Below, piece by piece: positions 1 to 60,218 of a DNA stretch of 60,218 nt; position 1 is the first letter of the stretch, and each line of letters starts with the position of its first letter. The stretch spans positions 1 through 60,218 of the forward strand of contig DAIUCD010000027.1 in assembly GCA_036846345.1 (NCBI GenBank), in the 5' to 3' direction. The stretch comes from Spirochaetota bacterium. Lineage in GTDB: Bacteria > Spirochaetota > UBA4802 > JAGODF01. The notes below the pieces were generated by a model that saw only the letters and a program-made list of their open reading frames with translations, was not told where the DNA came from and did not search any database. The translations under genes were made by a program, and so were the position numbers.

Positions 1-440
1 CTTAGATTACGAAAGGTTGCTTAATCCTGTGTCCGGATAATCGGGGGAAGCCCATTTCTGACTATTTTCGGTTAAATGCCGGATAAAGGGGTCAGAGCCC
101 CGTATTTTGCTCTTTCCCCCATCCCGTCCATTGCGATGGCCCCCTGCCCACATAAAATTGAAAACCTGTGACCGGAGAGCTATATCTTTAACATCAGGGT
201 TTTTTCTCCCGGTGTATCAGAATATCTTGAGAAAAACGAATGGGAAACCGGGCCAAAAATGCCGACATTATCAGTATACTGAGGCAAGGCCCCTCAAGAA
301 ATAGTTATTGATTAATTGGGTATGTTCAGTATTTTCGTCTTTACGGGGTTTCATAGGAATTCCTTATCCCCCCGAAGACTGCACCAGAGACAAAGAAACC
401 TTTCAATTCACTAATCAACTGAGCGAGGTTAAAAGAAAAT

Positions 441-1022
441 ATGGGTTTGGTACCAATTGTCGTTGAACAGACCAGCCGGGGTGAAAGATCCTACGATATC
501 TATTCCCGGCTTTTAAAGGACCGCATTGTTTTTCTGGGGGAGGCCATCGACGATCACATATCCAGCCTCGTCATAGCCCAGCTCCTCTTCCTGGAAGCGG
601 AGGACCCGGACAAGGATATATATCTTTATATTAATTCCCCCGGCGGAATCGTCACATCGGGCCTGGCCATCTATGATACCATGCAGTACATAAAACCGGA
701 CGTAGCTACGCTCTGCATAGGGCAGGCCGCCTCCATGGGCTCCCTGCTCCTGGCCGCCGGCGCCAAGGGCAAGCGTGCCGCCCTTCCCAACGCCCGCATC
801 ATGATACATCAGCCCGCTGGCGGATTTCAGGGTACTGCTTCTGACATCGAGATCCAGGCCAAGGAGATCATGAAAATCAAGGGCAAGCTGAACGGCATTT
901 ACGCGAGCCATACGGGACAGCCCCTGGAAAAAATTGAAAAAGACATGGATCGTGATTATTTTATGTCTTCTGAAGAGGCTTTGGAGTATACTATTATTGA
1001 TAAGATCCTTACGAGAAAATAA
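441..1022 (+). CDS. clpP: ATP-dependent Clp protease proteolytic subunit ClpP
   Basis: 193-aa ORF of typical ClpP length and composition (…[14 protein letters not shown]…, …RIMIHQP…). It sits directly upstream of clpX and lon in the conserved clpP-clpX-lon order. Confidence 0.95.
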
Positions 1023-1039
1023 GACTAGTTGAGGTTGAT

Positions 1040-2302
1040 ATGGCTACAAAAAAGAAAGAGCCCAATGACAAGTTGTTCTGCTCTTTTTGCGGAAAAAGCC
1101 AGGACGTGGTCAAGAAACTCGTGGCGGGACCGGGTGTTTACATCTGTGACGAATGCATCGATCTCTGCAATGAGATCGTATCCGACGATGTAGACAACAA
1201 CATCCTCGAGAAAAACTTCGGGGATCTGCCCAAGCCTCCCCAAATCAAGGAGGTGCTGGACCAGTACGTCATCGGGCAGGACTCCGCCAAGAAGATCCTC
1301 GCTGTGGCCGTATACAACCATTACAAGCGCATCGCCTCCAACGCCAACATTAAAAAGGACGATGTGGAGCTGGAGAAGAGCAACATTCTTCTCATCGGCC
1401 CAACAGGGTCCGGCAAGACCCTTCTGGCCCAGACTCTTGCCCGTTTCCTCAAGGTCCCCTTTGCCATAGCCGACGCCACCTCTCTTACGGAAGCCGGTTA
1501 CGTGGGAGAGGATGTGGAAAACATCCTCCTCCGCCTCATTCAGAACGCCGACGGCGATGTAAAGCGCGCCGAGATGGGAATCATCTATATCGACGAGATA
1601 GACAAGATCTCCCGCAAATCCGAAAATCCCTCCATTACAAGGGACGTTTCAGGGGAAGGGGTACAGCAGGCCCTCCTGAAGATCATCGAGGGAACCATGG
1701 CCAATGTCCCGCCCCAGGGAGGACGAAAACATCCCCACCAGGAGTTCATCTCCATCAACACCAAGAATATCCTGTTCCTCTGCGGGGGCGCTTTCGTGGG
1801 CCTCGAGAACATTGTGAAAAAACGCCACGGCAACAACAGCATGGGCTTCGGTGCGGAGATAAAGTCCGTAAAGGAACTCCAGGAGGAAAACATACTGGAT
1901 AAGCTTCATACCGACGATCTTATCAAGTTCGGTCTCATCCCCGAGTTCGTGGGACGGCTTCCCATTGTGGCCTCCCTCTCTGAGCTGGACCGGGCTGCCA
2001 TGATTCGCATACTCAAAGAACCGAAAAATGCCCTGATCAAGCAGTATAAAAAGATCTTCTCCTTCGAAAATGTGGAGCTGGAGTTTACCGAAAGTGCCAT
2101 TGAGGAGATCGCCAACATTGCCATTGAAAGGGCATCCGGGGCACGTGGTCTGCGCTCCGTACTGGAGAAAGTAATGCTTGACCTTATGTATGAAATTCCC
2201 TCAATGGAACGGGTTGCCAAGGTTGAAGTAAATGATGAGATGATCAAGGGTCTCGGCAAACCCAAGCTGATTTTCAGCGAAGACGAGGAGAAGACGGCCT
2301 GA
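1040..2302 (+). CDS. clpX: ATP-dependent Clp protease ATP-binding subunit ClpX
   Basis: 420 aa. N-terminal C4 zinc ribbon (CSFCGK…CDEC), Walker [12 protein letters not shown]+ ClpX-type sequence throughout. A gagg RBS lies about 6 nt upstream of the ATG at 1040. Confidence 0.95.
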
Positions 2303-2331
2303 CAGGCTTTGTAAAAAACGAGGATTCACCC

Positions 2332-4788
2332 ATGAAGAGAAACGTAGATTTTAGTAAAAAATATCCCCTTTTACCTCTGCGGGATGTCGTAGTCTTTCCC
2401 CATATGGTCATTCCGCTTTTCGTGGGCAGGGAAAAATCTATAAACGCCCTGGACGCGGCCATGAAGTCCGACCGCCTCATAGTGCTGGCCACGCAGACCG
2501 ACGCCCAACTCACCATGCCCCAGAAGGAAGACATCTATGAGATCGGAACAGTCTCTGAAATCCTTCAGCTCCTGAAACTGCCCGACGGGACCATCAAGGT
2601 TCTCGTAGAGGGTCTGGCGCGTGTTTACATCTCCGATCTTGCGGAGGAAGAGGACAAGCATTTCGAAACATCCATCAAGGATATAGAGCGTACCATCGAA
2701 GTGGATTCCGAGGTGTCCGCCCTTCGACGCAATGCCCTGGACGTTTTCGACAAATACATCAAGCTGAACAAGAAGGTTCCCCAGGAAGCCCTCACTACGG
2801 TCAGCGGTATAGAGGACCCGTCCCATCTCACGGACGTCATCGCCTCCCATATAAACATGAGAATCGAATTGAAACAGCAGCTCCTGGAGCTGGGAAACCC
2901 CAAGGAGCGCCTGGCCAAACTCGTTGAGTTCATCAACGGCGAGATCGAAATCATGTACATCGAGAAGAAGATCCAGGGAAAAGTCCGCAAGCAGATGGAA
3001 AAATCCCAGAAGGAATACTACCTCAACGAGCAGATGAAAGTCATCAAGAAGGAGCTCGGGCAGGGGGAAGACGCGGCGGACGAAATCGAAGACCTGAAAA
3101 AGTCCATCGAAGAGGCGCGGATGAGCGAAGAGGCCAAAACCAAGGCCCTGAAGGAGCTCAAGCGGCTTGAGAAGATGCCGCCCCTCTCCGCAGAATCCGC
3201 CGTGGTAAGGACCTACATCGAATGGCTTCGGGACGTTCCCTGGTACAAGAAGACCCGGGACAACCGCGACATCGATCATGCCATGGACATTCTCAACGAG
3301 GACCATTATGGTCTGGAGGACGTCAAGGAGCGCATCATCGAATTCATCGCCGTGCGCCACCTCTCCAAAAAGCTTAAGGGCCCCATTCTCTGTTTCGTGG
3401 GCCCTCCCGGCGTGGGAAAGACCTCCCTGGGGCGTTCCGTGGCACGGGCGCTCAACCGCAAGTTCGTACGCATGTCCCTGGGAGGTGTGAGGGACGAGGC
3501 GGAGATCCGCGGTCACCGCAGAACCTATGTGGGCGCCCTTCCCGGGCGCATCATACAGATGATGAAAAAGTCCGGCACCATGAATCCGGTATTTCTGCTG
3601 GATGAAGTGGACAAGATGTCCATGGACTTCAGGGGAGACCCCTCCTCCGCATTGCTGGAGGTGCTGGACCCAGAGCAGAACAACGCCTTCGTGGACCACT
3701 ACATGGAGGTCCCTTACGACCTGTCCGATGTGATGTTCATCACCACAGCAAACGTGCAGCACCGCATCCCGCTGCCCCTGCAGGACAGAATGGAGATCAT
3801 CGAGCTATCCAGCTACACGGAACCCGAGAAACTCAACATCGGCATCAAGTTTCTCATACCCAAACAGACCAAGGAAAACGGACTGCTGCCCTCCAACATC
3901 GACTATTCCGAGGAGGCCATGCTCTACACCATCCGTCATTATACCCGGGAGGCGGGGGTTCGCAGTCTCGAACGCGTCATCGCCAAGGTATGCCGCAAGG
4001 TGGCCCGGGAGGTGGTAAAGCACGGCAAGAGCTACAAGCGAATCATCACCCCCGAGATCCTGCAGGAATACCTGGGTCCCACGCGCTTCAAGTACGGCAT
4101 GAAGGAGCAGAAGAACGAAGTCGGTCTGGCCAACGGTCTGGCATGGACCGAGGTGGGAGGCGACATCCTCCAGATCGAGGCCTCACTGATCAAGGGCAAG
4201 GGCAGCCTCATCCTCACCGGAAAGCTCGGAGAGGTAATGCAGGAATCAGCCCAGGCGGCCTTTACCTATGTCAAGGCCAACCAGAATTTTTTCAACATAA
4301 AGGAAGACTACACGCGCAAGTTCGACCTGCATCTGCATGTCCCCGAAGGGGCCATTCCCAAGGACGGACCCTCCGCAGGTATCACCATGGCTGTGGTCAT
4401 CGCCTCGCTGCTCAGCAACATCCCCGTGCGCTGCGACATCGCCATGACGGGGGAGATAACCCTGAGAGGGAAAGTGCTTCAGATCGGCGGGCTCAAGGAG
4501 AAGGTGCTGGCCGCTCACAGGGCCAACATCAAACACGTCATCATCCCCAAGGAAAACGAAAAGGATCTGGAGAAGATACCGGAACACGTCCGCAAGCAGA
4601 TGGTCTTTCATCCAGCAAGCAAGATGGAAGAGGTCCTCTTCCTCTCCCTGGCAACCCCGGACAGCTTTTTCAAGGACCAGGAGAAGACCAAGATGCTCTA
4701 CGACATGTGGAAAGACACGCTGGATGAGAGCAACGACAAGGTGGAAGCGGACGGCGACTACGATTCGGAAAAAACCATCCACATGTAA
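2332..4788 (+). CDS. lon: ATP-dependent protease La (Lon)
   Basis: 818 aa. N-terminal LON substrate-binding domain, AAA+ Walker [11 protein letters not shown]-terminal Ser-Lys protease domain (…[12 protein letters not shown]…). It follows clpX with a 29-nt spacer. Confidence 0.95.
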
Positions 4789-4811
4789 TCCGCACCCTGA
4801 TAGTGAAACGC

Positions 4812-4845
4812 AGACGCCCCCTCCTTGAGAGGGCGTCTTTTTTTA
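4812..4845. terminator. Rho-independent terminator between convergent lon and the downstream minus-strand gene
   Basis: Perfect 8-bp GC-rich stem agacgccc / gggcgtct with an 11-nt loop, followed by a T7 run (4839–4845). It lies 24 nt after the lon stop codon. Confidence 0.65.
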
Positions 4846-4875
4846 TCCTCCGTCAACACCTGGTCCACGGCAGCT

Positions 4876-5475
4876 TCATTCCCATGGGACCCTGTTCCAG
4901 GGGCTTTCCTCATTTTCCGGATCGAGGAGATCGTTGAAGATATCGTCCAGCTCCTCGTCATAGATATCAGACCTTCCCTCCGACCAGTAAAGATACCCAT
5001 CGAGGAAGCTCTCCCCCATCTCCGCCCAGGACACAAAGGATTCCCTGATGCGCCTGGCGCTTTTTTCTATCCAATCCCAGGCCTCGTCCCGGCTCAGGTA
5101 TTCCGCCCCGGCCCCCCATCGGGCAGCTGTCACGAGCCGGCAGAGATCCCATGCCAGCATGGAGGACGGGTTGTCCTTACCCTCCTCACATTCCTCACGG
5201 TCCCCTTCCTCCAGGAGCCAGCTCAACAGGCCCAGCAAATCCGAGCGCTCCTCCACGCGCCACCACTCCCTTAGCGCTTCCCGGGCATCCTTCATTATCT
5301 CCTCACCGGGCATCCCTCCCTCGAGGATATCATGTTCCTCTCCATTGAGTTCCGTCAGCAGTGCACTCACGGCAAGACCAAATCTCTGTTCCTGAGTAAG
5401 ACCTGAACGCTTCGAATCATCACCCCTTGAATCCATCATCCATCCTCCCTTCCCTCTTGTAGCGGCGTACTGCAT
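4876..5475 (-). CDS. DUF1266-like hypothetical protein (acidic, Trp-rich)
   Basis: 199-aa ORF convergent with lon. Segments such as LAWDLCRLVTAARWGAGAEYLSRDEAWDWIEKSARRIRESFVSWAEMGESFLDGYLYW resemble DUF1266-family proteins from memory. The true start may be an internal Met. Confidence 0.45.
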   Translation of the reverse strand: MQYAATRGKGGWMMDSRGDDSKRSGLTQEQRFGLAVSALLTELNGEEHDILEGGMPGEEIMKDAREALREWWRVEERSDLLGLLSWLLEEGDREECEEGKDNPSSMLAWDLCRLVTAARWGAGAEYLSRDEAWDWIEKSARRIRESFVSWAEMGESFLDGYLYWSEGRSDIYDEELDDIFNDLLDPENEESPWNRVPWE

Positions 5476-5596
5476 GGATCGGCTGCCCCAGCAGGATACA
5501 TGGCAAACCCCCTCAAGGGAATTATCATTGACTTATGCCCTTTCCCTGTATAGACTCTTTAAACCAGAAATCTTCATCCGGGATGGATGCTACCAT

Positions 5597-8170
5597 ATGG
5601 TACGAGTAATTCAACTCTTTCTCCTTATATTCTTAACGACAGCGGCCTTTAACCCTGCCGCAACCGCTACCCCATCAGGGAAGGGGCCCTGCAGTCTGGA
5701 GCTGCCGCCGCAATACTATGAAGACAAGACCGGCTCCCTGTCGATCAACGACATCCTTGCCGGGGATAGAAAGATACTGTTCCGTCCCTCACCGGGAAAA
5801 ACGCCCAATTTCGGGTACACAACCTCGGTCTACTGGCTGAAGTTTACCATAAGGAACTCCGGGGAGGACAACCGAGACTGTTATCTCACCATCCCCTACT
5901 CCCTGATCGATGACATACGGCTCTATCTGCCCCAAGGCAGCAATGATTACGTGGAAAAAAAGTCGGGCCGTCTCTATCCCCGGGAATCCCAGGATTATAA
6001 CAACCGGCATTTCAATTTCCGCGTAAACCTGCCGCCGAAAGCCCGGGAGGTCTGTTATCTGCGGGTGATGAGCAAGGATTCCCTTCCAGTCCCCCTGGAG
6101 CTCTGGAGCCATAGCAGCTTCATCCGTGAGGACCGGAGCGACCAGTTCCTTATGGGATGCTATTACGGGATCATCCTGATCATCATCCTCTACAACCTCT
6201 TTATCATGCTCACGATCCGGGACATCAATTATCTCTATTATCTCCTCTGCCTGATCAGCATGCACCTGCTCTTCCAGATGGGCATCAACGGATTGAGCAG
6301 GCAATTATTCGGGACAGACTCGATCTGGTGGTCCCGGGAATCCATTGCCTTTTTTTTCAGTCTCGGATGCCTCTTTCTCATAAAGTTCAGCCAGAATTTT
6401 CTCAATACCCGTAAGACCAACCCCCGACTGCATCTGGTTCTTACAATTGTCATGGGATGGGCCGGTCTGGAGGCGCTCATTTCCCTGTTTCTCGATTATC
6501 ACTGGGCCATACAGTCCGCCGTTCTGATGGGCCAATTCTGCGGTGCCACGGTATGGTTCTCGGGTTTCATCAGTCTGATCAAGGGCAACCGGGCGGCGCG
6601 CTTTTTCCTGCTGGCCTGGACCTCCCTCATCTTCAGTGGCATTCTCTACTCCCTCAAGGTCTGGGGTCTGATCCCCAGCAACATCGTCACGGAGTACGCC
6701 TGGCAGGTCGGTTCGGTGATCCAGGCCGTTCTCCTGGGGATTGCCCTGGGAGACAACATCAACATCCTTCGAAGGGATATGTTCAACGCCCAGACCGCGG
6801 CCCTGGAAAAGGAGAAGGCGGCCCGGGAGGCCCAGGAGCGTTTCAGTGAAACGCTGGAAAAACTCGTTGAGGAGCGGACCAACGATCTCAATGTGGCTCT
6901 TCAGGAGCTTCGCAACCGGGAGCGCCGGATACAGAACGAACTCGACCTGGCATCGGACATTCAACAGGGCATCCTTCCCCCCACCCCCCTCAGCTTCAAC
7001 GGGATCAACATCGTGGCTCATTACAACTCCTTCGAGAAAATCGGCGGCGATTTCTACGATATCTTCCCCATGAAGGGGGGACATCTCTGTGTGCTTCTCG
7101 CCGATGCGTCGGGCCACGGAATCCCGGCGGCCTTCGTTACGGCCCTGGCCAAAATCAGTTTTTCCGAAGCCACCCAGCAGTATCTTTTCCCCCGGGACAT
7201 ACTGAAACAGGCCAACGAGCAGCTCATCAAGGTGGTCAAGACCCAGGAGTACCTGACGGTCTTTCTGGTCGTCATCAGCCCCTCATACGAGGTCTTCTAT
7301 TCCAACGCCTCGCATCAACGGGCCTTCGTTCTCAGAAAGCGGAGCGGTGATGTGGAGGAGTGGGATACCGACGGTCTCTTTGTGGGCGCCGTGCTGGAAG
7401 CCAACGAACGCTACGAGGACAAGCAGGATTTCCTCGATTTCGGGGACCGTGTGATACTCTACACCGACGGTCTGATCGAGGCGCGCAGCAGCTCAGGCGA
7501 GGAGTTCGGCCTTTCTCGTCTCAAAGACCTTCTCAGGGAAACCGGCGGTCTCCCCATAGAACAGGCACGGGAGTCCATCGTCGAGGGATGGCGCGGGTTT
7601 ATCAGTGAATCCAATCTCCGGGACGACGTCTCCTTCCTCCTTCTGGAAGTGGACCCCTCTTACCGGGAGCTGCTGGAATACAAGAATCGGGGTCTCGAGG
7701 AACTGTTTCAAAACCACATCGACGAGGCCATAAGAAATCTTTCGGAAGCCCTCAAGATCGACAACCGGGACGCCAAGGTCCATCACCTGCTGGGGAAATG
7801 CTATTTCCGGGAAAAGAACTACGGGGAATCCATCGAACACATCAACGCCTACCTGGCCCAGAACCAGGAGGATGCGGACGCCTGGCACATGCTGGCCGCC
7901 TGCCAGTTCAACATCAGGGACTTCAGCGCCGCGCTTACCTCGGCACAAAAGGCCTGCTCCATAAGGCAGAACTTCAACAAGGCGCTGCTCATCTGGGGGC
8001 TGTCATTGAAAAAGCTGGACCGTTTTCAAGAATCGAAATCCATATGGGCACAGATACTCCGGACAGAACCGGACAACAGCGTGGCCGCCGCAGAGATGCT
8101 GATGCTGGAACAGCACAAACCGGCAGGGGACAATCCCGAAAACACCACAAAAGGGAATGGGATTCAGTAG
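5597..8170 (+). CDS. 7TM-DISM-type membrane receptor fused to a PP2C/SpoIIE-family serine phosphatase and C-terminal TPR repeats
   Basis: The ORF is open from 5474. The likely start is the ATG at 5597 (MVRVIQLFLLIFLTTAAF… signal-like segment). It has a periplasmic beta-rich region, then 7 hydrophobic helices, a coiled coil, a SpoIIE/PP2C signature (…GGDFYDIF…LLADASGHGIPAA…DGL…) and TPR-like repeats at the C-terminus. Confidence 0.75.
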   Translation: MVRVIQLFLLIFLTTAAFNPAATATPSGKGPCSLELPPQYYEDKTGSLSINDILAGDRKILFRPSPGKTPNFGYTTSVYWLKFTIRNSGEDNRDCYLTIPYSLIDDIRLYLPQGSNDYVEKKSGRLYPRESQDYNNRHFNFRVNLPPKAREVCYLRVMSKDSLPVPLELWSHSSFIREDRSDQFLMGCYYGIILIIILYNLFIMLTIRDINYLYYLLCLISMHLLFQMGINGLSRQLFGTDSIWWSRESIAFFFSLGCLFLIKFSQNFLNTRKTNPRLHLVLTIVMGWAGLEALISLFLDYHWAIQSAVLMGQFCGATVWFSGFISLIKGNRAARFFLLAWTSLIFSGILYSLKVWGLIPSNIVTEYAWQVGSVIQAVLLGIALGDNINILRRDMFNAQTAALEKEKAAREAQERFSETLEKLVEERTNDLNVALQELRNRERRIQNELDLASDIQQGILPPTPLSFNGINIVAHYNSFEKIGGDFYDIFPMKGGHLCVLLADASGHGIPAAFVTALAKISFSEATQQYLFPRDILKQANEQLIKVVKTQEYLTVFLVVISPSYEVFYSNASHQRAFVLRKRSGDVEEWDTDGLFVGAVLEANERYEDKQDFLDFGDRVILYTDGLIEARSSSGEEFGLSRLKDLLRETGGLPIEQARESIVEGWRGFISESNLRDDVSFLLLEVDPSYRELLEYKNRGLEELFQNHIDEAIRNLSEALKIDNRDAKVHHLLGKCYFREKNYGESIEHINAYLAQNQEDADAWHMLAACQFNIRDFSAALTSAQKACSIRQNFNKALLIWGLSLKKLDRFQESKSIWAQILRTEPDNSVAAAEMLMLEQHKPAGDNPENTTKGNGIQ

Positions 8171-8697
8171 AGCTTATATCCCTTTCGAGCCGTAAGGACA
8201 CCCTCCCGCTTTATTTTATCCGGGATATCCACCATGGCCCGTTTGGCGGTGAAGCCGCTGAACTCCAGGGAGAGCTTAAGGCGCAGCATATCCCCGCTCA
8301 TCTCCAGTATGGTAAAATGCCCCTGAGCCTTTTCCGTCTCAATGCTTCCCACCTGGCCGCCCCGGGCGTACCAGATCTCCACGCCCTCTTCCCCGGCGGA
8401 ATACTCCTTACCGGTCGTCAGGCTTTTAGGCAGGGTGATGTTGAAGTTTTCGAAAATATACTCCGTACGGAAGTACAGGGAGCTCTGAAAATAACTCTTG
8501 ATCTCCCGCCCCTTTTCGGTCTCGGCGAGGGTTGCTCCGAACTGGTCGAAGGTGGGACTGGTTACGTACTCAAAACCGACGTGATTGTGTCCGGAACCGC
8601 ATGAGAACAAAAGAAGTAAAACCGCGGCAAGGCCCAGCAGGTGCGAAATCCTACCGCTTCTGTGTTTAACGACGCTACTTGATGATCTTGTTTTCAA
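8164..8697 (-). CDS. Lipoprotein (signal peptide + lipobox LLFSC), unknown function
   Basis: 177 aa. N-terminal Arg/Ser-rich n-region, hydrophobic h-region and a Cys lipobox. It overlaps the upstream giant gene's 3' end by 23 nt (8675–8697), which suggests co-transcription. Confidence 0.5.
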   Translation of the reverse strand: MKTRSSSSVVKHRSGRISHLLGLAAVLLLLFSCGSGHNHVGFEYVTSPTFDQFGATLAETEKGREIKSYFQSSLYFRTEYIFENFNITLPKSLTTGKEYSAGEEGVEIWYARGGQVGSIETEKAQGHFTILEMSGDMLRLKLSLEFSGFTAKRAMVDIPDKIKREGVLTARKGYKLY

Positions 8698-11600
8698 CCT
8701 TTACCTCCCAGAGGACGATGTCAGGCAGTTTCAGATTCAGGGAATCCAGGAATTCCCCAACCTTGTTCCTGTCGAGCAGCGTGGGGTCGCTCTCCAAGCG
8801 GAACTTGGAGGAAGTCACATAACTGTTCAGCTTCTCGAAGAGGCGGTTTTTCAGCAGGTTCTGCCACTCCAGAGATCCCCGCTTCTCGAAGTAATCATAG
8901 AAGGCGAACTTGTCCTTGAAAGTCGGGAGTTCCACCTGATCGATTTTCCATTTAGGAAGAGTCACATGGGCCCCGGCGGAAACGGTTTCCCGGGATTTGG
9001 TTATGGTATCCCGAATGGCGTTGACGAGAAAATTCCGCACGCCGGATTCGTTTTCCAGGAAGAAGACCAGCTCCTCCATATTGTTGAACTCCGGCGCCTT
9101 CACGAATTTTTCTATGTACTGATCCTTGGTCATGTTCTGTTCCCGGGCGCGGTCACCGGTGCCGTCGCCGTCCAGGATGTCCCGAATCACCAGGGAATAT
9201 TCCCGCCGGAACTGGAAGGTGTTGCTGGAGGGATTGCGCGCCAGCATCCCCAGCGCATTCACGGCATCCATCAGCGAGTCGATGGAGGGGTTCTCATAAC
9301 CCCCGCTGTCCAGGATCTTCTTCTCCACGCCCAGGACCACCTTTTTATAGTCCTCCCTTGCCTCGATGTCCTTCAGCAGGTCCGCCAGAACCCCCTCGTA
9401 TCGATACACATCACCCTCCTTTTCCAAAACCTTGAGGAGCACCAGACCCGCCCAGAGCCGGGCCGGATTGAGATAGTTGGTGATGCGGAAGGGATCCTGA
9501 AAGTACCTGGCGTCAAAGTCGGGATGATTGAAGCAATGCAGAGGGTGGCTCTTTTCCTCGATGAGGGCGTGATAGTCCGCCGCCGAATCCTTCAGCGAAT
9601 TGATCTTGAAGATAGGATACCCCAGCAGTATGCCGATGGAGATGATTTCATAGGGTTTGCAGAGATTGGGTACCTCGAAGGTCTCCACGCTGATGTTGGG
9701 CTGGGCCAACTCGCGTTTCTTGTAATGGTCCATGCGCTCGGGAAGATCGTTGACGGCACCCTCCCCGGGATCATCGCCCCCCTCGTAGGTGTCGATGGGG
9801 AAGTTCGTGACGGTCCGGTAATACTCCATCGACTCAAGACCAGTGGGATCGATGTATATGTAGGGACGGGAATAGCCGTCCAGTTTTTCCAGGAGCTTCT
9901 TGAGGGGGATTTTTTTCTCGTCAAGCATCTGCTTGATGGAGATGTTCTCGAAGTTAAAACCCTCGAAGCGGGAGTGAATGATCTTGAAGATTTTCTTCCT
10001 TATCTTCTCTATGTTGATCTTGAGTATGCTCGCCTCGCTGAGGTTGTAGCCGTCCTCCATCGTGGCGCCCTCTGTTCCGTACAGGACCTGTTTGATCTCC
10101 TCCAGGGACTTCTCCAGGAGATTCCCGTACTGGCTCTGAATAAGCTCCTTCACTTCAGCACCGGACATTTCCAGCACCGATAAGCCCTCGGTGGCGATCA
10201 GGTAAGTCTCGATGAACTGTTCCTTGTCGTCCTCACGGTCCATCTGCACGAAATCAATATCGTTGCAGAGATCCTCGATGGAAAGCCGCGAGTAGAAGTA
10301 GCGCTCCAGGAACGTATCGATCTCCCCCGCGTTGATGAGATAGAAATAGAGCGGGTTCTTCTTCTCCAGGAGGTCGAACTTGTCCTTCTCGATGTCCTCC
10401 TTCATCTGATTTAACAGGGCCACCACCTTGTCCTTGAGTATGTTAACCTCGATGTTCTTCAGATTGAAGAGAAGCGCCTTGAAATCCCGGACGAAGGATT
10501 CCGCCGAGGTGAGCATGGCCTCGAAGGTGAGCTGGCTGAAGTTGAACTGGGCCATCTCGATGAGGGCCTGGGGCAGGGAAGTGTCGGAGAGCCCACCGGA
10601 CTCCACCATCTCCACGAGCTTTTCCATCTCCTCCGTTGAGTAGCGGGCCAGCGCCACGCGCTCTTTGTAGTATTTCTTCTGATAGAGTTCCAGCTTTTCA
10701 AGGAGCAGGTTGATGACAGCTTCCGCGAAGAGGAACCCCTTCTGAGGATCTTTAATGAACTTGTGAATCTCCGCCGTCAAAACGGAGCGCATCTTTTCCA
10801 GCTCCAGCTGATAGCGCTTCTCCATGCGGGTGAGGAGATTGCGCTTGATCTTCTCCAGTTCCTCCTTGCCGTAGTCCCGGAGTATGCTCTCCATGACCAT
10901 CACGACGCCCCGGGGATCCCCCTTCTGAACGGCCCCCTCAATCTTTTTCTGATAGGAACGGAATTCCGTATCGGTGTCCATCTTGTAATCCGGGTACATG
11001 CGCTCGAAGATGAGCCGGCAGTTGAGCCTCAGGGCTCGGACCAGGCCCCGGTTCAGGTCGCCCATGGTCTCCAGGAGGAGGCGGGATTCCACGTTCTTTA
11101 GGAACGCAGCGGTCATCTTCACCGCGGTGATCTTGTAGCCCATCTCCTTGAGCCGGGGAACCGGATAGATGACGCGGGAGATCCCGAAGGAGTTATAGGC
11201 GGCCTTGCGGCGAGAATTTTCGCTCTTGGGCAGATAGATGGAGGCGCGGGTGGAATCGTTGACCATACGCTCCTCGATGGCTCCCCCAACGGTGGAGGCG
11301 ACAAAAGTGGAGATGAACTGTCCAGTCAATTCCTGAACCTGATCCCGTCCCTGCAGGGAGTTGCCGGCCATGTTTTCCACGTCCAGCAGATAGAGCATGC
11401 CGTCGTCAAAGACGCGGTCCGGCACCTCCACCTCCCTCCCCGAAGGATATCGGGCCCGGAAGCTGTTGCCGCTCATGAAGTAATCGATCTCCTTCAGGGC
11501 CGCGTAGGCATTGGCCCTGGCGTTTCGGTTGTAAACCACCCGCTTGAAGGCCGAGGGGAGGACCAGGATGCCATAGATCCGGGGTGCCGGCCAGTAATCC

Positions 11601-12508
11601 TTGAAGATGTCCCTGACCGTGGCAGCCAGGTCCAGGATCATTCCGTTGCCCGTACCCCCCACTATGGAGCAGGTGATAAAGATGGAGATCTGCCCCTTGC
11701 GCTTGAAGTGCCGCACCCGGAAGCTGAAGGGACGGTTCTCGAAACGGGAACCGCTGATCTCGAAATAGTGCCCCTTCTCATCGGAGGGGAAATTATCAAT
11801 GGCCACCTTCCCCGTAATATGGGGACAGAGCAGCGCCCTGGTCGGCTGATCGGGTTCCAATGCCACGATGGCATGATCCTGCGGGATCTTTTCCGAAAAA
11901 TAATACCGGTCCACCCCCCTCCTGGCGGTAAACTGTATCACCTCATCCTTCTTGTCCTGCTCCTCCTTGATGTCCAGGAGCTGGAAATACTTCGGATCGT
12001 CCGAAAGGGTGGAAAGCCGGTCGCGCTCCTTGATCAGGGCGTCCCGTATGCGCGCCTCGTTGTCGAAATAGGCCAGGCGGCCCAGGGGGCGCGTCTGATT
12101 GGCGCCCTGTCCGGCACGGGTGGAAACATCGTAGACATCGGGATTGGGAAGCCAGTCGAAGCAGGGATCGTTCTTGTATTTGTCCCGAAGGTAATCCAGG
12201 GAAAGGTCCGGAGGTGTGGGGGAGGAGATATAGAGCATCCTCTTTTCCTCCTGAAAGAACTGGTCGGAGGGAAACCGGTAGAATCCCCCCTTGCCCTCAA
12301 TGCTCGTCTCGATGTCGGTGGTGTCGATGCCCACCCAGCGCATGTACCGGTAGGCCTCCGAGGGCATGCTGGATTCGATCCATTTCTTGGCGGCCAGCAC
12401 TCCTTTCATACCGGAACCGCCCACACCGATAATGATGGATTTCCTTACGGTGGGTTTGTCATCCTTGATGACCCTCTGTATGGAACCGTGGAGATCGTCC
12501 TTGCCCAT
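8675..12508 (-). CDS. Giant FtsZ/tubulin-superfamily GTPase-domain protein with a long alpha-helical (coiled-coil-rich) C-terminal extension
   Basis: 1277 aa. There is a T1-like glycine loop (SIIIGVGGSGMKGVLAA) and a T4 tubulin-signature-like loop in the FtsZ context (IFITCSIVGGTGNGMILDLA, compared with FtsZ FITAGMGGGTGTG and tubulin GGGTGSGMG). A possible T7-like segment is YLLDVENMAGN. The remaining ~800 residues are charged and helical. A 4-nt gap separates it from the upstream gene and a 23-nt overlap joins it to the downstream lipoprotein. Confidence 0.7.
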   Translation of the reverse strand: MGKDDLHGSIQRVIKDDKPTVRKSIIIGVGGSGMKGVLAAKKWIESSMPSEAYRYMRWVGIDTTDIETSIEGKGGFYRFPSDQFFQEEKRMLYISSPTPPDLSLDYLRDKYKNDPCFDWLPNPDVYDVSTRAGQGANQTRPLGRLAYFDNEARIRDALIKERDRLSTLSDDPKYFQLLDIKEEQDKKDEVIQFTARRGVDRYYFSEKIPQDHAIVALEPDQPTRALLCPHITGKVAIDNFPSDEKGHYFEISGSRFENRPFSFRVRHFKRKGQISIFITCSIVGGTGNGMILDLAATVRDIFKDYWPAPRIYGILVLPSAFKRVVYNRNARANAYAALKEIDYFMSGNSFRARYPSGREVEVPDRVFDDGMLYLLDVENMAGNSLQGRDQVQELTGQFISTFVASTVGGAIEERMVNDSTRASIYLPKSENSRRKAAYNSFGISRVIYPVPRLKEMGYKITAVKMTAAFLKNVESRLLLETMGDLNRGLVRALRLNCRLIFERMYPDYKMDTDTEFRSYQKKIEGAVQKGDPRGVVMVMESILRDYGKEELEKIKRNLLTRMEKRYQLELEKMRSVLTAEIHKFIKDPQKGFLFAEAVINLLLEKLELYQKKYYKERVALARYSTEEMEKLVEMVESGGLSDTSLPQALIEMAQFNFSQLTFEAMLTSAESFVRDFKALLFNLKNIEVNILKDKVVALLNQMKEDIEKDKFDLLEKKNPLYFYLINAGEIDTFLERYFYSRLSIEDLCNDIDFVQMDREDDKEQFIETYLIATEGLSVLEMSGAEVKELIQSQYGNLLEKSLEEIKQVLYGTEGATMEDGYNLSEASILKINIEKIRKKIFKIIHSRFEGFNFENISIKQMLDEKKIPLKKLLEKLDGYSRPYIYIDPTGLESMEYYRTVTNFPIDTYEGGDDPGEGAVNDLPERMDHYKKRELAQPNISVETFEVPNLCKPYEIISIGILLGYPIFKINSLKDSAADYHALIEEKSHPLHCFNHPDFDARYFQDPFRITNYLNPARLWAGLVLLKVLEKEGDVYRYEGVLADLLKDIEAREDYKKVVLGVEKKILDSGGYENPSIDSLMDAVNALGMLARNPSSNTFQFRREYSLVIRDILDGDGTGDRAREQNMTKDQYIEKFVKAPEFNNMEELVFFLENESGVRNFLVNAIRDTITKSRETVSAGAHVTLPKWKIDQVELPTFKDKFAFYDYFEKRGSLEWQNLLKNRLFEKLNSYVTSSKFRLESDPTLLDRNKVGEFLDSLNLKLPDIVLWEVKVENKIIK

Positions 12509-12512
12509 GGGA

Positions 12513-13397
12513 TTACCCCGTCGTGAACGGATCGATCATCGGGTAGAGACCGTCGTCCGTGGGTGCCCCCGTATCGTATCCGGGATAGATTTTATACAGC
12601 CGAATGAGAAAGTTCTTCTCCACCTTGGGAATGTTGGCCTTGGTCTTCACCTCATAGTCCTGTGTAAAGAGATGGAACTCGAAGTAGCCCCGGGTGAACT
12701 TGCCGTCCTGGTTGAGCCGGTCGCCCACCCGGAACCTGACCGGGTTTTTGGGCTCCAGGGAAGGGAAGGTGGGATCCCCCGCCTCGTCCGGCTGCCGCCT
12801 TACATAAATTCTCTCGCGGGATCCCATCTCCCTGAAACCCTCCAGGCCGGGATAGTAGATGAGGGTCTTGCCGTCCCGCCGCAGGTCCAGCTGATATTCT
12901 TCCACGATGATGTCCGGCATCTCATAAATGTCCCTGTCCCTCTGCCCCTCGATGATGCGGATGAAAACGCTGAGATGATTGTCCATGATTTCAGTGGAGA
13001 AGGTCTTGATGTTACCCTCCGTCTGGCCGATGGTGATGAGTTTTTCCAGAACGTGCTCCTGGGCCAGGGAAAACTTGAAGATCAGCCCGGGATCGGGGAG
13101 TTCCTTGGGTGTGACCTTCCCCTGCACGGCAGGGCGGGCAGGCGTGGGTGCCGCTGCGGGTTTTTCCTCCGCAGGCATCGCCTTGCTCTTACCCGGCATG
13201 ATTTTCTTTCGTATGGCGTGAAATCCCGTACTCAGCTTCCGCTGAAGCACCACGACGATAATCAGAAGAACGATGACAAAGATCAGCGCGAAAACCAGGT
13301 ACTGATAGAAATCGATTTTCTTCTCCAGTTCGTAAATTCTGGGATCTATGTGCGTCATCTGGAAAAAACGGTGTAACAGCTGAATCATATCCGCCAC
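12513..13397 (-). CDS. Single-pass membrane protein with a Pro/Ala-rich linker and a C-terminal globular domain (ZipA-like architecture)
   Basis: 294 aa. Short cytoplasmic N-terminus, one TM helix (YLVFALIFVIVLLIIVVVL), a basic Pro/Ala-rich linker (…AEEKPAAAPTPARPAVQGKVTPKELPDPG…) and a ~190-aa C-terminal domain. Its stop lies 4 nt before the start of the FtsZ/tubulin-like gene. Confidence 0.65.
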   Translation of the reverse strand: MADMIQLLHRFFQMTHIDPRIYELEKKIDFYQYLVFALIFVIVLLIIVVVLQRKLSTGFHAIRKKIMPGKSKAMPAEEKPAAAPTPARPAVQGKVTPKELPDPGLIFKFSLAQEHVLEKLITIGQTEGNIKTFSTEIMDNHLSVFIRIIEGQRDRDIYEMPDIIVEEYQLDLRRDGKTLIYYPGLEGFREMGSRERIYVRRQPDEAGDPTFPSLEPKNPVRFRVGDRLNQDGKFTRGYFEFHLFTQDYEVKTKANIPKVEKNFLIRLYKIYPGYDTGAPTDDGLYPMIDPFTTG

Positions 13398-13448
13398 TCC
13401 TCTTTATATTGGACCGTCACGAAAACCGGAAGCCTTTCTGATTTCATT

Positions 13449-14795
13449 TCAGAGCTGTAGGGCCCGGACGAAAGTATCCGTGGACCCGAAATAGGCTATA
13501 CCGTCCACGATGACCGGTTCCCCGTTGACGTTTCCGTCCGTTGAAAACTTAAAGATCATTTTGCCCGTCCTGACATCCAGCCCGTAAAAGTGATTGTCTT
13601 CTGCCCCGAAGCATATCGTATTTCCCTCGACAAGCGCCTGGGTGCGGATCTTCGCCCCGGTTTTATGAGCCCAGACCTGCTTGCCCGCATGATTGAGACA
13701 ATAGAAGTTCCCATTGTCCGCACCGAAGAAAAAATATTCCTCGTTACCCATCAAATGGGAGATAATACCGCTGTATACCGGTGCCTTTACGATAAAGACC
13801 CAGCGTACGGCCCCGCTCTCCCGGTGAAGGGAAAAGACGCACCCGTCGATGGACGCGGCAGTGACCGAATCCCCCTTCTGGGATATGCAGGGTTTCACCC
13901 GGACAGCTTCATTGGCGGGATAGTCCCAGATCATGTCCACCTTGCTCCCGCCGTAATTGAGGGCGTAGAGATGCCGGTCCTCGGTACCTACATAGATAAC
14001 ACCGGAACTGAGCGCGGGGCTGGAGACCGTTCCGCTGAGGGCGTACTGCCAGAGAATCTTCCCGATGGCCTTGTTGGACTCATCCTGATAGTAGGCTTCG
14101 TAGGCATTGAGCCCCTTGAGGGCCGCCACGATGAGGATCTTCCCAGTGGCGATGGGCTCAGTGAGAATACCGCTGCCCGCCGCACCCTGCCAGAGCACCT
14201 CCGGCTTGAGCGGAGCCCCACCCTCGCGGTGAGCCGCTAATCCCAGCCGAACAGCGTAGATGTTGCCTTCCCGCGTGGTGCAGTAGAGCACGTCCCCGGC
14301 AATGGCCGGCCTTCGTATGATGGAACCCGTAAGCTTGAACTGAACCACCGGTTTCAGCCCGTCTGCTTCGGATCTCAGCACATGCACCTCTCCCGTCTTG
14401 TTGGCAGCGGCCACCAGGGTCAGCCCTTCAGGGGTCTGCACCCGAACCAGCCCCGCCACGATGGGAGCCTTTGTTTTAAAACTGCCGATCTCCCTGCCGC
14501 TGCCTTCCCGCGGCTCTTCAGAAGAGTCCCCCGATTCCAGGTCGCTCAGGGTGTTCGAACTGGAATCCAGGCTTCTCAGTGAAAAGCTCTCATTGACCGC
14601 CAAATCCTTCTTGGGATCGAAGGGCTTGAGGGGTTTGACATGTTTATTCGGGCTCATCAGGCTATCCGTACCGGTATCAAGTTTCCTTTTTATACTATGT
14701 TCCATCTCAGCCGTCAAGCTGAAAATCCCGAAGACGGAAAAAGGCACCCTGTTCGGAGGAAGTGCCTCTGCCCCTTGATGCCGCTTCTTTTTCAT
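13449..14795 (-). CDS. PQQ-repeat (BamB-like) beta-propeller protein
   Basis: The six-frame ORF extends to 15548, but its N-terminal 251 codons are low-complexity and overlap a well-supported plus-strand amidohydrolase. I place the start at the ATG at 14795 (MKKKRHQG…). The C-terminal ~400 aa carry repeated …G.VYVG…D..LYAL… PQQ-type blades. Confidence 0.65.
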   Translation of the reverse strand: MKKKRHQGAEALPPNRVPFSVFGIFSLTAEMEHSIKRKLDTGTDSLMSPNKHVKPLKPFDPKKDLAVNESFSLRSLDSSSNTLSDLESGDSSEEPREGSGREIGSFKTKAPIVAGLVRVQTPEGLTLVAAANKTGEVHVLRSEADGLKPVVQFKLTGSIIRRPAIAGDVLYCTTREGNIYAVRLGLAAHREGGAPLKPEVLWQGAAGSGILTEPIATGKILIVAALKGLNAYEAYYQDESNKAIGKILWQYALSGTVSSPALSSGVIYVGTEDRHLYALNYGGSKVDMIWDYPANEAVRVKPCISQKGDSVTAASIDGCVFSLHRESGAVRWVFIVKAPVYSGIISHLMGNEEYFFFGADNGNFYCLNHAGKQVWAHKTGAKIRTQALVEGNTICFGAEDNHFYGLDVRTGKMIFKFSTDGNVNGEPVIVDGIAYFGSTDTFVRALQL

Positions 14796-14813
14796 TGACC
14801 CCGGGAAGGGGAT

Positions 14814-15698
14814 GTGGTATCTCTTGACAGGGGGGATCCATTTTCCCTTATCGCGTGGTGGACCATGATTATAGATTTTCACACTCATATTTTTCCCGGT
14901 GATGTGCGGCGGCAGGAGGTCTTCCGCTCGGACCCGGCCTTTCAAGGCCTCTACGGAAGCGAGAAGGCCCGCCTTTCGGATCACGGGGGACTGCTTTCCC
15001 TCATGGACCGGGAGGGGGTGGACCGTTCCGTCTGCATGGGTTTCCCCTGGCAGGAGGAGGAGGCCTGCGAGCTTCACAACGGCTACCTGCTGCGGGCCCG
15101 TGAAGAAACCGGAGGGCGACTCATCCCCTTCGGAAGCGTCCCCCGGACGAGGGGAGCCCCCCTGAGACGATGGATCGAGGGGATGAAACAGCAGGGATTC
15201 TCCGGGATCGGCGAGATGGCCTTCTACGACGGGGGTCTCGACAGAAGAAGCGCCCTCTTCCTGGAAGAGGTCCTGCTCATTGCCGGCGGGCAGAAACTGC
15301 CGATCTGCCTCCATGTCAACGAGCCGGTGGGGCATCCCTACCCCGGCAAGTACGAACCCTCCCTGGGAGCGCTCTACGAAATCATCACCCGGGCGCCCGA
15401 AACCACTATCATCCTCTCCCACTGGGGCGGGGGACTTCCCTTCTACGAACTCATGCCGGAGGTAAAGCGCAATTTCGGGAATGTCTGCTACGACACGGCG
15501 GCCTCCCCCTATCTCTACGGCGACGGGATTTACGGGATAGCCGGTCAAATAATTTCCTTTCAGAGGATTCTTTTCGGAAGCGACGCCCCCCTCCTGAAGC
15601 CAGGCCGGTATATCGAGTCCATTCGTGCCGCTTTTCCCGTCCCTGAGGAACAGGAGGCCGTACTCGGGGGCAACGCCCTTCGATTGCTGGGCCTATAA
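14814..15698 (+). CDS. Amidohydrolase-family (TIM-barrel metal-dependent hydrolase) protein
   Basis: 294 aa. MIIDFHTHIFP… (HxH metal ligands), then …LHVNE…, ILSHWGGG and LFGSDAP motifs typical of amidohydrolase-2-type enzymes. The start may instead be the internal ATG at 14865. Confidence 0.75.
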   Translation: MVSLDRGDPFSLIAWWTMIIDFHTHIFPGDVRRQEVFRSDPAFQGLYGSEKARLSDHGGLLSLMDREGVDRSVCMGFPWQEEEACELHNGYLLRAREETGGRLIPFGSVPRTRGAPLRRWIEGMKQQGFSGIGEMAFYDGGLDRRSALFLEEVLLIAGGQKLPICLHVNEPVGHPYPGKYEPSLGALYEIITRAPETTIILSHWGGGLPFYELMPEVKRNFGNVCYDTAASPYLYGDGIYGIAGQIISFQRILFGSDAPLLKPGRYIESIRAAFPVPEEQEAVLGGNALRLLGL

Positions 15699-15745
15699 AC
15701 CATCCCGGCGAAAGGAGATGCGAAGCACAGCACCTCAGGGGGATT

Positions 15746-16840
15746 TTATCTCCCCAGGCTGATACCGATCGCCTCAGCGCATTGAATGAGCTGCGAATCG
15801 GCAGGCACTGTGCGGACCTTCCCAGCCAGCTCTTCCAGGGGCACCAGTACGATGTCCGGAGTACGGAGGGCCACCATGGTCCCGAATTTTCCTTCCGCCG
15901 CGGCGCGCACCGCGTGACTGCCCAGACGTGTCCCCAGCACCCGGTCGAAGGCACAGGGCGAACCGCCGCGCTGTATATGCCCTAAAACGGTGCATCGCAC
16001 CTCCAGGTCTATACGTTTCTTGATCTCCTCAGCCAGGTAGGCCCCCACTCCGCCAAGCTGGGGTACTCCCTGCAGACGGGTGGTAGCGGAGGCCTGGGTA
16101 ATCACATCCCCCCCCTCCTCCTTGGCCCCCTCGGCCACCATGATGATGCTGAAGGGACTGCCCCCCTGGGCTCGGAACTTGATCTTCTCCACCACCCGGT
16201 CGATGTTGTAGGGCACCTCGGGGATGAGTATGATATGCGCCCCTCCGGCGATCCCCGATTCCAGGGCGATCCATCCCGCCGTGCGGCCCATCACCTCCAG
16301 GATCATAACCCGCTGATGGCTCCGGCCCGTGGTGTGCAGGCGGTCCATCGCGTCGCAGGCCACTTCCACGGCGGTCTGGAATCCGAAAGTGTAATCCGTC
16401 TTGTCCAGATCATTGTCGATGGTCTTGGGGATGCCGATGACCCGGGCGCCCTTTTTATGGAACCGGTATCCGATCTCCAGAGTCCCCTCCCCGCCGACCA
16501 CGAACAGGCAGTCCAGTTTAAGCTTGTTGTAGATCTCCAGGGCCCTGTCTGAGTAATCGCTGACTGTGATGGAACCGTCGGGCTGCAGTTCCCGGTATTC
16601 GAAGGGGTTCCCTTTATTAGTGGTGCCCAGTACGGTTCCCCCCAGGGTAAGGATGTCCCTGGTGGAGCGCACCGTAAGCTCCTGGGTATGGCCGTTGATG
16701 AGTCCCTCAAACCCCCCCTCGATCCCCACAACCTCGGCTTTATGCCCGATGACCGCCGCGCGGGTCACGCCGCGGATCACCGCGTTGAGCCCTGAGCAGT
16801 CGCCACCGCCCGTTAGAATACCGACCCTTTTTAGCGCCAT
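15746..16840 (-). CDS. pfk: 6-phosphofructokinase
   Basis: The ORF is open to 16945. The likely start is at 16840 (MALKRVGILTGGGDCSGLNAVIRGV…). PFK-family motifs follow: GGEGT, PKTIDNDL, MGR.AG. I cannot tell ATP- from PPi-dependence by eye. Confidence 0.85.
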   Translation of the reverse strand: MALKRVGILTGGGDCSGLNAVIRGVTRAAVIGHKAEVVGIEGGFEGLINGHTQELTVRSTRDILTLGGTVLGTTNKGNPFEYRELQPDGSITVSDYSDRALEIYNKLKLDCLFVVGGEGTLEIGYRFHKKGARVIGIPKTIDNDLDKTDYTFGFQTAVEVACDAMDRLHTTGRSHQRVMILEVMGRTAGWIALESGIAGGAHIILIPEVPYNIDRVVEKIKFRAQGGSPFSIIMVAEGAKEEGGDVITQASATTRLQGVPQLGGVGAYLAEEIKKRIDLEVRCTVLGHIQRGGSPCAFDRVLGTRLGSHAVRAAAEGKFGTMVALRTPDIVLVPLEELAGKVRTVPADSQLIQCAEAIGISLGR

Positions 16841-17204
16841 ATCACCCCTCCCTTTTTTTATATTAATCAGCCATACTTCTCTTGTAACACTCCGAACGGA
16901 AAGAGTCAAGGATTGCTGTGCTGAAAAAAATCTCAGTTGGATCAACGCCCGCTCTTCAGGGATATGTCTGCATCCTTTCTCATGGTAACAGGATAATGGC
17001 GACGCCTTCTATCGCACACATTTTTTAAAAAAGCCCCGGATATCGCTCTCCTCTCAGGGCGGCATCACCGGAACGGATATTTCCCAGGTATGCTGAGCAA
17101 GGCCCCCATCACTGTTATGCGAGAATAGATGAAAATTACCGAACTGCCCCTGGATAAGCCGCTATCAGGCAGAGGTGAGACTTTTTCAGGTAATTACAGA
17201 CAGA

Positions 17205-17235
17205 AAGCCCCTTTGACGTTTCCGCCAAGGGGCTT
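17205..17235. terminator. Possible terminator hairpin downstream of the small lipoprotein gene
   Basis: 9-bp perfect stem aagcccctt / aaggggctt with a 13-nt loop, 30 nt past the stop of the 17263..17553 gene. The U-tract is weak. Confidence 0.35.
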
Positions 17236-17262
17236 CTTATCGAAACGGGAAAGAGCAACCCT

Positions 17263-17553
17263 CTACTTCTTTAAATCCTCTTTTATCTTCGTATTCTTCA
17301 AACGGATGATACCGAGCTGTTCTTTGAGCTTCTCATCCGTTTTGGCCCTTTCCTCGAATTTCAGATACTGGTCCAGACTGTAGCCGTATTTTTTCGCGAT
17401 GGCCTCCTTGGACTGCGATGACAGGTCGGTGCGAATTACCTCATTCTCCATTTTCAGGAAATCATCCGGCGTGATGTCCCTGGAAGACGGTTTGCAGGAC
17501 AGGGCAATGACAGCAGCCAGTACGGCGAACAAGATGGTTTTCAAATAATTCAT
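17263..17553 (-). CDS. Small lipoprotein (97 aa), unknown function
   Basis: Internal start MNYLKTILFAVLAAVIALSC at 17553. Signal peptide and lipobox, Lys/Glu-rich mature part. Confidence 0.5.
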   Translation of the reverse strand: MNYLKTILFAVLAAVIALSCKPSSRDITPDDFLKMENEVIRTDLSSQSKEAIAKKYGYSLDQYLKFEERAKTDEKLKEQLGIIRLKNTKIKEDLKK

Positions 17554-17661
17554 ACGTCCCCTCCCTTGAATTTCCTTTATGATATCTCTTGAAACCAATT
17601 CAGGACTGCCTTGCGGATACATATTTCTACAGCCTGCGAAGCAGGCCGTCAAGAAGAATTT

Positions 17662-20232
17662 CTAACGCGACACGGATTGGAAAACATCCTCCATCTTGTT
17701 TTTAAAAAATCCGTATCGTCCCCGCATCGTCTCCCCCGAGAGTATGATCACCTTCGACCCCCTCGGAAAGACATAGGATTCCAAAACGGTTCTGTGATCA
17801 TCGCCGGCAATGCTCCAGAAGTATTCCAGATCGTCCTTTTTGCCCCATTTCTCCTTGATGATCTTCTTCCCCATCCGTTTCAGCCAGATCTCGCAGATGC
17901 CCCTGGCATCCTTTCCGTCCGGGGAATAGACGGCAACCTGTATCATGGCTTTGCCGTCGGGTGTCATGAACTGCCGAGTGATCCCCTTTTCCCGGTCCCG
18001 CTGACTGACCCGCTTCTCTCTCCACCCGGCAGGAAGGTCAAAGCGCAGCCCTTCCTCCATAATCCTCATTGTTTCGCCCGGGCTTCCCTCCTTCCTGCCG
18101 CTCCCCTTCCTCCAGATGTTCTTATGATAATGCAGCGTCAGTCGGGTAACGGCCTTTTTGTCTACCATTTCAAAATTCTTTTCATCCATTTTCCATTGAG
18201 AGACATCCACCGAAAGCCTTTTTTCGATCTTCCGATTCAACTCCCTCACCTCGTCCCTGGAGGGATAATTGCTGAGGGCCAGATGGTTTTTCCTGTAGAA
18301 CTCAACGAGATAAAAGATGCGGGACAGAGCCAAGCTGATCTTCCCTGCCGCAAACTTTCGTGTTTTGTACTCCCGCTGTATCCGCTTCCTGTCGAATCCG
18401 GGAACCAGCGAAAGAAGGCTTTTCTCCCGAAGGGTCTTCTCCATCTCCAGCGATACATCCCCTTTTTCCGCCTGTTTATTGAGACCGTTGAAAACAATCA
18501 GGTAACCCGCGAAGGCCTCCTCAGCGTAATTCATACTTTCGTGAAGCTTTTCATAATCCCTCAGACCGGAGAGCAGGATTTCCAGCTCGTACTGCGCCAG
18601 ACGATGCCCCGCTCTGTTATCTCTGACTTTTTTCAGCCGGGCTTCCTTGGCATTAGCCCGCTGCAAAGCCCGCGCCAGCCCGCTTATGCGCTGGCGGGAT
18701 TTCTTCACCGCCACCGTCATGGCGGCCCTGGTATTCTTCATCTCCCGCACCTGATCGGGCTGGAGGAAGGGATACTCGTCCCGCTCGGCATAGGGCAATT
18801 CTAGCAGAAGGCTGTAGAGCTGAGAATTCCGCAGGGTATAGAGCGCCAGTCGGTTTTTCTTCTCCTCTCTGTCCAGATCCGCAGCTTCCAGCGTATCCCT
18901 CATGATACGCTCCAGATATTCCACCGAATGGCTGGCGGATTCCGCCATGATTCTAAAATCACCCATGACCGCGTTTCCGTCCCCTTTCCGTGTGAGGGAA
19001 ACCATTCTCAGAAAAGCCATTGAACGATCCCGATAGCTTTCCGCAAGCTTGCGGCGCCCGTCCAGGAGACCCCGGGCCACCTGGATCTCCCGCTGGAAAG
19101 CGGACGGTTTCTTCATGAGTCCCTTGCCCTCGCCCTCTTTTTCGGCATTCCCCCCGGGCTTTTCATCCGTCTCCAGTCTCCGGAACATCTCCTCCGAGGG
19201 TTTCATCTGCTTCCTGATGAGATTCTGCAGACGCCGGTCTATCTCCTGGAAGTATTCCTCATTCTCTCTTCCCTGAATCCCCAGGAGTGCCTTCTTCCGT
19301 GTCTGGTCCATGGTTTTCAATAAGGGGGTGATGGGCGGTATGCGGGGTATCTCTGGAGCATCCCTTTTGTCACCCTCCCCTCCCTGGGAATCCGCCTCCT
19401 TCTGCGGGTAGGCCATACCGTATTCCTCAATTAACGCACCGAAGGTGCGGGCATCCAGGGACAGGGGGTTTTTCATAAAATGCGCCGTTTCCGCCGGACT
19501 GTATTTCATGCGGGACTCTTCCATCCAGCGCCCTATCGCGAGACATCCCTGCAACCGCATTTCCATACGGCGGCGTATCTTTTTCCAGACCGCACATCGT
19601 TCCAGCAGGGCGGAATCGCCCACCCCCTTGAGCCGATTCTTAATACGCTCCCGGCCCCTGATGGTTTTAACGCTTCCTTCCTTGTCCGTGGCCGCAGGGA
19701 CTCCGCGTTCCCCCTCCGCCAGGTTCATGGCGCGAACCATCGTCATCTCGGCTGCAAGAAGGCGAAGCCTCGGCAGGGAAACCTCCTCCTGCATCAGGTA
19801 CTTCGCTGTCTCGCCGTCCCCCCGGCCGAATCGCTCCTTCACCAGCCCTGCGGCTGCCAACTCCACTGATCGGGCAGCCGCCTCGACGGACTCACGGGAT
19901 TCCCCTTCCGCCAGGACATGCTCCAGACAGATCGAATCCATGAGGCTCTTTGGGGAGGGAGCATCCCCCTCGCTGGATTCCCCTTTTCCCGCCGGACCGC
20001 TTTCCCCCAATTTCATCAGGCGCAGGATTTCCCTGGTTCTTTCCAGATCCCGATCCAGGGCGGCCATTAAACGAGGGTCCATATCGGTACGACCCGCCAG
20101 GACTTTCCTCTCCCTGGCCAGTTCCGCTTCCCGCTGCTTCCACCACTCAAAGCGGGACTGATTGAGACCGTAGGAGGAGACCAGAAACAGGTTCATCAGG
20201 ATGATCGCGACGGCGAGCCTAAGACTTTTCAT
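17662..20232 (-). CDS. Large secreted coiled-coil-rich hypothetical protein
   Basis: The ORF is open to 20286. The likely start is at 20232 (MKSLRLAVAIILMNLFLVSSYG signal peptide). 856 aa, Arg/Glu-rich helical repeats, no recognisable enzymatic motif. Confidence 0.65.
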   Translation of the reverse strand: MKSLRLAVAIILMNLFLVSSYGLNQSRFEWWKQREAELARERKVLAGRTDMDPRLMAALDRDLERTREILRLMKLGESGPAGKGESSEGDAPSPKSLMDSICLEHVLAEGESRESVEAAARSVELAAAGLVKERFGRGDGETAKYLMQEEVSLPRLRLLAAEMTMVRAMNLAEGERGVPAATDKEGSVKTIRGRERIKNRLKGVGDSALLERCAVWKKIRRRMEMRLQGCLAIGRWMEESRMKYSPAETAHFMKNPLSLDARTFGALIEEYGMAYPQKEADSQGGEGDKRDAPEIPRIPPITPLLKTMDQTRKKALLGIQGRENEEYFQEIDRRLQNLIRKQMKPSEEMFRRLETDEKPGGNAEKEGEGKGLMKKPSAFQREIQVARGLLDGRRKLAESYRDRSMAFLRMVSLTRKGDGNAVMGDFRIMAESASHSVEYLERIMRDTLEAADLDREEKKNRLALYTLRNSQLYSLLLELPYAERDEYPFLQPDQVREMKNTRAAMTVAVKKSRQRISGLARALQRANAKEARLKKVRDNRAGHRLAQYELEILLSGLRDYEKLHESMNYAEEAFAGYLIVFNGLNKQAEKGDVSLEMEKTLREKSLLSLVPGFDRKRIQREYKTRKFAAGKISLALSRIFYLVEFYRKNHLALSNYPSRDEVRELNRKIEKRLSVDVSQWKMDEKNFEMVDKKAVTRLTLHYHKNIWRKGSGRKEGSPGETMRIMEEGLRFDLPAGWREKRVSQRDREKGITRQFMTPDGKAMIQVAVYSPDGKDARGICEIWLKRMGKKIIKEKWGKKDDLEYFWSIAGDDHRTVLESYVFPRGSKVIILSGETMRGRYGFFKNKMEDVFQSVSR

Positions 20233-20340
20233 AGATTCCTCTCCTGCATCAACGGCCCGGCGGGGTGCCGGGCTCTGAGTCTTCATTTATCTTATCGATA
20301 AGAGAGGAATTTTAGATAAGCCTTTTTAGGGCAGAAGGGG

Positions 20341-22500
20341 TCATTCCGTTTTAAAGACGATGAGGGTCGCGTCGTTTTGGAGCTTAACCCCCTTGGTATA
20401 TGCGCTGAAGTCACTGTATATTTTCCGAGTCAGCACGGCAGGGGTGTCCTCCAGGTTCAGCCGAATAATATCCTTGATCCTTCCGGGCGTGTAGCTGATG
20501 CCCTCCTCGTTTACGGCCGAGGAAACACCATCGGAATAGAGAAAGCCGACACAGCTCTTTCCCGCCTTGAAGGATTTGACTTCATAGGAAAAATTTTTCT
20601 CGATGCCGATGGGAATCCCCTTCGTGTCGAGCTCTATGAAGTTTTCCCTTTCGGGATCGTAGAAGGTGAGAGGGTTGAAGGCGGCGCTGGAATATCTCAG
20701 CTCACCCTGTGCGGGGGAATAGGTGAAATAGAGAGCCTGGGCGTATTTATCCGTAAATCGTGAGGAGGCAAGGACCCAGTTCATGGCGTTGAGCATCTTT
20801 TCCGGGGAATCGTATTTCTCGGGCTGAGTGTGGAGCACCGTGTAGAGCTGGAGGAGCAGCAGTGCGGAGTCTATACCGTGATCGGCAACATCACACATGA
20901 AAATCCCGAGTGAACGGTTCTCGAGGACGTGAGAGTCGAAATAGTCTCCTCCGTGTTCCGAGTTATTGACATAAAAGGAGCTGATGCGCATTCCGCTGAT
21001 GCTTTTCAGCTCTCCGGGGATGAGTCTTTTTTTGACCCCGGTGATGACCATCTTGTCGTGCTTAACCACCTGTGTGGCCTTGACCTCTTCCAGCATAATG
21101 GAGTTCGACAGGGAGAGTTCGAACTGAATTCGGTACACCTCCAGGACGGACAGCAGGTCGGTAGAATACTGTCGCCGGTTCTTCAGCCGGCCCAGCAGAA
21201 GAAAGCCTATCATCACCTTCTCAGGGTTGAAGAAGGGGAGCAATACACGGATCTCCGCGTTCTTCAGGATATCCAGGAGCTTATCCCTATAGCCCTGAAG
21301 CCTGTCGTCTGTAAAAAAGAGGGAGATGTCAATCACCCTGCCGTATTCCCTGAGGCAGCCAACCAGGTCGCTCTCCTCACCCGCATCCTCGATTTCCATC
21401 CTCCCGCCGTAACCGTAGCTGTACCCATAGGATCGCTCATCGGCATTGAAGAGGTAGAAAGCCGCCTGGGTGACCCCGAAACGGGGTTCCAGATTCTGTA
21501 TCGTCTTTTCGAAGAACAAATCCCAGTATTGTCCCTGGCCTTCGGAATCCCCCAGCTGAGTTATCTCCTTGAAAAACTCGTTGACGTTTCTCTCAAATTC
21601 AAGATATCCGCGCCGGAAGAACCTCTCGATGACGGGCCTGAAGAATCGATAGAAAAGGAAAAGATAGAGAAAGAGTATGATGGCCACAGCCACAGCCGGG
21701 ACGTTCTGACCGGTTCCCTGCAGGCTGCGAGCATAGACCAGGAAATAATATGAAGGCATCGTCAAAAGCGTCAGGATCACCAGCCAGTAAGTCTTGCGAA
21801 TATAGTATTGACGGAAATCCACATTCCTCTCATCCGCCACGGCGTGATTGACAAAAGCTAGAAAAATCGAGCCCGAAAGGGCAAGGGACACGTATTTATA
21901 CGCATGTACGGAAAAGAGATTCGGCAGGATTATTGCCAACGTGACGAAGAAGATGACAATGATGTTGTACCCCGTAAAGAGGAAGAAAATCTGGTTAGCA
22001 AAGCTCTCATTGCGCAGATACTTGGATTTGTAGAGGAGGATACCGTCGGCCCCGAGGTAGTAGAGACCCAGGGTGGAAAAATAGACATAGGCGAGATCCC
22101 CCCATTTGTACTGAAGATAATTCTGCACCGTGACATCACCGATGACCAGATCCGTAAAAACCGTGATCCCCAGCAGGGCCGCCCCCGGAATGCCCGTGAG
22201 AAGAACGATCCAGAGAGGCGTCCCCTTTTCCCAGCGCGGAAAGATCTGGGCGAGATGGAAGGAGAGCTGAATCACCAGAAGAAGCAATCCCCAGAAACCT
22301 CGGTTGACCAGGGTGTTCCATTCCGGCGTCGGGCCGAGGATCTTGATCATCTGCATCACATAGACCAGCGATACCGCAAGACAGAGCAGGGCGAAGAGCC
22401 GGTTGACGGCGAAACGGGCCCTCTTAAACAGATTGAAGGAGCCGTAATACAGGGAGAGGACAAGACCGGTACCGGTCAGAAGGATATCGAGATAATTCAA
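20341..22500 (-). CDS. Multi-pass membrane sensor fused to GAF-like and PP2C/SpoIIE-family phosphatase domains
   Basis: 719 aa. About 8 N-terminal hydrophobic helices, a central GAF-like region, and a C-terminal SpoIIE signature …HGGDYFDSHVL…GIFMCDVADHGIDSALLL…DGV…. Confidence 0.8.
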   Translation of the reverse strand: MNYLDILLTGTGLVLSLYYGSFNLFKRARFAVNRLFALLCLAVSLVYVMQMIKILGPTPEWNTLVNRGFWGLLLLVIQLSFHLAQIFPRWEKGTPLWIVLLTGIPGAALLGITVFTDLVIGDVTVQNYLQYKWGDLAYVYFSTLGLYYLGADGILLYKSKYLRNESFANQIFFLFTGYNIIVIFFVTLAIILPNLFSVHAYKYVSLALSGSIFLAFVNHAVADERNVDFRQYYIRKTYWLVILTLLTMPSYYFLVYARSLQGTGQNVPAVAVAIILFLYLFLFYRFFRPVIERFFRRGYLEFERNVNEFFKEITQLGDSEGQGQYWDLFFEKTIQNLEPRFGVTQAAFYLFNADERSYGYSYGYGGRMEIEDAGEESDLVGCLREYGRVIDISLFFTDDRLQGYRDKLLDILKNAEIRVLLPFFNPEKVMIGFLLLGRLKNRRQYSTDLLSVLEVYRIQFELSLSNSIMLEEVKATQVVKHDKMVITGVKKRLIPGELKSISGMRISSFYVNNSEHGGDYFDSHVLENRSLGIFMCDVADHGIDSALLLLQLYTVLHTQPEKYDSPEKMLNAMNWVLASSRFTDKYAQALYFTYSPAQGELRYSSAAFNPLTFYDPERENFIELDTKGIPIGIEKNFSYEVKSFKAGKSCVGFLYSDGVSSAVNEEGISYTPGRIKDIIRLNLEDTPAVLTRKIYSDFSAYTKGVKLQNDATLIVFKTE

Positions 22501-22603
22501 ATTCCCCTCATCAGCTTTCTTTTTGAAGGATATCAGGGTTCCCCCGGGAAGGAGAGAACGGCAGTTGACACCCCGAATATGAAAATTTTACAGTGGGCCG
22601 GAA

Positions 22604-23656
22604 TTATTTCAAGCAAATATTGGGTATATTGCCAGCCCCCCCAGGTCTTTCGAGATAATCCCCTATGACCCGGAGGACATCTCCGGCAGCCCCATCCGCA
22701 TCCCTGTTATCAATAACGGCCAAAAAGTTCCGTTTCTTGAGCGAATGCCTGTAAAGGGGATCATAGTATTTCTCCAAAAGCAGACTGATGAATTCCCTCA
22801 GATCCCCCTGAAGGAAGAGTGCTTCCATCCGAGCGGCATTGCGGGGACCCAGGCGGCCCTCCAGGGACCGGAGTATCGCTACGATCTGACCTGTCTCCCA
22901 CGGCCCGCCGTAATCCCGGAGGATTATGTCCACCCGCCTCTCCCATTCGGCCTCGATGAGGAGTGCCGGGGCGGTCTGTATCAACCGAACCAGGAATAGG
23001 GGCAGGTGGCAGTTTCCGATCTTTCGCCCCTCTCCCTCCAGTACGAGGAAGGGAGCTCCCTGAAGCTCCCCCAGCCGTTTCACAACAAAGCTCTCGAACA
23101 TCTTCTGGCCTCGGGGCTTCATCCCCAGGGCCCCGAAGACGGAACTGCGGTGTCCCGCCATACCCTCCAGGTCCACCGCATGGGGAAGCCTCTGGAGAAT
23201 CCCTGTTTTACCCGTTCCCGTAAGTCCCTCCAGGATGAACATCGGCGGCAGGGGGGGAGGCTTCTCCAGGAAAGCGTTGACCGCCCTCCGATAGGATTTA
23301 TAACCCCCCTCCAGCTGATAGAGGGAAAAGCCCAGGGACCCCAGAAGGGACACCAGGGACGCAGAGCGCATACCGCCCCGGTAACAGGTGACGACGACAT
23401 CCCTGCCGGCAAGAGAGCGAATCCTGGCGACGATATCCCCCAGCCGGGCTCCCACGATCTCGCTGCCCCGGATGACGGCCTCCTCCCGGCCCACAAGCCG
23501 GTATATCTTGCCGATCTCACTGCGCTCCTGGTCATCGAAGACCGGGAGATTCAACGAGCCGGGGATGTGATCCTCCGCATATTCGCCGGGGGAGCGCACG
23601 TCCAGGTAGAGGGGGTTCTTCAGCCTCAGGCTCTCCTCGTAGGAAACGGTCTTCAT
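22604..23656 (-). CDS. selU: tRNA 2-selenouridine synthase (rhodanese + P-loop)
   Basis: 350 aa. N-terminal rhodanese domain with active-site Cys (VVTCYRGGMRS) followed by Walker A GLTGTGKT. This architecture is characteristic of SelU/MnmH (YbbB). Confidence 0.8.
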   Translation of the reverse strand: MKTVSYEESLRLKNPLYLDVRSPGEYAEDHIPGSLNLPVFDDQERSEIGKIYRLVGREEAVIRGSEIVGARLGDIVARIRSLAGRDVVVTCYRGGMRSASLVSLLGSLGFSLYQLEGGYKSYRRAVNAFLEKPPPLPPMFILEGLTGTGKTGILQRLPHAVDLEGMAGHRSSVFGALGMKPRGQKMFESFVVKRLGELQGAPFLVLEGEGRKIGNCHLPLFLVRLIQTAPALLIEAEWERRVDIILRDYGGPWETGQIVAILRSLEGRLGPRNAARMEALFLQGDLREFISLLLEKYYDPLYRHSLKKRNFLAVIDNRDADGAAGDVLRVIGDYLERPGGAGNIPNICLK

Positions 23657-23657
23657 A

Positions 23658-26132
23658 TCACTGAATGTATCCCCAGGACTTTAACGTCTCCTTCATGCCG
23701 GTGGAGATACCCGTCTGTTCCAGCGTACCCATGTCTATCCAGTGATGCAGATCCACCCGGGAGGCCTTGACCGTAAGGCCCCCCGCTGTTCCTCTTGGGG
23801 GAGCTGAAGGCAAGGTCCAGGCATTCAGCACAAGGAAATCCCGTCTCTCCCGGAGGCGGACAGGGTTGCCGGGGGCCTTGAGATCGAGGAAACTCAGGCG
23901 TATCCGGTCGGGAGGCAGGAGTTTGCCGTTGTTGCGTATCTCGAAGCTCAGGGGAGCCCGATCGTTTTTCAACTCGAAGACCAGGTGCCGCCGTTCACGG
24001 TCCAGGGGAAACCTCATCACCCCTCCCCCCGGGGTTCGCTCAACCTTCAAACCTTCGGCCTTCTTCATGTCCGGGCTGTAGAGACCCGCCTCCGTCAGGG
24101 GGCTCCCGGCGGCGAGGCGCACCTCGATCCGCGAGGGGATGCGATCGGGGAAGAAGGTCAATACGGTCCGCTCTGGATGATGGATGTCCCGGGCCAGATA
24201 GAGTTCCCGGAACCTCTTCAGCAGATCACGCCGCTGCAGGAGCAGGTTGCTGCGCTCATGGGGATCGTCCTTGATATTGTAGATCTGCTCCCAGGGGATC
24301 TCCCGCTCCTCCCCTATGACGGCATACCGGCGGCTTACAAAGCGCTTTTCCTCATCATGAGTGAAGATGTATTTGTACCCGTCGTCGGTGATGACCGATT
24401 CCGCCTTGCGCCCGAAACTCCAAATCTCCCTGTCGAAGGACCCCTCCTTCATCTCCCCCCGGATCAGAGGGCGGAAACTCCTCCCCTCGAAGGCGCTCAC
24501 CCTGCCGATCCCGGTCAGATCCGTCAGCGTGGGAGCGGTGTTGAGCGAGGAGAGATAGGCGGGCATCCTTTTCATCCCGGTTGCCCCGATCTCCCGCTTC
24601 AGCTTTTCCGGAAGCCGCATCATGAAGGTCATACGGGTATAGTCGTTGTACTGAAATCCCCCGTCGAATTTGGAAAGATCGTACCCCGATCCGTGATCCG
24701 TGGCCACGATGACGATGGTGTTTTCCAGAACACCCGCGTTTTCCAGGGCGAGATGGAGGTTGCGGAAGACATCGTCGGTATAGCTGAGGCATCCCATAAA
24801 GTCGGGCCTCCAGAGGGCTTCCATCGGGGAGCGCAGAAGGCCCTTTAGATAATGATGCGCCGGTGCATAAAAGGGCTTATGGGGGGTGTTGTAATGCAGA
24901 TAGACGAAGAACTCCCGGTTCCGGTTTTCCCGGAGGAACTCGAAGAACCGGTGGGAAAGACCGTAGGAATCATAGGGGTTGTAGGAAAACTCGTAGGAGC
25001 GCTCAAAGCCGTAATCCACTCCCGTGGAGAGAAGATGCACGGTAAAACCGCTGTTGCCGAACTGCTGGGTGATGTAGCCCTTCCTCCGGAACACGTCAGG
25101 CAGCAAGGCGGTCCTGTCCTCCCTTATGGACTCGTAGAACATATCCAGTTCCCTGGCGGGGATGATGTTGCGGTTGATGCCATGCCGCGTCTTGAAGGGC
25201 ATCTCGGAGCAGAAGAGCCCCGAGGTGGATATCCGGGTCTTGTCCCCCAGGCTGAAGAGATTGTCGAAGACAATGAACTCCTTTTCGGCCGTCTCCTTCA
25301 TATAGGGGGTGAGGCCGGAGCGGTCGTTGTAAAAGCTCCAGAGGCGGGTGGCCACCCCGTCGAAGAGTATATACACCACGTTGTAGCGTCGGACCGGGGA
25401 GAGACAGAATACCCGCGGCTGGGCCAGGAAGACTGCACCCTCCCCCTCCTCCCGGGAGAACCTCACGGCAATACTGCGTCCCGTAAAGTCCGAAAGATCC
25501 ACGGAGAGATCATTCCATCCCGTATCGGCCCGGGCTTTTTCGAAACCCCGGTTGTTCCAGCGCAGAGCCACATCCCCGGGACCGTAAGGGGTCTTGTACC
25601 CCTCGAGCCGATACACCTTCTTAAGAGAGGACCGGCCGGGAGAACTGATCTCCAGGGTAACGGCCCCCCCGGAGGGAGCTGCAAGAGCGGCGAACTCAAG
25701 CCGGGAGGGAACCCGGAGATACGTCGAGAAGGAGACGGCGCACCCGGGAGGGAGAATGAGCGAGGAGCGCTCGTCCACCCATATGCCGGGAAACCCGGTA
25801 CCGAAACGGAAAACCCTCTCCCGCAGGGCTCCCCGGGCGAGAGAGTCCGCCTTGACGAGGAAGGAGTCTTCCATCAGTTTCCGTGCCATCTCCGAAATAC
25901 GCTTCAGGGAGAAATCTCCCTCGAAACGCGCCTCGCCCAAACGATCCAGGAGGGAATAGGCTACGATCTCCGACACATGTTCCAGCGAGCTCATCAGGGC
26001 CTCGCGCCGGGTCATCTCATAATCGTCCGGGAAAAAGAAGAGCGCCCAGGCCGCGTAAAGGTGAACCGCCGCCGAGAAGAGGATCGCTCCGGCATAGAAA
26101 AGGATTTTTTTCAATGATATCATCCTCATCAC
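23658..26132 (-). CDS. Membrane-anchored sulfatase-like (alkaline-phosphatase superfamily) hydrolase/transferase
   Basis: 824 aa. N-terminal TM anchor; core with …YILFDGVATRLW… and …IVATDHGSGYD… metal-ligand motifs. There is no C/S-x-P-x-R formylglycine motif. The stop is 2 nt before the selU start. Confidence 0.75.
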   Translation of the reverse strand: MMRMISLKKILFYAGAILFSAAVHLYAAWALFFFPDDYEMTRREALMSSLEHVSEIVAYSLLDRLGEARFEGDFSLKRISEMARKLMEDSFLVKADSLARGALRERVFRFGTGFPGIWVDERSSLILPPGCAVSFSTYLRVPSRLEFAALAAPSGGAVTLEISSPGRSSLKKVYRLEGYKTPYGPGDVALRWNNRGFEKARADTGWNDLSVDLSDFTGRSIAVRFSREEGEGAVFLAQPRVFCLSPVRRYNVVYILFDGVATRLWSFYNDRSGLTPYMKETAEKEFIVFDNLFSLGDKTRISTSGLFCSEMPFKTRHGINRNIIPARELDMFYESIREDRTALLPDVFRRKGYITQQFGNSGFTVHLLSTGVDYGFERSYEFSYNPYDSYGLSHRFFEFLRENRNREFFVYLHYNTPHKPFYAPAHHYLKGLLRSPMEALWRPDFMGCLSYTDDVFRNLHLALENAGVLENTIVIVATDHGSGYDLSKFDGGFQYNDYTRMTFMMRLPEKLKREIGATGMKRMPAYLSSLNTAPTLTDLTGIGRVSAFEGRSFRPLIRGEMKEGSFDREIWSFGRKAESVITDDGYKYIFTHDEEKRFVSRRYAVIGEEREIPWEQIYNIKDDPHERSNLLLQRRDLLKRFRELYLARDIHHPERTVLTFFPDRIPSRIEVRLAAGSPLTEAGLYSPDMKKAEGLKVERTPGGGVMRFPLDRERRHLVFELKNDRAPLSFEIRNNGKLLPPDRIRLSFLDLKAPGNPVRLRERRDFLVLNAWTLPSAPPRGTAGGLTVKASRVDLHHWIDMGTLEQTGISTGMKETLKSWGYIQ

Positions 26133-26140
26133 ACCGCCCC

Positions 26141-28357
26141 CTAAAACATCGGATCTGAAAAGGCGGGATACAGAAACCCGTCCTTCAGGATAAAGTTTCC
26201 GGCCCCCTTCTCATCCACGAATCGCAGGAACTTCTTTTTCATCCCTTCCAGCACATCCCGCCGGCTTGCGGAAAGGTCCTTCTGATTGAGGGGATCGTTC
26301 AGGTAATCGTAGAGCTCGTAACGGGCCCCGCCGGGAAGAGGCAGATAGATCAGCTTATAGCGCCCGGAGTAAATGGCCCGGTATTTGGAGGCATTGATGA
26401 TGTTTTGATAATTCTGCCTGATCACTCCCTCCCTTCGATAGTGCATGTCCACGTCGGAGATTCCGGAAATATCCGGGTAGTCTATGCGGTTGTGCTGGAA
26501 GAAGAGCTTGGATTCCTTGTTGTTGTCGAACCAGATGCCCGTTTCGCAGTAGGCCTCCACATCCGGCACGGCGCTTCCGGGGGCCCTGAGGGCGGGCAGG
26601 AGCGACCGGCCCTGGAAGGAAGCGGGAATCGGTAGGCCCGCCAGATCGAAAAGGGTGGGCATGATGTCCACGCTGCTGGAGGTCTTCGTGAAGGTCTTCC
26701 TCAGATCCTCCTTAAGACGCCCGGAACGGAGGAGAAAGGGGACTTCCAGGGCAAAAGGTCCCCGCAGATGCTCCCCGTGGCCCATCCCCAGATCCGCCTC
26801 GTAGAAGTTCTCGCCGTGATCGGAGGTAAAAAGGACGATGGTGTTTTCCAGGAGTCCCTTCTTCTCCAGATAGCCCAGGAGACGGCCCATCTCGCCGTCC
26901 AGGAGGCTGAGACAGTTGTCGTACAACGCCGCGACCTGTTCCTCGTCCTCCCTCGTATCGCCCCTGACCGGCCCCTTCATGTTGTCCATCTTGAGCACCA
27001 CCTGCTTGTAGTACCTGTAGGGACCGTCATAACCCGGCCGGGTATACTTCTTATAATAGGGATACGGCGCCGCATAGGGGAAATGGGTGATGGAGTAAAA
27101 GACCGTCAGGAAGAAGGGATTGCCCCGTGCCGCCTCAATCTCCCGGATGGTATCGCCGGTCACGTCCTGGGAGCGGGTGTACTTGGCCAGGCCCCGCATC
27201 TCCGGAAAGAGCAGCGTCCCCAGATCGTTGGTTAAGAAGGGAAGCAGGAAGGCCTGCTTCTCCAGGAGGATCTGCCGGATCAGCACGTCGAAGTTGAAAT
27301 CCGGCGTGAGGATCTTCTGGAAGCCCAGGTCGATGCGTGGGAAGATGTCGCCGGCATAGTCGGAGATTACCGCGGTCCGGTACCCCCTCCCGGCAAGGAT
27401 CTTTACTGCCGAGTCGAAGGTAACGTTTCTCTCCCGGGTGCGGGGGAACATGTGCCGGATCTCATGGGTCAGGGGATACTGCGATGTGAGCACGCTCACC
27501 CACGCCGGGAAGGTGCGAGGCAGGGCCGTGATCATCCCCCTCACCTGGAGGGAATCCCGGAAGAAGGCGTCCAGCCGGGGCGTGGTATTTCTCCGATAAC
27601 CGTTGAGGCTCAGATGATCGGGGCGCACAGCATCGGATGAGAGGATCAGGATGCTGGGGGTCCGCGCCTCCCGGTTATAGAGGATGTATTTCTGTTCATA
27701 GAGAAAGGCAAAGAGGAGAAAGGCAAGGGCCAGAATCGCCCCAGCCCTGAGGCCCCCCTTGAAATACCGTCCCTGCCGCATTTGCATCCAGAGATCGCTC
27801 CCTTTCCTCCAGGGCAGGGAGAGCAGGGCAAGAAGAGCCGCTGTTCCCAGAATCCCGTAAAAGGGCAGAGCAAAGGCCAGTGGGGACAGATGATCGGTGA
27901 GATAGACCTGATAGCCGGCCAGAGCCTTCCCGTGCACGGAAAAATTTTCGATGTAGACCTGCGGGTTCAGAATCAGCTTGTAGGAGAAGCCCAGAAACAC
28001 AGTAAGGCAGAGGAGCATCCCCTGAACCGCCAGGAGCACCCCCTCCCGGCGGAGGAGACCGAATCGGTTTCTAAGAGACTCCAGAGCCCCTCGAAAAAGG
28101 GCGCTGAGCAATCCCCCCGCGAGGAGATAGACCATCACGATCTTTCCCAGCTGCCAGAGGATGACAGGCCAAAAGGCACGCAGTATGGCCATGGCCACCT
28201 CCTCATTGGTGTTCCCCATGTAGGACAAGGTAAAATTGAGGACATTCCCCGCTATGAAGAGCAGAAAAAAGAAGACGAAGCCCGGCAGATAATACCTTTT
28301 GAGAGTTTTAAAACGGCTCCATGCTTTCTTAATGATGGTCGTGATGTATTTGATCAT
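26141..28357 (-). CDS. Polytopic membrane sulfatase-like / LTA-synthase-like (alkaline-phosphatase superfamily) protein
   Basis: 738 aa. About 5 N-terminal TM helices, then a catalytic domain with …LFTSDHGENF… and …GHGEHL… motifs. It sits 9 nt upstream of the previous sulfatase-like gene. Confidence 0.75.
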   Translation of the reverse strand: MIKYITTIIKKAWSRFKTLKRYYLPGFVFFFLLFIAGNVLNFTLSYMGNTNEEVAMAILRAFWPVILWQLGKIVMVYLLAGGLLSALFRGALESLRNRFGLLRREGVLLAVQGMLLCLTVFLGFSYKLILNPQVYIENFSVHGKALAGYQVYLTDHLSPLAFALPFYGILGTAALLALLSLPWRKGSDLWMQMRQGRYFKGGLRAGAILALAFLLFAFLYEQKYILYNREARTPSILILSSDAVRPDHLSLNGYRRNTTPRLDAFFRDSLQVRGMITALPRTFPAWVSVLTSQYPLTHEIRHMFPRTRERNVTFDSAVKILAGRGYRTAVISDYAGDIFPRIDLGFQKILTPDFNFDVLIRQILLEKQAFLLPFLTNDLGTLLFPEMRGLAKYTRSQDVTGDTIREIEAARGNPFFLTVFYSITHFPYAAPYPYYKKYTRPGYDGPYRYYKQVVLKMDNMKGPVRGDTREDEEQVAALYDNCLSLLDGEMGRLLGYLEKKGLLENTIVLFTSDHGENFYEADLGMGHGEHLRGPFALEVPFLLRSGRLKEDLRKTFTKTSSSVDIMPTLFDLAGLPIPASFQGRSLLPALRAPGSAVPDVEAYCETGIWFDNNKESKLFFQHNRIDYPDISGISDVDMHYRREGVIRQNYQNIINASKYRAIYSGRYKLIYLPLPGGARYELYDYLNDPLNQKDLSASRRDVLEGMKKKFLRFVDEKGAGNFILKDGFLYPAFSDPMF

Positions 28358-28444
28358 GGTTTTTTCTTTCGTTATTAGGACTTAGTATCAGCATCCGGTT
28401 ACACGGGATTGTCCCAGGCGGTCTCAGGTCAGCCTGAAAAGGGG

Positions 28445-29128
28445 TCAGAGCACCCCGGGTGCGGGCATGAGGTTCGCCACCCTTCCCTCCCGGAGGTACC
28501 CCTTTACGGACGCCATCACCACCTCCATATACACCTTCATGGGCTCTGTGAAGAGGAGGGGATGAAAATCGCTCCGGGACAGGCAACGGCGCAGGCACTT
28601 CTCCCCGTCAAAGCCCGCAGCCTCAAAGGTGATATCCCCCTCCAGGAGGCGTTCCAGGCTCTCCAGGGGGACGGCAAAGATACCGTCCACTTCTCCGTCA
28701 TTAAACCGGTACTCCTCCAGGGGCTGTTCACAGAAATAGAGATAGACCCGCTGAAATTCCCGGTGGAACATATTCTCGTCCTGCTCCTCATAGCGGTACA
28801 CGCCAAGGTCCACCAGGTCCTCGTCCGGCGGGGATATGCCGATCTCCTCAAAGGCCTCTTTTTGAATCTTACCGGTCACCTTCCCGAAGGGGACATGTCC
28901 CCCCACGGTTATGTCCAGGCAATTGGGATAATTCTCCTTGTGGCCGGCCCGGTGCTGAAAGAGCACCTCGGTCCCCCCGGGAGAGCAGCGGATCACCCAG
29001 AGATGAACCCCTTCATGGGCTATCCCCTCCCTGTGAGCCCGGCTCCGGGGAACGGGTTTGCCTGTGGGACAGGCCTTCTGCCAGTCCCATTCCTCGAGCA
29101 TCTCCTCGCCGATTTCATTCCCCGTCAT
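28445..29128 (-). CDS. NUDIX hydrolase
   Basis: 227 aa. Nudix box …GGHVPFGKVTGKIQKEAFEEIGI…. First gene of the minus-strand run NUDIX, sulfatase-like, sulfatase-like, selU. Confidence 0.7.
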   Translation of the reverse strand: MTGNEIGEEMLEEWDWQKACPTGKPVPRSRAHREGIAHEGVHLWVIRCSPGGTEVLFQHRAGHKENYPNCLDITVGGHVPFGKVTGKIQKEAFEEIGISPPDEDLVDLGVYRYEEQDENMFHREFQRVYLYFCEQPLEEYRFNDGEVDGIFAVPLESLERLLEGDITFEAAGFDGEKCLRRCLSRSDFHPLLFTEPMKVYMEVVMASVKGYLREGRVANLMPAPGVL

Positions 29129-29454
29129 ATCTCCCCTCTTCGTTTATCTGCACCCGTTTATGGCTCCCCCATCCCTTCCTGCCGGAAGTGACGGTATCTC
29201 CCGACGTAATAAAGAAATCACATCATAGCAGTCATTTCATTAATTCAAGGATTTTTTCCCTTATATCATGGCAATCCCCTTTATGTCCTTCGTATTTCCG
29301 TTCCTTGCATCAGTGTATGCTCCGGTTAACCGTCTGTTTTCCATAATATTTTCTGGATTTTTTATCAAAGCGACATTATCCTTAAATGTGACGAAATTTT
29401 AACAAAAAGATCCCTTTTGCAGGCACAATGCGGATAGACCTAATACATTTTTAC

Positions 29455-30810
29455 ATGAAGCGATGGTTTCTTGTTCTTTTGGCGATCTGTGCTGTCCTCG
29501 GACTTGCCTGCTCGGGCACAAGGGGGGGCGAGGATCCCCTCTATAAAAGCTTTTCGGTGATCGATTTCTCCAGGAACTACCGAACTGATCCCGCAGCATG
29601 GTACGTGATCAATGCCAGAAAAATGGCGGAATCCCCGCATGCCCTTATCTACGTGGACAAGAACCAGCCGCAGATCACGGAATCCGCAGCAGCGGCCCTG
29701 GCTTTGGAATTTGAAAGCGTCATCTATCCTACGGTCACTCAGTATTTTGCTTCGCCCTTCGACGCCGACGGAAACGGGAAGACGGTGATCCTGGTATACG
29801 ACATCAAAGACCCTTCTTCCGGGGGCAGCATAGGGGGATACTTTTTCAGCTATGACATGTATAGCCGGAAAAGCGTGGAACAATTGAACAAGGATTACGG
29901 CACGGCCTTCCGCTCCAACGAGAGCGACATGGTCTACCTGGACTGCAATCCCCAGACGAGTTTCGACGCCCAGAAGAAGACCCTGGCCCACGAATTTCAG
30001 CATCTGGTCAACTACTCCTATTACCTGCAGAACAAGACGGCGGACAATCCCACCTGCACATGGATAGACGAGGGTCTTGCGGAAGCGGCCAATCATCTCT
30101 GTTACGGGGCCATTACCGCCCGGGTCAGCTATTACAACCTCTTCAACGCATCGGGGGATATCAATCAGAGCCCTCTCTTTTACTGGAACGCCGCCAATCC
30201 CCTGCCCAACTATTCCAAATCCTATCTCTTCTTCCAGTACATGAAGGCCCAGTCCTCCCTGGGGAACGATCTTTTCAAGGAAATTCTGAGGAGCACTTAC
30301 GGGGATTACCGGGCGGTGTCAGACGCCATGGCCCTGGACGGAACTCTCAGTTCCTGGAGTTTCGATCAGATCCTCCTCCGCTGGTATGCCGTCAACAACG
30401 GGGTTTCAAACGGCACCATCTATTCCTATAAAGGGGTTCTGGGGGCTTCGGTTCCCGGAGCCAAATACTACACTGGGACAAACCCGACGTTGGGCAGCGG
30501 AGCGGGGGTGGTCAAGAGCAGTCCCGGAGCGGGGATTTCCGCCCCCTCCAGCGGTTATATCTATCTGGCGGTCAACAATGACGGGAGCAGCGAGGATTTC
30601 ACCGGCACCGGGGCCCGGGACAAGCTTCTGGCGGTTTTCAAGAATAACGGAAGCAGCGGCACGGAAACGGGGGGAACCGTCCTCCCCTCATCAGGTCTGG
30701 AGCCAGAGGCCGGGACGACCCCAACCCCGGTCATTTATCCATCGGAGAAACCGATGACCGACGCCGTCTTTACCGAGGAGATGAAGGCGGACATGCACGG
30801 CCAGGAATAG
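29455..30810 (+). CDS. Secreted HExxH zinc-metallopeptidase-like lipoprotein with a Gly/Ser/Thr-rich C-terminal tail
   Basis: The ORF is open from 29428. The likely start is at 29455 (MKRWFLVLLAICAVLGLACSG). Zincin motif TLAHEFQHLVN. The C-terminal ~120 aa are low-complexity G/S/T-rich. Confidence 0.65.
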   Translation: MKRWFLVLLAICAVLGLACSGTRGGEDPLYKSFSVIDFSRNYRTDPAAWYVINARKMAESPHALIYVDKNQPQITESAAAALALEFESVIYPTVTQYFASPFDADGNGKTVILVYDIKDPSSGGSIGGYFFSYDMYSRKSVEQLNKDYGTAFRSNESDMVYLDCNPQTSFDAQKKTLAHEFQHLVNYSYYLQNKTADNPTCTWIDEGLAEAANHLCYGAITARVSYYNLFNASGDINQSPLFYWNAANPLPNYSKSYLFFQYMKAQSSLGNDLFKEILRSTYGDYRAVSDAMALDGTLSSWSFDQILLRWYAVNNGVSNGTIYSYKGVLGASVPGAKYYTGTNPTLGSGAGVVKSSPGAGISAPSSGYIYLAVNNDGSSEDFTGTGARDKLLAVFKNNGSSGTETGGTVLPSSGLEPEAGTTPTPVIYPSEKPMTDAVFTEEMKADMHGQE

Positions 30811-31153
30811 CAACATCCTGCGGTTTACCGTACATCTCCCGGGGAGTCAACCCCCTCCGTGACGAAGGGACGCATTCTTCGATGAAGGGATACGATCCTC
30901 GGTTGAAGACCTGCCGGTAACAAAATTCTTTAACCTAAATTCACTTTACATGGTTGACAAATCGCTGTCACTTTGAGATATGGACTTACGATTTGTCGTT
31001 GTAATATCCCGTTCGTTTCATATACACATCTTCGCTCTTTATCTCATTTCTCTGCCGGGAACCCGGAGAAAAATAACCGAAACCTCTCCCTGACCGAACG
31101 GGCATGTTCCCGCGCTGTTTTGTGACGCAAAAATTCATCACAGGAGTGATTGT

Positions 31154-32956
31154 ATGATAAAACACAAAAAACTGGCTCATTGGATCGACGAGATTACCGC
31201 ACTGACGACTCCCGAAAACGTCCACATCTGCGACGGTTCCCGGGATGAGTACGACCGCCTTTTCAAACTGATGACCGAGGAGGGTGTGGCCAAGGCTCTC
31301 AACCCGCAGAAACTTCCCGGCTGCTATCTCTTTCGTTCGGACCCCTCCGACGTGGCGAGGGTGGAAAACCGCACCTATATCGCCTCCCGTACAAAGGAAG
31401 CCGCCGGACCGTCCAACAACTGGATAGACCCTGAAGAATTGAAGACCACCATGCGGGGCCTTTACAAGGGCTGCATGAAGGGGCGGACCCTCTACGTGAT
31501 CCCTTTCAGCATGGGGCCCATCGGTTCTCCCATATCCAAAATAGGCATCGAAATTACCGACTCCCCCTATGTTGTAACCAACATGCACATCATGACCCGG
31601 GTGGGCACCAAAGTCCTTGAGGCCCTGGGGGAGGACGGCGAATACATCCCCTGTCTCCATTCCGTGGGCAAACCCCTAGCTCCCGGCGAGGGCGATAACG
31701 GCCTGTGGCCCTGCGCCCCCCTGGACAAGAAATACATTTCCCACTTCCCTGAGGAGAGGACCATATGGTCCTACGGTTCCGGCTACGGGGGCAACGCCCT
31801 GCTCGGCAAAAAATGCCTCGCCCTGCGTATCGCCTCCGCCATGGCCCGGGAAGAGGGTTGGCTGGCGGAACACATGCTGATTCTCGGCATTACCAATCCC
31901 AGAGGGGAGAAGAAGTACGTCGCCGGCGCCTTCCCCTCCGCCTGCGGCAAGACCAACCTGGCCATGCTGATCCCCACCATCCCCGGATGGAAGGTGGAGT
32001 GCGTGGGGGATGACATCGCCTGGATGAAATTCGGCAAGGACGGCCGGCTCTACGCCATCAACCCCGAGGCGGGGTTCTTCGGAGTGGCTCCCGGTACGTC
32101 GATGAGCTCCAACCCCAACGCCATGAAGAGCATAGACAGGAACACCATATACACCAACGTGGCCCTGACAGAGGACGGGGATGTCTGGTGGGAGGGTATC
32201 GGCTATGACGCCCCGGGAAAGCTCATCGACTGGAAGGGCAACACCTGGGAGGCCGGGAAGTCCGACCAGCCCGCAGCCCATCCCAACGCCCGCTTTACGG
32301 CGCCGGCAAGCCAGTGCCCCGCTATCGATGAAGATTGGGAGAATCCCGCAGGCGTGCCCATCAGCGCCTTTCTCTTCGGAGGACGCCGTCCCACAACGGT
32401 TCCGCTGGTGCATCAGTCCTTCAACTGGAATCACGGGGTCTTTCTGGGCTCCATCGTGGGCTCCGAGGTGACTGCCGCCGCTCTGGACCTCAAGGCCGGG
32501 ACCATACGGCGGGATCCCTTTGCCATGCTTCCCTTCTGCGGTTATCATATGGGCGATTACTTCCGGCACTGGATAGAAATCGGCAAACGAACCGACGCCG
32601 ACAAGCTCCCTAAAATCTTTTACGTCAACTGGTTCCGCAAAACCCCTGAGGGGAAATGGCTCTGGCCGGGTTATGGCGAAAACAGCCGGGTCCTCAAATG
32701 GGTTTTCGAGCGCTGCAACGGCGAAGGCAGCGCCGTGGAGACCGAGATCGGTTATATGCCGAAACCGGAAGCCATCGACCGAACAGGGCTTCCCGAAGTG
32801 AGCGAAGCCGATATGCAGGAACTCCTCTCGGTGGACCGCGAGGGCTGGCTGCGGGAGATCGATCTCATCAAGGAGCATTACAGGACCTTCGGATCCCATC
32901 TCCCCGCCGAGCTTTCGGAAGAACTGTCGGCCCTGGAGAAAAGGCTGAAAAAATGA
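31154..32956 (+). CDS. pckG: Phosphoenolpyruvate carboxykinase (GTP)
   Basis: 600 aa matching GTP-type PEPCK along the whole length. Kinase-1a P-loop …[12 protein letters not shown]… and other PEPCK-GTP blocks (…GDDIAWM…, …FFGVAPGTS…). Confidence 0.9.
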
Positions 32957-33294
32957 CCCGCACCCTCCTCCGTTCCTGCCTGCTCCTCTGCGCCCTGATA
33001 TCCTGGGGCTGCGGCCGGGGCGGGCCTGCGGAAGAGGAAACACGGGTTCTTTCCGGAACCTTCCTTATGACCGGAAGCGCCACCCTGCCCTCCCTCGTTT
33101 TTAAAACCACCGGGGGAGTCCATTATCACGTTTCCCCGGCGGAAGCGGCGCAATTCCACTCCCTGCAGGGCCGTACAATGCGCATCCGGGGAAGGCTGAA
33201 AACCGTCCTCATGAAAACCCCGGGAGGTCGGGTCCTCAGGGAGATGCGCCTTCTTAGGAACATCGAGATCCTTCCCGAAGGAAAGGCACTCTGA
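32953..33294 (+). CDS. Small lipoprotein (113 aa), unknown function
   Basis: Its ATG at 32953 overlaps the pckG TGA (ATGA). Signal and lipobox [21 protein letters not shown]. The six-frame track shows a longer spurious N-extension. Confidence 0.5.
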
Positions 33295-33402
33295 ACCGGG
33301 GAAAATTCGCTTGCCCCGGCGGAACTCCCCTGTTATAATCAACCTCATAGACTGTCTGAACTCCCGAATCAATGAATATCTCAAGAGTTTTCCGGAGGAT
33401 TC

Positions 33403-34662
33403 ATGGCCATTTCCGTCATGATCGTGGAAGATGAGAGTATCATCGCTCATGATCTGAAGAATCTTCTCACGAAGCTGGACTACCGGGTCTTCGAACCGGT
33501 GCATACCGGAGAGGAGGCCGTGGCGATGGTCGGGGAATTGAAACCGGACCTGATTCTGATGGACATCGTCCTCTCGGGGGAGATGGACGGCATTGACGCC
33601 GCGGAGATGATTCGCGGTGAATACGACATCCCCATCATCTTCATCACATCATACTTTGGACGCGACTTCATACTCCGCAGCAAGAGAATCGCTCCCTACG
33701 GCTACATCCTGAAACCCTTCAAGGAAACGGAGCTTGCCATCATCCTGGAGATGAGCCTGGAGAGGCACAGGCTGGAAAAGGAGCTTCGAATCAGCGAGGA
33801 GCGATACGGAAATCTCTTAAGGAGCATCCCCGACATCGTCTATTCCCTGGACCGGAACGGATGCCTCACCTCGATCAACAAGGACGATGCCTTCCTGGCC
33901 GAGTTCGGACTGCGGAGGGAGGAGATTCTCGGCCGTCCCTTTCAGGAGATCATCAACGAGGAAGACCGAAACACCGTGATCAACTCCTTCCTTGAGGCGG
34001 TTACAACCCGTCGGGAGTACACCAAGGGCCTCCGCTTCCGCATCATGACCCGCCGGCAGGTTCCTCAATGGTTCGAGATCCATTCCCACATGGTGTTCGA
34101 TTCCGAGGGCAATTATGTCAGTGAGGAGGGGGTGCTCAGGGACATCACCGAAAAGCACCTGATGGAAATCGAACTGGAGCGCCACGCCACCCTGGATATC
34201 ATGACCTGCGCCTTCAACCGCCATACGGGCCTCTCCATACTGGAGAGACAGATGGAGCTCTCCCGGCGGCGGGGAAAAAAGCTGGCGATCTGCTATCTCG
34301 ATATCGACAACCTGAAGACGGTTAACGACAGCAGAGGGCACACCGCCGGAGATGAACTCATCCGTACCGTAGTCTCCTTGATCAACGAGATCCGACGGTC
34401 CTCCGATACGGTCATTCGGATGGGGGGTGATGAGTTCGTGATCATCCTACCGGACTGTGATGAAGAGGGAAGCCGCATCTTCATGGACCGCATGGATCAG
34501 GCCCTCCGCAGGCTCAACGATCAGGAATCGCCGGGCTATCCCGTAAGCGTCAGCTGCGGATCAGCCCTCTTTTCCCCGGACAGCAGCATCACCATGACAG
34601 CCCTGCTGGAGAGTGCGGACCGGGAGATGTACATGAAGAAACGGGAAAAGAAGGGACGATGA
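33403..34662 (+). CDS. Response regulator with REC-PAS-GGDEF domains (diguanylate cyclase)
   Basis: 419 aa. REC domain (…IVEDE…DLILMD…), a PAS region, and a GGDEF domain with an active-site RMGGDEF and the I-site-like RRRGKK. Confidence 0.85.
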   Translation: MAISVMIVEDESIIAHDLKNLLTKLDYRVFEPVHTGEEAVAMVGELKPDLILMDIVLSGEMDGIDAAEMIRGEYDIPIIFITSYFGRDFILRSKRIAPYGYILKPFKETELAIILEMSLERHRLEKELRISEERYGNLLRSIPDIVYSLDRNGCLTSINKDDAFLAEFGLRREEILGRPFQEIINEEDRNTVINSFLEAVTTRREYTKGLRFRIMTRRQVPQWFEIHSHMVFDSEGNYVSEEGVLRDITEKHLMEIELERHATLDIMTCAFNRHTGLSILERQMELSRRRGKKLAICYLDIDNLKTVNDSRGHTAGDELIRTVVSLINEIRRSSDTVIRMGGDEFVIILPDCDEEGSRIFMDRMDQALRRLNDQESPGYPVSVSCGSALFSPDSSITMTALLESADREMYMKKREKKGR

Positions 34663-34671
34663 TCCCTTTTT
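34651..34671 (+). terminator. Intrinsic terminator overlapping the GGDEF gene stop codon
   Basis: 6-bp stem aaggga / tccctt with loop cgatga (containing the TGA), followed by a T5 run. Confidence 0.45.
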
Positions 34672-34804
34672 CCGCCAAAAGACCTTCCAGACGATTTTTT
34701 TTTGAAATTCTCTTGATAATTTAATCCCCAAAAAATAAAGTGCATCCTGTTCTTTTTCGTTTTTCCCTTTACCGGGATGAGATCATCGTCAACAGGCCTT
34801 TATT

Positions 34805-35725
34805 ATGAGTCCCACAACCATACTCAACAGCCTACTGGAAAAGAAGAAGATCGCCGCTAATTCCAGAGATATTATCCATTTTCTCTCGGTGGAATTGGGG
34901 GAGCGCATTATCGGGCCCTCCGGCACCCTCGACCGGGCCAGGGATTACATCATATCCCGCTTTACGGAACAGGGGAGCCGTCCGTCCCTCGAGGAATACA
35001 GGGTCAACGGGCATAAGGTGGCCAACATCGTCTGTGAGATACCCGGAACGGAGAATCCGGACCAGATCCTCCTTATCGGCGCCCATTACGACACCATAGA
35101 GGGAACACCCGGTGCCGATGACAACGCCTCGGCAATAGCGGGACTTTTGGAGATGCACCGCCTCCTTTCGGAAGAAAAATACAAAAAGACCCTGCGCTTC
35201 GTGGCCTTCACCCTGGAGGAGCCCCCCTTCTTCTCCAGCGACGACATGGGAAGCATGCATCATGCCAAAAAGTGTAAAAAACGCAGGGACAACATCGAAT
35301 TGATGATATGTCTGGAGATGCTGGGGTACGGCGGCAAGAACGTGAATCAGAACTTTCCCCTGGAGGAGCTGAAGAACCGCTGTCCCAAAGGCGCCGACTA
35401 CCTCGTTGTGGTATCCCTTCCCTCCTCGGCAGAATATGCCTATCTCTGGAAACGGCTGTACAATGCAAATACAAAAAAACCCATCTACGAGCTGATCGGG
35501 CCCAACTCCATACCCGGCATCGGTTTTTCCGATCATTACTCCTTCAACAAGCAGGGGTATCCCAACATCATGCTGACCGACACGGCCTTCTACCGCAACA
35601 AGAACTATCACACGGAAAACGACACCATCGACACCATCAACTTCAAGTTCCTGGCGGAAAACATCTTCAGTTCCTACCTTGCGGTACGGGAGTTGGCCAA
35701 CCTCGGAAAACTCCTGGACTCATGA
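34805..35725 (+). CDS. M28-family zinc aminopeptidase
   Basis: 306 aa. …LIGAHYDTIEG.PGADDNASAIAGLLE… metal-ligand block typical of M28 peptidases. Confidence 0.8.
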   Translation: MSPTTILNSLLEKKKIAANSRDIIHFLSVELGERIIGPSGTLDRARDYIISRFTEQGSRPSLEEYRVNGHKVANIVCEIPGTENPDQILLIGAHYDTIEGTPGADDNASAIAGLLEMHRLLSEEKYKKTLRFVAFTLEEPPFFSSDDMGSMHHAKKCKKRRDNIELMICLEMLGYGGKNVNQNFPLEELKNRCPKGADYLVVVSLPSSAEYAYLWKRLYNANTKKPIYELIGPNSIPGIGFSDHYSFNKQGYPNIMLTDTAFYRNKNYHTENDTIDTINFKFLAENIFSSYLAVRELANLGKLLDS

Positions 35726-35866
35726 GTTTGACCCCCGGCGCCGCACAGCCTGCTCCTACCCCCAAAAAAATGTTCGAAACAGAAAATGCGGTAAACTTGA
35801 GGTTACCCTCATAGATATCCCGGCTTCCGCGAGGGGATTGGCCGTACCGGGGGAGGAAGGTGCCGT

Positions 35867-38083
35867 ATGGAAAAGAAAGCCGAGATTAAAATAGGCGGAA
35901 TGACCTGCGTGATGTGCTCCCGGGCCGTGGAGAACTCACTGAAAAAGGTTGCGGGTGTCCGGGAACTGGACGTCAACTTCGCCCTCGGCAAGGCTCAATT
36001 TCTCTACGATAAATCCCTTGCTTCAGAAGATGATTTCAGGCACGCTGTGGAGGATGCCGGCTATCAGTACCTGGGCAGCGGGGACAGTGAGGCCGACGAG
36101 AAGGGGCATCAGCGGGAACTTCGCATAAAGCGTATCCGTTTTTCCCTGGGAATCGGCATGGGGTCCCTCCTCATGGCCCTGATGTATCTGCCCCTGAAAC
36201 TACCGCTGCCCCTTTCCTGGATCATGCTGATCCTGTCGACCCCGGTGTTTCTTTACATCAGCCATCCCATCTTCCTGGCCGCCTACCGCTCGCTGAAGAA
36301 CCGCAACCTCAACATGGACGTCATGTACTCCCTGGGGATCGGGTCCGCCTTCACGGCAAGCGTACTGGGAACTGCCGGGGTTTTCCCCCCGGAATTCCTC
36401 TTCTACGAATCCGCTCTCTTTCTGGCAGCCTTTCTCACCCTGGGGCGCTATCTGGAATCCCGGGCCCGGGGAAAAACCTCCGAGACCATAAAAAAGCTCC
36501 TGAACCTGAATCCCCGGACCGCCCACGTGGAGAGGGAGGGGAAAGAGATGGACCTCCCTGCAGGAGAGGTCCTCAAGGGGGACACTGTGACGGTCAAACC
36601 GGGGGAATCCGTTCCCGTGGACGGCATAGTGCTTTCCGGTGAATCCTTCGTGGACGAATCGATGCTCACCGGCGAACCGCTGCCGGTTCCCAAGAAGGTC
36701 GGGGATGCCGTAACAGGGGGCACCCTGAACCGCAACGGGGCCCTGCGCCTGCAGGCCGAGAGAATCGGCCGGGACACCGTGCTCTTTCAGATCATCCGGC
36801 TGGTGGAACAGGCCCAGGGCTCCCGGCCCCCCATACAGAAGATAGCCGACCGCGTTGTCAGCTACTTCATTCCCGTTATTCTTGGCATTGCCCTGGCCGC
36901 ATTCAGCCTCTGGTATTTCGTCGCGGGCAGCGGCTCCCTGTTCGCCTTTTCGGTACTGGTGGCCATACTGGTTATCGCCTGTCCCTGCGCCCTGGGACTG
37001 GCCACCCCCACGGCAGTGACCGTCGGTATAGGCAGGGGGGCGGAGCTGGGCATACTCATCAAAGAGGGGGAGGCCCTGGAGCTCTCCGAGAAGATCACCG
37101 CCGTCGTTTTTGACAAGACCGGCACCCTAACCACCGGCAGGCCCGAGGTCTCCCGGGTGACACCCCTCGACATCCCGGAGGAGGAACTTCTTCGCTGGGC
37201 GGCCACCGCGGAAAAAAACTCGGAACATCCGCTAGCGGAGGCTATCGTTCGCAGGGCAGGGGAAAAGGGGGTGATACCCGCCGCTGCGGAATCCTTTCTG
37301 GCCTCCGGGGGACTGGGCGTCCGGGCGGGTTCCGGCGGCCGAAACATCCTCCTGGGCAGCGCCGGCTTCCTCAAGCAGGAAGGCATACCCTTCCCCGAGG
37401 CGGCGGAACGCTCCAGGGAGGAGATGGAGAGTTCCGGGGAATCCGCCGTCTTCGTGGCCCTGGACGGCCGTCTCATCGGTGGTCTGGGCATCACTGACCG
37501 GGTCAGGGACAACATACCGGAGGTCATCGCCTATCTGAAACGGATGGGCATGACGGTCGTCATGATAACAGGGGACAACGAGAGAACCGCCCGGGCCGTG
37601 GCGGATCTTATCGGCATCGACCGCGTCATCGCCGGAGTGCTTCCGGGGGGCAAGGCCGACGAGGTAAAGCTCCTTCAGGAGGAGGGCCATGCAGCAGTCT
37701 TCGTGGGGGATGGGATCAACGACGCCCCTGCCCTCGCCCAGGCGGACATCGGAATCGCCGTGGGAACGGGAACCGATATCGCCATTGACAGCGGCGACAT
37801 GGTCCTCATGAAGGGGGACATGCGGGACGTGGCGGCGGCCATTGAGCTGGGTCGCAGGGTGATGCGCCGGATTAGACAGAATCTCTTCTGGGCCTTCGCC
37901 TACAACATGCTCCTGGTCCCCATGGCCGCCGGGGCGCTCTACCCTCTCCTCCACATCACCTTTAAACCGGAGCTGGCGGGTCTGGCCATGGCCCTGAGTT
38001 CCGTTACCGTAGTGACCCTGTCATTGTCGCTGAAGCGCTTTACACCGGAGGTTTTACGCAGGAGCCGTGCACGACCGCGCTGA
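35867..38083 (+). CDS. copA: Copper-translocating P1B-type ATPase
   Basis: 738 aa. N-terminal HMA domain [17 protein letters not shown] motif ([11 protein letters not shown]), DKTGTLT phosphorylation site, GDGINDAP hinge. Confidence 0.9.
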
Positions 38084-38354
38084 GTGTAAAACATCCCTCT
38101 AAAAAAAGGGAACCAATAACTCTCAACAGGGGTCTAATGATATTTGTGCCGGACAGGATTATTTATTATATGCCCGGTTTTCTGATTGCCAGAGACATCA
38201 TCGTGATAATTAATTAGCCGATAGTAACAAACGGAAGCATTTCCCAGGAGCAAATAGCTCATAAACAGAACCTTTATTCCCGATCCCTGAACTGGTAAAA
38301 ATGATGCCGGACAGCCTCAATGATGACACTCGGACCTATAGGAAATAAACCTCG

Positions 38355-39725
38355 ATGAAGAGATATTTTATTGCCGGTTTCTGCCTTCTTTTCCTGATCT
38401 CCTTTTCTTTGCCAACTGCCGTATGGGGAGATGACGAAAAGAAAAGGTTAAAGGTCCTGGAGGAGATTACAGGTATCAGGGAGAGCGATCTTCCAGCGCC
38501 CGGAAAAACCCCCCTCTCCCTCTTCGATGTCTATGCCCTGGCAGTCAAGAAGACCGAACAGATCGCCGTCAGCGGCGAAAAGTATCTGCAGGCGGAAACT
38601 CACAAGAACCAGGCCTTTGGGAGCATGCTTCCCAGGATATCCCTCAAAGCCATCAAGGTATTCCCCGAGAACGACACCCCCGGGTATACGCCCAACACCA
38701 AGACCAACGTGAGCCTCTACGCCCGGCAGCCCATTATAACGGGCCTGCAGGAGTGGTACACCTTCAAGGGCTCCAAATACGAGATTCGCATGCGCCGCTA
38801 TGAACTGGCCCACAACGCGGGGCAGCTGCTCCTTCAGGTGGCCCAGTATTATTTTAGCGTTCTCCAGATGGAGCGTACTCTTAAAAACAAGCAGGAGATA
38901 ATCTCGCTCTACAAAAAGACCCTGGGAGAGCTGAAGCGGCGGGTCCGTGTCGGCCGCAGCCGGGAGACGGAGGTGCTCCGAATCAACACGGAGATCTATA
39001 AACTGGAGGCGGAGATCAAATCCCTGCGCAAGGAGCTTGAGAGCTCCCGCATGTCCCTGTCGGTCCTGGCCTCCATGCCCGTCGACAGCACCCTGACGGA
39101 TGAGGAGATCGCCGGGAAATCCGTCGTCCCGAAAGAGCGCCTCAAGGACATTCTGAAAGAGCGCTGGGACGTGAAGGCTGTCCAGGAGGAGATCAAATAC
39201 GCCGAAACGCGCCTCAGGGTGGAACAGGGAGGCCATCTCCCCTCGATCTACCTGGAAGGATACTACCGCCTCTACCAGAAGGACATGTCCGGCCGGGACT
39301 ACTACGGGGCTCTGGGCGCCGAGCTCCCTCTCTTTTCCGGGGGTATCGTTAGCGCCCGGGTCAAGGAGGCCCGTTCCTCACTCCGGCAGGCGGAGCTGAA
39401 ATACGCACAGACCCTGCGCACCGCCCGCACGGAGATGGCTGACGCCTATCAGCGCTGGGAGAGCACCCGGGGCGAACTGGAAGCTTATAAGAGCGCCCTC
39501 GACTCCGCCGAGCGGAACTACCGGGCCCTCATGAAAGAATACCGCCTCAACCTGGTCACGATTCTGGACGTCTTCACGGCCCTCACATCCCTCTACAACG
39601 CCCGGGAGGATTATGAGACCATACGTCTGCAGAACAGCTATAACCGCATACGCCTGGGCGTGGCGCTCAATGAATTCAGCGGCAGCGGTGTGCTGAATCT
39701 CAAAAGCACACCGCGTAAGAAATAA
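38355..39725 (+). CDS. TolC-like outer-membrane efflux factor (OMF)
   Basis: 456 aa. Signal peptide, then two tandem coiled-coil/beta repeats typical of OMF proteins. Confidence 0.75.
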   Translation: MKRYFIAGFCLLFLISFSLPTAVWGDDEKKRLKVLEEITGIRESDLPAPGKTPLSLFDVYALAVKKTEQIAVSGEKYLQAETHKNQAFGSMLPRISLKAIKVFPENDTPGYTPNTKTNVSLYARQPIITGLQEWYTFKGSKYEIRMRRYELAHNAGQLLLQVAQYYFSVLQMERTLKNKQEIISLYKKTLGELKRRVRVGRSRETEVLRINTEIYKLEAEIKSLRKELESSRMSLSVLASMPVDSTLTDEEIAGKSVVPKERLKDILKERWDVKAVQEEIKYAETRLRVEQGGHLPSIYLEGYYRLYQKDMSGRDYYGALGAELPLFSGGIVSARVKEARSSLRQAELKYAQTLRTARTEMADAYQRWESTRGELEAYKSALDSAERNYRALMKEYRLNLVTILDVFTALTSLYNAREDYETIRLQNSYNRIRLGVALNEFSGSGVLNLKSTPRKK

Positions 39726-39746
39726 GGGAAAGGAAGGCCCCGAACC

Positions 39747-42700
39747 ATGACATTGTCAGATCTGTCGATCAGAAATCCCGTCTTCGCATGGATGCTCATG
39801 ACCGGTCTCATCTTTTTCGGCGCCATATCCTACAGCCGCATGGGAATATCCCAGATGCCCGACGTGGATTTCCCCGTCATCAACATAGACGTTACCTATG
39901 AGGGGGCCGCCCCGGAGATCGTGGAGACCGATGTGATCGACATCATCGAGGATGCGGTGATGAACGTCGAGGGCATACAGGAGGTGCGTTCCACCGCCTA
40001 TCACAGCCGGGCCCAAATCACCGTGGAGCTGGATATAGAGCGGGACGTGGACGTAGCCCTGCAGGAGATCAACTCCCGCATCTCCCAGGCACAGAGGCTC
40101 CTGCCGAAGGAGATGGACCCTCCGGTCATCACCAAGCGAAACCCGGAGGATTTTCCCATACTCTGGGTGGCCCTCACCTCCACGCATTCCCTCAAGGAAC
40201 TGATGGTTTATGCCCGTTATCACGTGAAGGATAAGTTCCAGGCCGTTAAGGGCGTAGGGGAAGTGCGCCTGGGGGGATACGTCGACCGGAACGTTCGAAT
40301 CTGGGTGGACCGGGACAAGCTCAACAGGTATGAACTTTCGGTGGACGATATCCTGCGCGCCATCGGACGCGAGCATGTGGAGGTCCCCGGAGGCCGCATC
40401 GAAACGGCCCGTCATGAGATCATCATTCGCTCCAAGGGGGAAGCCGAGACCATACAGTCCCTGAAAATGCTGCCCATCACCTCGCGGGGCAACATGCCCA
40501 TATACAGCAAGATATTCCTGGGCGACGTGGCCGAGATCGAGGACAGCCTGGACGACGTACGGCGGATATCCCGCTTCAACGGCCAGCAAGCCGTGGGTCT
40601 GGGAATCATGAAGCAGAGAAAGTCCAACACCATCGAGGTGGCGCAGAACGTCAAGAAACTAGTGGAGGATTTAAAGAAGAAACTTCCCGAGGGCTACAGC
40701 ATAGCCGTATCCCATGACATGACCACCTACATCGAGGAATCCACAGACGAGCTCGTATTTTCCCTCGTTCTCTCAGCCCTGCTGACCGGATTCGTCTGCC
40801 TGATCTTCCTGGGCTCCTTCAGCTCCACCTTCAACATCCTGCTGGCCATTCCCACTTCAATCATGGGAACCTTCATCCCAATCTATTTCTTCGGCTACAC
40901 GCTCAACACTTTCACCCTGCTCGCCCTGTCGCTGGCCATCGGAATCGTGGTGGACGACGCCATCATGGTCCTGGAGAACATATCGCGCTATCATGAGATG
41001 GGGGAGAGCCGAATCAAGTCTGCCATGCTGGGGGCCCGGCAGATCACCTTCGCAGCGCTGGCCGCCACCCTGGCTATCATAGCTATCTTCCTCCCTGTGG
41101 CCTTCATGTCCGGGATCATAGGAAAGTTTTTTCTCCAGTTCGGCGTCACCATATCCGCCGCCGTCATGATCTCCCTGCTGGAGGCGCTCACCCTGACCCC
41201 CATGCGCTGCTCTCAGTTCCTCGAGCTTCCCGACAAGGGGGGCATCCTCAACCTTATCGTGGAATCCTTTTTCGGATTCTTCGCGACCCGTTACGCCAAG
41301 GTGCTCCGCTTCGCCCTTGATCACCGGTACAAGGTCATTCTGACGGCATTTGCGCTCTTTGCCCTCTCTTTCGCTCTGCTCATTCCCATTAAAAAGGAAT
41401 TCATTCCCCCTCAGGACCAGAGCATGTTCATCCTTCAGCTGAAAACCCCCGTGGGCTCTTCCATCGATTACACGGATTCCCTGACTAAACAAGTGGAAGC
41501 CTACCTCGCCTCCAAAAAGGAGGTTCGGGGATATTATGTGGCGGTGGGGGGATTCCGGGGCGGGGAGATCAACACAGCCCTGATCTTCGTGACTCTCAAA
41601 AATCCCGAGAACCGGCCGGTCAATCCAGAGAAGAAACGCCCTCTCACCCAGGCGGAGTTCGCCAGCATGGTGCGCAAGCAGGTTCCCCTCCTCTCCCCGG
41701 ACCTGCGCGTGACGGTACAGGACCTCTCCACCCGGGGGTTCACCTCGCGCCGGGGATTTCCCGTGGAATTCAGCATACGGGGTTCCGACTGGGACAAGTT
41801 GGGCGAGTACAGCCAGCGGATTGAGGCGGCCATGACCAGGAGCGGCAAGCTGGTGGATGTGGACAGCGACTACGAGCTGGGACAGCCGGAGATACAGGTC
41901 ATCCCGGACCGCCGGGCCGCCGAGCTGCGAGGTGTCAGCATGGAGAGCATCGGCAACACCGTGGGCGCCATGATAGGCGGCAAGCGGGAGGGTAAATACA
42001 CCGATGAGGGACACCGCTTCGACATCAGGCTGCGGCTCAAGGGAACCGAGCGGCGCAAACCGGCAGACATCAACAATCTCTACGTGCGGAACAACCGGGG
42101 GGAACTGGTGCGTCTTTCAGAAGTGGTAAAGATCAAGCAAACCAAGTCGCTCCTCTCCGTAAACCGTATCAACCGCGAGAGGGCCATCACCATAAACGCC
42201 AATCCCGCCCCGGGATACTCCCAGCAGGAGGCCGTCGACGAGGCGATGAAGATCAGCCGGGGCATACTAGGGAACGGCTATTACGCGGAGCTCTCCGGAC
42301 AGGCCAAGACCTCCAAGGAATCCTTCGACAGCCTGATCTTCGCCCTGGTCATCGGAATCATCATATCCTACATGATACTGGCCAGCCAGTTCAACAGCTA
42401 CATCCACCCCTTCACCATTCTGCTGGCCCTGCCCTTCAGCTTCTCGGGAGCCATCATTACGCTGCTCATCACCGGCAACTCCCTTAACATGTACAGCTTC
42501 ATCGGCCTCATCCTGCTGATGGGTCTGGTCAAGAAGAACTCCATTCTGCTGGTGGAATTCACCAATCAGCTGCGGGAGGAGGGACTTTCGGTCAGGGAGG
42601 CCCTCCTCAGCGCCTGTCCCATCCGTCTCCGGCCCATTATCATGACGTCCCTTTCCACAATCGCCGCGGCGGTTCCTCCCGCCCTGGCCCTGGGACCCGG

Positions 42701-42836
42701 TTCCGAGACGCGCATTCCCATGGCCATCTGTGTGCTGGGGGGCATGATCTTTTCCACGCTTCTCACCCTCGTCGTGGTTCCCAGCGCTTACAGCCTCCTT
42801 TCCCGCTGGGAAAGTAAAAAGAAGGAAGTGATATGA
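39747..42836 (+). CDS. RND-family efflux transporter permease (AcrB/HAE1-like)
   Basis: 1029 aa. 12-TM RND topology with two large periplasmic loops and conserved AcrB-type N-terminal blocks. It begins 21 nt after the OMF gene. No membrane-fusion-protein gene is adjacent. Confidence 0.9.
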   Translation: MTLSDLSIRNPVFAWMLMTGLIFFGAISYSRMGISQMPDVDFPVINIDVTYEGAAPEIVETDVIDIIEDAVMNVEGIQEVRSTAYHSRAQITVELDIERDVDVALQEINSRISQAQRLLPKEMDPPVITKRNPEDFPILWVALTSTHSLKELMVYARYHVKDKFQAVKGVGEVRLGGYVDRNVRIWVDRDKLNRYELSVDDILRAIGREHVEVPGGRIETARHEIIIRSKGEAETIQSLKMLPITSRGNMPIYSKIFLGDVAEIEDSLDDVRRISRFNGQQAVGLGIMKQRKSNTIEVAQNVKKLVEDLKKKLPEGYSIAVSHDMTTYIEESTDELVFSLVLSALLTGFVCLIFLGSFSSTFNILLAIPTSIMGTFIPIYFFGYTLNTFTLLALSLAIGIVVDDAIMVLENISRYHEMGESRIKSAMLGARQITFAALAATLAIIAIFLPVAFMSGIIGKFFLQFGVTISAAVMISLLEALTLTPMRCSQFLELPDKGGILNLIVESFFGFFATRYAKVLRFALDHRYKVILTAFALFALSFALLIPIKKEFIPPQDQSMFILQLKTPVGSSIDYTDSLTKQVEAYLASKKEVRGYYVAVGGFRGGEINTALIFVTLKNPENRPVNPEKKRPLTQAEFASMVRKQVPLLSPDLRVTVQDLSTRGFTSRRGFPVEFSIRGSDWDKLGEYSQRIEAAMTRSGKLVDVDSDYELGQPEIQVIPDRRAAELRGVSMESIGNTVGAMIGGKREGKYTDEGHRFDIRLRLKGTERRKPADINNLYVRNNRGELVRLSEVVKIKQTKSLLSVNRINRERAITINANPAPGYSQQEAVDEAMKISRGILGNGYYAELSGQAKTSKESFDSLIFALVIGIIISYMILASQFNSYIHPFTILLALPFSFSGAIITLLITGNSLNMYSFIGLILLMGLVKKNSILLVEFTNQLREEGLSVREALLSACPIRLRPIIMTSLSTIAAAVPPALALGPGSETRIPMAICVLGGMIFSTLLTLVVVPSAYSLLSRWESKKKEVI

Positions 42837-43714
42837 ACGAACCCATCACCCTTTCCCTGCCGCCGGTGGGAGTCAAAATCCTTCCCGGAACCACCGGGGG
42901 ATTTGAAACCGTCAAACACTACTCCGGGATCTCCTACTGCCGGGCCCTCTTTGAGGCAACCTTCGGCCAGGAACTGCTGGTCTCGCCGGGTTCCCTGCAT
43001 GTCTGCCAGTGGGCCCCGGTGGTTCTGGGCCTCAAGGAGGCGTCCAACACCTTTGAAAGGACCGTATCCCCCCATCTGGAAGCGCCGGTAGCCGGCCTCT
43101 ACCTGGCGCCGCTCTTCTTTTTTCGCAAGGATATCCCCCCTGACGTGGTCGTGATGCGTACCGGTCCCGCGGAATACGAGAAAATCATCCGCCTGCTCCC
43201 GCGGGAAAGCCTTCTGGAATACTCCCTTTTCAGCCGGGACGCCACGGCCCTTCCCGCCCTGCTGAAGGAACAAACCGGAGGGCCCTCCCTCAAAATGATA
43301 CGCACCGTAAACCGGGCCCTGCACGGGCTCAACCGCTTTCGCGTCTGGCACAGTCTCACGACGCGCATCTTCCGGAGCACCCTGGCCACGCGGATCTTCG
43401 ACCGCTTCATCACCCGCTACATGGCCAACATGTCCCTCTGCCGCAACAGCACCGTCATCCCCTTCCTCACGGGACGGGTCAACATCAGCCATTTCTGCAC
43501 CGGCGGTATCGCCTGGGGACACAACGATCCCCATCACCTCACCTCGGGTTTCCCCTGGGAAACGTACCGGCGGTTCGAATCACAGCTGGATTATCCCGGC
43601 CGCACCGAGGACGATCCCAGGCTCCTGGAATTACTCAGCAGAAAAGGGGAGATGCTGCGGGCCGGAGGCAGTTCCGGGGGCTGCCAGATACAGGCGAGAA
43701 ACGCCGCTTCATAA
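42833..43714 (+). CDS. DUF169-like hypothetical protein
   Basis: 293 aa. Its start overlaps the RND stop (ATGA). Conserved Cys residues. The DUF169 assignment is from memory. Confidence 0.5.
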   Translation: MNEPITLSLPPVGVKILPGTTGGFETVKHYSGISYCRALFEATFGQELLVSPGSLHVCQWAPVVLGLKEASNTFERTVSPHLEAPVAGLYLAPLFFFRKDIPPDVVVMRTGPAEYEKIIRLLPRESLLEYSLFSRDATALPALLKEQTGGPSLKMIRTVNRALHGLNRFRVWHSLTTRIFRSTLATRIFDRFITRYMANMSLCRNSTVIPFLTGRVNISHFCTGGIAWGHNDPHHLTSGFPWETYRRFESQLDYPGRTEDDPRLLELLSRKGEMLRAGGSSGGCQIQARNAAS

Positions 43715-44044
43715 AACTTTATTTCCTTTTATTAATCTATCAAACCAGATACACATCATCAGTAGTAATCCCCCAAACTCATTAGGGTAACTGATCCTCC
43801 ACAACGTATTGATCTGCAGCAGAATTCATTAAATGGCAATGCATTCCCTTTACTTGCTTACCATCAATACATGTCCCCCACCCCGGGGTTTAAATTGTTA
43901 TTGGATTACACGATTCAGCCCTAAAGCCACACAAAGGAGTGAGGGAAACTGATCACAGGACCCGCATACAAGGTCCAGAGAGCCGCATCGGCTCCGCAAG
44001 GAGGGGACATTACAGCCCATCAGTTGAGATCCTTACGAGAGGGA

Positions 44045-44060
44045 GGGGGGAATCCCCCCC
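44045..44060. repeat. Perfect G6-AAT-C6/7 hairpin inside an 880-bp AT-rich non-coding spacer
   Basis: gggggg aat ccccccc at 44045–44060. The surrounding 43715–44597 has no credible ORF and is much lower in GC than the flanks. Confidence 0.6.
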
Positions 44061-44370
44061 TATATTGAGTTATAGGTCTCATCAATGTGCCATTCTCTAC
44101 CGTCCTCTTGCAGGGAACTGCTTTATCATCCAGTACGATCAATAACAGTCAAAACAGAGCTATCGGACTGCCTCGGATAGGAACTCCTGTGGATCATGAA
44201 CCGATGAGCGGACCTTAAACAGGAGTATTGCAATGATACAGCGGATAAAGGAACGAGTAAAGGACCGGATACGCATCATCCATATCATGCTGTAAGATAG
44301 ATAAATCCCAAATACAACCCAATGCAATTCCCTGGGATCCATAAAATAATTTATGAATTGACATTTTGTG

Positions 44371-44421
44371 ATATACTACCATTATAGTCTTATTGGTAGT
44401 ATATCATCTTATGAAGATGAT
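44371..44421. promoter_or_regulatory. Two adjacent perfect inverted repeats upstream of cysK (candidate operator)
   Basis: IR1 is atatactacca-N12-tggtagtatat (44371–44404, 11-bp arms). IR2 is atcatctt-atg-aagatgat (44403–44421, 8-bp arms). They overlap by 2 nt and lie about 180–230 nt upstream of the cysK ATG. A TTGACA hexamer sits at 44358–44363. Confidence 0.45.
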
Positions 44422-44597
44422 TTTAGCCCAGGAGAAGTCGGTATGATACAGCTTTCATGTTATATATTATCCTATAAATGGGCTCACACCCCCTTGATGT
44501 CCAGGGGTAATGCATGGGTGCCGATAAACCCAATATTTCAACAGGACAAAAGTGCAGAAACAGATAGAATCAATGACAAAGTTATGAAGAGAACCAT

Positions 44598-45527
44598 ATG
44601 AAAATCGCACAAAACGTAATCGAGCTCATAGGCAATACGCCGATGGTGCGAATCAACAAGCTCAACGCGGAGGGAGCGGCTGAGGTGGTAGTGAAGCTGG
44701 AATGGTTCAATCCCCTGTCGAGTGTAAAAGACCGCATTGGGGCCGCCATGATCAATGAGGCAGAAAACAGCGGCAAGTTGCAACGAGGCATGACTATCGT
44801 CGAGCCGACAAGCGGAAACACGGGCATAGCATTGGCTTTCGTAGCGGCGGCAAAGGGGTACCGGCTTATACTCACTATGCCGGAAACCATGAGCATTGAA
44901 CGACGTAAACTCCTTAAGGCCCTGGGTGCGGAACTGATACTCACCGAAGGATCGAAGGGTATGAGGGGGGCAATAGAGAAAGCGGAAGAACTCAAGAAGG
45001 AAAACCCGAATACATATCTCCCACAGCAGTTTAAAAACAGAGCTAATCCCGAGATACACAGGAAAACAACTGCCGAGGAGATTTGGCAAGATACTGACGG
45101 AAAGGCAGACATCCTCGTAGGAGGTATTGGTACCGGCGGTACTATAACCGGAATCGGCGAGGTAATCAAGAGCAGGAAACCGGAATTCAAAGTGATAGCA
45201 GTGGAGCCCGCTGATTCTCCGGTGCTATCCGGAGGACAGTCAGGTCCGCACAGGATACAGGGGATCGGGGCTGGCTTCGTCCCCGATGTACTCAACACAG
45301 AAATCATCGATGAGATCATCCAGGTAAAGGATTCTGACGCGGGTACCACAATTCGTAGACTCGCCAGGGAAGAAGGCCTTCTAGTGGGCATATCATCAGG
45401 AGCAGCGATCTGGTCAGCTCTTCAGGTTGCTAAACGGGGTGAAAACAGGGGAAAACTCATTGTCGTGATCAGTACCAGTTCGGGCGAGAGATACCTGAGC
45501 ACCTGGCTCTTCGACGGACCGGATTGA
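44598..45527 (+). CDS. cysK: Cysteine synthase A (O-acetylserine sulfhydrylase)
   Basis: 309 aa. PLP-lysine block …SVKDRIG…, …[10 protein letters not shown]…, GTGGT. Full-length CysK/CysM-type match. Confidence 0.9.
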
Positions 45528-45567
45528 CCACCCGAATGCCAATTATATATTCTCAAGGAGAAATGAG

Positions 45568-46866
45568 ATGCCGAAGAATAAATATCGTTTCGAAACCCTG
45601 ACACTGCACGCGGGACAGCGCCCCGATACCACTACCCTCTCCCGAGGGGTACCAGTATACCGTACCAGCTCCTATGTATTTAAAAGCACAGACCATGCTG
45701 CAAATCTTTTCGCCCTGAAAGAACTCGGCAACATCTATACCCGTCTTATGAACCCCACACACTCCGTTCTGGAGGACCGTATCAGCGCGCTCGAAGGCGG
45801 CGCTGCATCCGTGGCGGTCGCCTCAGGAACAAGCGCCATTCATTACGCAATCATCACAATCGCCGGGCAGGGTGACGAGATCGTATCGGCAAACAACCTC
45901 TACGGCGGAACCTATACCATGTTTGACGCGATTTTTCCTCAATTCGGAATTACAACGAAATTTGTCGACGCTCGGGATCCAAAAAACTTTGAGAAGGCCA
46001 TCGGTCCCAGGACGAAGCTGATTTTCATCGAGACCATCAGCAATCCTGTCCTAGATGTTACCGATGTAGACGAAGTCGCGAAGATAGCCCACGCTCATGG
46101 TCTTCCGCTCATTGTGGACGCGACATTCACCACACCGTATCTTCTACAAACCATCTCCCACGGTGCGAACATTGTCATCAATTCCCTGACAAAATGGATA
46201 GGCGGACACGGTACAGCAATCGGAGGCATGGTTACCGATGCAGGAGGGTTTAACTGGAAGAGCGATCGTTTCCCTCTATTCAACGTACCAGACCCAAACT
46301 ACCACGGCATGATTTGGGCCCATGACCTTCCTGAGGAGCTTTCATCCATCGCCTTCGGGCTTCGGCTGCGTACTGTTCCCCTTCGCAACTTGGGGGCCGC
46401 CATATCGCCGGACAACGCGTGGATATTCCTTCAGGGCGTCGAAACCCTGCCGCTCAGAATGAGGAAACATTCTGAAAACGCCCAAAGGGTAGCAGAGTTT
46501 TTGAAGAATGACAAACGAGTTGACTGGGTACGATACCCCGGCCTTATCGGTGATCCTGGACATGAAACAGCTAAAAAACTCCTGAAAAACGGTTATGGCG
46601 GCATGGTGGTTTTTGGCATTAAAGGTGGTTATGACGCGGCGGTAAAGCTCATCGACAATATTCCGCTCTTCTCTCACCTGGCAAATGTGGGTGATGCAAA
46701 GAGCCTGATACTGCATCCGGCTTCGACGTCCCATTCCCAGCTATCAGAAGCCCAGCAAAGGGAAGGAGGTCTCACTCCTGAGCTTGTACGGTTGTCAGTG
46801 GGCCTTGAGCATCCAGACGACATCATAGAGGCTCTCGATGAGGGGCTGGCGATGACCAAACAATAG
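45568..46866 (+). CDS. metY: O-acetylhomoserine aminocarboxypropyltransferase / sulfhydrylase (MetY-type PLP enzyme)
   Basis: 432 aa. Cys/Met-metabolism PLP-dependent family (…HAGQ…, …SLTKWIGGHG… PLP-lysine region). aaggag RBS 7 nt upstream. Confidence 0.85.
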   Translation: MPKNKYRFETLTLHAGQRPDTTTLSRGVPVYRTSSYVFKSTDHAANLFALKELGNIYTRLMNPTHSVLEDRISALEGGAASVAVASGTSAIHYAIITIAGQGDEIVSANNLYGGTYTMFDAIFPQFGITTKFVDARDPKNFEKAIGPRTKLIFIETISNPVLDVTDVDEVAKIAHAHGLPLIVDATFTTPYLLQTISHGANIVINSLTKWIGGHGTAIGGMVTDAGGFNWKSDRFPLFNVPDPNYHGMIWAHDLPEELSSIAFGLRLRTVPLRNLGAAISPDNAWIFLQGVETLPLRMRKHSENAQRVAEFLKNDKRVDWVRYPGLIGDPGHETAKKLLKNGYGGMVVFGIKGGYDAAVKLIDNIPLFSHLANVGDAKSLILHPASTSHSQLSEAQQREGGLTPELVRLSVGLEHPDDIIEALDEGLAMTKQ

Positions 46867-46974
46867 AATTACAGGGGTGAATCAACACGATGAAATACAG
46901 AGATTCCGGAAGAATGAAGAGGGATGAGAGCAGCACCAATGTTCTTAAAATATTATCAATTAGGAGATAACAAA

Positions 46975-60218: not shown

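Follow-up and report, generated by a model that had tools for sequence, protein, structure and literature searches.

A predicted membrane-bound protein with an FHA-like domain encoded beside an FtsZl1-type tubulin homologue in Leptospirales-type spirochaetes

Introduction

FtsZl1, the family of Makarova and Koonin (PMC2875224) that Pfam lists as Tubulin_2, diverges more than any other branch of the tubulin/FtsZ superfamily. Two papers on the family treat it by sequence and genome context only, and they report no experimental function, filament evidence or partner for it (PMC2875224, PMC9871819). Lineage-specific transmembrane (TM) proteins are common in FtsZl1 operons, and a vWA-domain protein is found in the majority of those described (PMC2875224). 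FHA proteins appear in 3 of 56 FtsZl1 neighbourhoods, and Ser/Thr kinases in 8 of 56 (PMC2875224 supplement). In Pirellula staleyi and Blastopirellula marina, the gene directly upstream of FtsZl1 encodes a COG1716 FHA protein (PMC2875224, Additional file 5), and at a Halorhabdus FtsZl1 locus a PQQ propeller is fused to a Ser/Thr kinase (PMC2875224 supplement). Our search of the literature for a link of FtsZl1 to Leptospira or to FHA found nothing relevant.

Here we describe an FtsZl1 locus in the window, by which we mean the whole 60,218-nt stretch of Spirochaetota DNA that was analysed (contig DAIUCD010000027.1). The window is ordinary chromosome, with genes for ClpX, Lon, PFK and PEPCK. Directly upstream of FtsZl1 lies a gene for a small membrane protein, hereafter the anchor, which a first-pass annotation had put forward as a dedicated membrane tether of ZipA-like layout for the tubulin-like protein.

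Results and Discussion

The anchor gene and its tubulin-like neighbour

The anchor is encoded on the minus strand, where the ORF list confirms a reading frame ending at position 12513. The first-pass annotation began this frame at GTG 13397, giving 294 amino acids. We replace this start with the ATG at 13388-13386, because GTG 13397 overlaps the Shine-Dalgarno sequence AGAGGAG (13397-13403, minus strand), which is read 8 nt 5' of that ATG, and because the identical database protein P0001 is 291 amino acids long. The ORF list, the Shine-Dalgarno spacing and the homologues thus make the anchor gene most probably 12513-13388 (minus strand, 291 amino acids). Residue numbers below follow the 294-residue version, which starts at GTG 13397. 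The stop codon TAA (12515-12513) is followed by TCCC (12509-12512, minus strand) and then by the ATG of the 1277-codon gene at 12508, in agreement with the 4-nt gap reported earlier. This spacing fits an operon with translational coupling. Scans for promoters and terminators were uninformative, with counts at the level of shuffled sequence.

The reading frame is genuine and not a chance one, since it has 171 homologues at E ≤ 1e-3 and dN/dS values of 0.02-0.24 where these could be estimated (the majority of pairs of cassette copies are dS-saturated). The homologues are mostly 270-305 amino acids long, and mean column identity in the family is 53-59% (alignments A1 and A2).

The downstream gene (8675-12508, minus strand) encodes a protein of 1277 amino acids that matches Pfam Tubulin_2 with an E-value of 7e-45. 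Its N-terminal part is an FtsZ/tubulin-like GTPase domain and its C-terminal part is long and helical, and on these grounds we class the protein as an FtsZl1-type GTPase. When alignments are compared, FtsZl1 orthologues are collinear and almost free of indels, with no FtsZ-style disordered tail or linker. We considered the beta-rich insert of the GTPase domain (residues ~188-270) as an anchor-binding element and rejected it: the insert is absent from P0196, where the anchor is present, and present in P0195, where the anchor is absent.

Architecture and membrane sidedness of the anchor

Four parts of the anchor can be distinguished, all encoded on the minus strand: an N-terminal tail (residues 4-32; 13302-13388), a TM helix (residues 33-51, YLVFALIFVIVLLIIVVVL; 13245-13301), a basic, variable, disordered linker (residues 52-96; 13110-13244) and a conserved all-beta domain (residues 97-294; 12516-13109). 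The TM helix is single, as first annotated. It is the only strongly hydrophobic segment, with a mean Kyte-Doolittle value of 3.6 compared to less than 1 for the runner-up, and exactly one such segment was found in each of the 25 homologues examined. An AF2 model built from 106 sequences (pLDDT 88.4, pTM 0.70) has helices at residues 2-15 and 19-64, the latter containing the TM segment, such that the helix of the N-terminal tail is continuous with the TM helix.

The basic flexible linker of the first-pass annotation is also upheld. It is unconserved in A1 and A2, modelled at a pLDDT of 51-56, and 39-63 amino acids long (median 47), with K+R at ~24% (K 17%, A 11%, P 10%, S 9% and R 7%). Likewise, the ~190-residue globular C-terminal domain is real, being conserved, confidently modelled (residues ~97-290, pLDDT mostly >90) and ~195 residues long.

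The N-terminus had been annotated as short and cytoplasmic, which is probably wrong. The tail before the TM helix, 28 residues with a conserved DPRIYELEK-type motif, has a net charge of about -1, compared to about +5.4 for the equal-length stretch after it. Across 106 homologues, equal-length windows hold on average 7.8 K+R on the C-terminal side of the helix and 3.3 on the N-terminal side, with more basic residues after the helix than before it in 103 of the 106. This positive-inside bias predicts an N-out/C-in topology with a non-cytoplasmic tail and a cytoplasmic globular domain. The difference is of consequence: a cytoplasmic N-terminus would place the globular domain in the periplasm, and only N-out/C-in allows it to meet a cytoplasmic GTPase.

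In the opposite orientation, the N-terminal tail would be cytoplasmic and the beta domain would act in the periplasm with OmpA-like lipoproteins or peptidoglycan. The tail is indeed conserved, and OmpA-type lipoproteins adjoin the cassette at several loci, being encoded convergently downstream in eight genome loci as well as in L062 and L078. At that position the window instead encodes a non-homologous lipoprotein of 177 amino acids, the start of which overlaps the end of FtsZl1 and which has no homologue in the other loci. The charge bias in 103 of 106 homologues contradicts the inverted arrangement. So do the absence of an export signal on either partner and the hydrophobic segment itself, which begins ~30 residues in and is followed by no cleavage-type motif. 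Furthermore, FHA domains function in the cytoplasm, and FHA-like folds, to which we assign the anchor domain below, are cytoplasmic modules. We therefore regard inversion as highly improbable. The sidedness that we infer for the anchor draws on three features, namely the charge bias, the fold and partners that lack signal peptides.

A divergent FHA-like fold

The C-terminal domain comprises a core (residues ~100-228), a long conserved beta-hairpin (residues 236-272) and a tail of the form PGYD...GLYPMxDPF. In the model, this domain has the beta-sandwich fold of FHA domains, and we assign its core, with moderate confidence, to a divergent FHA-like fold. The assignment has independent support in that the combination of FtsZl1, FHA and propeller recurs in the tabulated neighbourhoods of PMC2875224, including COG1716 FHA proteins upstream of FtsZl1 elsewhere (PMC2875224 supplement).

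No membership of the FHA family can be detected by sequence. Pfam returned no match for the whole anchor at E ≤ 0.1, nor for residues 95-294 at E ≤ 10, and a PDB profile search with the anchor gave TM and low-complexity noise and nothing else. Comparison by hhalign with the FHA protein GarA, for which an approximate sequence was used, gave a probability of 0.2%. The sole NCBIfam match, to MacP over the TM region (E 0.09), scored 13 bits against a cut-off of 45 and is a sub-threshold chance hit.

Homology to ZipA is rejected both by sequence, with no match to ZipA_C, and by fold, the alpha/beta fold of ZipA_C being unmatched. The lack of any Pfam match agrees with the first-pass annotation, which saw no sequence similarity to ZipA. 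Its claim of a ZipA-like layout survives in part: the architecture and the predicted topology are ZipA-like, but the fold of the globular domain is FHA-like.

Invariant residues of the anchor map to the ligand-face loops of FHA domains, as placed by order of secondary structure and not by residue-level superposition. G124 is invariant. The residue after it, Q125, is a nearly invariant Gln at a position that the phosphate-binding Arg occupies in FHA domains. Also invariant are S134, T135, E136 and H141, with a Ser-to-His spacing of 7 and not the 3 of the SxxH motif. D175-G176 stands in place of the FHA Asn-Gly, adjoined by the nearly invariant R173 and R174.

The first cassette gene

The gene upstream of the anchor encodes a PQQ/BamB-type beta-propeller of 402 amino acids (13449-14657, minus strand), with matches to Pfam PQQ_2 and Beta-prop_ACSF4. 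The listed ORF of 699 amino acids (13449-15548) is over-extended, and the N-termini of orthologues set the start at ATG 14657. The propeller is predicted to be cytoplasmic because it has no hydrophobic N-terminal segment; nor does it have a signal peptide.

The protein begins with a linear motif, MSPNKHVKPLKPFDPKKDLAVNESF (14583-14657, minus strand). A regex scan found this motif in 44 sequences, 38 of them propeller proteins and six of them small ORFs, and the first 25 residues are conserved in all 38 of the propeller proteins recovered. The small ORFs belong to six cassette loci that lack a propeller; there, an ORF of 83-143 amino acids directly upstream of the anchor starts with this motif and continues into low-complexity sequence. 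Since the motif is common to propellers and small ORFs, the constant element of the first gene is a short linear motif and not the propeller. It is plausible that the motif serves as a docking peptide. No motif ORF was present at the three anchor-only loci checked (L036, L051 and L055).

Comparison of loci revealed no fourth conserved cassette gene, the downstream genes being clade-specific. We also considered whether the cassette is an anti-phage defence system. This was rejected, as no cassette protein has a PADLOC match and the surrounding chromosome is housekeeping.

Linkage of the anchor and FtsZl1 across genomes

A genome scan seeded with the anchor, using one genome per species, yielded 61 loci. 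Sixty of these are labelled Spirochaetota, Leptospirales, Leptospiraceae or Leptospira, or are unlabelled (three); the remaining one, L037, was deposited as Caldithrix sp. An exhaustive profile search of 1.84 billion representatives recovered only 33 family clusters (50% identity). The large, weak hits P0237 and P0241-P0243, considered as remote homologues or Rosetta-stone fusions, proved spurious, being DUF11/DUF7507 repeat or polytopic membrane proteins. The anchor family is small and, so far, confined almost only to Leptospirales-type spirochaetes. Isolate genomes with the cassette number at least three, of which two belong to named species (L. ognonensis and L. ryugenii) and one to Leptospira sp. 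GIMC2001.

FtsZl1 lies directly downstream of the anchor on the same strand in 50 of the 61 loci; the contig ends at the anchor in one, and the anchor stands alone in ten. Among 48 measured junctions, 37 have a spacer of at most 9 nt or an overlap of 4 nt. The reciprocal search gave a similar picture. All ten metagenome loci seeded with FtsZl1 have the anchor directly upstream, preceded by the propeller, and the anchor precedes FtsZl1 in 11 of 12 FtsZl1-seeded loci at ≥ 44% identity. One of these is L062 (FtsZl1 44% identical), where the anchor gene is present upstream but broken by an ambiguous assembly base. The exception to the pattern is L078 (45% identity), where propeller and FtsZl1 occur but the anchor does not. 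In L076 and L077 (37% identity), FtsZl1 is accompanied by neither anchor nor propeller, and the more distant FtsZl1 genes of L063 and L064 have a vWA gene upstream. The co-occurrence that the first-pass annotation had suggested looking for is thus present in both directions. The linkage is strong but not obligate, and the word "dedicated" is not supported in its strict sense: nine Leptospira species keep the anchor alone, and L078, L076 and L077 have FtsZl1 without it.

Anchor-only loci and a possible partner-dependent surface

The nine species are L. vanthielii, L. yanagawae, L. abararensis, L. soteropolitanensis, L. jelokensis, L. ilyithenensis, L. kemamanensis, L. chreensis and 'Mane'. In all nine, the anchor occupies the chromosomal site at which other Leptospira carry the cassette, and the propeller and FtsZl1 genes are missing from that locus. 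At the three loci compared in detail (L051, L053 and L055), the genes on the upstream flank match those of cassette loci, and at L051 and L053 those on the downstream flank match as well. In the protein database, MAGs apart, the sources of named FtsZl1 orthologues are limited to L. ognonensis, L. ryugenii and Leptospira sp. GIMC2001, which suggests that the nine species may lack FtsZl1 genome-wide.

The anchor-only genes are intact and clearly under purifying selection, as is the anchor of the further anchor-only locus L036. Values of dN/dS are 0.06-0.24 for anchor-only copies compared to 0.02-0.16 for cassette copies, from few measurable pairs with most others dS-saturated. As the anchor is retained alone under purifying selection, it must have some function without FtsZl1, and part of its function is best described as independent of FtsZl1.

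Conservation differs between the two groups. In 44 cassette copies, 59 positions are conserved at ≥ 90%. The ten anchor-only copies retain 34 of these and have lost 15, among them the DIYxLP loop (residues 150-166), R147, R194, R196, D204, G207, R227 and the C-terminal DP. The loop is deleted outright in the Leptospira anchor-only copies inspected (L051 and L055). Positions kept include G124, G128, S134, E136, H141, R173 and R174 of the FHA face and the core of the hairpin. Such a pattern would be expected had the lost partners used one surface and a different ligand another.

These data bear on the possibility that the anchor is an independent membrane protein, working in the same envelope process as FtsZl1 and co-regulated with it but never touching it. 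The purifying selection at the nine Leptospira loci and at L036, together with the FtsZl1 loci that have no anchor, is what such independence would produce. It does not account well for a gene order that stays fixed, with junctions mostly of 1-9 nt or overlapping, over FtsZl1 identities from 44% to 100%. Moreover, anchor-only copies have lost specific invariant surface positions and a whole loop, as if a contact had been lost, and their dN/dS is the higher. We consider independence of this kind quite unlikely.

A second alternative is that the anchor regulates FtsZl1 instead of tethering it: the FHA-like domain would read a phosphopeptide or other peptide and control FtsZl1 assembly or GTPase activity, with tethering incidental or absent. 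The fold itself points this way, as do the Ser/Thr kinases, FHA proteins and kinase-fused PQQ propeller that recur near FtsZl1 elsewhere. The FHA ligand-face residues of three loops, kept in anchor-only copies, point to a ligand other than FtsZl1, and two SpoIIE/PP2C membrane phosphatases are encoded nearby in the window. These phosphatases, however, are not syntenic at other loci, and no Hanks kinase turned up in the cassette or in those ORFs of the window that were scanned. In addition, the nearly invariant Q125 takes the place of the phosphothreonine-contacting Arg, and the spacing differs from that of SxxH. On balance, a purely regulatory role appears unlikely.

Proposed role of the anchor

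We favour, at about an even chance, the reading that the anchor is the membrane-bound adaptor of an FtsZl1 module, with direct tethering as its likeliest mechanism and with physical contacts that are presumed. The anchor would be a bitopic inner-membrane protein whose short acidic N-terminal tail lies outside and whose single TM helix leads into a basic, disordered tether of ~47 residues. Its gene is the middle one of a three-gene operon of Leptospirales-type spirochaetes, in the order motif protein (usually fused to a propeller), anchor and FtsZl1. The anchor would keep FtsZl1 attached to the membrane on its cytoplasmic side, directly or via the motif protein, by means of surfaces of the FHA-like domain that bind proteins or peptides. 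Three observations run against this adaptor role: the anchor-only loci, the anchor-less FtsZl1 loci L078, L076 and L077, and the absence from FtsZl1 of a tail of the kind that ZipA, FtsA and SepF bind.

A more specific form of the adaptor reading can be put forward tentatively, as a possibility less probable than not. In it, the cassette would be a self-contained, kinase-free membrane cytoskeletal module, the FHA-like domain would act as a phosphorylation-independent tether via a partner-specific surface, and a second, FtsZl1-independent ligand would bind the FHA face.

The partner-specific surface may consist of the DIYxLP loop, an EPDxAGDPTF loop and the C-terminal DPF tail, which would bind either FtsZl1 or the 25-residue motif.

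If this more specific reading is true, no membrane tether of an FtsZl1 protein would have been defined before the anchor, and the tubulin superfamily would gain a new class of tether. An adaptor role would also extend the known membrane tethers of this family (FtsA, ZipA and SepF) to an FHA-like fold. For the study of FtsZl1, the cassette offers a membrane component, a defined linear motif of short length and lineages, anchor-only or anchor-less, that amount to natural "knock-outs".

Comparison with known systems

ZipA resembles the anchor in layout. Both are bitopic, N-out/C-in (by prediction for the anchor), with a charged or basic, proline-containing flexible linker and a C-terminal cytoplasmic globular domain. 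Both are also associated with a tubulin-superfamily GTPase, which here is a gene neighbour whose joint action with the anchor is presumed. The differences are substantial. The anchor lacks a ZipA_C sequence match, and its domain is all-beta and FHA-like whereas that of ZipA is alpha/beta. Its neighbour is FtsZl1, without an FtsZ-type C-terminal peptide or disordered linker, and it belongs to Spirochaetota and not to Gammaproteobacteria. The linker of ZipA is also much longer than the ~47 residues of the anchor.

A number of FHA or FHA-like proteins serve as cytoplasmic adaptors of membrane complexes, as the anchor would, among them FhaB/FipA (Rv0019c), YscD, the N-terminal domains of EssC/YukB and the Fha proteins of T6SS. 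None has a sequence relationship to the anchor, and their domain order and partners are different. The interaction of FipA with FtsZ was considered as a precedent for an FHA tether and dropped, as the one paper to claim such a tether for FtsZ has been retracted (PMC2797604).

Compared to FtsZl1 operons in general, the spirochaete cassette shares the FtsZl1 core, lineage-specific TM proteins and, near some loci, OmpA-type lipoproteins. However, the upstream slot is usually taken by a vWA gene, and here it holds the TM-FHA-like anchor, preceded by the motif/propeller protein. A Pfam scan found no vWA protein or additional GTPase in the cassette of the window.

The closest parallel is in Planctomycetes, where an FHA-type gene (Psta_0487 and the COG1716 gene of Blastopirellula marina) likewise lies directly upstream of FtsZl1 on the same strand. 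The planctomycete FHA domains are recognisable by sequence, and in one of the two proteins a diguanylate phosphodiesterase is fused to it. In contrast, the spirochaete anchor has a TM helix and lacks both a sequence-level FHA signal and the canonical Arg. Furthermore, FtsZl1 partners in Planctomycetes are tabulated as Ser/Thr protein kinases, whereas the spirochaete cassette is kinase-free. By analogy, the spirochaete cassette resembles a kinase-free variant, anchored in the membrane, of a theme that recurs elsewhere and combines FtsZl1, FHA and propeller.

The motif that opens the first cassette gene

The propeller protein begins with a conserved stretch of ~25 residues (14583-14657, -), whose consensus is NPYVKPLKAFDPKKDLxVNESF. 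This motif opens all 38 cassette propeller proteins recovered by a motif scan. Six cassette loci (L042, L044, L045, L047, L048 and L049) have no propeller and instead carry a small ORF just upstream of the gene for the membrane anchor. In 6/6 of these loci the small ORF, 83-143 aa long, begins with the propeller motif and continues as a low-complexity, acidic tail, whose last residues are (I/V)DL in all five copies inspected at full sequence. The motif looks like a docking peptide.

A mechanical ORF call at 13449-15548 (-) gives 699 aa for the propeller gene. We rejected this over-extended reading; the true gene encodes 402 aa, and the false N-terminal part of the longer ORF overlaps a divergently transcribed Amidohydro_2 gene (14814-15698, +).

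Anchor genes retained alone or split

In nine Leptospira species (L050-L057 and L060) and at L036, the anchor gene is kept alone, with the propeller gene and the gene for the tubulin-like GTPase FtsZl1 both absent. The chromosomal site of these anchor-only copies is syntenic with the cassette site, as seen from the flanks compared at L051, L053 and L055. Purifying selection persists in the anchor-only copies, which have lost the DIYxLP loop (residues 150-166) along with several charged residues that are otherwise invariant.

On the JGI contig L062, the anchor orthologue (5108-6011) was called as two genes of 73 and 240 aa. This split is caused by an ambiguous base or a frameshift, and probably reflects faulty assembly, not a pseudogene.

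FtsZl1 and the surrounding genes

The GTPase domain of FtsZl1 contains a beta-rich insert of ~83 aa (residues ~188-270; window ~11700-11945, -). The core clade and P0195 have the insert, whereas P0196-P0200 lack it, and its presence does not track that of the anchor.

Downstream, the TTG start of a predicted 177-aa lipoprotein gene (8164-8697, -; lipobox LFSC) overlaps the final 23 nt of FtsZl1. This lipoprotein has no Pfam match, and no homologue of it was found in any other cassette locus. The same position elsewhere (eight genome loci, L062 and L078) is occupied by a convergent OmpA-type lipoprotein of ~170 aa.

The cassette region is flanked by genes for two large membrane proteins (5474-8170, +, and 20341-22500, -). 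Both contain a SpoIIE/PP2C phosphatase domain, and one also carries 7TMR-DISM and TPR domains. Synteny of these two proteins with the cassette was not found in other genomes, and a link between them and the FHA-like anchor is therefore unsupported. An 874-aa ORF at 17662-20286 (-), with no Pfam match, encodes a charged, probably helical protein with a single N-terminal hydrophobic segment.

Among known FHA proteins, FipA (Rv0019c) was once proposed as an FtsZ tether. The paper usually cited for its interaction with FtsZ is flagged as retracted (PMC2797604), and is still cited in later reviews.
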